Part shown: positions 1 to 64,000 of the stretch, piece by piece | Layout: each line of letters opens with the position of its first letter | Position numbering within the stretch: position 1 is the first letter of the stretch | IMG/VR virus record: IMGVR_UViG_3300037089_000506 | Origin: a virus | Length of the DNA: 64,000 bases | Reading direction: 5' to 3' (one strand) | Translations under genes and position numbers: made by a program | Notes under the pieces: model-generated | The model's database searches: none | Seen by the model: only the letters and a program-made list of their open reading frames with translations | What the model was told of the DNA's origin: nothing

Positions 1-101
1 CGAGGGTACAAAGAATAAACAACCCCAGGACAATCTGTTTTATCACGATTAAACTCCCATACTAATGATAGTATTGAATATACCATTATAAATTAGTCCT
101 G

Positions 102-497
102 TCAATCAGATTCTTCTACCTTTAGTTTTGTATGAGTTGTAATCCAACTTCTATATATTTCTCTCAAAAACTCTAAATCCTCCGTTTTTTGCATATGCTC
201 TATAAAGTTATTAAAATCTTCTTTATTATTCATTTGTTCTTCAATAGCAGACTCTAAAGCGAAATCCTCCATATCGGGGTGACCAGTAATTATTTTAGTT
301 GATTCTAATACAGAATTATATACATTTTCAGCATCAAACCCAGCATGAAGTAAAAAAGCTAAAAAACTTTTTACAGCTTTTTCAAGCTTAGCTTCATTAT
401 CTACTATTCCTGTAGTATCTACAAGAGAATGAGTCTCTGTAGCATCCTCATTTACTTTGAGTGAATGTTTAAAATCAAAATATTCATTTACATTCAT
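102..497 (-). CDS. hypothetical protein
   Basis: 131 aa ORF in the minus-strand replication block; no recognised motif. Confidence 0.6.
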   Translation of the reverse strand: MNVNEYFDFKHSLKVNEDATETHSLVDTTGIVDNEAKLEKAVKSFLAFLLHAGFDAENVYNSVLESTKIITGHPDMEDFALESAIEEQMNNKEDFNNFIEHMQKTEDLEFLREIYRSWITTHTKLKVEESD

Positions 498-838
498 TTA
501 GGTTCCTTTTTCTTTTTTAACTCTTCATGGAGTGAAAAGTTTATAGTATTTACATTAGCAACAAATACCTCAGCAGATACTTCACCTAAGATGTAATTTC
601 GACTAATGTTTAGTATCTGACTAGCCAATTCTTTTATTTTATCCTCCATGAGATATACTCCTTTCTCAATTAGTCCTTTTCCCTAATATCTTTAGTAAAG
701 CATCCAACATGAAACCATTTTTTTGTACCATCTAAAAAAGAGATAGAAAAAGGAAAATCATTAGTATTTGTAGATAAAGAGTCGCATATTCTTCCGCATA
801 TAACACATTTTTTTAGATGCCCCTTATGAAAAGCATCA

Positions 839-2239
839 TCATTCATTATTTGCTTCATCGAGTATATCCCCTCCCCCTATTAATTCATTAAGTCTAAAAG
901 TAGGACCATTAAAATTATACCTACCTGTAGCACCAACTCTGCCCATATTTTGCTTTATTATCTGTACTTCTAAAACATCGGGAAGAATAGCAGCATCAGC
1001 ATCACCAGCCAGGAGTTGATCAGCATAATATTTAGCTCTGAAAACTGCTAATACCGTTCTAGAACGTTCAGCTAAAGCAGAAGAATTTTTAATATTATTT
1101 CTAGTAGGACGTAATTTCTTCAGGTCTTGAACAGTTAAAACTTTAGCCGAATCTGCTTCTCTATTCATCTGGGTTATGGCAATAATACATACATTCTCCT
1201 TTTTGGCAATAGCATTCGTTTTATTTATTGCTTTCTCCATGATGGTAGGTAAAGATGAATTTTTATTTCCTGCCATATCCATAAACTCTCTCACTTGCGT
1301 TATCAAATCTACAAATACAATAAGATATTGTACTTTATAAGTAAGTTTAAATTCTCGTATATGATGCCTTATTTGATCTAATGTAATATCTGGTTCATCA
1401 ATGAATTTAAATGCCTTATCCTTTAGTTTTTCTTTTTCTTTCTGTACTATCTCAATCAATGAATCCATTGTGGGTCCAGTTGAATACCATTGATCAATGG
1501 GTATATTACTTCTCATTGCCATCCACCTATCCATAGTACTAATTTCATCCATTTCAGGAGAAAAGTAAAGACATGGAACATTAGAATCCACTAGGTTAGA
1601 CATTTCATATAATCCATATATTGATTTACCTGTCCCAGTAGCACCAGCAATTAATATAATCTGTCCAGGAGCTGCTTTTTTAGTTAGATTTTGATCCAAG
1701 AAATTTTCACAGAAAGGAAAGTGTAAACCTTTTTTTCTTTCCCGTAGTTCATCAGTATAATTATCAAGGAGCATTTCAAAATCTTTACTTACAACTTGTT
1801 TATAAGCAGTGGCTAAGGTTTCTTGAATTGAGTACTCTAATGAAGATACTTTCAATGTATCTAAAGGATCATGTGAAGTTGTAAGTTCTTGTATCTTTTC
1901 TATGGTTTTATTTATCTTATGCTTTGCTATTGAATCCTTCAAGGAATCAAGAGCACCGGCAAGGTTGGATATATCTACCTGTAAAGAAAAAAGATTTTTA
2001 TTAGTAGCAATATCAACATTATTTTCTAGTCTATTGGCTTCTCTAAATAATGAGGTTTCATTCACTTCCTCTCCTGTTTCTCTTAAATTTTGTAAAGCAG
2101 TATAATATGCTTTGAATTTAGGATTATGGAAAGAATCAGAAGTGATATCCTTTATACTAACATCGGGGTTTTCAATTAATATTTTCAATACTTGCATTTG
2201 TGCCATTAGCACAAAATTTTCGTTAGTTCGTTCTTCCAT
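839..2239 (-). CDS. dnaB: DnaB-like replicative helicase
   Basis: Walker A AGATGTGKS, FSPEM, IVFVDLIT, TQMNRE and IKNSSALAE motifs of SF4 helicases. Confidence 0.9.
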   Translation of the reverse strand: MEERTNENFVLMAQMQVLKILIENPDVSIKDITSDSFHNPKFKAYYTALQNLRETGEEVNETSLFREANRLENNVDIATNKNLFSLQVDISNLAGALDSLKDSIAKHKINKTIEKIQELTTSHDPLDTLKVSSLEYSIQETLATAYKQVVSKDFEMLLDNYTDELRERKKGLHFPFCENFLDQNLTKKAAPGQIILIAGATGTGKSIYGLYEMSNLVDSNVPCLYFSPEMDEISTMDRWMAMRSNIPIDQWYSTGPTMDSLIEIVQKEKEKLKDKAFKFIDEPDITLDQIRHHIREFKLTYKVQYLIVFVDLITQVREFMDMAGNKNSSLPTIMEKAINKTNAIAKKENVCIIAITQMNREADSAKVLTVQDLKKLRPTRNNIKNSSALAERSRTVLAVFRAKYYADQLLAGDADAAILPDVLEVQIIKQNMGRVGATGRYNFNGPTFRLNELIGGGDILDEANNE

Positions 2240-3030
2240 TATTTATCCTTAAAGATATTATGTATCTCTACATCATCTATAACATCTTCAAACTTTAATG
2301 TTGTCTTTTTTTTAGACGTATGGTTCACTACAAAGGATTGTAAAGAATCTGAATACCCATTTTTTTTAATCTCCTCTGGTTTCACCCTAGATACGAATAG
2401 CACGCCTTTTCCCTTATTGTCAATCCTCTCTCGTAGGAAAGCCTCGATATAAGGGGACTGAGTGCCACTATCATAAACGGGAGAAGCATTCTTATCAAAG
2501 GCATCATCTATTATCAAAAGAGTAGCCTGGGCTCTTTTCATATATTCAGAAATCTTTTCTGCCTCTTCATCTCTAGGAAAGGGCTTACATACCATCGAAG
2601 AGAACTCTTTCATTGGAGTATAAAGAGCACTATATCCCTTACGAAAAAAGTGTAGCCCTACTGCTTGTGCTACTGTAGTTTTTTGAGTCTGGTCAATGCC
2701 ATATATATACATACATATATTATGGAGTAAAATGTCTGTATCATACTCCTGTAGAAAGTTTAGAATTTTAATTATTTCTTTATAACTTTTAGTGCCTATA
2801 TAAGAACTCACTAAATTATATTTAAGAGAGTTCTCATCTATCCATATATTATTCTTATTAGCTTGAATAAGTAATTTACTTTGTTTTATCCATTCCTTAT
2901 GACAATCACATTCTTGCACTGCTACATATGCTCCATTATCTACATAGTAAAATCCTGGTTGTTCCATAGGACCAGACTTTGATTTACACTTATTGCATTG
3001 TACATATCGTATCAGAGGAAGTTCATTCAT
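2239..3030 (-). CDS. DnaC/IstB-like helicase loader, degenerate Walker A
   Basis: N-terminal Cys-rich Zn site (CNKC...CDCH), GIDQTQKT at the Walker A position, LLIIDD Walker B; abuts dnaB. Confidence 0.65.
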   Translation of the reverse strand: MNELPLIRYVQCNKCKSKSGPMEQPGFYYVDNGAYVAVQECDCHKEWIKQSKLLIQANKNNIWIDENSLKYNLVSSYIGTKSYKEIIKILNFLQEYDTDILLHNICMYIYGIDQTQKTTVAQAVGLHFFRKGYSALYTPMKEFSSMVCKPFPRDEEAEKISEYMKRAQATLLIIDDAFDKNASPVYDSGTQSPYIEAFLRERIDNKGKGVLFVSRVKPEEIKKNGYSDSLQSFVVNHTSKKKTTLKFEDVIDDVEIHNIFKDK

Positions 3031-3052
3031 ATATAGCCTCTTTTCAACTATA

Positions 3053-3283
3053 CTATATTAGAGGAGGATTGTCAACTACCACAGTCCAGTCAGTGGCAAG
3101 AATGTCTTGAGAATTTAGAAGGGCTTTATAATCTTCTATATGTATATCTATCTTATCTTCTACTAAATGGATATAAATACTATTATTTTTGAGGTAATAA
3201 AAAACGTCTTGATGAGACTCCCTTTGAATTGATTTTCCTAATTTCAATACTTTTAAAGCACATGAGAAGTCCATACACTTCAT
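3053..3283 (-). CDS. DUF2829 / Tad2-like small protein
   Basis: MDFSCALKVLKLGKSIQR N-terminus and SQDILATDW C-terminus match the DUF2829 pattern. Confidence 0.55.
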   Translation of the reverse strand: MKCMDFSCALKVLKLGKSIQRESHQDVFYYLKNNSIYIHLVEDKIDIHIEDYKALLNSQDILATDWTVVVDNPPLI

Positions 3284-3469
3284 ATACGCCCCTCATCTAT
3301 ATATTCATAAATGGAACCATAGAAGTCAAGTTCCTCTGAAGCATCCACCATATTCTTTTTTTCCACGTATTCCTTTTCTTTTTCAATTGCTTTCCTTGCT
3401 AGTATTTTAGCTTCAATCATATTCATAGCTTCAAACTGTATTACGTTATTACACCATGCTTCATTCTCA

Positions 3470-5296
3470 CTATTGATTATCAATACATATTTCCTCATAA
3501 TCTACCTCCATATTGTATATCAATTGCACTTGCTTCAAGTCAAGATACTTCTCATTCAAGAAATTCCTGTTAATAAAATCTTTATCTTGTAGATTTTTAT
3601 ATCTAACTACATCTAAAGACTTTCCTATAACTAAATCATAAGTATAGCAGTTTTGTTGTTGTCCTATTCTATAAATTCTATATCCAGATTGGCTTTTAGT
3701 AGTGAAATTGAAATCAGTATCAAAGTAAATCTGCACGTTAGCCTTCACTATAGATACGGATGTATTCAATACCTGTTCGCCAGCAATGAGAATAGTATAC
3801 CCCTCATTCTCAAACTTGTCAATTATCTGCTTCTTATACTCGTCACGAGTAGTCTTGCGAGGAAGCTTAGATTCCCCATTCAATACTAATACCTGAAATT
3901 GCTTTTTCAATATAGTCTCTAAAGCAGACGCTACTAAAGGATGCGAAGTCCATATTATTATTTTACTTTTTTTATGTTTTTCTATTAAATCTAGTAATGC
4001 TTCCATTTTACTATGGTTCTCAAATTTGAATGAGTCAATCAGCTTAATTACTTCAGGGGAAAATTCTGAACGTAATAGTAATTGTGGCATATCTATTGCC
4101 AACATTGCTACTTGAAAGGAGCTAATCACCGAACGTGCATCTAAAGCCCCCGCTGTATCCTTTATTTTCTGTAGTGTTTCCATTACTACAGCTTGATATA
4201 AGTTTTTATGCTCATCGCTGAATTCAACATAATAAGGTCTAATATAATTTTCAGGTAATAATAATACATCAGAAGCAAACCTGCGAGTACAATGATTTTT
4301 TACAAGTATCTGTAATTCTTCTGCTTTATCCTTCCTAATATCCTTAACGTTATATTTAGAATATTTATCTCCAACTACAAAATATTCCTGAGCCCAATTT
4401 GTAAAGGACTTATTCTTTACTAATGCAGTGTCCATAAGCTTTAGCTGAGAATAATACTTCCACTCTCTTTCGGCTGGAGTTCCAGTAGCACAATAAACAT
4501 AATAGAAATAAGGAGCTATTAAATCTACCACTTTGGATTGGCGAGCTTGAGGATTAGAACACTGATGAGACTCATCTAATATAAGCATTCCTCTATCCTC
4601 ATTCAACCATTGCTCTATCGGTATAGGACACTTTTTATATATTTTACTTTTATTACCTTGATATTCATCAGATACCAAAAGGAAAGAACGATAACTCATT
4701 ATTATTACATTGGAGTCATTATCAAAGGGTTTACGATTCTTTACTCCCCCTATCTCTATCTGCTCTTGGGTGAAATGACTAAACTTCTGTAAATCAATAT
4801 AAAGATTATAGGTGCCTGAATTTGAGGTTAATATAACTATCTTTTTTAATCCTTTTAATTTAGAATATAAATCTGCTGCTGTGAATAGTTCATAGGATTT
4901 GCCTGTTCCCATCTCATTGAATAGTAGATGTCTATTAGTAGACATCAATTTTTGTATATCCTCATACTGATAGTTCTCATAAGGCTCTTTACCTTTAATT
5001 GGGGGTAGTTTAATATCCTCTAAAGAAAAGGGTATTCTATATTTTTGTATTTGAGTTCCAACCTTAGTTGGTAATAAAGATAATTCATTTTCTGTATTAA
5101 TATCAATATCTAAACGTGCAATCTCAGTCAAGCCCTCATAGATATCTTCATATCTATTTACTGGAATGATATAATAATGCCCTTTTTTATTATAGGTGCA
5201 ACCCTCTTTGTGGAAGAAGGCAACGAGTTTAGCGAAGTCATCACCTTTTATTGTTGCGTGTATAGTATTATTTACTACATTTAATTTTACTGGCAT
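3470..5296 (-). CDS. SNF2-family (SF2) helicase
   Basis: NEMGTGKS, LILDESH, ATGTP, YRIGQ motifs. Confidence 0.85.
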   Translation of the reverse strand: MPVKLNVVNNTIHATIKGDDFAKLVAFFHKEGCTYNKKGHYYIIPVNRYEDIYEGLTEIARLDIDINTENELSLLPTKVGTQIQKYRIPFSLEDIKLPPIKGKEPYENYQYEDIQKLMSTNRHLLFNEMGTGKSYELFTAADLYSKLKGLKKIVILTSNSGTYNLYIDLQKFSHFTQEQIEIGGVKNRKPFDNDSNVIIMSYRSFLLVSDEYQGNKSKIYKKCPIPIEQWLNEDRGMLILDESHQCSNPQARQSKVVDLIAPYFYYVYCATGTPAEREWKYYSQLKLMDTALVKNKSFTNWAQEYFVVGDKYSKYNVKDIRKDKAEELQILVKNHCTRRFASDVLLLPENYIRPYYVEFSDEHKNLYQAVVMETLQKIKDTAGALDARSVISSFQVAMLAIDMPQLLLRSEFSPEVIKLIDSFKFENHSKMEALLDLIEKHKKSKIIIWTSHPLVASALETILKKQFQVLVLNGESKLPRKTTRDEYKKQIIDKFENEGYTILIAGEQVLNTSVSIVKANVQIYFDTDFNFTTKSQSGYRIYRIGQQQNCYTYDLVIGKSLDVVRYKNLQDKDFINRNFLNEKYLDLKQVQLIYNMEVDYEEICIDNQ

Positions 5297-5326
5297 TAAT
5301 TCCTCAATATATTATTCCATACATTT

Positions 5327-6193
5327 TTATTTAGTATCAGAATACTCCTCCAAAAACTTTTCAAAGTCTACTCCTTTTTTATAGTAATGATCCTTATTTT
5401 CTAAATCTACTATTTGTATATCAATTAAAAATTTAACCCCCTGCTGCCACTTTTCCTCTATCTCAAATACTTCTTTTAATTTAGGTATTACTTCTAGTAT
5501 TCTATCTTTATCCACATATGCATCCAGAGAATCATGTACAAAACCAATAGTTTCAACAGAGGCTTTACACTCATTATCTCCAGAATTCCATTTTAATGCT
5601 GCTATTGCTACTACTGCTGATTCATCAGTTTGTATAGTGCTATTAGCACAAATATTTACAAGCCCTGAGGCTTCTTTCAAATTTTCATCTCGCCTATACC
5701 TACCTGTATCTGGATTCGTTGCCAAAGATAATAAAGGTACTCTACGAATTCCTCCATGGAAAGAACGAATATAGCCGACTGTCTTCCCCAACTCCTCATT
5801 TCTCTTTATTCGTTTCATTAAACCTTTATATGTATCAAAAAAATTATCTCTAATGAATTTGGCTACAGCATAATATGACCAAAGCTTACTATCAATATTT
5901 GAATATTTTTCCTGCATCTCCTTGACTATATCTTCTAGGTGTCTCTCTTTTACAAACTCCTGTACTCGCTCATAGGACCATGATGTTTCCAGGGTAGAAG
6001 AGCTAAACTTCTTGAAAGACATACCAAATATCATACCAAAATTAATACCTTTGCTATCTTGTCTAAAGGTAGAAAATGGCTTTATCTTCTTTAGCCGCAA
6101 GAATTCTTCTTCTGTAATAGTTCTATTTGTTGTTACTCGTTTTATCTTCACATGTAGAGTATATCCTTCTTCGTGATAAAAGTCAATACCCAC
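5327..6193 (-). CDS. polA: family A DNA polymerase, C-terminal fragment only (motifs B and C)
   Basis: RQDSKGINFGMIFG (motif B), VHDS (motif C); motif A absent; GTG start with an in-frame TGA four codons upstream. Confidence 0.8.
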   Translation of the reverse strand: MGIDFYHEEGYTLHVKIKRVTTNRTITEEEFLRLKKIKPFSTFRQDSKGINFGMIFGMSFKKFSSSTLETSWSYERVQEFVKERHLEDIVKEMQEKYSNIDSKLWSYYAVAKFIRDNFFDTYKGLMKRIKRNEELGKTVGYIRSFHGGIRRVPLLSLATNPDTGRYRRDENLKEASGLVNICANSTIQTDESAVVAIAALKWNSGDNECKASVETIGFVHDSLDAYVDKDRILEVIPKLKEVFEIEEKWQQGVKFLIDIQIVDLENKDHYYKKGVDFEKFLEEYSDTK

Positions 6194-6312
6194 ATATAAT
6201 TTTCACTATATATAATTCTATAAATACTACGCTATTGATTCTTCGAAATCCAGGCTAACATTACTAATATAATACAATAAATATAATAAGAATAATATTA
6301 GGGGTACCCCTG

Positions 6313-6341
6313 TTGACATTTTTAAATTTAGAGAGTATACT
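6313..6341 (+). promoter_or_regulatory. sigma70-type promoter
   Basis: TTGACA-17 nt-TATACT at the start of the plus-strand block. Confidence 0.75.
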
Positions 6342-6359
6342 ATAATGAAGAGGTAAATT

Positions 6360-7727
6360 TTGCTCAAAACTTTACAATATATTGCATTCTTCGGGTTAGC
6401 AATAGTTTCTACTGGATTAGGAATAATTTTATACACTGGATTATCTCATGATTTATTATCTTTTCTCATAATGCTTATTGTAGCAGGAGTTATTGAAGCT
6501 GTCAAGATACTATGCTTAACTTGGTATAACACATCATTCTGGCAAGCTGATCAATTAAAAGCTAGATATATTGATGAATTTATCAAGGGTATGTTCAAGT
6601 CACAAAACTTAAAAAAAATAAAGGATGGTAAACTCCTTAAAACTGTTGAATCTTATTTAAGGCATAGACGACAAGGTAAAACTCGATTTATTATTTATCT
6701 TTTTGCTGCTTTCCTATCTATATCTGCCTCGTATGGTTACATAGCACAATCAGTATATTTAACTACCCAAGCCAAAATATCAGTAGTGACTACTGATTCC
6801 CAAAATATTTACACTGAGAAATTGAAGGCTATAGATGATAGAATACTCCAAGATAAAAAACTGAATATTGACTATGCTAAAAATCAAGGACTATTGGACT
6901 CACAAAATGATACAGATTTTCAAAAGAAATATGATGCTTATCAAAAAAGAATAGACAAGAACAATGATGATATACAAAAGCAATTAGACTTGAAACAAAC
7001 AAATAATGAGACTTTACAGAACCTGAGATTAGGGGACATAAAAATTAATAGCACCAAAGGTCGCACAATGTATCAGTTGATGGGAGACTCTTTAGGTATG
7101 TCTGATAGAACTGTTATGTTTATATTACTCTATTTGCTCGCCATTATGATTGAGGTAGGTCTGTTCATTACCTCTCCACATTTTAACACTATGGATAAAG
7201 AAGATGAAGAAGAAAAATCTATTACAACTAAGCTTGAACAGGGCATACAAGAAAAAGAATACAGGAAGTTAAAGCCAGGGGAAATAAAAGAGGCTTTTGA
7301 TAAGGAGAAGGAGGGGGCTGTATATATAAAACCTGAATTTGAGGGTATGCAAGAAGAAGTAAACGAGTTTATTAAATTGAATCCACCTGAACCTAAGAAA
7401 GAATTTCATGAAGTTTCAGAGGGATTTCCTGTAGGTGTAATAGAGCCTCCCCCTGAAGTAGTACCTCCTTTAATTCGTAAGGTTATTGATAGGGATAAGT
7501 TGATTGATGCTTTTATTGATAATCTCTTCGACGAGAAGGGTAAAATGTTAAATCGAGAAGATGTAGCGGCAAAGGTAGAATTACCTTTATTCCATGCTGT
7601 TAAGATTACAGATTTTCTTACTCATAGTACTATGGTACAGTTCCGACCTCCTACTAGTTTCTATAAAATAGCATCTATAAAGGAGATGAAGAAAGCAATG
7701 GGACAATTATATCAAGGAGAAAAATAA
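6360..7727 (+). CDS. membrane protein with coiled coil
   Basis: several hydrophobic segments flanking a K/Q/D-rich coiled-coil region. Confidence 0.6.
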   Translation: MLKTLQYIAFFGLAIVSTGLGIILYTGLSHDLLSFLIMLIVAGVIEAVKILCLTWYNTSFWQADQLKARYIDEFIKGMFKSQNLKKIKDGKLLKTVESYLRHRRQGKTRFIIYLFAAFLSISASYGYIAQSVYLTTQAKISVVTTDSQNIYTEKLKAIDDRILQDKKLNIDYAKNQGLLDSQNDTDFQKKYDAYQKRIDKNNDDIQKQLDLKQTNNETLQNLRLGDIKINSTKGRTMYQLMGDSLGMSDRTVMFILLYLLAIMIEVGLFITSPHFNTMDKEDEEEKSITTKLEQGIQEKEYRKLKPGEIKEAFDKEKEGAVYIKPEFEGMQEEVNEFIKLNPPEPKKEFHEVSEGFPVGVIEPPPEVVPPLIRKVIDRDKLIDAFIDNLFDEKGKMLNREDVAAKVELPLFHAVKITDFLTHSTMVQFRPPTSFYKIASIKEMKKAMGQLYQGEK

Positions 7728-8089
7728 TGAGCAATAATAACCTAAAAATAAATGAATATGAAACCTCACTTATGAATGAGATTTCAGCCATATCAACCTA
7801 TAAACTATTAACAGTTAGGAATGTATTGGAATCAGCATTTTTACGTCAGATTGAATCTTTACTTGCAGGAGAAGATATTCATATTCCTTTTATTGGTACC
7901 CTACATATAGACTATGAAGGTGATGATTATGTGTCGGGAGCTAAAGTAGCCAAGTTCACACCCCTCTTGACACCATCTAATTTATTCATTAGACTTGTAG
8001 GTGATGCTCATGATGGTAAGGGAGATATAATTTGGCAGATATCGGAAAAGAAGATAAGAGCAGCAGCGCAAAAAAAACTAGAGGAATAA
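7727..8089 (+). CDS. HU/IHF-like DNA-binding protein
   Basis: helical N-terminus then GEDIHIPFIGTL and FTP..PS, resembling the HU fold. Confidence 0.5.
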   Translation: MSNNNLKINEYETSLMNEISAISTYKLLTVRNVLESAFLRQIESLLAGEDIHIPFIGTLHIDYEGDDYVSGAKVAKFTPLLTPSNLFIRLVGDAHDGKGDIIWQISEKKIRAAAQKKLEE

Positions 8090-8096
8090 AAGGAAA

Positions 8097-8612
8097 ATGA
8101 GTAGTTATTTTCGTGAATTTACTAAAGAAGAGAGAATTAAATATAATGCTGCTTTAATGAAGATGGCAATAAAAAAGGAGAAGAAAGTGTTAGAGTATAC
8201 AGGGTTTGATTTGAAAGCACAGCGATATATTCGGATGGGAGGGCAATCCTTAATCTTTGTAAAGGCAATGCCTAATAACAATATATTAGGAGCAGTAAAT
8301 AAAGTTCAGCTACCTTCAGGTGAATATATGTATAATTTAGAACCAGGAGCGTATAAAGTAGAGTTCACCGATGCTCTTCCTTTCAAGTGGCAGGAGCCTG
8401 TATTTCATTATCTTCAGCAATATCGGCTAATTGATGCTGGTATGCATCTGACATTAAATTTCAATCCTTTCTGTGGTATTCTAAACGTGGAGTATAAAGC
8501 ATTGATTGAAGATGGTACTACGTTAGCTACATTAATGTGGGGGGCAATTCCTCATGAGTATGGTGATTTATTGGAGCATACAGCAGCCGTAAATAGGATT
8601 GTATATCCTTAG
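8097..8612 (+). CDS. degenerate dUTPase/dCTP deaminase-like protein
   Basis: GFDL and LEPGAYKVEF segments; other catalytic motifs not conserved. Confidence 0.35.
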   Translation: MSSYFREFTKEERIKYNAALMKMAIKKEKKVLEYTGFDLKAQRYIRMGGQSLIFVKAMPNNNILGAVNKVQLPSGEYMYNLEPGAYKVEFTDALPFKWQEPVFHYLQQYRLIDAGMHLTLNFNPFCGILNVEYKALIEDGTTLATLMWGAIPHEYGDLLEHTAAVNRIVYP

Positions 8613-9088
8613 GAGTAAATATGAAAGCGAATGATTTACCTACTACACCTACAAACATACAGAAACTCTCTAAAACATCATTGGAGAAGTATATCAAAGA
8701 ACATGAGTCTTCGCTAGGAAAAGAGAGAGAATTAATAAATAAGGCGGAAGAAGTATTGGAAAGAGTATTTTTAGATAAGAAGAGAAAAGCTAATATAGGC
8801 AAGTGCTATAAGTATAGTAATAGTTATAGCTCTGATGATACTTGGGATCAATATGATATAATAAAAGATTATATTGTTAGTGAAGGGGGTTGGGGTTATG
8901 GTCAATATAGAGTTCTCACTTTCTATGAGAATGAGAACGAGAGTTCTATAGAATTACATTTAAAGGATATAGGGATGTTTATGGAAATGGAAGATTATAA
9001 GTATCGTCCTATTACAGAAGAAGAGGCTCAGGTAGCATTAAATAGGGTTATGGAAAAATTGATTGGAACACCTTATGGAGGTTGAATT

Positions 9089-9472
9089 ATGGATTATAAA
9101 GAAGTAATGGCAGTATTACCTCAAGATTATAATACTTATTATGAAAAAATAATAAATGATATTTTTTGTTATGCCTTTTCCGAGTATGAAATAGAGAACT
9201 TAGGGGAGGTACTGAAGAAAAAAAGAGATGCAGGATTAAAAAAATATGGTGAATTGTCTTTTCAATCTTCCTTTGTTAATTCCATGAACTCCCCTACGTT
9301 AGAACATGCTAAAGAAGAATTGCTCGATTCTATGAATTATATTGCCCATGAAATATTTAAGAGTATGCTTTTGTATCCTCATGAAACTAGAAGTTTACAA
9401 CAGATACTACATCATTTAGCTATTATTTATGAAAATATAGAAGGAGTAGAAGAGGAGAAAAATCATGCGTGA
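9089..9472 (+). CDS. all-alpha NTP pyrophosphohydrolase-like protein
   Basis: R..GLKKYG...HAKEELLDSMNY (EExxD helix). Confidence 0.45.
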   Translation: MDYKEVMAVLPQDYNTYYEKIINDIFCYAFSEYEIENLGEVLKKKRDAGLKKYGELSFQSSFVNSMNSPTLEHAKEELLDSMNYIAHEIFKSMLLYPHETRSLQQILHHLAIIYENIEGVEEEKNHA

Positions 9473-9869
9473 AATAAAGTTTAGAGCATGGCATGATATA
9501 GACAAGAAATGGTTACATGGATATGAAATGCATAACGAGGGATGCTCTATATATGGAGAAATAATAATTACAGGTAATTGGTTAAATGAAATGCATGGCC
9601 TGCTTGATATAAATAATATAATTGTCGAGCAGTACACCGGACTCAAGGATAAAAAAGGGCAGGATATTTATGAGGGGGATATATTAGGATTCCTAAACAA
9701 TGAGGGATATACTGTAAAAAGCTCAATAGTATGGGATTATGGTGTTTTTTGGTTTGGAAATGATTGGATTCTTGGAGTTGATGTTCAACAACTACCAATA
9801 GAAGTCGTTGGCAACATCCACGAAAATCCGGAATTATTGGAGGCAGAAGATGTGGGAAATAAAGTTTAG
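9465..9869 (+). CDS. YopX-family protein
   Basis: MREIKFRAW, QYTGLKD, IYEGDIL, VVGNIHENPELL. Confidence 0.9.
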   Translation: MREIKFRAWHDIDKKWLHGYEMHNEGCSIYGEIIITGNWLNEMHGLLDINNIIVEQYTGLKDKKGQDIYEGDILGFLNNEGYTVKSSIVWDYGVFWFGNDWILGVDVQQLPIEVVGNIHENPELLEAEDVGNKV

Positions 9870-10290
9870 AGCTAAAGTATTAGGCAGAGATTATCAATGG
9901 GTATATGGACAATATTTTATTACTCCTTTGACTGATGAGAATTCTGGAGAAAAAATAGAATCAGGAATGTATTTTTTATCTGGAATTGATGTTAAGCCTC
10001 ATCATTGTATTGTGCAGAATGATGTTGCTTTCACTATTGATATAAATACATTAGGACAGTTTATAGGGCTGTATGATAAGAATAAAAAAGAAATTTATGA
10101 AGGGGATATTCTTAAATCTTTACGGAAATATACATATATGTATGATACTGGATATAAAGGGCATATACGATATAGACAACATTATGCTGATTATGAATAT
10201 GGTGAACTTGGTGGACAGATTACGCAAGCTAAAGCAAAATTTTGTGAGATTATTGGCAACATCCACGATAACCCTGAATTACTATCTTGA
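9850..10290 (+). CDS. YopX-family protein (tandem paralogue)
   Basis: EIKFRAK, GQFIGLYD, IYEGDIL, IIGNIHDNPELL; likely start ATG 9850. Confidence 0.85.
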   Translation: MWEIKFRAKVLGRDYQWVYGQYFITPLTDENSGEKIESGMYFLSGIDVKPHHCIVQNDVAFTIDINTLGQFIGLYDKNKKEIYEGDILKSLRKYTYMYDTGYKGHIRYRQHYADYEYGELGGQITQAKAKFCEIIGNIHDNPELLS

Positions 10291-10332
10291 CTTTAATTTG
10301 AATTAATAGTATAGTTCAATAAGGAGGATACT

Positions 10333-10899
10333 ATGGGTACCAGAGGAGCATATGGGTTTTACAAAGATGGGGTTTCAAAAATAACTTACAATCATTTTGA
10401 TTCTGATCTAGAATATTTAGGCAAAGATATAATAAAATATATAAAGAATAGGTCTATACAAGATATAAATAATGATTTTGCTGTTATTACTATGGTTAAT
10501 AGTAATGATAAGCCCACTACAGAGCAATTTCTAAAGTGTGCTGAATACTATAATAAAAATGTAAATTCAAAATCTCCTGAAGATTGGTATTGTGTATTAC
10601 GTGATATTCAGGGTGATTTGTTAGCCCATTCTAAAGTTGGGCTTATGATTGATAATCAAGAGTTTATGAAAGATTCATTATTCTGTGAATATGCATATAT
10701 TATCAATTTGGATACAAATGTATTGGAAATATATGAAGGTTTTCAGAAAAAAAGAAGTGATACTCGTTATCAGCCTGATAAACCAGAGGGACAGGGATAT
10801 TGGGGTTGTAAGTTGATAAAGGAAATCTCCTTAGTAGATACCGATGCCGGTATTGACAAGAAGTTTAATGCGCTCATAAAGGAAATGGAGGGTAAATGA
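10333..10899 (+). CDS. conserved phage hypothetical protein
   Basis: 188 aa ORF with AGGAGG RBS. Confidence 0.6.
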   Translation: MGTRGAYGFYKDGVSKITYNHFDSDLEYLGKDIIKYIKNRSIQDINNDFAVITMVNSNDKPTTEQFLKCAEYYNKNVNSKSPEDWYCVLRDIQGDLLAHSKVGLMIDNQEFMKDSLFCEYAYIINLDTNVLEIYEGFQKKRSDTRYQPDKPEGQGYWGCKLIKEISLVDTDAGIDKKFNALIKEMEGK

Positions 10900-11498
10900 A
10901 GATAGGGATAACAGGAGCGCAATCTGTAGGTAAAACTACACTTATACAGGAATTAATAAAAGCTCCTTATTTCAAGGATTATCATGTATTTGATTCTCCT
11001 ACTCGATACTTGAAACAAAAATATGATATAGGATTTGATACTGCTAATACTGATATACAATTGACTACATTAGCATTACAACTCTATCATGTTAATCAGT
11101 ATAAGAATGCTTTTTTTGATAGAACAGTGATAGATAATCTTTCCTATTATTTTTATCATCAAAAACGACATAATAGTAATATGTCTCGTGGTGCTATTAA
11201 CTTTATGTTTGATATGTCTCATGAATTTATGAAATATATTGATATTGTTTTTGTTATCAATTCTGAATTCCCTATTGAGACAGATGGGGTAAGAATTGTA
11301 GATGAAAAACAACGACAAGAAATAACAGAAATATTAACAAGACTCCTACCTGATTTTGCTCATGATAAGTTTGAATACATATCTGGACCTATTGACAAAC
11401 GAGTAGAGCAAGTATTATCTTATTGTAAGAAGCTGGAGGCTATAGATGAAGAAGATTATACTCATGTTGCTTCTCTGTCTAAATACAGTTCTTATTAG
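10896..11498 (+). CDS. P-loop nucleotide kinase (AAA_28/NadR-like)
   Basis: IGITGAQSVGKTT, FDRTVIDNLSY. Confidence 0.75.
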   Translation: MKIGITGAQSVGKTTLIQELIKAPYFKDYHVFDSPTRYLKQKYDIGFDTANTDIQLTTLALQLYHVNQYKNAFFDRTVIDNLSYYFYHQKRHNSNMSRGAINFMFDMSHEFMKYIDIVFVINSEFPIETDGVRIVDEKQRQEITEILTRLLPDFAHDKFEYISGPIDKRVEQVLSYCKKLEAIDEEDYTHVASLSKYSSY

Positions 11499-12124
11499 TG
11501 CTCAGAAGGATGTATTTAATCCAGTTAGCACTGATATAGTTCAGGGACTATATAGAGTAATGCCCCCATCTCATTCACCATATTCTTTTGTTCTATTTGC
11601 TAAATCTACTGTGGCTATGATGAATGATATATATTTGACTATTATAGAATATCCTTTTATATTGACACAGAAAGGAAATGCAACTAAATTTCTATATATA
11701 GAAAATATAGAATATATATATCAGGAAAAGGGAGATAGAATAATACTTATTCCTTATGAGACTGATGGATTACAAATGATATATTTGGAGAAAGTAAAAT
11801 GAAATTTAGGTTAATAAATCATCTTATTGCTACTCTAGGTGGGTACTTCTGGCTACCATGTCCTACATGTGGGCAGATGATGGGTGGGCATGAGTGGTAT
11901 AAATCTGGTTATGCTTCTATTCCTAGTGATATCCATCGGTCTAGGGGTATATGTTTAGATTGTGCTAAAGAGCAAAAATTAGGAAAATTTGGTGAAACGA
12001 AATTGTAATTGTGATATCATAATGAAATGTGATGTATGCTATTGGCGTAATAAATATCAAAAGTATGAAAAGTATACTATTGAGGATATTGATAGAGCCT
12101 TAGAAACCTTATTAGAAAGGAGCG

Positions 12125-12565
12125 ATGCCCATGAACAGCGAACTGGATGCTAAACTATGTGCTGATTTTCCAGAAATATTTATTCAACGTAATATGGACA
12201 TGCAGGAAACCTGTATGTGCTGGGGATTCGAATGTCAAGGTGGCTGGTATCAAATTATTCATGATTTATGTGAAGTAATAAAAAATCATATACAGAATGT
12301 AAATAGTAATATTGATTATGTCAACAAAAAAGAAAATAAAGAAATACCTCATGTTGAGTGTCAGGCTACCCAAGTAAAAGAGAAATTTGGTACATTAAGA
12401 TTTTATACGAATTATGATGATGATTATATTTCTGGTGCTATTAGTATGGCAGAGAATGCTTCTACTCATACTTGTGAGGTATGTGGAAAACAAGGTAAAT
12501 CTAGAGTAAATCATGGTTGGTATTATGTATCCTGTGATGAGCATATACATAAGGAGGAATCATGA
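12125..12565 (+). CDS. conserved phage hypothetical protein
   Basis: QVKEKFGTLRFY motif with C-terminal CEVCG Zn site. Confidence 0.6.
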   Translation: MPMNSELDAKLCADFPEIFIQRNMDMQETCMCWGFECQGGWYQIIHDLCEVIKNHIQNVNSNIDYVNKKENKEIPHVECQATQVKEKFGTLRFYTNYDDDYISGAISMAENASTHTCEVCGKQGKSRVNHGWYYVSCDEHIHKEES

Positions 12566-13234
12566 CGAAGACTGAAGCTAAAGAAATAGCATTAGAGATG
12601 TGGAGATACTTAAAAGATAACCCAGAACTAGAAGATAAAACTCAAGTTCCTAAAGAAATGCTTGATAAATTAGATACTATGTATTATTGTGCTTTATGCG
12701 AAGTGTTCCCTAAATGTAAAGTTCATTATCCTTTAGTAGGGAATGAAATTAATTGCCCATTGTATAATTGTATTGATGGTCCTTATATAGAGTGGGTATG
12801 TTGTCATACAATAGAAGGTAGAAAAAAGTATGCTACAGAAGTAGTGAAACTTATAGAAGCATGGGAGGTTACAAATGAATAAAGAACAGGCTAAAGAGTT
12901 ATGGCCTATCATTAAGGCATATGCTGAGGGTAAAGAGGTACAAGTAAAGAATAAAGATGGAGGGAGTTATATGTATATAGATTCACCTTCTTTTAATCCT
13001 GAGTATAACTATAGAATAAAGCCAAAGGATGAATATGTTCCTTTTACTTATGAAGATACTCTGGTGGGGGAGATTATACTATCAAAACCAGAGCATAAGC
13101 TTCTTATTGCTTCTCAAGACCATAATGGGGTTTATGTTATTTGGGACGGAGGAATAAGTTGCCTGACATATAAGACGTTGTTGGATTGCCATACTTTTAT
13201 TGATGGCACTAATTGTGGTAAGAAGGTAGAGTAA

Positions 13235-13774
13235 ATGGTAGTAGTATCCCAGCATCAGCAAACACGTAAATGGGGATTTAGAATAGTTAATCTTACTGAT
13301 AGTGAAAATAAGTTTGACACTGTTCAGCGCATTCTATTGGAGGACTTTAGGTTTGCCTCCCCCCAAGAAGTATTTGAAAATGTAAATATACTAAAACGTT
13401 TATTTGAATCTGGTAAAGTGAAAGCAGGTAAAGATGAAAGTGGTATCTATGGATATACTGTGTATAATGATGAAGGGAGAGTAATATTAGGTGAAGGTGG
13501 TTGGCAGTCTCCTGATCAGGTTGAAGCTCATATCAATAATATTAAATCTTATATTCAAGGTGATGTTAAAATGGCCCCTATCCCTGTTAGTAAAACAATG
13601 TCAATAACCAAGGGAGAACAGGCCCCTTCTGTTAGATCTATTTATACCGACCCTAATACTGATGAAACTAAAGAATATGGTGGTAATACTGCTAATATAG
13701 ACTTAGAAGCAATAAGGCGACAAGAGAAACTGGATTTAGCTGCTGAGGCTGGTGATGAAGGAAAGTGGGAGTAA
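13235..13774 (+). CDS. DUF1508/YegP-like protein
   Basis: two repeats of the type K..W/YGF/Y.V....GR.IL.E..W.S....A.IN.IK. Confidence 0.45.
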   Translation: MVVVSQHQQTRKWGFRIVNLTDSENKFDTVQRILLEDFRFASPQEVFENVNILKRLFESGKVKAGKDESGIYGYTVYNDEGRVILGEGGWQSPDQVEAHINNIKSYIQGDVKMAPIPVSKTMSITKGEQAPSVRSIYTDPNTDETKEYGGNTANIDLEAIRRQEKLDLAAEAGDEGKWE

Positions 13775-15118
13775 ATTATGAGTAAAAAAAACACAACTAG
13801 AACCACTGTAGGTGGTGATATGATTCAATGCCCCTATTGTCATGCTTATTCTTATCCTCGATTGTATAAGAACCCAAAGACGGATGAAGAGAAGGAGGCT
13901 ATTGTATGTGGCTCCTGTTTAGCTAATTTACGACCCTATATCAATGCTATGATGAAATATGAGGAGGCAATGAAGAAGGAACAGGAGAAGAAACCTACAG
14001 AAGAGAATGCACTTATTATGGACAATGGTGATGGTACTGTTGATGCTTATGTGGATTCAGAAAAAGTAGCAGAGAGGGTATTGACAGAAATGCAAGAAGA
14101 GAGTATGGTTAAGAATGCCCCCGTAGTGGAGCTAAGCTCAAGTGAAGGAAACTAAAATGGTTGAAACTAAGTTGTTACTAGAGGATGAGGAACTGGATTT
14201 ACTGGAGGATATTCTTGATGGATTTTATCTTTCATGCCCCCAGGAGTATTCTCTCACAGAGAAGATGAATCTTCAAGCCAAGCTTGAGAAAAAAGAGGTG
14301 AAGTTGACTAATGAAGAAATCTTCACAGTATGGAAAGCACTCTCTAATGCTTCTCAAGTAGAAATTCAGGAAGATAAGTTTGAGAGTTTGAGGGGTAAGT
14401 TCGAACAGCTCAATATGATGCTGTCATACTAGCACTAATTATTATATCTGTATTTGCTCCCTGTTGAATCAGCTTCATTGCCTTCGACAGGGTTATTTTT
14501 TAGGGGGGTAATATGAGAGCTGAGTGTCCATATTGTCATAAGATTGTAGAGCAGACAATAACAAAACTGGTAAGTCGTTGTACTGAATGTAATAAGGAGT
14601 ATTATAGCCCAGAACAGACTAAAGCTATAACAGCATGGAGAGAATATGGAAAACAATTAGCAAAAAATGCTTGACAGTTTAATCAAACTGTAGTAGGTTA
14701 AGAGTATGAAAACCTGGAAATTACCTGCGGAGTGTAATAAGAATTTGCTGTGTTATAAAGCAGAGCTTTGTGAGCTTTGTAATAAAGCAAAAAAGGCATA
14801 TGAATCTAAGAAGGAGAAAAGAAATAAATCTGTATAGGATTTCACAGACTGTACAAAGCGGGTTTGATACTTATTCTGATGCAATAGTAGCAGCAGATTC
14901 CTCTGAAGATGCTGCTTTGATTCACCCTAATTCTCATTATAGATTTTTTAGAGGATGGCCTATAGCAAATACTTCTGAGTGGGGGGAAGCGCCTGAACGT
15001 GGGTGGGTGGATAATCCTGATCAAGTTAAAGTAGAATTTATTGGTGTGGCTTTACCTACTATAGAAAAGGGAGTCATTTGTGCTTCCTTTCATGCTGGAT
15101 GAAAATATTTTTTAGGTG

Positions 15119-15147
15119 TTGACAAACTGAAAAAGAAGTAGTATAGT
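15119..15147 (+). promoter_or_regulatory. sigma70-type promoter upstream of the large ncRNA
   Basis: TTGACA-17-TATAGT. Confidence 0.75.
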
Positions 15148-15195
15148 GTGAGTATGAGGTTGAGAGCATAAGCCTAACTTCATAAAGTCTTTGAC

Positions 15196-15824
15196 ATACT
15201 AGGGATGGGGAATAAGGATGCAGGAAAAGTCCAGATACGTAGTGTTTGGAACCTAGCTGTAAGGTATGCACCAGTCTTCGACAATGATACAGCCATCCTT
15301 TTTATAGTGGGATTGCAGCCACCCCCAGTGATACTATCCGATACAGTAGGGTAGTGGAGGGGAAATAGCACGTTGAGCCTACGAGTAACGTAAAAGAAAG
15401 GCATTGAATGTGATTAGTCCTAACGAGGTTACGTAGATTCTATAGCAGAGAAGTGGGAAACCCATGGAGTTATAGAGGAGTTCCAGTTAGGACGGTCAGT
15501 GTGAATTAAAGTTCACACTCCGCTAAACCCAGAGGGGTGTCTGTCGGGCAATACAGTTAAAACCTCGTGGTGGGTAGCTTTCGGGCTGGTAAATCATAAG
15601 CCCACCAAATTAGGTGTAATGAATACCTGTAAATCTTATGACTGGTGATTCAAGTCATAAGGGAAAATTCATATGTTCTTCTGAGGCATCATACTCCATA
15701 GATACTTCCAGTCCTATCGTGTATGTAGATGCCAACATGAAGTAATCCCTTAGGGTGGAGCTTAGGCTTTAGGTCAAAAGGGGGAATAGCCATGCTTGTC
15801 AGGTGAATACCCAAACCCTAGTAT
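15196..15824 (+). ncRNA. large (~630 nt) highly structured ncRNA, ROOL/GOLLD-like size class, family unassigned
   Basis: ends pair (ATACTAGGG 15196-204 / CCCTAGTAT 15816-24); more than 10 internal helices, GAAA and UUCG loops, an 8-bp pseudoknot; no credible ORF. Confidence 0.75.
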
Positions 15825-15833
15825 TTCTATTTT

Positions 15834-15909
15834 AGAGGGATAGCTTAAGGTTAGAGCAGGAAATCTATTAAGGTTTCTGTGTTGAAGGTATCGAATCCTT
15901 CTCCCTCTG
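15834..15909 (+). tRNA. atypical tRNA-like gene (Asn-like, loop CTATTAA)
   Basis: AGAGGGA/TCCCTCT acceptor, D arm, G73; irregular anticodon arm and 8-nt T loop. Confidence 0.45.
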
Positions 15910-15941
15910 TACTTTCTGAACCATCAACACACTAATTGTAT

Positions 15942-16661
15942 ATGAAACAGAAATACTACCTTTATCAAATAAAATGTCTAATAAATGGGAAAATTTATGT
16001 GGGGGTGCATAGAACCTATAATCTTGATGATGACTATATGGGTTCAGGTACAAAACTTTTAGGAGACATGACAGTTTTAGGAAAAAAGAATTTTGAGAGA
16101 ACCATTCTAAAGTTCTTTGATTCTGAGGAAGAGATGTATAAAGAAGAAGCCCTTATTGTAAATAAGGTGTTCATACAGAAAGAAGAAACCTATAATATTG
16201 TACCGGGAGGAAGAGGCGGTTCAACTCAGCTTACAGAATTGTCGAGAACAGACCAAGCCCGAAGTAAGAAAAGGGAAACATTAAGAAGAAGAAAGCATCA
16301 GCAAGGTACTAAAAATAGTAGGTATGGAACAATGTGGATTACTAATGGAATAGAAAACAAATCAGTTAGTAGAATTAATGATATTCCTGAAGGCTGGAAA
16401 AAGGGAAGAGCTATATCCTATAATAGAGAATACAGAAGAGGGGAAGCAGCAGTAAATTATGGAACAATGTGGGTTAACAATGGTAAGGAATCTAAACAAA
16501 TAGAAAGTAATAAACCCATACCTGAAGGGTGGAAAAGAGGATTACTAATATCTTTAGAAAAACTTAATTCACAAAAAATGTGGATTACAAATGGTATTGA
16601 AAGTAAATTTGTATATAAAGAATCTCTAATACCTAATAATTGGAGGAGGGGAAGAAAATAA
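15942..16661 (+). mobile_element. freestanding GIY-YIG homing endonuclease
   Basis: YYLYQIKCLINGKIYVGVH...YMGSG; C-terminal MWITNG...IPEGWKKGR repeats. Confidence 0.85.
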
Positions 16662-16664
16662 CGT

Positions 16665-16736
16665 TGCAGGATAAACCAATGGTTGGTTGCTACCCTCATA
16701 AGGTCGATGGTGTGGGTTCGAGTCCCACTCCTGCTA
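16665..16736 (+). tRNA. tRNA (CAT), Met or Ile2
   Basis: cloverleaf, loop CTCATAA, TTCGAGT T loop, 1:72 T-T mismatch. Confidence 0.75.
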
Positions 16737-17198
16737 ATAGGTTGATAGTAAAGCCTTAAAAACTATCATGTGGCTATAACAATTAAGTGAACTTAACAAA
16801 AGTCAAGGAGGATAAGACGATGCCGCCGGGTAAGTAAGAACCCTACTCCAACTATCATTATAGTGGGTAGGTTATTGTTAAAACTTGTTTGAGTGTGTTG
16901 ATGTTTAGATAGATAGGGTAATGTCAATAGGAAGAGTATACACTTCAAGCACCATTACCTTTTATAATTATGGAGGGTACCAAAATGACTTATTACCTCC
17001 TGTAATGGGAGGATGTAAAAGTATGAACGTTCAGGCCAGGAGATTGATGCGAAAGCCACCCTGGCCTTTTATTTTATGATGGTTCGTTTTATGTTTTATT
17101 CGCCCTATGTGCTAAAACCTGAAGGAATACCTTCAGTACCTACCTATCGAGGTTCATAGCAGCCCTAAATTAGGGTAACGGGATAGGATAGGGTACAT

Positions 17199-17270
17199 GC
17201 CATCAGGAGGGAGGGTCTCCCATCAATTCTTATAAAGTTGTGATTCTTCGCTCATACCGAAGTGATGGTA
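17199..17270 (+). tRNA. degenerate tRNA-Ile(TAT)-like gene
   Basis: GCCATCA/TGATGGT acceptor, CAATT-CTTATAA-AGTTG arm, T stem CTTCG/CGAAG with non-canonical loop CTCATAC. Confidence 0.45.
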
Positions 17271-18480
17271 GTTTTATTATAAGGAGTGAATATGGGTATT
17301 ATACCAGAAGGTCAATCAGAACCAATGTCGGAAGACATGGCAAAATCTCTTTTAGGAATTACGATGCTAGAAATGCAGGATAAGAATTTCAAAACTGCTA
17401 CAGAGATTCTATCAGACATGACAGAACGAGCAGAGAATTCTGAGGATATGCAAGCTTTATTTCCTTTTCAGGTGATACAAAATAGAATTGAAATTTTTGG
17501 TTATGATATGAAATTTACTATTCCTGCTTTTCTCTCTTTTGGGGTATTTCCTGATAGAGTAGGAGCAGTGGTAGTTATGCTTATTGATATTCTAGAAACC
17601 CTTGGTGAAGGGAATATAACCTTAAATGATATAGCAGAGAAGTTATATCCCTATGGCTTCTATAATGAAGCAGGGTTAGAAAAGAGAATAGATGAAATTA
17701 AAATTGACAAAAAACTTCCTGCTGAAGAGATGAAATCCAAGTATAATAACTTGTATTGATGGGTAAATAAAAAGCAAAGAAAAAAGTTAGGATATCTATA
17801 GTAATTCTTGACATTCTTTAGATTATATTGTATCTTATTCAAATCTTAATTCTAAGGAGCCTAAAATGGCGCTTGTGTATAGGGTTGAAAATAAAGCACA
17901 TATTGGGCCATATCGGAATGAGTATTACCCTAGTATTATGAAATATGTTTCTAAGCGTCATACTGACAATAACCATCCTTGTCCAATAGAAGATGAAGAT
18001 ATAAATCGACGAATGGATGAAGAAGAGAGATGTGGATTCAAAGATTTGAATCAATTTCGTTCTTGGTTCAATTTGAGGGATAGAAAACTTCTTCATACTA
18101 TGGGGTTTATTCTTACTATTTATGAGGCTAAAGATATTGTTTATGGTAGATATCAAATTTTATTTAATAAAAATACTGCATATAAGATAATGGAATATTC
18201 ACTTTTAACCAGAAAAAGAACTTGACTATTTGACAGGAACATGTTATGTTCCTATTATCACTTGTTGAAGGAGACATGAATGGCGAATGAGGTTAAGAAT
18301 CGCTCGTGCCGAGTGAAGGGAGTAGGAAAGAATTCCGGCAGGTCCATCTCGGCGGAAAATCCTTCGGGGCTTCGTAGGAAGTCTGGTGGGCTAGAGCTTG
18401 CTCCTAAGTCTTTGCGGAGATTAGGCAGAAAGTTCATGACGGACTGTAATCAGGAGGAATTGGCAAAGATTGGATTGTAA

Positions 18481-18660
18481 ATCTATTAGGCAGTGGGCTT
18501 GGAAGTGGCCAGCTTTAATAAGTGGGACAGTAGGCTCTGGTTAGCATCCTGTAACGGGAAAGGGACCAGATGACTGGATATGGGCGCAACCAGCATCGAG
18601 TCGGGGAACGACAACGACTGGGCGCAACTTCCCTTTGGTGTAGTAACATACCTAATAGAT
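18481..18660 (+). ncRNA. unassigned structured RNA (~180 nt)
   Basis: perfect 10-bp terminal helix ATCTATTAGG/CCTAATAGAT, GGAAGT/ACTTCC helix, several internal hairpins. Confidence 0.55.
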
Positions 18661-18746
18661 TTTTATTTTTGAGGTCTTCGTAGCTAGTTCTGGACAAGCT
18701 AGTGAGGTTCCCTCAGTCCAACAAAGAACCACATAATGTCCTTCAG

Positions 18747-18860
18747 GCCATCGTGGTGGAAATGGAAATACACTGGGGACTTAACGAGGGTTTTCCTCTA
18801 GAGAATCTTGGTTAATCCCCCGCCTTTAATGGATTGAGGGTTCGACTCCCTCTGATGGCA
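18747..18860 (+). tRNA. tRNA-Leu(TAA) with 29-nt insert (18785-18813) between positions 36/37
   Basis: removing the insert gives GGGGA-CTTAAAA-TCCCC; type II body, A73. Confidence 0.85.
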
Positions 18861-18914
18861 GACAAATAAGACTGAGAGGAAATTATAAGAGATGTTTGGA
18901 ACTAAAATCAATTT

Positions 18915-18987
18915 GGCTTCCTAGCCCAAAGGCAGAGGCAATAGTTTCAAAAACTATAAAGTTTGAGTTCGAGTCTCAGGGAAGCTA
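18915..18987 (+). tRNA. tRNA with CAA anticodon but no long variable arm
   Basis: ATAGT-TTCAAAA-ACTAT arm, 5-nt variable loop, canonical T arm. Confidence 0.7.
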
Positions 18988-19365
18988 ATAGTGGCAAGAG
19001 CAATACCTGAAGCTCGTTATAAACCACAATATTATATATAAACAGAGGGTTAGAGGTAGCGAGAGTAGCTTGGTAGCTGCCTTGAAAAAGTATAAAATAG
19101 AGCTTGTTCATCAAAATTCTTAGTCTGCTATAAACAGGAGAGCAGTTGAAAAGTAGACGATGATGGATACATCAAAGCCATCTGAGGGTTAGAGTGTTAG
19201 CCCAAAAGCCTAGCAATAGGATACAATAGTATAACCTCCATCGTGATACGTGGGACTGCCTAGATGCTCGCTAGGAGGAAGGAACTATAAAATCGGGGAG
19301 TATCACGTAACTACCTTGAATGACAGCAACAGAGGTAGAAGGTGTACGAGAACCACCTTATTTTT

Positions 19366-19436
19366 GGTTCCTTAGAATAGAGGAAGTTCGTAAGATTCTC
19401 AATCTTAAAGCAGCAGTTCAATTCTGCTAGGAACTA
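19366..19436 (+). tRNA. tRNA-Glu(CTC)
   Basis: TAAGA-TTCTCAA-TCTTA. Confidence 0.8.
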
Positions 19437-19441
19437 TTCAA

Positions 19442-19514
19442 GGTCCCGTAGGCGAGCGGCTAAGCCATCAGCCTTTCACGCTGAGGATCGTCGGTTCAAA
19501 TCCGTCCGGGACTA
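19442..19514 (+). tRNA. tRNA-Glu(TTC)
   Basis: TCAGC-CTTTCAC-GCTGA. Confidence 0.9.
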
Positions 19515-19644
19515 GTAAATCCTATCCTATGGTGTAGCTACTCAGGATAGGTTGAGATAAACCTAACAGACGGTGCATGGGAGTATCAATATTAAGGGTT
19601 GTCATAATTAGAAATGAAGTGAGCACCTACTGAAGATGACCCTA

Positions 19645-19673
19645 TTGACTTTTTAGGAAAAGAGCAGTATAGT
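19645..19673 (+). promoter_or_regulatory. sigma70-type promoter
   Basis: TTGACT-17-TATAGT. Confidence 0.65.
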
Positions 19674-19679
19674 ATTAGT

Positions 19680-19922
19680 AAGAAGGGACCGGGAGTAGCA
19701 GAAAAGTAGTCGATGGTGTCCTGTAAAAAAGATGAGGTGCAAGGGCAAAACCTGCCATGGGTAGCGCTAGACTAATCAGGATAGCTTCCTGATGAATGCC
19801 CAATAGTTCTTATAAACCAGGAATTAGACGAAAAAGTATGCTAGATGAGGGCAGAGACAAACAAGTAATGGTGGTTTGTTTCATAGTGGTGAAAAACCTT
19901 AGCGGGTTTTAATCCCCTTCTT
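19680..19922 (+). ncRNA. unassigned structured RNA (~240 nt)
   Basis: starts just after a promoter; AAGAAGGG/CCCTTCTT terminal helix; internal hairpins; no ORF. Confidence 0.5.
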
Positions 19923-19927
19923 TTTTT

Positions 19928-20000
19928 AGGGACGTAGTTTAGTGGAGAACTACAAAGGCTAAACCCGGAGTAGGTGTTGGAACAAAACCAACCGTTCCTG
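19928..20000 (+). ncRNA. tRNA-like element with unpaired anticodon arm
   Basis: AGGGACG/CGTTCCT acceptor, GTTT/GAAC D stem, GTTGG/CCAAC T stem with AACAAAA loop; 73 nt. Confidence 0.4.
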
Positions 20001-20023
20001 TAAGGAATCCATGTTATCAAAGC

Positions 20024-20800
20024 ATGGAGGATAGTAGGAGTAGAGAAATGGGGAATATGTTACATCAGTTATTGGCCGTGGAGCAAGATTTAGTACAGCA
20101 GTCAAGGAACATTTTGGATGTGGAGTGCAAAAACACCTTCACTAAAAAGCAGGATTTGTTCGATGGTGTACTGAAGAATTACATTTCTTTCGATGCTGCT
20201 GGGGAACAAATTCCTCCAGAGAGTAAAGAAATTGTAACCACAGTAGCAGAGAAGATAGAGTATGCTCAGGGTGCGGTTATCAAGGCCATTGATGCCAGTA
20301 TCAGCAAGGAAGAGACGAATGCTTCTGGTACTGCTAAAGCCCCTCTCATGCTTGATGATGGTACTGACTTTGGTACCCTTTCTGCTACTTCTCTGATTGC
20401 GTTAGAGAAGTATCTTGTCAGGATTAGAGAAGTCTACAAGGACATTCCAACGGTAGACCCTGCTCGTTCATGGACTAAGGATTCTACACAGGCTAGAGCT
20501 ATCTATGTGGCTCCTGTAGATACTAAGTTCCGTTCTATCAAAAAGCTTGAGGTTATCACCAAAGTAGCTGCAACGGATAAGTTCCCTGCACAGACTGAGA
20601 TGGTACAGAACGAGGTCCAGGTAGGTAAGTACGAAACTACCTATACGTCAGGTAGGCTACAGCCTATAGAGAAGTCAAACCTTTTGTCAAAGATTGACAC
20701 TCTGATTCAAGCTGTAAAACAGGCTCGTCAAGCTGCTAATCAGGCACAGGTAATAAACGTCAAGTTAGGTGATAAAATATTCGCCTATATCAACAGTTAA
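20024..20800 (+). CDS. conserved hypothetical protein (LHQLLAVE...IPPES...SG.L...A...AN family)
   Basis: long ORF with biased codon usage; recalled resemblance to an actinobacterial hypothetical family, not verified. Confidence 0.6.
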   Translation: MEDSRSREMGNMLHQLLAVEQDLVQQSRNILDVECKNTFTKKQDLFDGVLKNYISFDAAGEQIPPESKEIVTTVAEKIEYAQGAVIKAIDASISKEETNASGTAKAPLMLDDGTDFGTLSATSLIALEKYLVRIREVYKDIPTVDPARSWTKDSTQARAIYVAPVDTKFRSIKKLEVITKVAATDKFPAQTEMVQNEVQVGKYETTYTSGRLQPIEKSNLLSKIDTLIQAVKQARQAANQAQVINVKLGDKIFAYINS

Positions 20801-21036
20801 ATAAATTGGAGTTACTTCCACCATGGCAGTATTTGTGCTAATCCATGAGGATATTTCGCAATAGCATAAGTATTGCTCTGGGGGGTAACTCCTTAAGAGC
20901 TAGTAGTAGTATCAGTAAATGGGCATACCCGTTAGGGCCGCCCAAGTAGAGTCTACGTAATTCCATCAGTTTATTGCTTGGCAGTTTTCTTAAAGTCTAT
21001 ATCGTGACAGAGGCATTGGCGACAATGATATAATTT

Positions 21037-21130
21037 AACGTAGGCATTGGTTCGAATCCAATCTTTCCCACTGTAAGCTTTATTAAAGAGCTTATTGTGG
21101 GAGAGGAGAGTCGGTGGCAGACTCGGCGTT
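21037..21130 (+). ncRNA. circularly permuted tRNA-like domain (YrlA-like) within a ~430 nt structured 3' region
   Basis: order AC3'-variable-T arm-acceptor3'-linker-acceptor5'-D arm-AC5', all stems paired. Confidence 0.7.
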
Positions 21131-21208
21131 TTTAGTAAAAATCATTGGGTGACTTCGGCCCGAAAGGATACTAGCAGCACTTACAATAGTCTTGAAAACT
21201 ATTAATCG

Positions 21209-21245
21209 GGCCGGGGGAAGGTAAGACCCCCGGTCCTTCTTTTTA
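21209..21245 (+). terminator. intrinsic terminator
   Basis: GGCCGGGGG/CCCCCGGTC hairpin plus T tract. Confidence 0.7.
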
Positions 21246-21258
21246 TTAGACTAATTAT

Positions 21259-21792
21259 ATGAGGTGTAATATGGACTATTTTACATTAAATAACGTGAAA
21301 GTATTTATGACATCAGCTCCGAATAATCTAGATATGGCAGAAATGCTAGGAATGGAAATGGAAGAAAATGAGATTAAATTAGCAATAGTATTATTAGGGG
21401 AAGAAGAATTAAAAAGATTATATGGAGATACTGTTTCTTTATTCAAAGTTTATTCTTCCTATGGAACCAAAGTATTATCCTATCCCATACCAGACTTTGA
21501 GGTTCCTGCTGATATAAGTAAATTTAATCAAGCTGTAGAAACAGTATGTGGTTATATAAAAAATAATAATGTGCTAGTACATTGCTGGGGTGGGCATGGT
21601 AGAACAGGAATTATGACAGTAGGAATTTGTGTGAGAACGGGGATGTCAGTAGAGAATGCGTATGAAATGATATCTAAAAAAAGAAAAATATTAGAAACAA
21701 ATGAACAATTTGAATTTTTATATGACTATGAAGAGTTTTGTATTAAATTAAGGAGTGAATATGATATTAGAGGAACAGCTACAAGTACTTAA
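21259..21792 (+). CDS. Cys-based (CX5R) tyrosine/dual-specificity phosphatase
   Basis: VLVHCWGGHGRTG. Confidence 0.85.
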   Translation: MRCNMDYFTLNNVKVFMTSAPNNLDMAEMLGMEMEENEIKLAIVLLGEEELKRLYGDTVSLFKVYSSYGTKVLSYPIPDFEVPADISKFNQAVETVCGYIKNNNVLVHCWGGHGRTGIMTVGICVRTGMSVENAYEMISKKRKILETNEQFEFLYDYEEFCIKLRSEYDIRGTATST

Positions 21793-22402
21793 TAATTATA
21801 TTGTCCAATTTATTCAGTATATGAAGGACAATAATAGATTTATTGTCTATGACTTGGAAACCAATGGATTTGTAGCTAACCCAATGCCTTCAGTATTATC
21901 AATATCAGCAGAATTATGTAAATTAAACTCCAATAAGACTATATCGGTTATTGATACTTATAATAGATTCTATTATTGTAAAGAGGAATATAACCCTAAA
22001 GCTACAAAAGTAAATGGACTCATTGATGATGAAATAAATAAAAGACGGATTGAAATTTGTGGTAGTTTTGATGATTACACTGATTATTTTTTAGATGACA
22101 TTGCTTCTTTTAAAACCTTTTGTGGTAATACCTCTGTATTCCTTGGATTTAATAATACTGGATTTGATAATATATTTCTTGAGGACTATATGATATTTCC
22201 TCACTCTCTGGATATAATGGTAGTTCAGGCTGCTCTAGAAAATGGTAAGTATAGGAAGCTGAAAGAAGTAGCCCCTGACTATGATGTTATTACTGATGAA
22301 GCAGAATTACATCAATCTTCTTATGATGTATACTTGACTAAAAGTATTTTTAGTAGTATGCTTAGTATGTCAACAGTGAGGATGATTGAACTAAAGGAGT
22401 AG
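21755..22402 (+). CDS. DEDDh 3'-5' exonuclease
   Basis: VYDLETNG, FNNTGFD, H.SSYDV. Confidence 0.8.
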   Translation: MNMILEEQLQVLNNYIVQFIQYMKDNNRFIVYDLETNGFVANPMPSVLSISAELCKLNSNKTISVIDTYNRFYYCKEEYNPKATKVNGLIDDEINKRRIEICGSFDDYTDYFLDDIASFKTFCGNTSVFLGFNNTGFDNIFLEDYMIFPHSLDIMVVQAALENGKYRKLKEVAPDYDVITDEAELHQSSYDVYLTKSIFSSMLSMSTVRMIELKE

Positions 22403-22876
22403 AAATGGAAAAGCCTAAAGTAGTATTGACTGGTGCTGATGGCAATGTATTCAATCTACTGAGCATCTGTACTAAAGCCCTGAAAGAGGCAGGGCAGAGG
22501 GATAAGGCTAAGGAGCTGGGGGAGAAGTTGTGGGAGGCGAGTTCGTATGAACACGCTCTATGTTTAATGGCAGAATTTTGTGAGGTAGAATAAATGGATG
22601 CGAATGATCTGATGGAAAAGTTCACTGTTAAGTATCAAGTTATTGTTTTAATTATACTGGGCATTCTAGGTTCTATTGCTCTAGGCACGTTTGCTCTTTC
22701 AATGGAAGGGCTGTTTCAGATTGTATTTGCAATAGGAGCAGGATTAGTATGCTGGTATATATCAAGGTCAGAGTTTGAGATTTATTCTCGTCCTGTTCTG
22801 ACTTCATATTATTCATTGGGTGTACTACTAATGATGCTATCTTTTGCAGCAGTATTTCTTCAATGAAATTATTCAA

Positions 22877-22952
22877 GCGAGTGTATCTCCTCACTCTGAT
22901 AAGGTGTTGAAAGGGTAGTAGGTGCAGGGAGGTTCGAGTCCTCCAACTCGCA
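22877..22952 (+). tRNA. D-armless tRNA-Ile(GAT)-like gene
   Basis: GCGAGT/ACTCGC acceptor, CACT-CTGATAA-GGTG arm, canonical T arm; only 8 nt where the D arm belongs and a ~21-nt variable region. Confidence 0.5.
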
Positions 22953-22972
22953 CATTGGGAATTAGATAATAT

Positions 22973-23044
22973 GCGGTATTAGCTCAGGGGTAGAGTCCTA
23001 GTTTTCCAAACTCGGGGTCGTCGGTTCGAATCCGATATGCCGCT
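22973..23044 (+). tRNA. tRNA-Gly(TCC)
   Basis: loop TTTCCAA, U73. Confidence 0.85.
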
Positions 23045-23413
23045 TTATAAAGGAGATGAATATGAATATGTTTGAATTTTTTGAAATGAAGGTTAACTAT
23101 GAGGAGCGCAAAGTAGATAACACTATTATTCCAAGTGTTGATGCTGTTATTGATACATGCGCCGTTAATGATTCTACTCAGCCTTATGAAACTGCTATTA
23201 AATGCAGTCATTACAATAATGGGGAATGGGTAGTAGTGGAGCAGTATGATAGTAAAGAAGAGGCTCAAAAGGGGCATGAGAGATGGGTACAAGTATTCAA
23301 GTCGTCACTCCCTACAAAGCTTATAGATGTTTCTGAGTGTCACATAGCTTCAGAGCTTACTGCTTTAGAGGGGAAAAGAGAGTATCTTTTAAATACATCA
23401 AATTAATTTTAAT

Positions 23414-23486
23414 CTACGGTTAGCTCAGTTGGTAGAGCCCTTGGCCGAAGACCAAGTTGTCCTCCGTTCGACTCGGAGACCGTGGA
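23414..23486 (+). tRNA. tRNA-Phe(GAA)
   Basis: CTTGG-CCGAAGA-CCAAG. Confidence 0.9.
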
Positions 23487-23488
23487 CT

Positions 23489-23561
23489 GTGACTGAGGCA
23501 GATTTGGTGTTGCGCCACCCTGTGAAGGTAGAGATAGAGGGTTCGACTCCCTCCAGCCACC
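23489..23561 (+). tRNA. tRNA-His(GTG)
   Basis: loop CTGTGAA, C73. Confidence 0.85.
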
Positions 23562-23574
23562 CTATAAAAAATAA

Positions 23575-23656
23575 GGGTCCGTGGTGGAACTGGCATACAC
23601 GTTGGTCTTAGGAACCAATGCCGAAAGGATTGAGGGTTCAACTCCCTTTGGACCCA
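23575..23656 (+). tRNA. tRNA-Leu(TAG)
   Basis: TTGGT-CTTAGGA-ACCAA, long variable arm. Confidence 0.9.
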
Positions 23657-23660
23657 TCGT

Positions 23661-23734
23661 GCCTTTGTAGCTCATATGGACAGAGCACTTCTCCACGAAA
23701 GAGGATGTAACAGGTTCGAACCCTGCCAAAGGTA
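23661..23734 (+). tRNA. tRNA-Arg(ACG)
   Basis: loop CCACGAA, A20 in D loop. Confidence 0.85.
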
Positions 23735-23736
23735 AT

Positions 23737-23838
23737 GGTTCTGTAGCTCAAATGGACAGAGCAACTGCCCTCTTTTTTACTTTAGCAGTAGAGTAATAAA
23801 GAAGCAGTAGGTAGCCCGTTCGAACCGGGCCAGGATCA
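23737..23838 (+). tRNA. tRNA-Arg(TCT) with 28-nt insert (23774-23801) at 36/37
   Basis: removal gives ACTGC-CCTCTAA-GCAGT; D loop nearly identical to the neighbouring Arg(ACG). Confidence 0.85.
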
Positions 23839-23840
23839 AA

Positions 23841-23940
23841 GGGACTAAGGCCGATTGGTTTAGGCACCGGCCTTTTTGAATACTTTTTAATAGAGTATTG
23901 AAAAAGCCGGTTGTGGTAGGTTCGATTCCTATTAGTCCCA
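23841..23940 (+). tRNA. tRNA-Lys(TTT) with 27-nt insert (23877-23903) at 36/37
   Basis: removal gives CCGGC-CTTTTAA-GCCGG; canonical D and T arms. Confidence 0.85.
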
Positions 23941-23962
23941 TAACTAATTATATGAGGATAGT

Positions 23963-24340
23963 ATGGCAGCAAAAAAAAAGAAAGTAATTGAAGTATGGGA
24001 AATTATTGTTATTAGTGTAGGCTTAGCTATAGGCTTATATGTGTTTGCTATAAAGCCCTATGTTGTTCCTTGGGTACAAGAAAAATTAAATATAGGCTTA
24101 GTGGCAGCAGTTCCTGCTAAAACAGAAATGATGTTACAATCATTAAAGTCAAGAGAATCAGCACCAGTATCAGCAGAGCGACAAGCCATTGAGGCTCTTA
24201 GGCTGAAGCACCTGAAGGTAAAGAATTTATTAGATGATGCTAATCAGATTTTTGGTATTGTTGCTTCATTGGTAGGTATTATTATAGGATTAAAAACCTT
24301 ACTAAGAAATGTAAAGGCTAAGAAGGTAGCAGTAAAGTAA
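23963..24340 (+). CDS. small two-TM membrane protein
   Basis: two hydrophobic helices, basic termini; function unknown (holin-like is a guess). Confidence 0.5.
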   Translation: MAAKKKKVIEVWEIIVISVGLAIGLYVFAIKPYVVPWVQEKLNIGLVAAVPAKTEMMLQSLKSRESAPVSAERQAIEALRLKHLKVKNLLDDANQIFGIVASLVGIIIGLKTLLRNVKAKKVAVK

Positions 24341-24345
24341 CACAA

Positions 24346-24416
24346 GGGGCTATAGCTCAGTTGTAGAGCGGTAGATCTGCATTCTACAGGTCGAGATGTC
24401 AAAGTCTCTAGCTCCA
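24346..24416 (+). tRNA. tRNA-Ala(TGC), variant T loop
   Basis: G3:U70, A73, GTAGA-TCTGCAT-TCTAC; T loop GTCAAA. Confidence 0.75.
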
Positions 24417-24863
24417 TTATTTTTTAGGGTAAGTTATGTCAAGCCAATTTTGAAAATATATTTTTTGTTCTGGTGTCAATTCATCTAGTGGAGGCAATGC
24501 ATTCGCCTTTATTTCTTCCATGAATTGAGTATTCTCTTTAAGCTGGACTAATGTTTCTCCATAATATTTCTTAGCATCTTCTCTAACATTCAAATTTGTT
24601 TTCTTGAAATCCCCTGCATGTCCTATTTCAATATGGTGATTCTCCTCAGGCTTACCCGATTCTGTTTCACATAAAGTGATAAGATTGTTTTCATCGAGTT
24701 CAAGTTCTGGTCTGCCAAAATTTATAATAAGTTCGAAAGACGCAACGTGATGAACATTAACTGCTTCAGTCTTACCACAAGCTTCACAGGCTGGATGCTT
24801 AGAGAGATAATCATGCATTACTTTATGCCATTCTGGGGAGCGTTTTTGATTGTGTAGTTCCAT
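24417..24863 (-). CDS. HNH endonuclease
   Basis: CEAC, VHH, NLITLCE, HH motifs. Confidence 0.75.
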   Translation of the reverse strand: MELHNQKRSPEWHKVMHDYLSKHPACEACGKTEAVNVHHVASFELIINFGRPELELDENNLITLCETESGKPEENHHIEIGHAGDFKKTNLNVREDAKKYYGETLVQLKENTQFMEEIKANALPPLDELTPEQKIYFQNWLDITYPKK

Positions 24864-24888
24864 AAATAATTAGTTTCACTAACTACAT

Positions 24889-25809
24889 ATGGTTAGGCTT
24901 ATAGAAGAGGAAGAATACACATTATTACTTGAAGGCTCAAGAATGAGTTGTATGGAGTTTGTAGAAAACTCACATCTGTATGAAAAAGTTTTTGATATAG
25001 ATGATAAAGATATAGAAATATTATCTTTACCTTTTATTCGGTTTACAAAACTCTTAGATTCTATTGCTATAAGCAATAATAAAAGTAAACTATTAGATAT
25101 CATGCAAGTGCCTTATAGGTATCAGCATATAACTAAGTCAGAAGAATTACTCTCTCCTATTTGTACTAAGACTCATAGAAAGCATCCTATTTCAATATAT
25201 TTTATACCATATTGTAATTGGTTTTATGATGGTGCTTTGGATTATATTAGTGTTGGCTATCCTATGGTGATGTATGACTTAATGAAGAAATGGTATTATT
25301 CTAATGAAATTTTTACTGATTTTAATGATGTATATACTTCAATAGTACCTAATAGACATATTGGTTCTATGAATAGAATTGACCAAGATATAATTTATGC
25401 TAAAGATAAAAAACTTTTTACTTTAGAGGAATATCAAACGGGAGTATATCATGAAATATCTCATTGGATATATGAAACATTATATACTACTAATAGTAAT
25501 TATATAAAAAATAGGCATGATTCTTCGTATCAAAGGGCTGCTAAGTATTACAAAGTTCCTAATATAATATTTTCTACTGTGGAACTTAATGCATATATCC
25601 ATGGATTACTTCAAAGAAAGAAAATGATGGGGGAGGATGAGTGGAATAATCTAACAATAGATGATTTATTTGAAATAGACCCTGGATTAGATGTAGTAAT
25701 GTCCTATGCTCAAAAGGATGCTATACATAAGCAAGCATTTAATAATTTTAAGCAACAAATAGTATCAAGATTAAATAGAGAACATATGCTTGGCACTAAT
25801 ATGAAATAA
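24889..25809 (+). CDS. HExxH-containing protein (possible Zn peptidase)
   Basis: VYHEISHW and ELNAY. Confidence 0.4.
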   Translation: MVRLIEEEEYTLLLEGSRMSCMEFVENSHLYEKVFDIDDKDIEILSLPFIRFTKLLDSIAISNNKSKLLDIMQVPYRYQHITKSEELLSPICTKTHRKHPISIYFIPYCNWFYDGALDYISVGYPMVMYDLMKKWYYSNEIFTDFNDVYTSIVPNRHIGSMNRIDQDIIYAKDKKLFTLEEYQTGVYHEISHWIYETLYTTNSNYIKNRHDSSYQRAAKYYKVPNIIFSTVELNAYIHGLLQRKKMMGEDEWNNLTIDDLFEIDPGLDVVMSYAQKDAIHKQAFNNFKQQIVSRLNREHMLGTNMK

Positions 25810-26082
25810 GGAGATTTATATGGATATAGATGTAAACAAAATAGCAGCTAAATTGGATTTACTTAGACTCAGACTAAACCAACAGAGGGACTTGACAGAG
25901 GAATTGACTAAGCTGTATATTGAAATCAATGTAATGTTAGGCACTCCCATTGATGTGCCTGTAGACCAGAGAACAAAAGCAAAAGCAGCATGGGGGGCTG
26001 ATCCTAATTATGTAAAGCCACCTGTAACCCCAGAGAGTCAAATTATGAAAGATCATATGCTTCAGAGAGATTGGTAATATAT

Positions 26083-26125
26083 CGGGATGTAGCTCAGATA
26101 GTAGAGCGGGTGGTTTGGGGCCATC
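26083..26125 (+). pseudogene. truncated tRNA-Pro(TGG): T arm and 3' acceptor lost
   Basis: CGGGATG, D arm, GGTGG-TTTGGGG-CCATC, then no T arm. Confidence 0.55.
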
Positions 26126-26178
26126 AGTTGACTAGAGAATTCTGATTTGGGAATACATTCCCTTTCTCAAAACACTAA

Positions 26179-26598
26179 TTGTGTATGGAAAAGAAATGTT
26201 TTAGATGTAATGCTTATAAAGATATATCTTCCTTCTCAAAATCCAAAAAGACTCCTGATAAATTACATTCTTGGTGTAAGGAATGTGTAAAAGATTATGA
26301 TCATAATCGTCATATAAACAAAAGATACACTATTCTTTTACAAAAAAAAGAATATAGAGAAAGTAGAAGATTCTGGTTAAAGGAGTACAAAAAAGGAAAA
26401 GTATGTCTACGGTGTGGAGAAAGTCATCCGGCTTGTTTGGTATTTCATCATAAAGATGATACTATAAAAGAAAATAATATAGCAGATATGATAAGAGGAG
26501 GGTATTCACTTAAAAATATAAAAAAAGAAATTGATAAATGTGAGGTTTTATGTTCTAATTGTCATAATAAAGAGCATTTCTCTAAAGATTATTTATAG
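26179..26598 (+). mobile_element. HNH homing endonuclease
   Basis: CFRC..CKEC Zn finger; CLRC, FHH, CEVLCSNCH; stop codon overlaps tRNA-Pro. Confidence 0.8.
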
Positions 26599-26668
26599 CC
26601 GATGTGGTGTAATCCGGCAGCACATGGCATTTGGGATGCTAGGGCACAGTTCAAATCTGGCATCGGCT
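26598..26668 (+). tRNA. tRNA-Pro(TGG)
   Basis: TGGCA-TTTGGGA-TGCTA. Confidence 0.8.
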
Positions 26669-27322
26669 ATTTTCCTATTGACTTTTTTAAAAAACCATAG
26701 TATACTATTTATAGATAGGAACTGCTAGACGGTTACCTAATCTAAGGAGTTAATATGTACAGTATGGTTAAGGAGTATCTTGAAAAGAACAAGGTTATTA
26801 TCACCTACGTGAGAAACGACCTTGGTTTCAAGATAGGAATTGTCGTGGCTATAGGTCAAGACAAAATTGGATGGTCTCTTGTAAACCATCGACACGATTA
26901 TGAGAAGAGGTATCTTAAGCCCCACCAAATTCCCGCAATCCAGAAAATGTTGCAGCGCATGAAAGATTACAAGCCTGGAGTGCTGGACAAGAATGGAAAG
27001 GAAATTCCTTTCCCCAAGATAGACATTTTCAAGTCGAAAGCATATCGCCTGTACTTGGATATGTTGCGTGATACTAACTGGGATGCAACTAGTGAGATTC
27101 CGGTTCCTTCCTTCGATAGAGAAGAAGGACTTCGTAGGGCTATTGAAATGGCAGTCAATGGAACTTTCAAAGTAGCATCATGGCTTACTCATCCATGGGA
27201 TCGCCCTCTGAACAGCTATATGAGAGAAGCCATCACCCAAATGATTGACCGCTCCCATAGGGTTAAAATGTTTCAGGCGTAAGGAGGTAAATAGTGAGGG
27301 ATTGTATTAGTTAAGTTCTTTA

Positions 27323-27625
27323 TAGGGTTGTAGCTTGTACGAGGCATAAGGCCATGCTATTGACTATAAGTACCATATTTATTAGGGCTAAGTCCAACCC
27401 TACGGGAATAGTTCCCATACTATTATTACCTACCTAATCTAGAGGGTGGATATGGGATTGCTGCGAACGACTAGTGCTGCTGGGTGGAGAGGTCGAGTCC
27501 TTACCAAGGATTAGGGGAACAACCTGAGATGGGTGTCTGTTGAAGGCCCTGAGCGTAATATTGGCGTGGTTGCTAAAATCCAGCAGCATCAGTAGAGAGA
27601 GAGGATGCCTTCTCTCTCTTTTTTA
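27323..27625 (+). ncRNA. unassigned structured intergenic RNA ending in a terminator
   Basis: TAGGGTTG/CAACCCTA, TCCCATA/TATGGGA, TGCTGCTGG/CCAGCAGCA helices; (AG)n/(CT)n terminator. Confidence 0.45.
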
Positions 27626-29708
27626 TCTTTTCTACTTGACATTTTTAATGAAATATGGTAGATTATATATGAGATAGCTGGAGGATAAAACCATACTTTT
27701 TACAAGGAGAAGAAAATGAACATATCTGTTATTATTCCTGTTGATGATCTTCATCAGTATCAATACAATTTTTGGTTTTATGATAATAATAATACTCTTT
27801 ACCTGGATGGATATTATGAAGTATCCAAACAAACAAAAAGGCATCACTGGTGTGTTCAACGAGGATATGATAGACTCTCTGGACGTTATCCTTATCCTAA
27901 AATTCCTCTTAATGAGGTTCCTTTTAATGAAGATATAAAGGAACAAGCAAAGAAAGTTCTTATAGACAGCATACAAGTTAAATTTTGGGAAAAGGAATAA
28001 GGAGCTTAGAATGGAAACAAAGAATGTTTGTTATTTACCATGGACAACAATATTAACTATTATATTTGTTGTATTAAAACTTACAAAAGCTATTGCTTGG
28101 AGCTGGTGGTGGGTGTTAAGTCCATTGTTGATTGTAATAGGTATAATAGGTATAGTTATATGTATCTATGCATTGATAGGATTACTTCATATTTTTTCTA
28201 AATAGGAGAATGTGATGCCTAAAGGTATTATTACTGATGAGCACAAGAAAGCAATGAAAGAAGGTAGAGAAAGAGCTAGAGCAGAAAAGATAGCCAATGG
28301 TGAACCTTTGAGAGTATCAAGAAAACAAAAGACAGTACAATCCCAAGGTAAACCTAAGCTATATATTACTGGAAAAGAAAAAGATGCATTGGATTTCTTT
28401 CCTAGTATTAGAGAGTCTTTACGCCCTCTTTATAGAAATAAAGAATGTGATGATATATGTATAGAGCTTTCCCATTCTCCTACATGGCAAAATGTAAGAT
28501 TAGTATTAAATAGACTCCAAGAAATTTTTGATATAGTAGAGAATAATATAATCAAAGCTAAACCTGTAAAAATAAGAAAGAAAAGAGAATTTACTGAAGA
28601 ACAAAGAAAAGCAATAGGTGAAAGATTTGCTTTAGCTCGTGCTAAGAAAGAATTAAAATGAATAATATTTTAGTTTTTATTATGCATTGAGCCTGCTTTG
28701 GATAAGGAGTGACTATGACAATACAAGAAGAGATATTAGAGCTTGAAACAAAACTTGAAAAACTTAAAGAAAAACAAAAAGAGCAACAAAAAAGAAAAGA
28801 ATTTAAAATAATAGACTGTATACAACTTAATATTATAGGTAGGAAAGGCTCACAAGGTTTTGACTATTCTGAAACAGTTATTGGACAGCGAGAATCACTA
28901 TATTCTTTTCAAAAAAATATAGAGGGTTCTATTATGTTAGAACAATACGCATATGATATAGCATTTAGAGCTATAGATCCAATTAAAAGAATGCAAGTTA
29001 TTTCAACATTCCCTTTGATTTTCTAAATACTAATTATACATGACAACAGAAAACATTTTGAAACTTGATGAAGGAATGATGATTGAAGAAGAGGTATTAG
29101 AAGAAGCATTAAGGGTTGCCCGATTACAACTTGGCTTCAAGCAGGTAATCCCTGGAGTTAATATAATGGACGCACACCAATCAGTGCCTGTCTTTGGAAC
29201 CCATTGGGGCAGGGGACTACTTATATCCTATCAAGGCAGATTCGACGCCGTAGTAGGCTCCTGTGGTACCTCTCATGCTGAATTGAAGAAGCAGATGCAG
29301 CCAGGAGAAAGCACTGAAGGCACTTTTTATTATGGATATGATGGTAGAACTAAAACCCTTTATTTGGATTATGCTACCGATAGAACCTTCGAATTTAATA
29401 ATAAAACAATGGGAGCTATTATTAATGCTTTACGCTTGACACCAGGATTCTTTCATAATATGATAGTAGGATAAGGAGGAAGTATGCTTAATTTTGATTT
29501 TATGGAGTCGGAACATGAGGAGAACGAGGAGGACAATGTACAATTTGGTCCTAAATGGAATCCCTTCTATAAACCACATCCCTGTGAAAGATGTGGAGCT
29601 ACGAATACTGAGTATGTAGAAGACCCCTATAATTCTGAAATACTTGATGATCATGAAATGCATTGGTTCTGTCCTGATTGCTATAGAGAGTTAATACAAG
29701 ACATATAA

Positions 29709-29783
29709 GGGAAATTAGCTCAGTTGGTTTAGAGCATCTGTTTTACACGCAGAGGGTCGTAGGTTCGACTCCTACATTTCCCA
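29709..29783 (+). tRNA. tRNA-Val(TAC)
   Basis: TCTGT-TTTACAC-GCAGA. Confidence 0.9.
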
Positions 29784-29789
29784 TTTTTT

Positions 29790-29890
29790 GAGCCGATAGC
29801 TCCAACAGTAGAGCGGGTGGCTGTAAAATACTTTCTTACGAGAGTACTTTAGTAACCACCTTGTTGTAGGTTCGATTCCTGCTCGGCTCG
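29790..29890 (+). tRNA. tRNA-Asn(GTT) with 28-nt insert (29825-29852) at 35/36
   Basis: removal gives GGTGG-CTGTTAA-CCACC; G73, short variable loop. Confidence 0.8.
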
Positions 29891-29895
29891 TACTT

Positions 29896-29966
29896 TCCTC
29901 TTTTGTGTAAAAGTGGCATACAAGTTTTTGAAACTTAGGGAGGTGGGGCAGTACCATCAAGAGGAA
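29896..29966 (+). tRNA. tRNA-Gln(TTG)-like, non-canonical T loop
   Basis: TCCTCTT/AAGAGGA, loop TTTTGAA, T loop GGCAGTA. Confidence 0.55.
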
Positions 29967-30005
29967 CTAATTGGAACAAACCTAACTAATTAGTTAGAGG
30001 TTCCA

Positions 30006-30680
30006 ATGACAATAAGTTTTGTATATGCTCTGAGTAAAGAAGAAATTGAATATTTATTAAAGACAGAAGATTCATTACGAGAAGTTATGATTAAATGCGG
30101 TTTACCTACTAAAGGGGGTAATTACAGAACATTTAATAAAATGCTTATTAAAAAAGAGATTGATCCTATTTTAATAAGGGAAATTAAAGAAAAAGGAAGA
30201 AAATTAGTTTTTTCTAGAAGACAGACTCCTTTTGAAGAAATTTTTTGTGAGCATAGTAAAGTTAAAGGACATACTGTAAAAAAAGAATTAGCTAAAATAA
30301 TACCCTATAAATGTACTTGTGGAAATGAAGGGGAATGGCAAGGAAAGAAGCTTGTATTGCAGCTTGAGCATAAGAACGGGGTTTCTGATGATAATAAAAT
30401 AGAAAATTTATGTTTCTTGTGCCCTAATTGTCATAGTCAAACTGATACCTTTTGTGGAAAGAGTGATAACTTTAAGAAAGAGTCTGAAGCACGTAAACAA
30501 ATGAGAGAGCAGCTTAAAGAAGAAAAAAGACTTAGGCTCCTAAAAGAAAGGGTTCCTTTTTTGTTAACTATAAAAAAAGAATGGGGATGGGTAGAGAAGG
30601 TAGCAAAAGAATGGAAACTTTCTCATACAGAGGTACGAAGGTGGATAAATAAAAATTATCCAGAATTCATTGTCTCATAG
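30006..30680 (+). mobile_element. HNH homing endonuclease
   Basis: LQLEHKNG...NLCFLCPNCHSQT; stop overlaps tRNA-Gln. Confidence 0.85.
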
Positions 30681-30743
30681 CTCAACTGGTAGAGTGGAAG
30701 ATTCTGAATTTTCAGGTTCTAGGTTCAAACCCTAGTGGGACAA
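30671..30743 (+). tRNA. tRNA-Gln(CTG)
   Basis: GAAGA-TTCTGAA-TTTTC, U1-A72. Confidence 0.85.
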
Positions 30744-30831
30744 CATGAAAAGGCATTATAACTATCAGGATTTCTTCTGTTTGTGTAACATACAGGAGGG
30801 CTCAATGTCCGACTCGGGGTAGAACAATCAT

Positions 30832-30903
30832 AGGTCCGTGGTGTAACTGGTAGCACAATAGTCTCCAAAACTATTAGACTAGATTCGAATTCTGGTGGGC
30901 CTG
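30832..30903 (+). tRNA. tRNA-Trp(CCA)
   Basis: ATAGT-CTCCAAA-ACTAT, G73. Confidence 0.9.
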
Positions 30904-30980
30904 AAAATAATAATTCTTTATTATTCTCTTGACAAAACTAATTTTATAGTATATATTATCTATAGATAGGAGAAAATAGT

Positions 30981-31145
30981 ATGAAGAACTACAGTAGAAT
31001 GACTGAGGCTCAGAAGCAGAAGAGTGTTACCAAGATTTCTGGGGATATTCTTTTTGAATCTTCTGATGATGCTTATGATTGGATGAAACGATTGGTGAAA
31101 AAGGTACAGGAAAAGCAAGATAAAGAGAAAAATGAAGTTAACTGA
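30981..31145 (+). CDS. small protein, MKNYS family paralogue 1 (54 aa, below ORF-track cutoff)
   Basis: MKNYSRMTEAQKQK...ILFESSDDAYDWM; ~41-nt direct repeat with 31788. Confidence 0.65.
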   Translation: MKNYSRMTEAQKQKSVTKISGDILFESSDDAYDWMKRLVKKVQEKQDKEKNEVN

Positions 31146-31599
31146 TATTCTCAATGACTTCAATCCTCTTATGGAAGGGGACAAGAAAAAACCAAAGCAT
31201 CAAAAATCTCCAGTATCTCAAAAAATAAAACCAAAGCCTATAGTTAAGATTATCCATGCAAATACTTATACAAAAAATCTTGAAAAAGTATTAGAAAAGT
31301 ATTCTACAGAAAAAGAAAAACAGGAGGTTATATATACAATAGCCTACGTTCAACAATATCTGGTAGAACATGGGGATGGGAATGGTTTGCCTTACACTAT
31401 TCCCCTCCCTAGTGGTGGTGCCCAAACCTTAGACTATCATGAATGGACACCACGAGGACAAGGAAAATATGATTTTCATATACCAGGAGCCGATATAATC
31501 ACTATACAGATACAGCAGAACATTCGTGTTAAACCACCAGTTAAGTATATTACATTTTTAGATATAGGCAATCATCCTAATACTAGAGCAACCTCATAA
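31132..31599 (+). CDS. possible RelE/YafQ-like RNase-fold protein
   Basis: LDYHEW...YDFHI...ITFLDIGNH C-terminal pattern; weak. Confidence 0.35.
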   Translation: MKLTDILNDFNPLMEGDKKKPKHQKSPVSQKIKPKPIVKIIHANTYTKNLEKVLEKYSTEKEKQEVIYTIAYVQQYLVEHGDGNGLPYTIPLPSGGAQTLDYHEWTPRGQGKYDFHIPGADIITIQIQQNIRVKPPVKYITFLDIGNHPNTRATS

Positions 31600-31636
31600 G
31601 AAATACTATGATATACTTATCTTAAGGAGGATAAAC

Positions 31637-32116
31637 ATGGACATTAGGTATGCCATTCTTACTGAGAATCAGAAAGTTCAGCTTTTTGATAATATGAATA
31701 AGGGTATATTTGAGAACATTATCTTCTCTCCTGAGGATGCTAAAATAGAGAACGAGTTTATTGAGAGGATGTATATTTCTAGGAAACAGTATGAAGAACT
31801 ACAGTAGAATGACTGAGGCTCAGAAGCAAAAGGACGTAAGTAACTCCTCTCGTGGTGGGCATATTTTTGAGTCCTCTGAGGATTTTGAAGACTGGATGCA
31901 GAGGGTAGCGAAGCAGGTACAGAAAAAGCAGGATAAGAAGGAAACAGTATGAAGAACTACAGTAAGATAACTGAAGCTGAAAAGAACCTTATTTTTGAAC
32001 AGATGAAGAAAGGTATCTATACTGATATCTTGTTCGAGAAGGGAATTGATGCTGATGATTTCCACCAGAGGCTGCTTCAAGCCTCTGATAGTCATTCTGC
32101 TGTGGGGGCTGTATGA
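31637..32116 (+). repeat. three tandem overlapping ~55 aa paralogues (31637-31807, 31791-31952, 31949-32116)
   Basis: shared TE.QK and IF/LFE motifs; repeated AAACAGTATGAAGAACTACAGTA junctions. Confidence 0.65.
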
Positions 32117-32291
32117 CACAAGTAAAGTTTGAACGAGCCTTTAGTGAGGATGAGAGAAAGGTATTGACTTATAGAAAAGAATGTAGTATTGTTTACATGA
32201 GAGACGTAATAATAAAGCCTATTACTGGTGAGGTTGAAGTAAATAAGATTCAGGATGAGGCTTTAGGGCAGAATATAGATATTTTTGTGTA

Positions 32292-32864
32292 ATGGTAGTA
32301 GACTACCAAAGGGGTTTTTACATGAAGAAGTTTTTGGTTTTGTTCATGGCAATACTGGCGATGTCAGTATTGGTAATTGGTTGTAGTCCTTCTGTAGGGG
32401 GGGGGAGTGGGAATACTTATCTTAAGATAACTACCAGTTATTCCTATTGCTATGCCGTGGTTCAAAATGGAATGGGGTTCCCTCCTGGATGGAGTGGAAA
32501 TACTTACTATCAAGTAAATAATGGAACTTGGTGGATACGATGGGACGTAAGCAATAGTAGTTGGACTGATGCTGAAAATATGTATTATGGCTATAGTCCA
32601 TATACTTCACCTTTTTATTATTATATAAATGCTGTTATTACTCCAAATAGTAATGGAAATGATACACATTATACTTTAGTGCTAGGCACTACTAGCGGTG
32701 CTAATTATTTTACCATTACTTATAATGGTAAAATATTATCCCCAAAAAGTATTACTGCTGATGGCAAGCAGATATACACAAATGAGGGAGATATCATCAT
32801 ACTATCGTCAGGAAAAGGAACCACTCCACCTGATGATACAAACATGAATAAGAACAAGGAATAA
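32292..32864 (+). CDS. lipoprotein
   Basis: MKKFLVLFMAILAMSVLVIG-C signal peptide/lipobox. Confidence 0.7.
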   Translation: MVVDYQRGFYMKKFLVLFMAILAMSVLVIGCSPSVGGGSGNTYLKITTSYSYCYAVVQNGMGFPPGWSGNTYYQVNNGTWWIRWDVSNSSWTDAENMYYGYSPYTSPFYYYINAVITPNSNGNDTHYTLVLGTTSGANYFTITYNGKILSPKSITADGKQIYTNEGDIIILSSGKGTTPPDDTNMNKNKE

Positions 32865-33261
32865 AAATAGGAAGGGATACTACTTGACATTTCAACCTAC
32901 AAGTAGTATACATTTTATAAGGAGTGAATATGAAAGGGCTAAGGACATTAAATCTCTCTCCCATTGTGCGTATCCCTACCAAGGATCGTCCTATTCAAGA
33001 GGCGTTTGAGGAATTCCATGAAAAGAATCCTCACATTTATGCCAATTTAAAGTTGCTTTCAACCCAGGCTTACAATGCTGGTAGAAGGCATATTGGTATG
33101 AAATTTTTCTTCGAGCGTTTGAGGTGGGAATACATGATGGGTATTGAGGACCCTGTGAATGTGTTTAAGCTTAACAACAATTACACTTCATTCTATGCCC
33201 GTAAGCTCATCAAGAATAACAAGAAATTTAAAGACTTGTTCTGGACGAGGGAGAAGGAATA

Positions 33262-33816
33262 ATGAATTTCATGGAAAGGTTTATAGATTCTCTACATACT
33301 ACTGTAGAGAGATTACAATCTATACTACTTAAATATGATATTCATTTTTGTGTATTAGGTGGAGCTTCATTACCTTATTATGGGTTTAGTAGGACTACTG
33401 AGGACATAGATATATTAGTAGCGAGGGAGGATAAGGAAAAATTATTATTGATTCCTCCTTCATATTTGAAGGATAAATCTAATGGTAGAGGCAGAGTATT
33501 TATGTTGGAGGGTATAACTAAAATAGAAGTTATATATTCTGGGGATAAATTGAATGGTATTAAAGGAAAAGCATACCCTTATCCAGAAGAAATAAGTAAG
33601 AATAATCTTATTGATTTATATTGGTTAGTATATTTCAAGATTGAAGCCCAACTATATAATAAGAGTAGATATTATGATTTTGGTGATGTTAAGAATCTAA
33701 TAAAGGAGAATGATTTGCCTGAGGATTACATGAGTAAATCTACAGAAGATGTTGAGAACACTTATAAAGAGCTTTGGAAAGCTGCTCATGTTCCTACTTT
33801 GTTTAATGTAGATTAG
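33262..33816 (+). CDS. Pol-beta-superfamily nucleotidyltransferase (DUF6036/AbiEii-like)
   Basis: VLGGAS...R.TEDIDILV. Confidence 0.65.
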   Translation: MNFMERFIDSLHTTVERLQSILLKYDIHFCVLGGASLPYYGFSRTTEDIDILVAREDKEKLLLIPPSYLKDKSNGRGRVFMLEGITKIEVIYSGDKLNGIKGKAYPYPEEISKNNLIDLYWLVYFKIEAQLYNKSRYYDFGDVKNLIKENDLPEDYMSKSTEDVENTYKELWKAAHVPTLFNVD

Positions 33817-33817
33817 A

Positions 33818-33893
33818 GGCTCTAGGGTCTGCATGGGGTGGACATCAGCTTGTCACGCTGAAGAACAGGAGGGTTCGATACCCTCTAGAGTCG
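33818..33893 (+). tRNA. tRNA-Asp(GTC)
   Basis: TCAGC-TTGTCAC-GCTGA, G73. Confidence 0.9.
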
Positions 33894-33895
33894 GA

Positions 33896-33968
33896 GCAGG
33901 GGGATGTGGGTTCGACTCCCATGAGTGGTGGTACCGCCCAGTCGTCTAAGTGGAATAGGATTCCCTGC
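33896..33968 (+). ncRNA. minimal circularly permuted tRNA mimic
   Basis: GCAGGGG/TCCCTGC closing stem, GTGGG-TTCGACT-CCCAT T arm, loop-closed acceptor, D arm with AGTGG. Confidence 0.65.
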
Positions 33969-33984
33969 GTTTTTTTATAGATAT

Positions 33985-34068
33985 GCGTCGTTATACCGTA
34001 AGTGGCAGCGGGCCTGACTGTAGATCAGGTGTCGATAGACTCGGGTGGTTCGACTCCATCACGGCGCA
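33985..34068 (+). tRNA. tRNA-Tyr(GTA)
   Basis: CCTGA-CTGTAGA-TCAGG, long variable arm, A73. Confidence 0.9.
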
Positions 34069-34702
34069 CTATGAAAGGTAAGAATTTTAGCGGTAATAAT
34101 CTGAGGAATAATACTAATATATAAAGGAGTTCAAATGAAGTAGATTTCTAATAGAAGCCCTCCTTAATTGTCAGGAGTATAATATATAGTACTGACAAAT
34201 AAAAGGAGAATACAATGAGTGAAATTATTGAACAGACAGTAATTAGGGACTATATTGTTAGTCGTCAAAAGTATGAAGAGTTAAAAGCCCTTCAAATACA
34301 GATCGGAGTTTATGGCAAACTCAATCAAGATGCCATCAATCAATATTACCAAGCTCGCCGCACATTCTATAAAAATAAAGGTATACCTATCCCCTATGAT
34401 GATCCTTATTATCAAAATAATGATAATGGACATTATACCTCACGAGATGTCTATGAAGGATTTGAATTTACAGAAACAAGAGTACCTTATAAAATAGGGA
34501 AGCATGAGGCTCGTTATTTGAATGTTATTTATGGTATTATAAAAGGTAGGGAATATAAAACTATTGAAAAGAAGGTTCGTAAGGGTAATGAACTCAATAC
34601 AGACAATGAATTCTTGCATAAAGGTAATGTCAAATATTATGGACAAAAGTATGGATTATCATCAAAAGAAATTGACATTATTTTATCTAAGGTGGTAGGG
34701 AT

Positions 34703-35065
34703 ATGGTAAAACAAATCATTATTATCAACCCAGATACAGGATACAGCAAAGGTAGGATGATGGCTCAGTGCGCCCATGCATCTATTATGAGTATCCTCCA
34801 TCAAGGAGAGTATGAGGGGAATACTTTTATTATTAGGAATCTGGATGAAGAAATGCTTTATTGGATGAAAGAATCCTTTACAAAAATAGTGTATAAAGCT
34901 AAATCTGAGGATGAGCTAATATCTATTTTAGTTTATTCTAAAGATAAAGGAATCCCTGTTTACCCAATGATAGAGGATGATGGTATTCTTACAGCTCTAG
35001 CTTTAAAGCCCTCTGAAGAATCAAAGTTTTCCTTTCTGGAACCATATAAACTTAGATTAGCATAA
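34703..35065 (+). CDS. peptidyl-tRNA hydrolase, PTH2 family
   Basis: KQIIII...SKGRMMAQCAHAS, KIVYK, TALAL.P. Confidence 0.85.
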   Translation: MVKQIIIINPDTGYSKGRMMAQCAHASIMSILHQGEYEGNTFIIRNLDEEMLYWMKESFTKIVYKAKSEDELISILVYSKDKGIPVYPMIEDDGILTALALKPSEESKFSFLEPYKLRLA

Positions 35066-35303
35066 TCATGGGTTGACATTACTGTAAATATGAAGTAGTA
35101 TAGTAGGGAGGAGTAATCCTCCCTATTTTTTAGGAGTAAGATATGAATCAGGCAGAAAAAGAGTGGATGGAGAAACGATGGCCTCAATTAAAGGCTCTAG
35201 AAGTAGAGCATAAACTAAGAAAAGAAATTTTTGAATGGGAAGAAATAGTAGATAATGAAATCTTTGGAGCAAAGATTGATATTATTAATCACAGTGAGGA
35301 ACG

Positions 35304-35756
35304 ATGGAGAAAACCTTTAAAGGAAGTACCATGATTTACGGTTTTTTTGGTGAGTATAGCTTTTTAAGTAATTTCCATCTTTGTGAAATTCCTTTTGAAG
35401 GGCTCATTTACCCCTCTACCGAATATGCATTTCAGGCTGCTAAAACTTTAGACATTCAGGAACGAAAGTTTATTAGAACGGCTACTACTTGTGGTAAGGC
35501 TAAACGAGCAGGAATGACAGTAACATTACGTTCTGATTGGGAGGGAATAAAAATAGGTATTATGTATGATGTGAATATGACTAAATATGAAACATATCCT
35601 GAGCTTAAGGAGAAACTTCTAGCTACAGGTGAAGAAGAACTTGTAGAAGGCAATACGTGGGGAGATACCTTCTGGGGACAGGTAGATGGAATTGGCAAGA
35701 ATTATTTAGGTTTAGTTTTAATGCAGATTAGAAAGGAACTAAAAGAGGGCCTATAG
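35304..35756 (+). CDS. NADAR family protein
   Basis: FLSNF, STEYAFQAAK, DWE..K..IM, LVEGN.WGD.FWG, N.LG..LM.IR. Confidence 0.9.
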   Translation: MEKTFKGSTMIYGFFGEYSFLSNFHLCEIPFEGLIYPSTEYAFQAAKTLDIQERKFIRTATTCGKAKRAGMTVTLRSDWEGIKIGIMYDVNMTKYETYPELKEKLLATGEEELVEGNTWGDTFWGQVDGIGKNYLGLVLMQIRKELKEGL

Positions 35757-35817
35757 CTCAGTGGTAAAGCACCGTCCTCTAAACACGGGAACTAGGGTTC
35801 AATTCCCTATAGGCTCA
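35747..35817 (+). tRNA. amber suppressor-type tRNA (CTA)
   Basis: complete cloverleaf, loop CT-CTA-AA, C31:C39 mismatch. Confidence 0.75.
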
Positions 35818-35831
35818 AAAGGAGATAATAT

Positions 35832-36083
35832 ATGATAACGATGTACCATTGGTGGGCTTCCTGGTGTATGCCCTGTAGGGTAGCAGAGCCAATATGGCTA
35901 AAATTCAAATCACTACATCCAGAGGTAGAATTCCATGATATTGATGCTGATACTGATGATCCCATTGGTAGAAAATATTCAGTAATGTCTATCCCTAATT
36001 TCATTGCAGAAAAGGAAGACGGAACTACAAAACAGCATTTAGGCGTACCCAAGCTTGAAGATTTAGAGGCATTATTATCCTAA
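35832..36083 (+). CDS. thioredoxin
   Basis: WCMPC, SIP cis-Pro motif. Confidence 0.85.
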   Translation: MITMYHWWASWCMPCRVAEPIWLKFKSLHPEVEFHDIDADTDDPIGRKYSVMSIPNFIAEKEDGTTKQHLGVPKLEDLEALLS

Positions 36084-36130
36084 AGTAGTTTATTCCCCTA
36101 TCTTCTAACTAATTAGGGATAGGGATACAC

Positions 36131-38632
36131 ATGAGGATACAAGAAATTTTTTCTCAGTTTGTTTACCATCAGCCTAAAGACCCTTTACAAATAATGATAG
36201 ACTTTTATTTTATGGTAGGCTATGTCTATGGTACTGACTTTAAGGATGATGTTGTTGATTGGGTAATGAAAGAAGCTGTCAAAGACTGTGTTGACCTTCA
36301 TTCAAAGTTTTTAATAAAATCCCTGAAATATTGTTGCTCTGCTGAACTAAAACACATTACAGAATATTGTAATGCATTAAAAAGCGCTGCCAGAAAAAGT
36401 ACCCCTGAAGAAGCACAAGAAGCACTAAAAGAACATTATTCTCCTCGCACTTTTAAGTTCCTAGTAAAATATCTTTCAATCTTTCCTCTTTTTTATAATG
36501 CCTCAGGGGCGGACAATGTTAGTCCTTATACTAAATTTAATCATCGTTTAGACTTGAATAAACGTAACTCTCGGTTTCCCATAAATAAAGATTCAGGAAA
36601 ATATTTAAACCAATTCAAGGCTGTAATAGCTACTCAACGTGCTCTGAATTATTCCGATACAGATATAGCTATAGTATTCGTAGAGATGTTTGATGATGAT
36701 GAAGGATGGAATGGAGCATTTGGTGGACATGCGTGGCAAAAAATAGCACAATGTATGTTGGATTTACTTAGAGCAAAAAAAATTGGAGAAAAAATAATTT
36801 ATTGTGACCATGCTTATGATTTAGAGCATAACACAGGAATTGTATTCAATAAACTGGAAAAATTCTCAAAAAATGGTAGTTTTGGATGGATAAAAGATGA
36901 GTTGGATTGGAAACGAAATAATACATCATTAAAAGCATTTTATGATAAAGTATCAACACAGTTACAACCAGTAGTTGCATATGTAAGCAAATATAAATAT
37001 GAGGATACTATACTCCCACCAGAAGAAAAAAAGGTAATAGCAACTATAAAACAAAGTATTCAAGGCAAAGCAGTACAGGGAGCCAAAAAGGAAATAAAAG
37101 TTCCTGTTACTTCTTCTACTGTTAAAGTAGGAAAAGATGTTATTTTAAATCCTGATTATATAGTAATTAAACCTAATTTAAAACAATATGAAGGTAAAGT
37201 TGGACAAATTACTGAAGCTAGTCCTAAGCTTAGGGTATATTGGGAAGGATTAGGAGAGGCTTATTTCTCCGAGTATTATTTTGTTGTAGCTAATAATTCA
37301 ATTCATCAACCTATTCATCAACCTATTTTATTTTATGCTCCTGAAAATACATTGGAGATAGAGGATACTACTGAGAACACTACATCTAAAAAATCAATAC
37401 CAGTTACGCCAGAGAATGTTAGTATAGGGGATATGGTGCAATATAATCCTGCTACAGAAATAGAAAATAAAAAAGTAGGAGAGGTAATAAAACTAGAACC
37501 TGGATATATATCAATTAAATGGGAAAAAGGAAATGATACTCATTCTATTTGGTGGGATAAAGTAGGGGGAATGTCTACATTTATATTTGCTGAACCTTCC
37601 AAAAATAAAGATAATAAAAAGAAAACGACTAATGAATTACAAGTAGGGGATGAAGGGTTAATAAGAAAACAGATTTATACTATTGATGAGTTTGAAGTGG
37701 GTAAAAAAATTATATTTACTAACCTAGAGAATAAAGAATACACAGGTGTAATAACAAAGAATACAGGATTAACTGTATCTATTAAGTATGATGAGACTCC
37801 ATCTACTAATACAGAAACTCCTTATGATGCTTATGATATAATAGAATTACTAAAAGAAGGGAAAAGAAAGTTTGAATTATTAGTTCCTAAAGAAGAAACT
37901 ACTTCTCCTCTTAAAAATATACCTCTCACTATGAAAAATGTTAAAGTAGGAATGACAATAGGATGGAATCCTGACTATGTATTCCAAAACTCTATCCCAG
38001 AGGATGATATATATACTCTTACTGCTACAATACTTTCTTTTAATCCTGAGTATAGCAGCCCAATAAGAGTTAAATGGAGTGATAATGATATTACTAATGA
38101 AGACTTACTATCTGCGGGAATACCACGATTGCTTATTCTTTCAGACTATAATGAGATTGAATCTGAGTATGATCCTGCTGATGATGGCTGGATTCTAATA
38201 ACAGATACTGATAATCTTACTTTTGGGGATATTTCTATGTATTATGATAAAGCTGTACCTGATTATGCATACAATAAGAGTACTGGTATAATTAAAAATA
38301 TTGAGGGTGATGATGTAGATATTGACTGGAATGATGGTACTTCTGCTGTATATAATTCTAGGTTATTTGCTGAATATCCTAATTATTATTACAAACCCCA
38401 AAGAAAAGGTGCTGAAGAAAACCTAAACGATACGTTTGGTCCTGTTCAATGGGCACCAGTAGATATAAAAGAAGTAGTTGTGGGAGACTTAATACGAGAT
38501 GCTAATCAGGAACAATATGAAGTTTTAAAAACATATATAGACGGAGTAACTTTACAAAGAGAAAATAAACAGGGACTTTATATAGATTTTGATCATTTGT
38601 TTAGCATGGGACCATGGGAGAAAGTGGCTTGA
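36131..38632 (+). CDS. large hypothetical protein with repeated SH3/KOW-like modules
   Basis: 833 aa; recurrent V.VG..V/I modules in the C-terminal 500 aa. Confidence 0.55.
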   Translation: MRIQEIFSQFVYHQPKDPLQIMIDFYFMVGYVYGTDFKDDVVDWVMKEAVKDCVDLHSKFLIKSLKYCCSAELKHITEYCNALKSAARKSTPEEAQEALKEHYSPRTFKFLVKYLSIFPLFYNASGADNVSPYTKFNHRLDLNKRNSRFPINKDSGKYLNQFKAVIATQRALNYSDTDIAIVFVEMFDDDEGWNGAFGGHAWQKIAQCMLDLLRAKKIGEKIIYCDHAYDLEHNTGIVFNKLEKFSKNGSFGWIKDELDWKRNNTSLKAFYDKVSTQLQPVVAYVSKYKYEDTILPPEEKKVIATIKQSIQGKAVQGAKKEIKVPVTSSTVKVGKDVILNPDYIVIKPNLKQYEGKVGQITEASPKLRVYWEGLGEAYFSEYYFVVANNSIHQPIHQPILFYAPENTLEIEDTTENTTSKKSIPVTPENVSIGDMVQYNPATEIENKKVGEVIKLEPGYISIKWEKGNDTHSIWWDKVGGMSTFIFAEPSKNKDNKKKTTNELQVGDEGLIRKQIYTIDEFEVGKKIIFTNLENKEYTGVITKNTGLTVSIKYDETPSTNTETPYDAYDIIELLKEGKRKFELLVPKEETTSPLKNIPLTMKNVKVGMTIGWNPDYVFQNSIPEDDIYTLTATILSFNPEYSSPIRVKWSDNDITNEDLLSAGIPRLLILSDYNEIESEYDPADDGWILITDTDNLTFGDISMYYDKAVPDYAYNKSTGIIKNIEGDDVDIDWNDGTSAVYNSRLFAEYPNYYYKPQRKGAEENLNDTFGPVQWAPVDIKEVVVGDLIRDANQEQYEVLKTYIDGVTLQRENKQGLYIDFDHLFSMGPWEKVA

Positions 38633-38657
38633 CATTAGTAATAATGTAAAGTATAAT
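38629..38657 (+). promoter_or_regulatory. consensus sigma70 promoter for the tmRNA-like RNA
   Basis: TTGACA-17-TATAAT. Confidence 0.85.
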
Positions 38658-38667
38658 ATTAATACAA

Positions 38668-38789
38668 GGGGAGTTGTTGATTCGATTAAGCTGATGATTA
38701 GACCTAACGGATATGCCTAAAAATCGAACAGGTCTGTTCCTTAAACGGATGCATTAGTTTAAGACTCGGGGCCAAACCCGAACTCTCCA
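38668..38789 (+). ncRNA. miniature tmRNA-like RNA (tRNA-like domain, no recognisable tag frame)
   Basis: GGGGAGT/ACTCTCC-A acceptor with G3:U70, stemless D region GATTCGA, 11-bp P2, GAC before the T arm. Confidence 0.7.
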
Positions 38790-38842
38790 TCAATGTAAAA
38801 AAAGATATTGACATTTAGTATTTTTATCTGTATACTATAACT

Positions 38843-40627
38843 ATGAAGATTATGGTGACAACAGATACGCACTGGGGCTTCTCAGTCAAAGGCGACCAGG
38901 CTAATTTAGTCATGCTCCAAAACATGAAAGAAGAGAAAGCAGATGCTCTTATTCACTGTGGAGACTGGGGCTCAGTCTCTTTTGCTGATCGCTATAACTA
39001 CTGGAAAACAGTTAGAGATAGACTAGGTAAGGATTTACCTATTGGAACTATTATGGGGAATCATGACTGTCTTGATAGAGAAACCGAACTTTTAACTAAA
39101 AGAGGGTGGGTTAACTACTCCTTCATTAGCAAAGAAGATAGTATTTATAGCTATAATATACAAGAAGATAAAGGACAATGGGATAAAATAAATAATATCA
39201 TTATTAGAGAAACCGATAAAGTACTATCTACTCAAGTAAAGCAATACTCTTTTGTTGGAACTGAAGGACATAGAGTATTGTGTTCTACTAGAAAGAAAGG
39301 AGAGTTTAAAGAATATGACTATCTTCCTGCAAAGAATATAAAGGGAAGAATAAAAATAAAGTCATGTGCCACAGAAAAAAAAGAAGACTATAATATACCC
39401 GATGGAATTATCCAATTAGCAGCATGGATACTCACTGATGGATATATTGGAAGAAAAAAAGATACACATACAGGACAGTATATTATCTATCAATCAAAAC
39501 CTATTGATAATATACTCACTATTCTTACTTCTTTACATTATACTTATACTATTTATGAGAGAAATAGAAACATACAAGAAATATGTGGTAAAAAATTAAT
39601 TAAAAAATGCTTGCCACAAAAAGAAATAATATTATCTAATGCTTCAGCTAAAGATTTTTCTAAATATCTCTATACAAAAATATTTCCTGATTGGGTGTAT
39701 TCCTTAAGTGATAGACAATTTGAATTATTTTTAATTTCAGTTTTACAGGCTAATGCCTCTAAATCTACCTGTGGTGAAAGTTATATGCTTTATGGTACTG
39801 AAGAATTTTTGGAAAATTTTCAGATTTTATGCCTTCTTCATAATAGAAGAACTTTATACAAAATTGATTCAAGAGGAGATCCAAGACTATATATTACAAA
39901 TAAAGATTCAGTTCAATTTGATGCTACTTATCATAATGTGCTTATTGAGCAGAAACAAACAGTATGGTGCTTAGAAGTACCTCTAACAAACTTTATGGTA
40001 AGAAGAAGAGGAACTACTTATTTCACTGGTAATTGTTGGAGTTTGCCTAAAACAGTATCTACTGATATTCCATATATTTCTCCTAAAAACCCCTATGAAG
40101 TATATTTACAGAATATGGAGATATTAAAGAAGTTTGATATTGTTTATCTTTTTGATGGTATGGAATTACAAGAGGAAAAGAAAACTTTACTCATTCAAGG
40201 TTTCGATGGATGGTACAGAGATGATGTTTACACTAATGATAAAAACTATATTCCTGGATTCCAGACGTTAGGTATGGAATGGTTACAGAAACGCTCTCAT
40301 TTTCAATTTGGGGAAGTCATACAGAGTCTGAAAGAGGCTAAAGACAAAGGGAATATAACAATGTTAGTAACTCATTTTGGCTTTATTGCAGAGGATGCTG
40401 AGAATGATTGGAAATCTAGAAGTGCACAGGGTCCTTTTGGTAAACTTCAAGAACCTCAATATTTCGGTGCTAATTTAAAGTATGAAGATTATCTTGACAA
40501 AGTTGATTATATGTTGTATGGTCATAGTCATAGTGCTTTTGCTGGTACTGCTAAAAACGGAACTACAAAGGTGTTAAACGTAGGTTCAGATTATGAGTTA
40601 CCTAAATATCAGATTCTGGAGGTTTAG
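38843..40627 (+). CDS. calcineurin-like metallophosphoesterase containing an intein
   Basis: DTH, GDW, GNHD, GHSH motifs. Confidence 0.85.
   Translation: MKIMVTTDTHWGFSVKGDQANLVMLQNMKEEKADALIHCGDWGSVSFADRYNYWKTVRDRLGKDLPIGTIMGNHDCLDRETELLTKRGWVNYSFISKEDSIYSYNIQEDKGQWDKINNIIIRETDKVLSTQVKQYSFVGTEGHRVLCSTRKKGEFKEYDYLPAKNIKGRIKIKSCATEKKEDYNIPDGIIQLAAWILTDGYIGRKKDTHTGQYIIYQSKPIDNILTILTSLHYTYTIYERNRNIQEICGKKLIKKCLPQKEIILSNASAKDFSKYLYTKIFPDWVYSLSDRQFELFLISVLQANASKSTCGESYMLYGTEEFLENFQILCLLHNRRTLYKIDSRGDPRLYITNKDSVQFDATYHNVLIEQKQTVWCLEVPLTNFMVRRRGTTYFTGNCWSLPKTVSTDIPYISPKNPYEVYLQNMEILKKFDIVYLFDGMELQEEKKTLLIQGFDGWYRDDVYTNDKNYIPGFQTLGMEWLQKRSHFQFGEVIQSLKEAKDKGNITMLVTHFGFIAEDAENDWKSRSAQGPFGKLQEPQYFGANLKYEDYLDKVDYMLYGHSHSAFAGTAKNGTTKVLNVGSDYELPKYQILEV
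39068..40033 (+). mobile_element. intein with LAGLIDADG-type domain (322 aa)
   Basis: N-terminal CLDRETELLTKRGW, block B VGTEGHRV, LAAWILTDG, C-terminal FTGN/C. Confidence 0.85.
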
Positions 40628-40797
40628 TATGATGTATGGAAATTTAGCTAAAGAAGGGCTTAATGTAAAAGTTATAGATCAAAGCACATTAACTTCTGAC
40701 TGCTGGGGAATTCAATTCGAAGGACTTTCAGCATGTGCACATTGTGAGTATAAGAATACTAAAAAATGTGGGGGTGGTAATACACTAAAAAAATTAA

Positions 40798-40882
40798 GGA
40801 AGGTTGCCGGATAGGAATCGGCCCAGTTTGCTAAACTGAGAGCTAGGTTAAACTAGAGCAGGATCGTTACCTGCACCTTCCG
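40798..40882 (+). tRNA. tRNA-Ser(GCT)
   Basis: loop TTGCTAA, long variable arm, G73. Confidence 0.85.
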
Positions 40883-41502
40883 TAAGGAGTGAATATGATT
40901 ATCTATGAAATCGAAATTTATTCTGATGTAGGAAAAATCTATGCCATTAAAGGACGAAGGATAGAAAAGGCAGATATGATGATTCCAAGAGAGTGGTGCT
41001 CCCGCTATAGAATCAGTTGTGAAGAATTACAACTAAAGGAAGCAGTAAAGATACTCTATGATTATGCTTTAAATAAAGCTAAATTGGAAGTAAAGGAAGC
41101 TGAAGAAAAATTAGAACAACTACAATTTATTGATATATCCCAGTATGAGTTAGTAGATGCTACTATTCCTATTACGCCTATAGAAGGAGAGCTTAGATTA
41201 TGAAAGTAGAATTAATTCAGTATTTTATCAGAACTGCTGCTCAAGAGTTTTATTCTCTCAAAGCCCCTAAAGAAAATAAAAACTATGCTCTCTATTTAGG
41301 AGAAGATGATGAGCATATGTGGATTCATCCTATTTTTATAGGTACAAAAGATAAAGTTCCTTTCATATATTTTGGTAGTGTTTCTCGTTTTATGATTGGA
41401 GATATTATTATCTATGATGATGAGGAGTTAATGGAATATATCACCGATGCTCCCTTTGGTGAAATGAAACATAAAGGACTATCAATTTTTGACTAAATAA
41501 AT

Positions 41503-41586
41503 GGTTCCATAGCCAAGTTGGAAAGGCCCCCGACTGCAAATCGGAGGGTTCCGAAAGGATCGGGGGTTCAAATCCCTCTGGGACCT
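41503..41586 (+). tRNA. tRNA-Cys(GCA) with long variable arm
   Basis: CCCGA-CTGCAAA-TCGGA, U73, GTTCC-GAAA-GGATC extra arm. Confidence 0.8.
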
Positions 41587-41598
41587 AAAGGAAGGATA

Positions 41599-42162
41599 AT
41601 GAGAATACTGGTGGATATGGATGGAGTTCTTAATCTCTGGAATGATCATTTCATTGCCTGGGTAAAAAATTTAGGCTATGATTTTGATGAGTATGAATAT
41701 ACCCATAATGGCGATTGGGAAATAGATAAGTTCATTATAGCCCCTGAAAAAGGTAAAAAAATAATGGATAATATTTGTGTTAATATGAATTTTTGGGCTA
41801 CAATTCCTCCTGATAAAACTGCTATTCCTGTAATGAAAGAATTGAATAAAAAATATAATATATTCATCGCTACTGCTCCTTGGAGCGAGGATGATAAATA
41901 TAAAATAGATAAAATAAAATGGATGAAAAAGTATTTTAATTTCATTGATTCTCATCAGATTATACTCTGTAAGAAAAAATGGGAAATCCCTGGGGATGTT
42001 ATTATTGAAGATAAGCCAGAGACTATTGACAAATGTAATTCAGTTATGTATACTATATGCCATGATCAGCCTTACAATAAGAATTGTAATCCTGATTATA
42101 GATTTTCAAACTGGAATGTAGTTCCAGGGATTTTACAAAAGATTGAAAAGGAAATGAAATGA
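41599..42162 (+). CDS. 5'(3')-deoxyribonucleotidase (NT5C, HAD)
   Basis: ILVDMDGVL, IATAPW, IIEDKP; start moved past the tRNA. Confidence 0.85.
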   Translation: MRILVDMDGVLNLWNDHFIAWVKNLGYDFDEYEYTHNGDWEIDKFIIAPEKGKKIMDNICVNMNFWATIPPDKTAIPVMKELNKKYNIFIATAPWSEDDKYKIDKIKWMKKYFNFIDSHQIILCKKKWEIPGDVIIEDKPETIDKCNSVMYTICHDQPYNKNCNPDYRFSNWNVVPGILQKIEKEMK

Positions 42163-42349
42163 GAGAATCTATTTTGAGAGTATTTGAATATCTGGTGGTA
42201 ATACTTATTCTTATTTTATTTGTAATACCACAGTTAATGGATTTTGATAGTCTTATTGTTCGTTTTAGTGGATTAATATTATTAGTTCCTGTATTCTTAT
42301 TTGTAGTAGCTACAATGAAGGAACTAAAGAGTATATTGAAGAAGTAAAG

Positions 42350-42970
42350 TTATCGAAGCCTACTATCTATTATGGATTTAATAATAGATAAATACTTTAA
42401 GGAGGATTCTTTGGTAAAATGGCGTTGAGAAGAAACATCTATAATGCAAAGAGAGATATTATTTATTTGGCACTCTTTAAATTTATTATTATCATTGCTT
42501 TGTATTGAGGATAGTTTTTCTTTTCCAAAAATAGGTTCGTAATGGAATATGCCATTAAGTTCAAATGCAAGGGAATATTGAGGAAGATAAATATCTAATT
42601 CTGAACCTATGGTTTGTTTATTATTAAAAAGAAAAATAGTAGTGGGATATAATGAGAGAAGGGAATTTTGAAGATACTTTTCTACTTTAGATATGCGGGT
42701 TCCTTTTGTTTTGTGCTTATTACTAAAGGAGGCTGAACAGGAATGAGAGCAAAAAGAGGGGAAATGTTTTGCTTGTTTATACTGAGAATATGAAATTAAC
42801 TGATTACAGTTTTTACAGTAAAAAGGATTCTGTAAATATTTCTCAATATTACTTTGTTGAATTACTTTTGATAGAAGTCGATGTGGTTTGTGTGTACATA
42901 CTACGTGACTAGCCAGTTTCTGAGAAGTTTCAAAGGATTGTGAACAAACGGAACAACGGTATTTCAGCAT
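42350..42970 (-). mobile_element. PD-(D/E)xK homing-endonuclease-like protein with Zn fingers
   Basis: C2H2 finger, FCSHSC, ELDIYLP...FELNGIFHY. Confidence 0.7.
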
Positions 42971-43010
42971 ACTAAATTAGTATGGATGAATCTCTTATGT
43001 TTCGTTACAG

Positions 43011-43095
43011 GGAAGTCGAACCAGTGGGGTTCTGGAACGCACTTGAAATGCGATTGTGCCTGAAAAGGTATGGGGATCGAGACCTCCTACTTCCG
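43011..43095 (+). tRNA. tRNA-Ser(TGA)
   Basis: CGCA-CTTGAAA-TGCG, long variable arm, G73. Confidence 0.8.
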
Positions 43096-43342
43096 AATTT
43101 AGGAGTTATATGGAAAAAGTAGACTTGAATCCTAATGATGCTATTTATATTTTAGCATCATGTGTGGCTACCTTTCTCAACCATTTTAAGGCTGATGGTA
43201 TTATTGTTTCACATAAAGATGTGAGATATAATATAATGGCTGTAGAAGGAGTATTTACAGTGTGCAAGGATGAGTATCCAGAGCAGCCTGTGGGACAGAT
43301 GATAAAAATAAAAACAGGAGCTTGACTTTGTTTACAATATAG

Positions 43343-44098
43343 ATGTATATTGTATTAAACCTCGTTGAGGTTATAGGAAGTTTTATGACAGATTTACTGG
43401 AGGAAGAAATGAAAGATTTTACAAGTGTAGTCAACAAACAGGTTAGAGAACAAAGAGCACTAAATGTTCAGACATTTAAAGAGGAGCTAGATTCTGAGGA
43501 ATCAACAAAAAAGATATCACAGTATCTAGATAGGAATAAGAATTCCTTACCAGAGAACTCTACTGTAGAGACTCTTAGGGCAGAAGCAGCTAATAATATA
43601 CATCTAGCAATAGCATTGGCAGTTAATCCAACCCGACAGAAGCCTCATGAAAAAGAAGCAGAAAAGTGGATTAATAAACTCAGTAAAAAATATAATATGA
43701 TTCCTCTTTATGATTATCCTTCCTTTAAACTTCCTGATCTTGGTTCTGATGCTCTCTATATAGAAGAGGGGGAGATTGTTTTCAAGGAAGATAAATCTGA
43801 AAACAACATTACTAAAGCCCTTGATTTTGGCTTTCAGGTAGGAAATACTACAGTAATTTCTTCTCAAAAGTTTACTAAAGAAGTAGGAGGAGCACAGAAG
43901 GACTATGAAATAGAAATGGCAAATTTTATGATGTATGCTAAACTCAATAAGTCACCTTCAATGTATTTTCTTGCTTTGGTAGATGGGGAGTACTATACTA
44001 AAGAAAGAATAGAGTTTCTTAACAGGAATTTTGGTACTACACGGGTAGTGGCATTATCAATCAATGATCTTTCCACTTTTATTGAAAAACTAGCATAA
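43343..44098 (+). CDS. putative restriction endonuclease
   Basis: directly upstream of the MTase; ALDF...QKFTKE resembles a PD-(D/E)xK core; start may be 43385. Confidence 0.4.
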   Translation: MYIVLNLVEVIGSFMTDLLEEEMKDFTSVVNKQVREQRALNVQTFKEELDSEESTKKISQYLDRNKNSLPENSTVETLRAEAANNIHLAIALAVNPTRQKPHEKEAEKWINKLSKKYNMIPLYDYPSFKLPDLGSDALYIEEGEIVFKEDKSENNITKALDFGFQVGNTTVISSQKFTKEVGGAQKDYEIEMANFMMYAKLNKSPSMYFLALVDGEYYTKERIEFLNRNFGTTRVVALSINDLSTFIEKLA

Positions 44099-44101
44099 GT
44101 T

Positions 44102-45136
44102 ATGAGCAGTACTGAAAAAAAAGAATTAGGTCAATTCTATACAAAAAATGCAGAGTACATTGTAGGAAATCTATTATCTATTTTTCCCAGTACTGCTACT
44201 ATTGTAGACCCTTTTGCAGGGGAAGGGGATTTAATACGTCTCCTTCCCTTCTCTGTAATTGAAGAATATGATATTGATCCTAAAAGAGGTACTACAATAA
44301 GACAAGATACTTTATTAAATCCTCCTAATTACAAAAACAAGTGGATATTAACAAATCCACCATATTTAGCCAAGAATAAAACTAAAAATAAAATGCTTTT
44401 TAATAAGTATCAATTAGACGATTTATATAAAATATCAATAAAAACTATTATTGGGTGTAAAGGAGGGGTTTTAGTAGTTCCTCTTAACTTCTTTTCTTGT
44501 AGAGATGGTTCAGTAAGAAATCAATTCTTAAACAATTACAGAGTAATAAAAGTAAATGTTTTTGAAGAACAAATATTTTCGGATACAACCTATACTATAT
44601 GTTCATTTTCCTTTGTAGAAAAGTCTTTTGCAGAGTTACCTTCTTCTGTTTCTTTTACTTTTTTTCCCTCATTGGAGAATAAAAATATACAGATTTTAGA
44701 GGAGAATAGTTATACTATAGGTAATGAAATATATAATCTACCTAAGAGTGGGGTAAAGATAAGTAGACTATTAAAAGATAAGGAATCCTCTGGGTATATT
44801 AGCAATATCAAGTTATATGCTATAGACTCTGGGTCTACTAAAGGTAGGATTAGACTAGAGTATGAGCCTGATCATTTTTATGGTAAAAGTACAGATAGAG
44901 GATTTGCTACTTTAGTGTTTTCTAAAAGGCTAACTTACTTAGAAGAATTAAATATAATATGGAAATTTAATAAAACTTTAGAAAGATATAGGGAAAGGTA
45001 TCATAGCCTATTTTTAACTAATTTTAGAAATTCTACTGTGTCCTATGCTAGAAAAAGAATTGATTTTGCTTTAGCTTATAGAATTATATCTAATCTGCTA
45101 TTAGCAAACCAAAAAAATCCTTTTGAGTTGGACTAA
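44102..45136 (+). CDS. amino (N6A/N4C) DNA methyltransferase
   Basis: GQFYT, VDPFAGEGDL, TNPPY. Confidence 0.85.
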   Translation: MSSTEKKELGQFYTKNAEYIVGNLLSIFPSTATIVDPFAGEGDLIRLLPFSVIEEYDIDPKRGTTIRQDTLLNPPNYKNKWILTNPPYLAKNKTKNKMLFNKYQLDDLYKISIKTIIGCKGGVLVVPLNFFSCRDGSVRNQFLNNYRVIKVNVFEEQIFSDTTYTICSFSFVEKSFAELPSSVSFTFFPSLENKNIQILEENSYTIGNEIYNLPKSGVKISRLLKDKESSGYISNIKLYAIDSGSTKGRIRLEYEPDHFYGKSTDRGFATLVFSKRLTYLEELNIIWKFNKTLERYRERYHSLFLTNFRNSTVSYARKRIDFALAYRIISNLLLANQKNPFELD

Positions 45137-45142
45137 TTTAGA

Positions 45143-45577
45143 ATGAGCATTAGTTGTGGCTTTATTCTCACCTGTAAAAATACTCTCCTTCTTGGGAGGG
45201 TAACACACCAGAATCACGGGGATATCCCTAAAGGACTAAAAGACGAAGGTGAGAACTTTCTTGAAGCAGCAGAACGAGAACTGTATGAAGAAACCTCGTT
45301 AAAAATAGAAAATAAAGATGCTATTAAAGAAATAGGCTTTCGAGACTATGGCCCCCATAAAATCCTCTATCTGTTCAAATATGAAGCTCCAGAACAGTAT
45401 ACAAATTTACATTGTGATTCTATGGTAGAATATGATCCTCAACGTGATTTTAGTAATTATGGATATTTTGAGCCTTTTCCTGAAATTGATAAATTTGAAT
45501 GGGTTGACATTATTAAAGTTAAAGAGTATACTATACCTAGATTGTATAGGGCAATTCAACCGTATCTAGGAGGATAG
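45143..45577 (+). CDS. Nudix hydrolase
   Basis: G(X5)E(X7)RELYEET Nudix box. Confidence 0.9.
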   Translation: MSISCGFILTCKNTLLLGRVTHQNHGDIPKGLKDEGENFLEAAERELYEETSLKIENKDAIKEIGFRDYGPHKILYLFKYEAPEQYTNLHCDSMVEYDPQRDFSNYGYFEPFPEIDKFEWVDIIKVKEYTIPRLYRAIQPYLGG

Positions 45578-45578
45578 T

Positions 45579-46007
45579 ATGAGAATAGCATCTGATAACA
45601 TAAAAGAACTCCAATTCAATGAAATATTTGTCTTTGGTTCTAACGAAAGGGGCTCCCATGGTGCAGGGGCTGCTTTATATGCCAAGGAGCACTTTGGAGC
45701 CATTCAGGGGCAAGGAATAGGCATCCAAGGGCAATCCTATGGGATTCCAACGAGGGATAGGTATATTGAAACACTTTCTATTGAGATAATACAAGGATAT
45801 GTGGAGCAGTTTACACAGTATGCCAAAGATACTCCTGACAAGACATTTCTTGTCACTGAGATAGGGTGTGGACGAGCACATTACAAGCCTGATAAGATTG
45901 CTACCCTCTTTGAGAAAGCAGCTATACTTGAGAACGTATACTTACCCCAGTCTTTCTGGGACATACTAAATAAGGTAAAGAAGGTGAACCCTGATAAACC
46001 TTATTGA
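45579..46007 (+). CDS. A1S_2505-like phage protein
   Basis: NEIFVFGSN..GSHGAGAA, QSYGIPT, FLVTEIGCG. Confidence 0.75.
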   Translation: MRIASDNIKELQFNEIFVFGSNERGSHGAGAALYAKEHFGAIQGQGIGIQGQSYGIPTRDRYIETLSIEIIQGYVEQFTQYAKDTPDKTFLVTEIGCGRAHYKPDKIATLFEKAAILENVYLPQSFWDILNKVKKVNPDKPY

Positions 46008-46723
46008 TAGCTAATCCTGCCTTGAATGGCATTCATAGGATTAATGGCTGCGGGGGCAGAAAAGGTAAAATCAGGGTTTAATACCTTACATTTATTCTGC
46101 CCCCATTTTTATTAAGGATGGAATATGATAAAAGATGAGCTAGATATTACTCCTTATAGAATAAGAAAGGGATTCTATAGAGACTATATAGATATTAATA
46201 TTTATGATATTTATAATAATAGTGAATGGTTTTCATATAGCAAAGTACACACTAAGTTTATTCATACTGTTTTGAACATAAGAAATGCAGCATATAAGGG
46301 AGCATAATGCTAGAAACTAAATTCAAGATAGCCCAGAGCTTCATAGGTAAAAAAGTCATCTATTATATGCCCTTACTCACAGGGGGAGTACAACAACAGG
46401 AATTGACAGTAAAGTCTGCCAGAATAGCAAAAGATATGGTAGTACTTGACTTTCAAGAATATGAGAGTTATGTTGTGAATATGGATGTGGTAGGTACCAT
46501 GACGAATGGTAAGTTTGCACCACTCTATGAGGAGCCTAAAATTGAAGAATGAAACATATACAGAAAGTTTTGTATTAGCTATGAGTACTGCTGGGATTGA
46601 TTTTAATAAGTATGATACTAAAATTATACTTGAGGCTCATCAAGCATACATATTAGCACCAGCACCAGATAATCGTGCAGACTATGCTTTGAGAATTTTC
46701 AATAAACACAAATAAGGAGTATT

Positions 46724-47011
46724 ATGAAACAGTTAGATGAACAGATGCAGACAGAGGTAGTGAATTTATTCAGAGGTATTTATACTTCTGATGAAGAAGT
46801 AGAAGCATTGAAAGAGTCTATAAAAGTTTATAATAATTCTAAAAAAGAAATGATAAAGAACACAGCAGAAAAGTTGGAAGTGAAACCTTTACATATTAGA
46901 AAAGCATATAAGCAATGGGTTAATTCAATTCAAAACCCAGAAGAGGTTCAAGAAGTTGATGGTATTATTGCTTTTATCCAAGAGTTTGTTGCTGATAAAA
47001 TAGGAGAGTAA
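46724..47011 (+). CDS. possible DsbA/GapR-like dsDNA-binding protein
   Basis: short helical protein of similar length and pattern; weak. Confidence 0.3.
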   Translation: MKQLDEQMQTEVVNLFRGIYTSDEEVEALKESIKVYNNSKKEMIKNTAEKLEVKPLHIRKAYKQWVNSIQNPEEVQEVDGIIAFIQEFVADKIGE

Positions 47012-47013
47012 GT

Positions 47014-47775
47014 ATGTATAAATTCATTTATTCTGAAGAGGAATTACATACGTTTTATGATATAATATTGCCTCCACTGAATGATAATGAAGTTTACTTT
47101 ATATCTCTTTCAGCCCGTAAAAAGTACTTACCCGAGGATATGAGAGATATCCTTGATGGTTCTTCAGAGATGTTTGAACGGAAACTAATAGAAAAGAAAG
47201 ACTGGAATCTATTTTTAAGAACCATTAGACGTTATGAATGCAATGATGGCGCTTATATATCATTAGAGGGAGAACCGTATCCTAATGATGCTATGATAGT
47301 GTATATGAATTTCAACCCCTGCGATGTTATTAAAGCCTATGAAGAGTTCATCATGGATTCAACAAAAAATATGATGGCATTAGCATTGGGCAGAGGATCA
47401 TCACCAGATTACTTTAAAAGAGTTCAACATAATCTAATGACTGCTATGCATCATAGTAGGGGGACTAAACATTATATTGATTTAGATATTGATTTTTTTG
47501 ATGGGGCTAAAGATATAAAATCACTACAAGTTATCCTTAATGTATTGAGAGAGAAAAATGTTCAATTCTTTGTCATTGAAACTCATGGTGGATATCATGT
47601 TTTAATAAAAGTAAATACTATTCATTTTAATTATATGGAAATAATGAAAGAAATCCAAAAGGATTCAACAAAAATTCAAGATATTATGAACAATAGTCAG
47701 GGCATGGTGAGTCTCCCTGGTACTATACAGTCTGGATTTGAAGTAAAAGTATTATACGATTTATCTTCCTTTTAG
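47014..47775 (+). CDS. conserved phage hypothetical protein
   Basis: IDLDID and ETHGGYHVL motifs. Confidence 0.55.
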   Translation: MYKFIYSEEELHTFYDIILPPLNDNEVYFISLSARKKYLPEDMRDILDGSSEMFERKLIEKKDWNLFLRTIRRYECNDGAYISLEGEPYPNDAMIVYMNFNPCDVIKAYEEFIMDSTKNMMALALGRGSSPDYFKRVQHNLMTAMHHSRGTKHYIDLDIDFFDGAKDIKSLQVILNVLREKNVQFFVIETHGGYHVLIKVNTIHFNYMEIMKEIQKDSTKIQDIMNNSQGMVSLPGTIQSGFEVKVLYDLSSF

Positions 47776-48665
47776 TATTGACATTTATTATATTACATAG
47801 TATATTCCTATTATGAAGAACTCATTAGAAGGGGGAGTCTAATGGAATATATGAGTGAAAGAAAATTAGTTGAGATGGAGAATGAGCAAGGATATTGGGC
47901 TCGTGGTACCAAAGTATGGGGAGTAACAGGAAGTCACCATGTTGATTTTATGATGGAGCACCCTGATTATTTTGATACTACTACCAAAGAAATTCTTAAT
48001 ATGTTTAAAGCTAATAATGAAACTCTAGAGCATGATAAAATAACGAGAGAACAGTTAATTTTCATTGCATGTAAACAAGGTTGGATTAGGGTTCGTCATT
48101 ATATTACTCCACAAAATTTTTGGTCTATTCAATGTGATAAAATTAAGCTTAGAGAAAGAACCATACGAGATTTTATTGAAGATTTTGCTCTTAAAAATAA
48201 GCTTATGGAATATAATGCTAAATTGATTATCATTGGATTGGATTCTAATGATGAAATGGATATATACAAATCTGAGGAAGGTGGGGCTGTTGCTTTCCTT
48301 AGAAAGGTAGGAATGGAGGAAAACTCTGAAGTAAAATTAGATGATTTGCTAAGGGAGTATAAATAATGGACAAAAACTATGTAATTAAAATCCAGAATGG
48401 TAAAGCCCATCGATATGATACTCATGGTGCTCATTATAATACTTATTTTTATGATAATGTAGTATCAGGATTAATCCAGAATGATGAAGTGATATTGACA
48501 TTAAAGGATGGACATGTTAAGATATTGGGGTTGAGTGGAACATTAAAACGTTCAATATAAGGAGAAATAAATGAGTAGAGAGCAAATGATAGTTTATCTT
48601 GATAATATCCAGCCTATTAAGGATAAGAGTTATCAACCTTTGGCGGATAGTCTCACTAACTATAC

Positions 48666-49607
48666 ATGGCGTATTTCATTTATTGTATTGAGAACATAAT
48701 AAACCACAAAAAATATATAGGGCAAACATCTAAAACTATTGAAGAAAGATTTTGTGCCCATAAAAAATGCATGATTAGAAGAAAGAATCAAGTTTTGTAT
48801 GATGCTATGAATAAATATGGTATAGATAATTTTATTATTTACCAAGTGGAAGAGTGTAATAAAGAGAATTGTAGTGAAAAGGAACAGTATTGGATAAAAC
48901 AATATAACACCACTAATAGGGATTTTGGCTATAATATGACTGGTGGTGGAGAGAAATGTAATAAGCTAGAAGGATGGTCAGAAGAAAATAAAAAAGAACT
49001 GTATAAGAAACAAGCTATGAAAAGAAAGAAATCTGCTCAAAAGTTAGGGGTAGAACATTTTAATCAATTACCTGAGAATAGGGTAAAATTAGGTAAACAT
49101 CTGAAAGGAAAGACCTTTGAGGAAGTTTATGGAAAGGATCGTTCTGATGCTATCAAGCTTAAAATAAGTAGAACCTTAAAAAATATTGGGCATAAGCCCC
49201 CTATACACCATGGAGGGAATCATGGGTATCATCTTACTAATGAGGATAAGCAAAAAATGAGCGTTGCTCGTAGAGGAAAGACATATGAAGAGATATATGG
49301 AATCACAACTGCTAAGGTGATGAAGGATAAAAAAGTAGAAGTTAGCCTTAAAAGACAGTTCAATATCAAAAAAGAATCACTAAAGATAAGAATAAAGGTT
49401 CTAGATTATCTTAGTAATAATAAGGGAGTCTCTTACAAAGATATCCCTGTAGGGAAGGCTTCTATTCATAATATTAGAACACTTCTACGAGAAATTGGTA
49501 TTGACAATTATCAATTTTTTAAGTATAATTTCTTAGGAAATGATAAAGATTGGTGGGAATTCTTCCAATCTAAAATTTTATTTTTAAGGAGTAAATATGC
49601 AGAATAA
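48666..49607 (+). mobile_element. GIY-YIG homing endonuclease
   Basis: FIYCIENIINHKKYIGQT, GYNMTGGG; overlaps the RNA ligase start. Confidence 0.85.
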
Positions 49608-50871
49608 CACAGCAGTAGTGATGAAAATTAGTAGGATAGAACCTATAGTAGGAGCAGATAACATTGTCAAAGCTATACTTAGCCTAGAGGGAATAGAGCA
49701 GGGGCAGGTAGTAGTAGGTAAAAATGATTTTTATGAAGAAAATAATGTAGTATTTTTTGACTCCAATATGATATTAAACTTAGATTTTATTAAGGTAGTA
49801 GATAAGCAATCTCCTGATTATGGTAAGGAGGAGTTTAAGTCAATCGGGAGCTATTTATCCAAAGGTAATCGGGTAAAGGTAGTGAGACTCAAAAATACTA
49901 TTTCACTGGGGCTTGCAATAGGGGTAGGCAAGTTTAAGCCCTACAATGTTGATCTTGAGGAAGGGAATAGTTTTACTTCCCTTAATGGTGTTGATGTCTG
50001 CCACAAATATGTGCCTCCACAGAAGCAGATTCAGGTTCAAGGTAAGAAGGGAAGGAAAGTAAAGAAAACTTCTCGTCTAATCCCTGATCAGTTTCATTTC
50101 CATATTGATACTTCACAACTATTGCGAAATGTACATAAGTTTAATCCTAACCAGATAATCAGTATCAGTCGGAAAATACACGGAACTTCAGCTATCTGTG
50201 CTAATGCTCTAGTAAAGAGGAAATTAAACCTGCTGGAGAAAATAGCAAAGAGTATAGGAATAAAGATACAGGATACTGAGTACGATTATCTCTATGCATC
50301 CAGGTCAGTAGTCAAGAACGATGCTACTACTTCTGGCTTCTACAAGGAAGATATCTGGACTGAGGCTGGAAAAAAATATTTCCTAACTAAACTTCATGCT
50401 GGTGAAACTGTCTACTATGAGATAGTGGGATTCCTCCCTTCTGGCAATGCTATCCAGAAGGGATATCGTTATGGTTGTATACCTAATACGTATAAAGTTG
50501 CTGTCTATAGGATTACTGCTACTGGTACTGATGGTACTGTGTATGAGTATTCATGGCAAGCAATGAAACAGCGCTGCGAAGAACTTCAGGTGCCTATGGT
50601 AGAGGAATTCTACTATGGCAAGGCTTCCGATTTCCCTCTATACTCCAATCCTACCAATCCTGAGTATTGGGTTAGCTATTTTATTAATGAATTGAAGGCT
50701 AATTATTTGGAAAAAAAGGCCGAAGATTGCGATGGTAACCCTGATGAGGGTATCGTTATCAGGATCGAGGGTATGAACATCGAGGCTTACAAGCTGAAGT
50801 CTGAAGCATTCCTCTTGAAGGAGTCAAAGGCACATGAAGAAGAGGTTATCGATATAGAAGAACAGGCATAA
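49597..50871 (+). CDS. ATP-dependent RNA ligase (DRB0094/Rnl2-like)
   Basis: N-terminal OB-like domain, KIHGTS (motif I), YEIVG, EGIVIR, YKLKS. Confidence 0.85.
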   Translation: MQNNTAVVMKISRIEPIVGADNIVKAILSLEGIEQGQVVVGKNDFYEENNVVFFDSNMILNLDFIKVVDKQSPDYGKEEFKSIGSYLSKGNRVKVVRLKNTISLGLAIGVGKFKPYNVDLEEGNSFTSLNGVDVCHKYVPPQKQIQVQGKKGRKVKKTSRLIPDQFHFHIDTSQLLRNVHKFNPNQIISISRKIHGTSAICANALVKRKLNLLEKIAKSIGIKIQDTEYDYLYASRSVVKNDATTSGFYKEDIWTEAGKKYFLTKLHAGETVYYEIVGFLPSGNAIQKGYRYGCIPNTYKVAVYRITATGTDGTVYEYSWQAMKQRCEELQVPMVEEFYYGKASDFPLYSNPTNPEYWVSYFINELKANYLEKKAEDCDGNPDEGIVIRIEGMNIEAYKLKSEAFLLKESKAHEEEVIDIEEQA

Positions 50872-50894
50872 AGGCTCCCCCATGCCCTTTTTAA

Positions 50895-50925
50895 TTAGGC
50901 TACCAGAAATGGTAGCCTTTTTTAT
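50895..50925 (+). terminator. intrinsic terminator
   Basis: GGCTACCA-GAAA-TGGTAGCC plus T tract. Confidence 0.75.
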
Positions 50926-50949
50926 TACTAAATAAGTAGAGGTATTTTT

Positions 50950-51898
50950 ATGATAGATATGATGTTTGTTACCCAGCTCCAATCTAATTTCTCTAACAAT
51001 GATATTGAATCTTTTGATGAGACTACTCTCTCTATAGATGGAACTCCCTATAATCCGTCACGATGGATAAATGAAATAGGCATGTATTCACAATTAACTT
51101 TAGGGTTACAAGAACAAATACTCAATGATATTACTAGCGATATTATTGTATTTATGAATAGATAGTCTCATTTTACCTACTAATTATATAGAGAGGAGAT
51201 TTTATGATGGTTTCAGCAGCCTTTGTACGTGCATTGAGAAATAATGGTAACACTGCATATACATTTAAGATAAATTTTAGTGGTACTATTATGCTAGTAC
51301 AGTCAGGAACATACTCCCCAGTGGCGTTCATTCCTCAAAAGTGGATCAATGAAATGGAGACCTTCCCTAATTTGCAATCCTCATTGCAAACAGCAATCCT
51401 AACTGATTTCACTTCTACTATCACTACAGCAGCAGCTTCCAACTACTTTACGTCCTCTCAAGCTTCTATCAATGCTCCAGTATTAGTAAATAACTCATTA
51501 TTAGTTGTAAATAATGGTTCTGATGGCATTACTGGTGATCCTATGACTATTCAATAAGATATTAAATGATGATAAGCTTAACGTTTCTACACAGAATAAA
51601 AAACTCATTTCCTGCCTATACAGTAAAACTTATAAATCATGGCACTACTTTTGAATTACAATCAGGAACCAATATACCTATAGTATTTATTCCTACAGTG
51701 TTCCAATCTGAAATAGAAAATTTTACTAATTTAACTTTGTTATTACAAAATTATATTGTTTCAGCTATTTCTACTGATATAACTACAGCTATAAATCAGA
51801 ATTATTTTGTTATACCTCCTCCCTCTATTACTACTGTACAATATAGTACTAAAATATACGGTAATAAATTACCAGGAGACACTATAATCATTCAGTAA
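50950..51898 (+). repeat. three tandem paralogous small ORFs (50950-51165, 51204-51557, 51566-51898)
   Basis: shared W/F-I/Q.NE.E.F.NL...LQ..IL.DI.S.I pattern. Confidence 0.6.
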
Positions 51899-52302
51899 TC
51901 CTCTAATACTAAGTATGCAGGAGTTTTAATGTATACAATAACAGAGTATAACTATGAGGGTGTAGCAGAGGTACAGTGTAATAAATGCGACACTTCCTTC
52001 AGTATAGAGTTTTCTGGTGATGATGGGCAAAAAATAAAAGATTCGATAAAAGAGTCTTTATTAGAGTTGGGTTGGACTAATAATTTTTGTCCACAATGCT
52101 CTGAGGAACTAACTGAACATGGAGACTCAGACGAATCAGACGAATTTAATACCGATTGTTAAAGATTTATTAGAAGATAAAGGCGATACTTTGGATTACA
52201 ATAATCCTAAATTTACTTGGGATTTAGTAGACGAAGGAAGTCAAACAATAAATAAAGACAATCCATTTTCAGGATTATAACTAACTAAATAAGGAGATTT
52301 AT

Positions 52303-52770
52303 ATGTTTATTAGTCATGAATTATTTACTCGGCTTAAAGCTGATATGGACAAGGACTTAGTAGAGCTTACCGATGGTGGTAAAACGCTTCTAATCAATGG
52401 TAAGAGTTTAGCTATTCATCTATGGGGAGAAGTAGCCGAGAGGTTCCATCTTCTAACCAAGGAAGCCAAAGACGAATTGTATGCTAAAATCAAAGCAGAG
52501 GCAGTAAAGTTATCTAATGAAGCTAAGGCTAAGATTGATGCTATTGATGCTACTATAAAAGCTGAAGAAGTTAAGGTAGCTGCTGATATTGATAAAGGTA
52601 TTGCTGCTGTTGCTTCTGATGTAGAGAAAGAAGCTTCTACTGTAGCTGTAGATGCAACTAAGGAAGTTGATAAAGTAGCTGTAACTACAGAAAATGTAAC
52701 TGTACAAGTAGGAACTACTGTAGATACTACTGTTGATACTGCTGATGCTGCTGTTCAAAGCATGAAATAA
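52303..52770 (+). CDS. small protein with Ala/Val/Thr-rich low-complexity tail
   Basis: 155 aa; N-terminus weakly resembles the 50950-51898 family. Confidence 0.55.
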   Translation: MFISHELFTRLKADMDKDLVELTDGGKTLLINGKSLAIHLWGEVAERFHLLTKEAKDELYAKIKAEAVKLSNEAKAKIDAIDATIKAEEVKVAADIDKGIAAVASDVEKEASTVAVDATKEVDKVAVTTENVTVQVGTTVDTTVDTADAAVQSMK

Positions 52771-52774
52771 ATTA

Positions 52775-52801
52775 AAAGCCCTTTGTAATGAAGGGCTTTT
52801 T
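52775..52801. terminator. bidirectional terminator at the convergent junction
   Basis: AAAAGCCCTTT...AAGGGCTTTT. Confidence 0.7.
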
Positions 52802-54087
52802 TACAATCCAAATAAAGTTGTATTTTCTTGTAAAATGTTTTGAGAAGGCAGCATTACCATATCAAATATTTTATTATGAAAATCGTAATATTTATCATAA
52901 TAAATAGTATATCCCTCTCTGGATAATCTATCATGAAATACTTTATCCTTTATATCACTCCACGATATACTAAAAAGGTATCTCGACAAATTTGCCATAA
53001 AACCATAGTTTAGCTGCCCATTATAGATGCGTCTATCATCGCCCCATATAACAAAGTCTACACTAGGGGGGGGAATCATACGTTGTATTATGCTTGCTAT
53101 ATAATACTGATATGTCATATAAACCATATCATCAACAGTACTACCTGCTAATTTACATAATTTCCTAACTTCTTCCCCTTTATTATATTCCTTATCATTA
53201 ATATAGAATCCAGTGCCATTCATAATAGAAAAATCTAAATATAGAAAATCAGCGTTATTCCTTACATCTACCCCTTTACCTATTTGTTTTATTATAATCT
53301 TTTCGTTTACTTCCTGCCCTGGTAGTATGCTCCAGTGCCTTTTGCCTTCCTTTTTCTCTTTCTGACGTATATCATAATGGTGAATAACCTCTATAGTATA
53401 CTTGTCTAGTCTATTTATTTGTTGGGTTACACAAACTTTTTTCTCAGGGGGCATTTTAATACCACCACACTTTTGTATCCCTACTCTAGCATGAGCTATA
53501 ATAGATGTCATATCCGTAAGAGTGAATGGTAGGGGTAAATTTATAATAAGATCTGTAGAACTATAACAAGTATAATCTTCAAAAACAGAAGTTTTCTTAC
53601 TATTAGCTAAGATAGCTATTTTTTTCCATTTGAATTTAGGATTATAGTTAATAAAATAAATTAGAAATTTATTTAGCTTTTTACAATATGACTTCCAGGC
53701 AAAAGCACTGTTTTCAGCAGTACACCACGTACCCTCTATACCATTTATATATTTAGATGCTATCAATTTAGAGGCTTCATGTGTGAGAGGAACATATCCT
53801 ATTATATTATCTTGATTATATACCTCAACATAGTCCTCATTTGGAATTAAACCTTCAATACCACTATTTTTTACATTTTTCTTTTTGGCTGTCCTTGATA
53901 CACTATTGATAAGGGAAGTAAAATCTTCATATTTTAGGTTCTTCCAATTATTCCAATCTATCTGTCCTTCCTCATTTGGGTAAACATTGAAGTATTGAAT
54001 TATTTGTGATTTCTGCTCAGGAGACAATGCAGGAATTTTACTTATTATATGGTCTTTCTTTTCTGTTAATATCATATTAAAATCCAT
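52801..54087 (-). CDS. hypothetical protein, N-terminal half paralogous to 54077-55447
   Basis: shared IDWN.WK.L.Y.DF, GI.GL, PL..EASK.IAS.Y, WC.A. Confidence 0.65.
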   Translation of the reverse strand: MDFNMILTEKKDHIISKIPALSPEQKSQIIQYFNVYPNEEGQIDWNNWKNLKYEDFTSLINSVSRTAKKKNVKNSGIEGLIPNEDYVEVYNQDNIIGYVPLTHEASKLIASKYINGIEGTWCTAENSAFAWKSYCKKLNKFLIYFINYNPKFKWKKIAILANSKKTSVFEDYTCYSSTDLIINLPLPFTLTDMTSIIAHARVGIQKCGGIKMPPEKKVCVTQQINRLDKYTIEVIHHYDIRQKEKKEGKRHWSILPGQEVNEKIIIKQIGKGVDVRNNADFLYLDFSIMNGTGFYINDKEYNKGEEVRKLCKLAGSTVDDMVYMTYQYYIASIIQRMIPPPSVDFVIWGDDRRIYNGQLNYGFMANLSRYLFSISWSDIKDKVFHDRLSREGYTIYYDKYYDFHNKIFDMVMLPSQNILQENTTLFGL

Positions 54088-55447
54088 AATCTAAGTCCAA
54101 TTGATGGTCATAAGCTCTTTGTGCTGGTGTTGATACCCAGTCAGTCCCTGCATATTTGTCGGGGGTTTCCCAGTCATAATCATCCCTATAGTATACATAA
54201 TAAGATACTTCAGCAGAATCATATAAAGTGTCTTGTTTACATTTACTTACTTTAATATAGCGACCCAGAATATTCATTAAGTACTCATCAATAGAAATAT
54301 CATTTTTAATTAAAATATAACTATATTGCAGAGAGGAATCAGCATCTAGATGATGAAGAATTTTTTTAGCATTTATTGGATCTAATAATCTCAATGCCGT
54401 TCGTTTTATTTCATAATCATCAATATCGGTGATGTCCCCTCGTAAATTATTAGAAGCTTTTTGAGCATCATCAGGAGTATAATCATTCTCATACACAATA
54501 TATATACCTCTACCTCTGCCGGTAGCAAATTTTCTCCCATCATCCATAGTCAGCTCATCTAGGAAACCTAAATCAGCATTATCTATACCTTCTCCTACCC
54601 TTTGAATTTCGAATGAAGAAGATAAACCTTCAACACTAGTATCTTCATCCTCAATATCATCACCAATTCGAACTAGTTGAACAAAAGAAACCCCCCCTTT
54701 TAGAATATCATTTTCAATTTCCTCCTGTATATAACAATCAATAAAATACTCTTTATCTAACTCAGAGCGGGCGTCCCCTGCATCCATTATTAGTACTAAA
54801 GCTTTATCAATCAAAGATTTCATCTTATCTACATTAAAGATAAAATTAGGGTATTTGTTAGGAACATTATATCTAGCGGTAGCTGACATTGAACTAAATA
54901 TTACTTCATCCTTCCAATTCCAGGCTTGATAGTCAAGATTTAGCCACATTCTTATTGCTATTTTACCCCATGTGGAATCAGGATTATAGTCTACAAGATA
55001 AAGAAAACGATTATTATTATCGCCCTCTTCAGATACATAATTATCCCAAAAGTTTCTATTATTGTGCAGTGCAACACACCACTTACCTGTTGTTTTACTA
55101 GCACCCACATAAGAAGATGCTATCATTTTTGATGCTTCCCAATCCAGCGGGCAATATCCTACAATAGTACCACTGTTATAGGCAATAATATAATCAGTTC
55201 CTTCATCTAATCCGTTAATACCAGTATTCTTTACCATTTTCTGTCTAGCAGTTTTACTAATTTGAGATAATAATGGAACAAAATCATTATAGGTTAAAGT
55301 ACGCCAATCATTCCAATCTATTTTAGATTCATAGTTTGGATGTATTTTGAAGAAATCCTTTATCTGTTTTTTCTGTTCATCACTTAAAGAAGGTATCATG
55401 TTTATCATAGCTTCTTTTGTTTCTTGTAATAGTGTATTATAATCCAT
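54077..55447 (-). CDS. mosaic hypothetical protein
   Basis: N-half like 52801-54087, C-half like 55437-56663. Confidence 0.65.
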   Translation of the reverse strand: MDYNTLLQETKEAMINMIPSLSDEQKKQIKDFFKIHPNYESKIDWNDWRTLTYNDFVPLLSQISKTARQKMVKNTGINGLDEGTDYIIAYNSGTIVGYCPLDWEASKMIASSYVGASKTTGKWCVALHNNRNFWDNYVSEEGDNNNRFLYLVDYNPDSTWGKIAIRMWLNLDYQAWNWKDEVIFSSMSATARYNVPNKYPNFIFNVDKMKSLIDKALVLIMDAGDARSELDKEYFIDCYIQEEIENDILKGGVSFVQLVRIGDDIEDEDTSVEGLSSSFEIQRVGEGIDNADLGFLDELTMDDGRKFATGRGRGIYIVYENDYTPDDAQKASNNLRGDITDIDDYEIKRTALRLLDPINAKKILHHLDADSSLQYSYILIKNDISIDEYLMNILGRYIKVSKCKQDTLYDSAEVSYYVYYRDDYDWETPDKYAGTDWVSTPAQRAYDHQLDLDYGF

Positions 55448-56663
55448 AATCTAAATCCAATTGATGGTCATATTTTCTCTGTGCTGCTGTTGATACCCAA
55501 TCATCATTATTTCTCTTTGTTCTATTATATTCTTCTTGGTAATAAATATTATAGGTATTACCAGAATAATCCTCAACGTCTAGCTCTATATATGCTTTAG
55601 TTCGTTTGAATTCCTCTTTATTATAGAACTTAAAATTATTGCTCAAAAAATCTTCCATCCACGACTCTAATGCTTCTTGTTTTACTATGATATAATCATA
55701 AGAAGGATGATCAAGATACTCTTTTAAATTTCTTTCTAACTCTAACTCGGAAGAGTCAATATCCATACTCTCATCATAAGTCCATATTCTACTTGCTTCT
55801 CTCTCTGCATCTTCCATAGTATAATCTTCTGTATACTCTATATATAGCCCTCTACCATTATTGATATTAAATCCTTCAAATTCATTTAACATATCTAAGT
55901 GATCTGGTAAAGGCTCTTCATTTGGTAATAATTGATATATATCAAATGAAGAAGAAGTTTCGTTAGTAGCATTTTCTTCTATATCATAATCATCACCCTG
56001 GAAATAATATAAACTATATTGACAATAACCAGCAAAATGTGGTGAAGGTTCATCTTTTATTTCACCGTAAAGACTACATTCAAGATAGAGTATCTTAGGC
56101 TGTAAATCCTCTGTTTCTACATAAGATAATGGTTTTATCTGTCCTGTTCTATATGCGACTAAAACTAATCCATCTTGTCTACCTGTAAATACTATACCTG
56201 CGCATAATAAAGTGAAATTTTTTATATTGCGAGTACACTCACGAGCCACATCTGAGGTAAATTTGGTATTATTAGTTTTTCTTTGATATTCTTCTCGTTC
56301 TTTAGGGGTTAATAACATCTTATAGTAAAGGAATTGATAATCAATAAAATTCTGTTCAGTGAATTGTCTATTAGGATATCGTTTATTATGCTCTCTAAAT
56401 AGGGGTGTTTTCACAAACTCATTATAGTCAAAGAAAAAGAAATGACTTAAATTTACTCCAAACTTTACTACATATTGTCCATATTTGGATTGCATGTCTG
56501 AAGTAAGCTGAGACTCTAAATCATAAGTGGCATAGAAGCCTCTACCATAGTAGTCTCCTCCTCCTACTTTAAATCCTTCTTTATTTATTGAGTCTATTAG
56601 TTTTTCTTCATTAGTTCTATGGTATACCGTAGCTACATTACCATAAATAGTCTCATTAAGCAT
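55437..56663 (-). CDS. protein with N-terminal ADP-ribosyltransferase-like domain
   Basis: VYHRT...GF.VGGG.YYGRGFYATYD...YG.YVVKF. Confidence 0.5.
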   Translation of the reverse strand: MLNETIYGNVATVYHRTNEEKLIDSINKEGFKVGGGDYYGRGFYATYDLESQLTSDMQSKYGQYVVKFGVNLSHFFFFDYNEFVKTPLFREHNKRYPNRQFTEQNFIDYQFLYYKMLLTPKEREEYQRKTNNTKFTSDVARECTRNIKNFTLLCAGIVFTGRQDGLVLVAYRTGQIKPLSYVETEDLQPKILYLECSLYGEIKDEPSPHFAGYCQYSLYYFQGDDYDIEENATNETSSSFDIYQLLPNEEPLPDHLDMLNEFEGFNINNGRGLYIEYTEDYTMEDAEREASRIWTYDESMDIDSSELELERNLKEYLDHPSYDYIIVKQEALESWMEDFLSNNFKFYNKEEFKRTKAYIELDVEDYSGNTYNIYYQEEYNRTKRNNDDWVSTAAQRKYDHQLDLDYGL

Positions 56664-56675
56664 ATATAATTAGTC

Positions 56676-58775
56676 TTACTGAAACCCTAATTTTCTAATC
56701 AAGTCTTCGGTGTTTTTCTTTATATCATCGTTAGTTAGGATTACTTTATTTTCATCCCAAATCTGTAATAATGATTGTCCATCAGTGGCTAAATACTTAT
56801 GAGCAAGATAAACAGCACCAGCAACAGCATCACTACAGTCCTTGGCATTTATACCTAGTACAGAGGTATCCCAGGCATAATCCGCAGTAGCAGGATTGGG
56901 GGAATCACCCATAGTATGATTTATAGTGAGAGTTTTACTCCGAGGACGCTGTGTGATTCTCAATGACTTTAGATTATTTTTTATGAATACATTTCGTCCC
57001 ATCTTCAAATTCCCCTGTTCTATTTGTTGCGCTAGAAATAGGTAGGGGTCCATAGTTTCATCTACGGATATATGGTCCATTTCAATTTCCGCTCTCTCTA
57101 GGTGCTGTAATGCTGCTTCGGACTGAAAAGTATCGTATGAACCCATTATTATTGGCATTTGTCCTTTAGTAAATACATCGAATATGAATTCTTTAATAGC
57201 ATCTAGATTGATTCTTCCTCCGAAAGGATGTATAGGTAAAACAAAGTCTACTATATACATGATATCATGTTCTATATCTAATGCTTTATCAGTTTTCTTT
57301 CTTTCCACATGTACAAAAGCTATGGCAGACATATCATTAGATACTGATTGGTCAATATGAAACACCCGAGGAATCCCCGGTTTATAGTAAAAATGATAAC
57401 CAAATCCTGCTTTCTCAAAAAGAGTATCCCGTATGACTTTCCATATCAGTTCATGAGGTTCCATACGAGCATCAACATGAAGACAATGTTCTATAGATTT
57501 CATCTGTGGTACAAAGCAATTATTTATTTTATCATAATCATAGAATAATTTATCCAAATTTCCTTGTGGTATGCCAGCAAAGTCCTTTAATGATTTATGT
57601 AAATCATCATGGAATAATTGATACATACCATTAGGGTCACTAATAGTTCCATAGGGAACCCTAATAATATCACTTTCATCATATCCTTGAATATTATTGA
57701 GAATAGTGGGGGGTTTTCCCGATCCTCCTTTGAATACAGGAAATGTATGTTCTAGATTAGAAAATTCTTCTGGTTGCCATTCCCATTTAGCCCCTTTTAT
57801 AATAAAATTTTTAGGGCTATTAGGTGCATCAAACATACAATAAGTATCAATAGGGGATTCCAAATCATTAGGTGAAGAGTCTAAAATAGTTCTACCCCAG
57901 TAGTTTCCCATCAAACGAGAATCAACACGACGCTTCATATCATTAAAAAGTCGCATAACAAACTCATCACTCTTTCCTGCTTGTCGGAAAAATGTTATCT
58001 CTGACATAGTACCACATATAATAGTCAGCCCTAGTATAGTAACAGGATTTGAAGCTAACTTATAGTGAAGATTATTAGAGAATTGTAAAGCAGATACACC
58101 ATACCGGGAGGCTGTAGTCCAATATAGAGTATCTATTTTCTTCTCCCGTTGATAATCCCGTTCTCTTTTTATCATATCCTCTCTAGTTCGTACCTTACAA
58201 AAGAAGGTAGAGCCTTCAAGCATATTTATGAAAGGGGATAACAATAATTCTGATGTTTTACGTAAATTATAAGAACATAATACAAAGCTCAATGTCTCTG
58301 AAGACATAATTCCAAAATATTTCTTTGGGTCCCGCATTAATGCTAAATGAACAGTCATATAGAGATTTATCAATACTGATAATGTAGTTTTGCCTGAACC
58401 AATGTAGGTATATAAAACAGCATCTCTATAGGGTTCCTTGTCGTTCATGAATTCAATAAACCATTTTCGTACTCGTGGATAAATGGATTCAGCGACAGGT
58501 CCTAGATACTTAGCAGTTAGAAATTCCTCTGGTGTAGGGGGTTTTAATCTATAATTTACTCTCCAACTATTATTTAATAAATCCAATTTGGCTTTAGCAT
58601 TTAAATTATCATTACTTATTATTGAGTCTAAAGCTGTCTGTATCTTACTGATATCTAATTGATTATAAACATCAAACATATCTATAAGCTCAGTATCCCC
58701 TTCTAATACATCAAAAAGAATGTCATTTAAATTCTCTTGTTTATTTATATCTATTAAATTTGTATTCATTTCCAA
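56676..58775 (-). CDS. terL: terminase large subunit
   Basis: YIGSGKT Walker A, TMSE Walker B, HIDQS...D and KDCSDAVAG nuclease motifs. Confidence 0.8.
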   Translation of the reverse strand: MEMNTNLIDINKQENLNDILFDVLEGDTELIDMFDVYNQLDISKIQTALDSIISNDNLNAKAKLDLLNNSWRVNYRLKPPTPEEFLTAKYLGPVAESIYPRVRKWFIEFMNDKEPYRDAVLYTYIGSGKTTLSVLINLYMTVHLALMRDPKKYFGIMSSETLSFVLCSYNLRKTSELLLSPFINMLEGSTFFCKVRTREDMIKRERDYQREKKIDTLYWTTASRYGVSALQFSNNLHYKLASNPVTILGLTIICGTMSEITFFRQAGKSDEFVMRLFNDMKRRVDSRLMGNYWGRTILDSSPNDLESPIDTYCMFDAPNSPKNFIIKGAKWEWQPEEFSNLEHTFPVFKGGSGKPPTILNNIQGYDESDIIRVPYGTISDPNGMYQLFHDDLHKSLKDFAGIPQGNLDKLFYDYDKINNCFVPQMKSIEHCLHVDARMEPHELIWKVIRDTLFEKAGFGYHFYYKPGIPRVFHIDQSVSNDMSAIAFVHVERKKTDKALDIEHDIMYIVDFVLPIHPFGGRINLDAIKEFIFDVFTKGQMPIIMGSYDTFQSEAALQHLERAEIEMDHISVDETMDPYLFLAQQIEQGNLKMGRNVFIKNNLKSLRITQRPRSKTLTINHTMGDSPNPATADYAWDTSVLGINAKDCSDAVAGAVYLAHKYLATDGQSLLQIWDENKVILTNDDIKKNTEDLIRKLGFQ

Positions 58776-59287
58776 TATTCATCTCTATAAAATACAATAT
58801 TATCATTACATATACGTTTAATTAAATTAGGCTTGAAATAACAACCTACTTCAGCAGTATGTAATTTATGCGCTTGTCTACGATAGAATATTGAATATTC
58901 CGGTAATTTATAATAATGGTTACAATCAAACTCTAATACTCCATAATCTTTGTTTGTTGCTAAACAATATTCTTTAGTATCATCAATAAGGTAAGATGGA
59001 ACAGCAAAATAAAATTTATTAGGGCATATTATTGGGTCTGAAGTTTCATCATAAAGTGCTGCTTCTACAAATTTTTGATGCTTTTCTTTCTTATGCTTAC
59101 TTTCATTCAATAGATCTGACTTTGATATCTTTATTTCTATCTCTATGACTTCTCCTGTAATATCATTAATAGCGATAACATCTGCTATTCCCTGAGAGTA
59201 ACTTAATTCAGAACAACATAAATACCCTTTTTTAAATCTATAAAAACTCATTAAAGCACATTTAATAACATTACTATTAACTTCCAA
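58766..59287 (-). CDS. MmcB-like PD-(D/E)xK nuclease
   Basis: IADVIAI...EIEIKISKSDL, FYFAVP. Confidence 0.7.
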   Translation of the reverse strand: MEVNSNVIKCALMSFYRFKKGYLCCSELSYSQGIADVIAINDITGEVIEIEIKISKSDLLNESKHKKEKHQKFVEAALYDETSDPIICPNKFYFAVPSYLIDDTKEYCLATNKDYGVLEFDCNHYYKLPEYSIFYRRQAHKLHTAEVGCYFKPNLIKRICNDNIVFYRDEYWK

Positions 59288-59426
59288 CTTATTAGTCTCC
59301 TTAATAACTAATTATTTAGTTGAATAGGGGATTTCATATGTATAAGCTTATCCTATTGTAAATAATAGGACTAATAGCACTGAATATAGGCTAAAGGCTT
59401 TGTATTACCTATTACAATAAAATCAA

Positions 59427-60848
59427 ATGGAGGATTTTATGAGAATTGAAGAAAGAAAGAGAGAACATTTATGGTGGATGAATGAGAACGAAGAGTCTCT
59501 TCACGATGGTAGTAAATTGGAAGAGGCTTATGATCCTAAAAGATTAAAGCCAGGATATGATGGTAGAAATGGCCCCGATGTAAAGACATTATATGCTAAG
59601 AAAGGCGAAGCTCGTTTTGATAAACTTGGTGCCAATGGCGGTGATAATCAAGAAGTTTCAAAGCCAAAGAAAGGCGCTGCTGATACTAAAGACCTCTCAG
59701 TAAAAGAACGAAGAATGAGAGAGTTTGAAGATGAAGAGGGAATGGACAATCTTGAGGGAGAGGGCATGGGTGGAGAGGGCATAGATGATGATGTTCCCCC
59801 AGAGATGGAAGAGCCCATGGATGATGAATTCGGAGATGAAGAGGGAATGGAAGGCGAAGGCGAAGGTGGCGACGAAGTAGCTGATGAGGTTACCGTTGAA
59901 ATCCAAGGACAGAGATTCAAATTAGTTCCAGAAGAGCCCGAAGAGGGGATGGAAGGGGATGAATTTGGTGATGAGGAATTTGGTGATGAAGGTGGACAAG
60001 GACTCAATACAGAGCCTCCTCCTATGGGCCAAGTTGAACCTGAGGACGACGATGTTGAATTCCCTGAAGCTGCTCCACGTAAAAGAGTAATGAAAGAGAG
60101 TGCAAAGTCAAAGAAAGAGAAAGCTAACTATGTTAGAAAATTATTGAAAATGAAGGACTTTGCTGAATCAGAATTAAAAGAACTCTTCACTGGTGATTAT
60201 GTTGTAACTAAAGGTCAGAATGGTGGATTAGCAGGAATGAACTTCAAACCAGTAACTGGTGATACTAAGTATGCTGTTGTAGCTCGTGCTGCTACAGGTG
60301 ATCAATACACTGTTACTGATTCTAAATCACCTTATGAGCCTGGGTCAGATTCTAAGGGACAGACTGGTGGTGGTAAAGTAAATAAGCTTGCTGCTCCTAC
60401 TGTAGAATCCTTCAAGAAGTGGCTTCAGAGTACGTATTTAAATGAGGAAGAGGTAGGGGCTGAGGATGGTCAAAATGATCCTGGAAAGGATTCTCAAGAT
60501 TTTAATAAAGAGGATTTGTTTGGACAGGTAACACCCATTTCTCCTTTAGACCCAAAGGATTACCCAGCACAACCAGAAATGGTAGGAATGGGAAACCCTG
60601 GAAAGCAGTCTAAACAGGATGCTAACCCGGTATCAGATACTACTGTAATGACGATGGCTAAGACAGCTCGGGCAGGTGAGAGCACTACTACCACAAAGGC
60701 CCGCTTAGAGGCAGTTAAGAGGGCTCGTGTAGCTCGTAGACAGCAAGAGTCAGCAATAGTAAAACCGGATGGAAAAGTAAGTGTGTTGGATGAAGAACTG
60801 GATTTTAAAAAACTGATGAATGGAGACTATTCTCATCTATCAGAATAA
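59427..60848 (+). CDS. acidic prohead core/scaffold-like protein
   Basis: E/D/G-rich low complexity, adjacent to terL; inference from context. Confidence 0.5.
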   Translation: MEDFMRIEERKREHLWWMNENEESLHDGSKLEEAYDPKRLKPGYDGRNGPDVKTLYAKKGEARFDKLGANGGDNQEVSKPKKGAADTKDLSVKERRMREFEDEEGMDNLEGEGMGGEGIDDDVPPEMEEPMDDEFGDEEGMEGEGEGGDEVADEVTVEIQGQRFKLVPEEPEEGMEGDEFGDEEFGDEGGQGLNTEPPPMGQVEPEDDDVEFPEAAPRKRVMKESAKSKKEKANYVRKLLKMKDFAESELKELFTGDYVVTKGQNGGLAGMNFKPVTGDTKYAVVARAATGDQYTVTDSKSPYEPGSDSKGQTGGGKVNKLAAPTVESFKKWLQSTYLNEEEVGAEDGQNDPGKDSQDFNKEDLFGQVTPISPLDPKDYPAQPEMVGMGNPGKQSKQDANPVSDTTVMTMAKTARAGESTTTTKARLEAVKRARVARRQQESAIVKPDGKVSVLDEELDFKKLMNGDYSHLSE

Positions 60849-60945
60849 ATAAAAATACTATGTAAAAATAAAGGGAGGGTTAAACACCCTCCTTTTTTAT
60901 TTGTATTGGTTAGAAACTCTGGAAGGTGGAAACCACTAATTATCT

Positions 60946-61689
60946 ATGAACAATAAGTCATATAAGTTAGGGAAAACCTGTTCTATTTGTGGAAAGCAAA
61001 TAATAGATAGTAATAAAGGTGGAAAGTGTTCTCTCCATAGAGATCGAACAGGAAAAAATAATCCTTTCTATGGTAAGCATCATGATAAGAAAACTATTGA
61101 AGCTACAAAAATAAAATTAAAAGAAATATCTAAAGATTTATGGAAAGATAAGGGGTATAGGGAAAAAGTAATAAAAGCTATCTCTAAACCTCGAAGAGAG
61201 GGTTTTAAAAAAGAGCAAAGTGAAAGAATAACTCAATGGTATAGAGATAACCCAGAGCAGTTAGATATAAGAAGAGAGGCTATGAAAGAATCTTGGAAGT
61301 CTGGGAGTATTTCCTATAATGAGCATTCTTCTTACAATAGCAGTAAAATAGAAAAATCTCTATTATATGATATACAACAATTTTGTTCAGAAGCACAAGA
61401 ACACTATACTATTAAAACTACTGAAAAATGGTATTTACCAGATATCTACATTGAAAGTAAAAAAATAATAATAGAATTATATGGTGAATATTGGCACGCT
61501 CACTCTGATCGTTACCAAGAAGAAGATGTTGTTCACCATAATGTAAAGGCTAAAGATATTTGGAGCAAAGATAAAATAAGAGAAAAGGTCTTGACAGAAC
61601 TAGGGTATACTGTTATTATTATATGGAGTGAGAAATATAAAAAGGATAAAGAAAATACTTTGTCCTATATTAGGAGTTTATTATGTTAG
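60946..61689 (+). mobile_element. NUMOD3 + Vsr/DUF559-like homing endonuclease
   Basis: NPFYGKHH, YLPDIYI...IELYGEYWH; overlaps the rtcB start. Confidence 0.75.
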
Positions 61690-62822
61690 AAATTCGTGGA
61701 AAATACAATTCTGCTATCATTTATAATGATAATGTGGAACAGTCAGCTTTATCTCAAATTTATGCTCTTCTAAATAATGAGGTTTCTATTGGAAGTAAAA
61801 TTCGTATTATGCCAGATGTTCATGCAGGAGCAGGGTGTGTCATAGGGTATACTGCAACTCTTACAAATAAAATAATAGTAAATTTAATAGGTGTTGATAT
61901 TGGGTGTGGAATCACTTCTATATGTATAGGAAAAAAGGATATAGATTTCCAGAAACTTGATGACATCATTCATACCTATGTACCTTCAGGTCACAATGTA
62001 CATACTTCTCAATCTGGTGGTGAATGGATTCAAAAAGATTTTAAGAAATCTTCCATCTATGATGATGTCAGAAAAATATGTGAGAAGCAAGATCAGGATT
62101 TTAATCGAGTTATGGCTTCACTAGGATCGAGTGGGGGAGGCAACCATTTTTGTGAGGTAGATAAGGATCAAGATGGCCTACTCTGGCTTACTGTTCATTC
62201 AGGCTCTCGTAACTTTGGTTTGAAGATTGCCAATTACTGGCAATCTATAGCGAAGGCTAAAACTCATGGTACTGAAGGTACCATGAATGGGTTGGAGTAT
62301 TTAAAGGATGAGGACTATCAAGGATACTTGACAGATATGATGATAGCTCAAATTTATGCTCATAAGAATCGAGAGTATATATTACAGCAGATTCAAGAGA
62401 AGATGGATTTAGTCTATGGTGATGGTCGTTCTGTTGAGTCTGTCCATAACTATATTGATCTTGACCATGAAATTATCCGTAAGGGAGCAATATCAGCTAT
62501 GCTAAATGAGCCTGTGATTATTCCTTGGAATATGCGAGATGGATTGATTATAGGCACGGGAAAGGGCAATCCAGACTGGAATTTCAGTGCTCCTCATGGT
62601 GCTGGTCGTATCATGGGTAGGCAGGTAGCAAAGAAATCATTACAATTATCTGACTTTGAGGATTCAATGAAGGGAATATGGACTTCATGCGTTTCTAAGG
62701 ATACTATTGATGAATCCCCAATGGCTTATAAGCCTTATGAGGAAATACAGGATTTGATAGGGGATACTGTAGATATAAAGTATACTTTAAAGCCTGTATA
62801 TAGCTTCAAGGCGAATGAATAA
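61683..62822 (+). CDS. rtcB: RtcB RNA ligase
   Basis: MPDVHAG, GVDIGCG, GGGNHF, HSGSR, HNY, PHGAGR, DESPMAYK. Confidence 0.95.
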   Translation: MLEIRGKYNSAIIYNDNVEQSALSQIYALLNNEVSIGSKIRIMPDVHAGAGCVIGYTATLTNKIIVNLIGVDIGCGITSICIGKKDIDFQKLDDIIHTYVPSGHNVHTSQSGGEWIQKDFKKSSIYDDVRKICEKQDQDFNRVMASLGSSGGGNHFCEVDKDQDGLLWLTVHSGSRNFGLKIANYWQSIAKAKTHGTEGTMNGLEYLKDEDYQGYLTDMMIAQIYAHKNREYILQQIQEKMDLVYGDGRSVESVHNYIDLDHEIIRKGAISAMLNEPVIIPWNMRDGLIIGTGKGNPDWNFSAPHGAGRIMGRQVAKKSLQLSDFEDSMKGIWTSCVSKDTIDESPMAYKPYEEIQDLIGDTVDIKYTLKPVYSFKANE

Positions 62823-63399
62823 GGAGTTGAATATGACTGTTAAAGACAAAGAACTATTTATTAATAATTTCCTCAATAGCATGAGGAACACATTCCTTAG
62901 TGAAATAGAAAAGTTCCCTGAGGAATGGGATGGAATAGAACTACGTGCATACATAGCAGGGGCATTCAAGTATGAAAATAGCTATTCTATGGGCAGGAAA
63001 AGAAAAGCTAACTATAATAATGAGCGGTATGTAAGGAATTTGAAATACTAAAGGAGAATACTATGACGTTAAAAGAAAGAAAGGAAAATTTTATTCAAAA
63101 TATGAACCTTTCTGAATTAGAGGATGATTGTGATTGTATCATCATAAAGAGGAGTTCTTATTTAGGATTTCCTAAAAAGCTCTATTTAGAGGCTATGAGT
63201 GAACTTAGAGCTACTTTAGCGATAGATAATGAATCACCTTTAGCTAACCTCGTGGTGTATCTACTAGAAGAAGCAATGATTACTGGATATAAAAAATCTG
63301 ATTTTAAAAAATAATAAAAATAATGCTTGACATAATAATAAAAGAGTAGTATATTCTAATTAAGAGAGGTTGACAACCTAAACAGTCAAAGGAGCTAAT

Positions 63400-64000
63400 A
63401 TGAATACGACAATTCACATTCCGATGCACACCAGGACGGACAAGAGCGCCCACATGGATGCTTTCTTCCCCGTTGAAACCCAGAAGTATATCAGAGAAGA
63501 TGGTACTGATGATGGTCTCCGTGCTATCGTCAATATGAACACGAAGGACACCCTGGGCAGGATTTCCGAGGGTTACAAAGTCGTTACCCACAAAGAAGTT
63601 AGCGACACTATCCAGAACCTCTTCACCGACATTGGCATCAAGTTCACCTCTGATCCCAAGGATATTCGGGTTGGAACCAAGGGAGCCCGTTTCTTCCAGA
63701 CAATCTACTTCCCCGACCTGTCTTTCAACCCTGCGAAGAACCTTGGAATTCCTTCCACCGCTCTTGACATTGGTGGTCACAATTTCCTCGATGAGGAAGT
63801 TTTGGTTCCCTTCGTCAAGGCCCGGAACTCCTACAACAAGACGGAACGCCTCGGATTTGGGTACGGATGCGCTCGCCTCCGCTGCACCAATGGCATGGCT
63901 CTTCTCGTTTCCGAGACTTCCCTGTTCTATCGCCACAATCAGGAATTCTACCTTGAGAAAATCAAGAATGTTCTCTTCGAGCGAATCCAAGAGAACAGTT
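63400..64000 (+). CDS. DUF932/DUF945-like protein (partial, runs off window)
   Basis: GGAG RBS plus ATG 63400; RNSYN...G..R..CTNG motif; open to the window end. Confidence 0.65.
   Translation, partial: MNTTIHIPMHTRTDKSAHMDAFFPVETQKYIREDGTDDGLRAIVNMNTKDTLGRISEGYKVVTHKEVSDTIQNLFTDIGIKFTSDPKDIRVGTKGARFFQTIYFPDLSFNPAKNLGIPSTALDIGGHNFLDEEVLVPFVKARNSYNKTERLGFGYGCARLRCTNGMALLVSETSLFYRHNQEFYLEKIKNVLFERIQENS

Follow-up and report, generated by a model that had tools for sequence, protein, structure and literature searches.

A virus gene that has the two ends of a tmRNA and very little between them raises the question of whether it still encodes a tmRNA and, if so, what such an RNA could do in an infected cell. 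We addressed this question for a locus at positions 38668-38789 of the window, the whole stretch of 64,000 nucleotides of viral DNA analyzed here, which is itself part of a 109.5-kb virus record with 34.5% G+C and a large tRNA cluster. A sequence-only reading of the window had described the locus as a miniature tmRNA-like RNA under its own promoter, and had suggested that it might bind SmpB or enter stalled ribosomes without tagging. To our knowledge, the literature on phage tmRNAs that consist of the tRNA-like domain (TLD) only comes down to essentially one case, that of phage DS6A, and standard annotation tools miss such genes.

Anatomy of the mini-tmRNA gene

We first describe the window copy, which occupies 38668..38789 on the + strand, as do all parts described below; it is 122 nt long and scored 147.9 bits with R1, the covariance model of the family. 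The acceptor stem has 7 bp, formed by the 5' strand GGGGAGU (38668..38674) and the 3' strand ACUCUCC, which pairs through 38782-38788 and, with the discriminator base, occupies 38782..38789. Its third pair is G3:U70, with G3 at 38670 and U70 at 38786, and the discriminator is A73 at 38789. CCA is absent from the 3' end of the gene, where the next bases are TCA. The 5' strand is followed by a stemless D loop of 11 nt, UGUUGAUUCGA (38675..38685), which contains GAUUCGA, and then by the 11-nt 5' strand of P2 (38686..38696), which pairs with 38752..38762 to give a helix of 11 bp, including two G:U pairs. On the 3' side of P2, a GAC linker (38763..38765) leads into a T arm (38766..38781) with a 5-bp stem, UCGGG/CCCGA (38766-70/38777-81), and a non-canonical loop, GCCAAA, of only 6 nt.

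The interior enclosed by P2 is 55 nt long. After 3 unpaired bases it forms the inner hairpin H3, in which AGACCU (38700..38705) pairs with AGGUCU (38730..38735), and this helix is capped by an apical loop of 24 nt (38706..38729) with the motif ACG..UGCCUAAA..CGAA. Within this loop, UGCCUAAA lies at 38714-38721 and holds a candidate frame consisting of GCC (38715-17) and UAA (38718-20). A single-stranded joiner of 16 nt, GUUCCUUAAACGGAUG (38736..38751), which occurs only in the 122-nt forms of the family, connects H3 back to P2. The minimum free energy of the window copy is -37.6 kcal/mol, corresponding to z = -3.05 relative to shuffles.

The mini-tmRNA has no D stem, anticodon arm or anticodon in our segment table, and the pseudoknots PK1-PK4 are absent, with the 38-55 nt inside P2 forming a single hairpin in the family. 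The sequence-only reading had listed G3:U70 and A73, a D region that lacks a stem and holds GATTCGA, an 11-bp P2 at 38686-96/38752-62, and GAC followed by the T arm, and we recovered every one of these at the same positions. It had also described about 55 nt inside P2 with one AGACCT/AGGTCT helix and no pseudoknots, in agreement with the segment table; the short T loop was not among its points.

Homologues and covariation

Homologues were identified on seven contigs of viral or metagenomic origin and comprise six distinct members, referred to as W (the window copy), L001, L074, L099, L100 and L101. Using the 833-aa protein encoded upstream as a probe, we found syntenic copies of the mini-tmRNA in L001, L099 and L100. 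The model R1, built from the two collinear copies, recovered the syntenic copies together with a differently placed copy in L101, and it also detected the sixth member, of 122 nt, on two IMG/VR contigs, L074/G003 and L094/G004. The G003 genome is 170.6 kb long and has direct repeats at its termini. Each genome carries one copy. Across the family, the RNA is 101-122 nt long, P2 has 9-11 bp, and the interior has 38-55 nt.

There was no blastn match of the locus region among 50,697 phage records, and a scan of viral contigs for the 16-mer GTTCCTTAAACGGATG returned L003 and two chance matches in coding DNA. Exact-pattern scans of metagenome and genome contigs gave four chance matches, all without an acceptor or T arm, and a pattern for the short form matched 40 loci in viral contigs, none of which was confirmed by model R2. 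The flanking metallophosphoesterase, used as a probe, did not lead to related viral loci, and no RNA copy was found where the 833-aa protein is more distantly related (L102, L103, L108/G001, L111 and L116).

The RNA gene of the window is real and conserved. MAFFT misaligned the short forms when applied to four members, and we used the model-guided alignments A5 and A6 and a hand-made segment table. In the six-member alignment, which is covariance-model-guided and therefore fitted to the structure of the model, 97.4% of pair cells were standard pairs and compensatory double changes were present at 24 of the 29 pairs; none of 500 shuffles reached any of these measures. When the 3' partner was slid by one column, pairing fell to 54-56%. 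Each member also folds alone into the common architecture, except L101, the lowest-energy fold of which differs.

The covariation extends over every helix. All 11 pairs of P2 show double changes among the members, all five pairs of the T stem covary, and H3 is changed on both strands, reading AGGUUC/GAACCU in L001 and AGAUCC/GGAUCU in L074. G:U pairs are conserved, and the + strand is therefore the functional strand. In the acceptor stem, pairs 4-7 covary, whereas G1-C72, G2-C71, G3:U70 and A73 are invariant in all six members. The G-U at the third pair is the AlaRS determinant, and its conservation in tmRNA is complete (PMC3985003). The strict retention of G3:U70 and A73 in an otherwise covarying stem suggests that alanylation matters, and argues at the sequence level that the alanine identity of the mini-tmRNA is under selection.

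The single-stranded segments vary to different degrees. Counterparts of the D loop in the relatives read GAGUUCGA, AGUUUCGA and GGUUUCG, and the linker is GAC in five of six members and UAC in L101. The 16-nt joiner is identical in W and L001 and carries two changes in L074; L099, L100 and L101 have 2 nt in its place. L001 and L074 have GUCAAA as their T loop; that of L099, L100 and L101 has 7 nt, with near-canonical sequences only in L101 (UUCAAUU) and L099 (UUUAACC). The apical loop is conserved across the members and carries the stretch of the RNA with the highest sequence conservation.

Promoters and genomic setting

A promoter of its own had been ascribed to the locus, and the sequence bears this out. 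A sigma-70-type promoter, TTGACA-17-TATAAT, lies at 38629..38657 on the + strand and matches the consensus at 12 of 12 positions, with its -10 hexamer ending 10 nt upstream of G1 of the mini-tmRNA. The promoters of L001 and L099 have an equivalent layout, in which TGGACA-17-TAGAAT or TAGGAT is followed by 10 nt and GGGG. A second promoter is located directly 3' of the mini-tmRNA and yields a leaderless metallophosphoesterase mRNA. The G004 copy has no promoter of its own and is embedded in an array of tRNA genes, 10 nt upstream of tRNA-Gly, so that tRNA-type processing of the mini-tmRNA is evident. None of the tRNAs of the window phage encodes CCA.

Among protein matches of the window phage, the best are to a Marinitoga phage and an uncultured megaphage and reach 23% identity. 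As for the host, it employs Shine-Dalgarno sites and promoters of the sigma-70 type. We found no gene for SmpB in the window genome, which is estimated to be 62% complete, or in the 170.6-kb relative with terminal repeats, so that host SmpB must serve.

The window phage also encodes an RtcB ligase and at least three tRNAs with hairpin inserts of 27-29 nt in the anticodon loop. These features point to one alternative, in which the mini-tmRNA is a precursor and its interior of about 55 nt is excised by the tRNA-intron machinery of the phage to leave a DS6A-like, TLD-only minihelix of about 70 nt as the active form. The range of interior lengths among the members, from 38 to 55 nt, would suit a segment that is removed. 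However, the stretch with the strongest sequence conservation in the RNA lies in this interior and keeps a fixed distance from P2, which is unexpected for a discarded intron; compared by eye, the interior does not resemble the tRNA inserts in sequence. We regard such an excision as highly improbable.

Relationship to tmRNA and tRNA-Ala

The sequence-only reading had named ARAGORN and the Rfam tmRNA models as the means to verify its proposal, and the window copy was detected by neither. ARAGORN, run over the whole 109.5-kb genome with thresholds relaxed and its tmRNA and permuted modes included, reported nothing at the locus, and its -ps80 setting gave only noise; no tag peptide was found by this program in the window genome. 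A second piece supplying a tag frame, the discovery of which had been named as a refutation of the proposal, is therefore absent from the ARAGORN results for this genome. In Rfam searches around the locus, both at the gathering threshold and at E<=10, the window copy had no tmRNA or tRNA match. Across the whole genome, the sole match to the tmRNA model RF00023, the gathering threshold of which is 47 bits, scored 12 bits and fell on the T arm of tRNA-Cys. By itself, the window copy thus fails the formal RF00023 test.

The family as a whole gives a different picture. L101, its least diverged member, matched RF00023 with 31.7 bits (E 1.5e-11, in a small search) and above tRNA within the clan; L099 gave a weak score of 11.3 bits, and L100 gave none. 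The Rfam consensus of the tmRNA TLD reads GGGGguGAucuGGaUUCGACgggag at the 5' side and cuuucGGACGcGGGUUCGAuUCCCgCCacCUCCACCA at the 3' side, and the GGGG start, the stemless D loop, GAC before the T arm and the end ...CUCCA are shared with it. The GAUUCGA of the window D loop corresponds to the core of GGaUUCGAC in the Rfam tmRNA consensus, and the GAC linker matches its GGAC. The identity of these TLD motifs and the L101 match support the proposal of an RNA that has the tRNA-like domain of tmRNA but no ordinary mRNA domain. A tie of the family to tmRNA is thereby supported at the level of sequence, through L101 and the shared motifs, with transitivity through R1 connecting the other members.

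Bacterial tmRNA and the mini-tmRNA share the TLD architecture, the alanine identity, GAUUCGA and GAC. They also share an A-rich single-stranded context with an A at position -4 before a GCN codon that leads to a stop. In contrast, bacterial tmRNA has PK1-PK4 and helix 5, all of which the mini-tmRNA lacks, and encodes a tag of about 10 codons, compared with a frame of at most one codon here. The mini-tmRNA is about one third of the usual length of a bacterial tmRNA.

An alternative origin is suggested by the tRNA-Ala(UGC) gene of the window phage (24346-24416), which has the same 6-nt T loop as the window mini-tmRNA (GYCAAA), a loop that recurs nowhere else in this phage. Canonical tRNA-Ala (RF00005) also shares G3:U70, A73 and the 5-bp T stem with the mini-tmRNA. 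The RNA could therefore be derived from tRNA-Ala and act outside trans-translation, for example as a decoy for host defence nucleases that target tRNAs, as a source of alanine for a non-ribosomal transferase or as a processing signal, its likeness to the tmRNA TLD being convergent. The failure of the window copy to match Rfam tmRNA or tRNA models, a weak match of R1 to the phage tRNA-Ala (23.7 bits), the position of the G004 copy within a tRNA array, and the RtcB ligase and intron-bearing tRNAs, which suggest a tRNA-centred conflict, all speak for this view. However, tRNA-Ala has a D stem, an anticodon arm and an anticodon, none of which is present in the mini-tmRNA, whereas GAUUCGA and GAC are hallmarks of tmRNA and not of tRNA, and L101 scores higher as tmRNA than as tRNA. 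In addition, the tRNA-Ala of G004 has a normal T loop, whereas the mini-tmRNA of the same genome retains GUCAAA; the loop shared in the window phage is therefore a local peculiarity and not evidence of descent from tRNA-Ala. Taken together, we consider a tRNA-Ala-derived RNA outside trans-translation to be quite doubtful.

Comparison with DS6A and other reduced tmRNAs

A mini-tmRNA of the TLD type is already known as a kind, and what is particular to the window family is its conserved inner loop. According to the tmRNA database papers, Mycobacterium phage DS6A carries a "TLD only", or CDS-less, tmRNA (PMC4131195; PMC11915505), located at JN698994.1:28478-28560 (tmRNA Website tmID 11587). This element and the window family are both phage-borne. 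In both, the acceptor stem has 7 bp, with G3:U70 and A73, the D loop lacks a stem and ends in ...CGA(C), and P2 closes a small interior that is followed by a short linker and the T arm; neither has pseudoknots or a normal tag frame. Like DS6A, the window family is built of a tmRNA-type TLD closed by a short P2, with no tag CDS, and the window belongs to a virus record. The DS6A element, an accepted tmRNA, scores 34.7 to 43.2 bits with RF00023, its lower score being close to the 31.7 bits of L101, and so also falls under the 47-bit threshold.

The two differ in the interior. The DS6A element is 83 nt long, with a 5-bp P2, an interior of 20 nt and a canonical T loop, UUCGAUU. The window family, at 101-122 nt, has a P2 of 9-11 bp and an interior of 38-55 nt, in which the hairpin covaries and the loop UGCCUAAA is conserved in both sequence and position, so that the small unconstrained interior of DS6A has no equivalent here. 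The window copy further differs from DS6A in its 6-nt T loop and in escaping both RF00023 and ARAGORN. R1 does not match DS6A, and sequence homology between the two was not detected. The window family extends the TLD-only design to a distant, tRNA-rich phage lineage with genomes of roughly 110-170 kb, and its constrained interior sets it apart from DS6A.

The database papers also provide a functional precedent. As cited in PMC4131195, Mao et al. 2009 found that a DS6A-like RNA strongly inhibits E. coli tmRNA whether it is chargeable or not, and ribosome entry is therefore not required for an effect; titration of SmpB is mentioned as perhaps lying behind this inhibition (Mao et al. 2009, via PMC4131195 and PMC11915505). 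Very short or missing tag frames also persist in tmRNAs outside phages. PMC11915505, from 2025, lists 25 bacterial tmRNAs in which the tag is Ala-Ala only, for example in Fermentibacterota, and describes CDS-less mitochondrial and plastid tmRNAs, the organellar forms co-occurring with nucleus-encoded SmpB. In contrast to the window family, the Ala-Ala-tag tmRNAs are chromosomal genes, and neither they nor the organellar forms are phage-borne; none is reported in these accounts as having a single codon.

The conserved loop as a possible one-codon frame

The sequence-only reading had seen no convincing tag frame inside P2. This stands for a multi-codon tag, of which there is none, but needs qualifying for a frame of a single codon, as GCC-UAA is kept in five of six members at a fixed distance from P2 and is the only short frame common to most copies. 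A longer, AUG-initiated frame through the loop, of 14 codons in the window copy, was rejected, as it has no shared stop and enters the T arm in three of five copies.

The hexamer UGCCUA is invariant in all six members. GCC follows the end of P2 by 18, 18, 18, 18, 19 and 16 nt in the six members, although the segments in between are partitioned as 3+6+9, 5+3+10, 6+4+9 or 7+4+5. The five bases before GCC read GAUAU, GACAU, GAAAU, UAGAU, AAAUU and UAGAU, so that every member has A at -4 and U at -1. In E. coli, the frame is set by the five bases before the resume codon (UAGUC), of which A86 at position -4 is critical and the most strongly conserved (PMC2481249). Two members of the window family thus read UAGAU|GCC where E. 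coli tmRNA reads UAGUC|GCA (PMC2481249). The pseudoknots that the mini-tmRNA lacks are described in PMC2481249 and PMC3985003 as replaceable and dispensable for tmRNA function. On this sequence pattern, a one-codon frame in the mini-tmRNA is possible.

Several observations complicate a coding role. In L099, a 1-nt insertion (GCC UAU AAA ...) removes the stop. Neither GCC nor UAA shows synonymous variation across six diverged members, as would be expected of an RNA contact that depends on sequence more than of a constraint that is purely coding. The short forms have only 14 nt between UAA and P2, which by our own geometric estimate would be too short for threading through a closed mRNA channel in the manner of full-length tmRNA. 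In the strict template reading, GCC would be placed in the A site and followed by termination at UAA, adding Ala-Ala only, with a pseudoknot-free RNA of 101-122 nt and host SmpB; we offer it tentatively, as possible and somewhat unlikely.

The same observations bear on the view that the mini-tmRNA is purely a sponge of the DS6A type, soaking up SmpB and perhaps also AlaRS or EF-Tu, with the loop serving as a protein-contact or stabilizing element and not as a template. A binding motif would account for the strict conservation of UGCCUA without synonymous changes and would tolerate the missing stop of L099, the strong consensus promoter suits a decoy needed in stoichiometric amounts, and the inhibition reported in the tmRNA database papers citing Mao et al. 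2009 provides a model. However, the invariance of G3:U70 and A73 amid a covarying stem would be unexpected if charging were not needed, and the fixed spacing between loop and P2 and the A at -4 mirror real resume sites. If alanylation matters, the RNA would go to the ribosome and not merely soak up SmpB. A pure sponge is, in our estimation, unlikely.

A proposed role in ribosome rescue

Our preferred reading, to which we assign a probability of about 50%, is that the alanine-charged mini-tmRNA, together with host SmpB, enters stalled ribosomes and competes with host tmRNA, with the nascent chains being released untagged. In broader terms, an RNA that binds SmpB or enters stalled ribosomes, as an inhibitor or as a tag-free rescuer, is, from the combined analysis, the best-supported interpretation, and it fits the published precedent.

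In this rescue scenario, the RNA would be transcribed from its own consensus promoter or, in a relative, as part of a tRNA array, and would probably undergo tRNA-type end processing and CCA addition, as would the tRNAs of the phage. Host AlaRS would then charge it with alanine, as the strict conservation of G3:U70 and A73 suggests, and host SmpB may be bound through the stemless D loop and GAC, to judge from their identity with tmRNA motifs. Delivered by EF-Tu to stalled ribosomes with an empty A site, the charged RNA would compete with host tmRNA and accept the nascent chain, and the chain would leave without an SsrA degradation tag. The release step could take one of two forms. In one, the loop would act as a one-codon template, with GCC decoded as Ala and UAA causing termination, so that the product would carry an additional Ala-Ala; in the other, the peptidyl-RNA would be hydrolyzed by a PTH- or ArfB-type activity. 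Within the rescue scenario, we give the one-codon template roughly even odds. The net benefit for the phage would be that ribosomes are recycled and that stalled products are kept from tagging and proteolysis by the host. The 6-nt T loop of the window copy, GCCAAA, could impair folding between the T loop and D loop or the use of the RNA by EF-Tu and the ribosome; however, this loop is found in the tRNA-Ala of the phage as well.

Each form of the proposal would have consequences for our view of trans-translation. If the loop is a one-codon template, the minimal needs of resumption would come down to an 11-bp P2 and an 18-nt spacer with no pseudoknots, the mini-tmRNA would rank as the smallest template-active tmRNA in nature, and phages would be able to uncouple ribosome rescue from proteolytic tagging. 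If it is a competitor instead, it would be a naturally occurring and compact inhibitor of trans-translation, and antibacterial agents directed at this pathway are being pursued.

Finally, the sequence-only reading had pointed out that PTH2 is encoded nearby, and we found its gene at 34703-35065, 3.6 kb from the window mini-tmRNA, with a match to PF01981 (E 3e-16). A role of PTH2 as a dedicated partner is unsupported: we do not treat it as such because it lies 18 kb from the mini-tmRNA in G003 and G004 and is not among the genes flanking the mini-tmRNA in L099, L100 and L101. PTH2 was present in all of the genomes of the window type that were searched (G002, G003 and G004).

T loop of tRNA-Ala and the mini-tmRNA

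The tRNA-Ala(UGC) gene of the window (24346-24416, plus strand) was matched by Rfam at 50.5 bits, despite which ARAGORN made no call there. The unusual T loop of this tRNA, GUCAAA (6 nt), also occurs in the mini-tmRNA family, whereas the T loops of all other tRNAs in the window are 7 nt long and nearly all fit the canonical UUCRAnY. In the related genome G004, the tRNA-Ala (L094:13896-13969) has a normal T loop, UUCGACU. The loop common to tRNA-Ala and the mini-tmRNA family, together with the normal loop in G004, suggests that the T arm was exchanged in the window phage between these two RNAs, both predicted alanine acceptors.

Internal repeat in the 122-nt forms

In the 122-nt mini-tmRNAs, the loop motif is nearly repeated (window 38706-38729 and 38745-38757), the loop copy reading ACGGAUAUGCC and the copy at the joiner/P2 boundary ACGGAUGCAUUAG. 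The boundary copy of the window reads GCA UUA GUU UAA, a frame that is unconserved in the related locus L001.

Genomic context and transcription signals

In four loci (the window, L001, L099, and L100), the mini-tmRNA gene lies immediately 3' of a gene for an 833-aa protein (window 36131-38632, plus strand); in L101 and the relatives G003 and G004, it is not directly preceded by this gene. The protein was assigned to no Pfam family, and its conservation is limited to the N-terminal ~290 residues, where DHAYDLEHNTG is invariant.

About 15 nt past the L099 mini-tmRNA, a hairpin followed by a T run (5785-5835) looks like an intrinsic terminator. The window mini-tmRNA lacks such a hairpin/T-run terminator, and the next promoter (38808-38843, plus strand; 11/12 consensus match), that of a metallophosphoesterase gene, follows straight on. 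Because the ATG lies only 6 nt past the end of this promoter, the spacing implies a leaderless metallophosphoesterase mRNA. Many ORFs of the phage carry an ACTAATT-type motif immediately 5' of the ATG, and about half have Shine-Dalgarno-like sequences.

Other tRNA genes

Three plus-strand tRNA genes of the window (Leu, Lys, and Asn or Tyr; 18747-18860, 23841-23940, and 29790-29890) have anticodon loops that carry hairpin inserts of ~27-29 nt. The window also encodes a tRNA-splicing ligase of the RtcB type (61683-62822). An amber-suppressor-type tRNA with a CUA anticodon (35747-35817, plus strand) is kept in L001 (3616-3687), even though translation with code 11 leaves long ORFs open.
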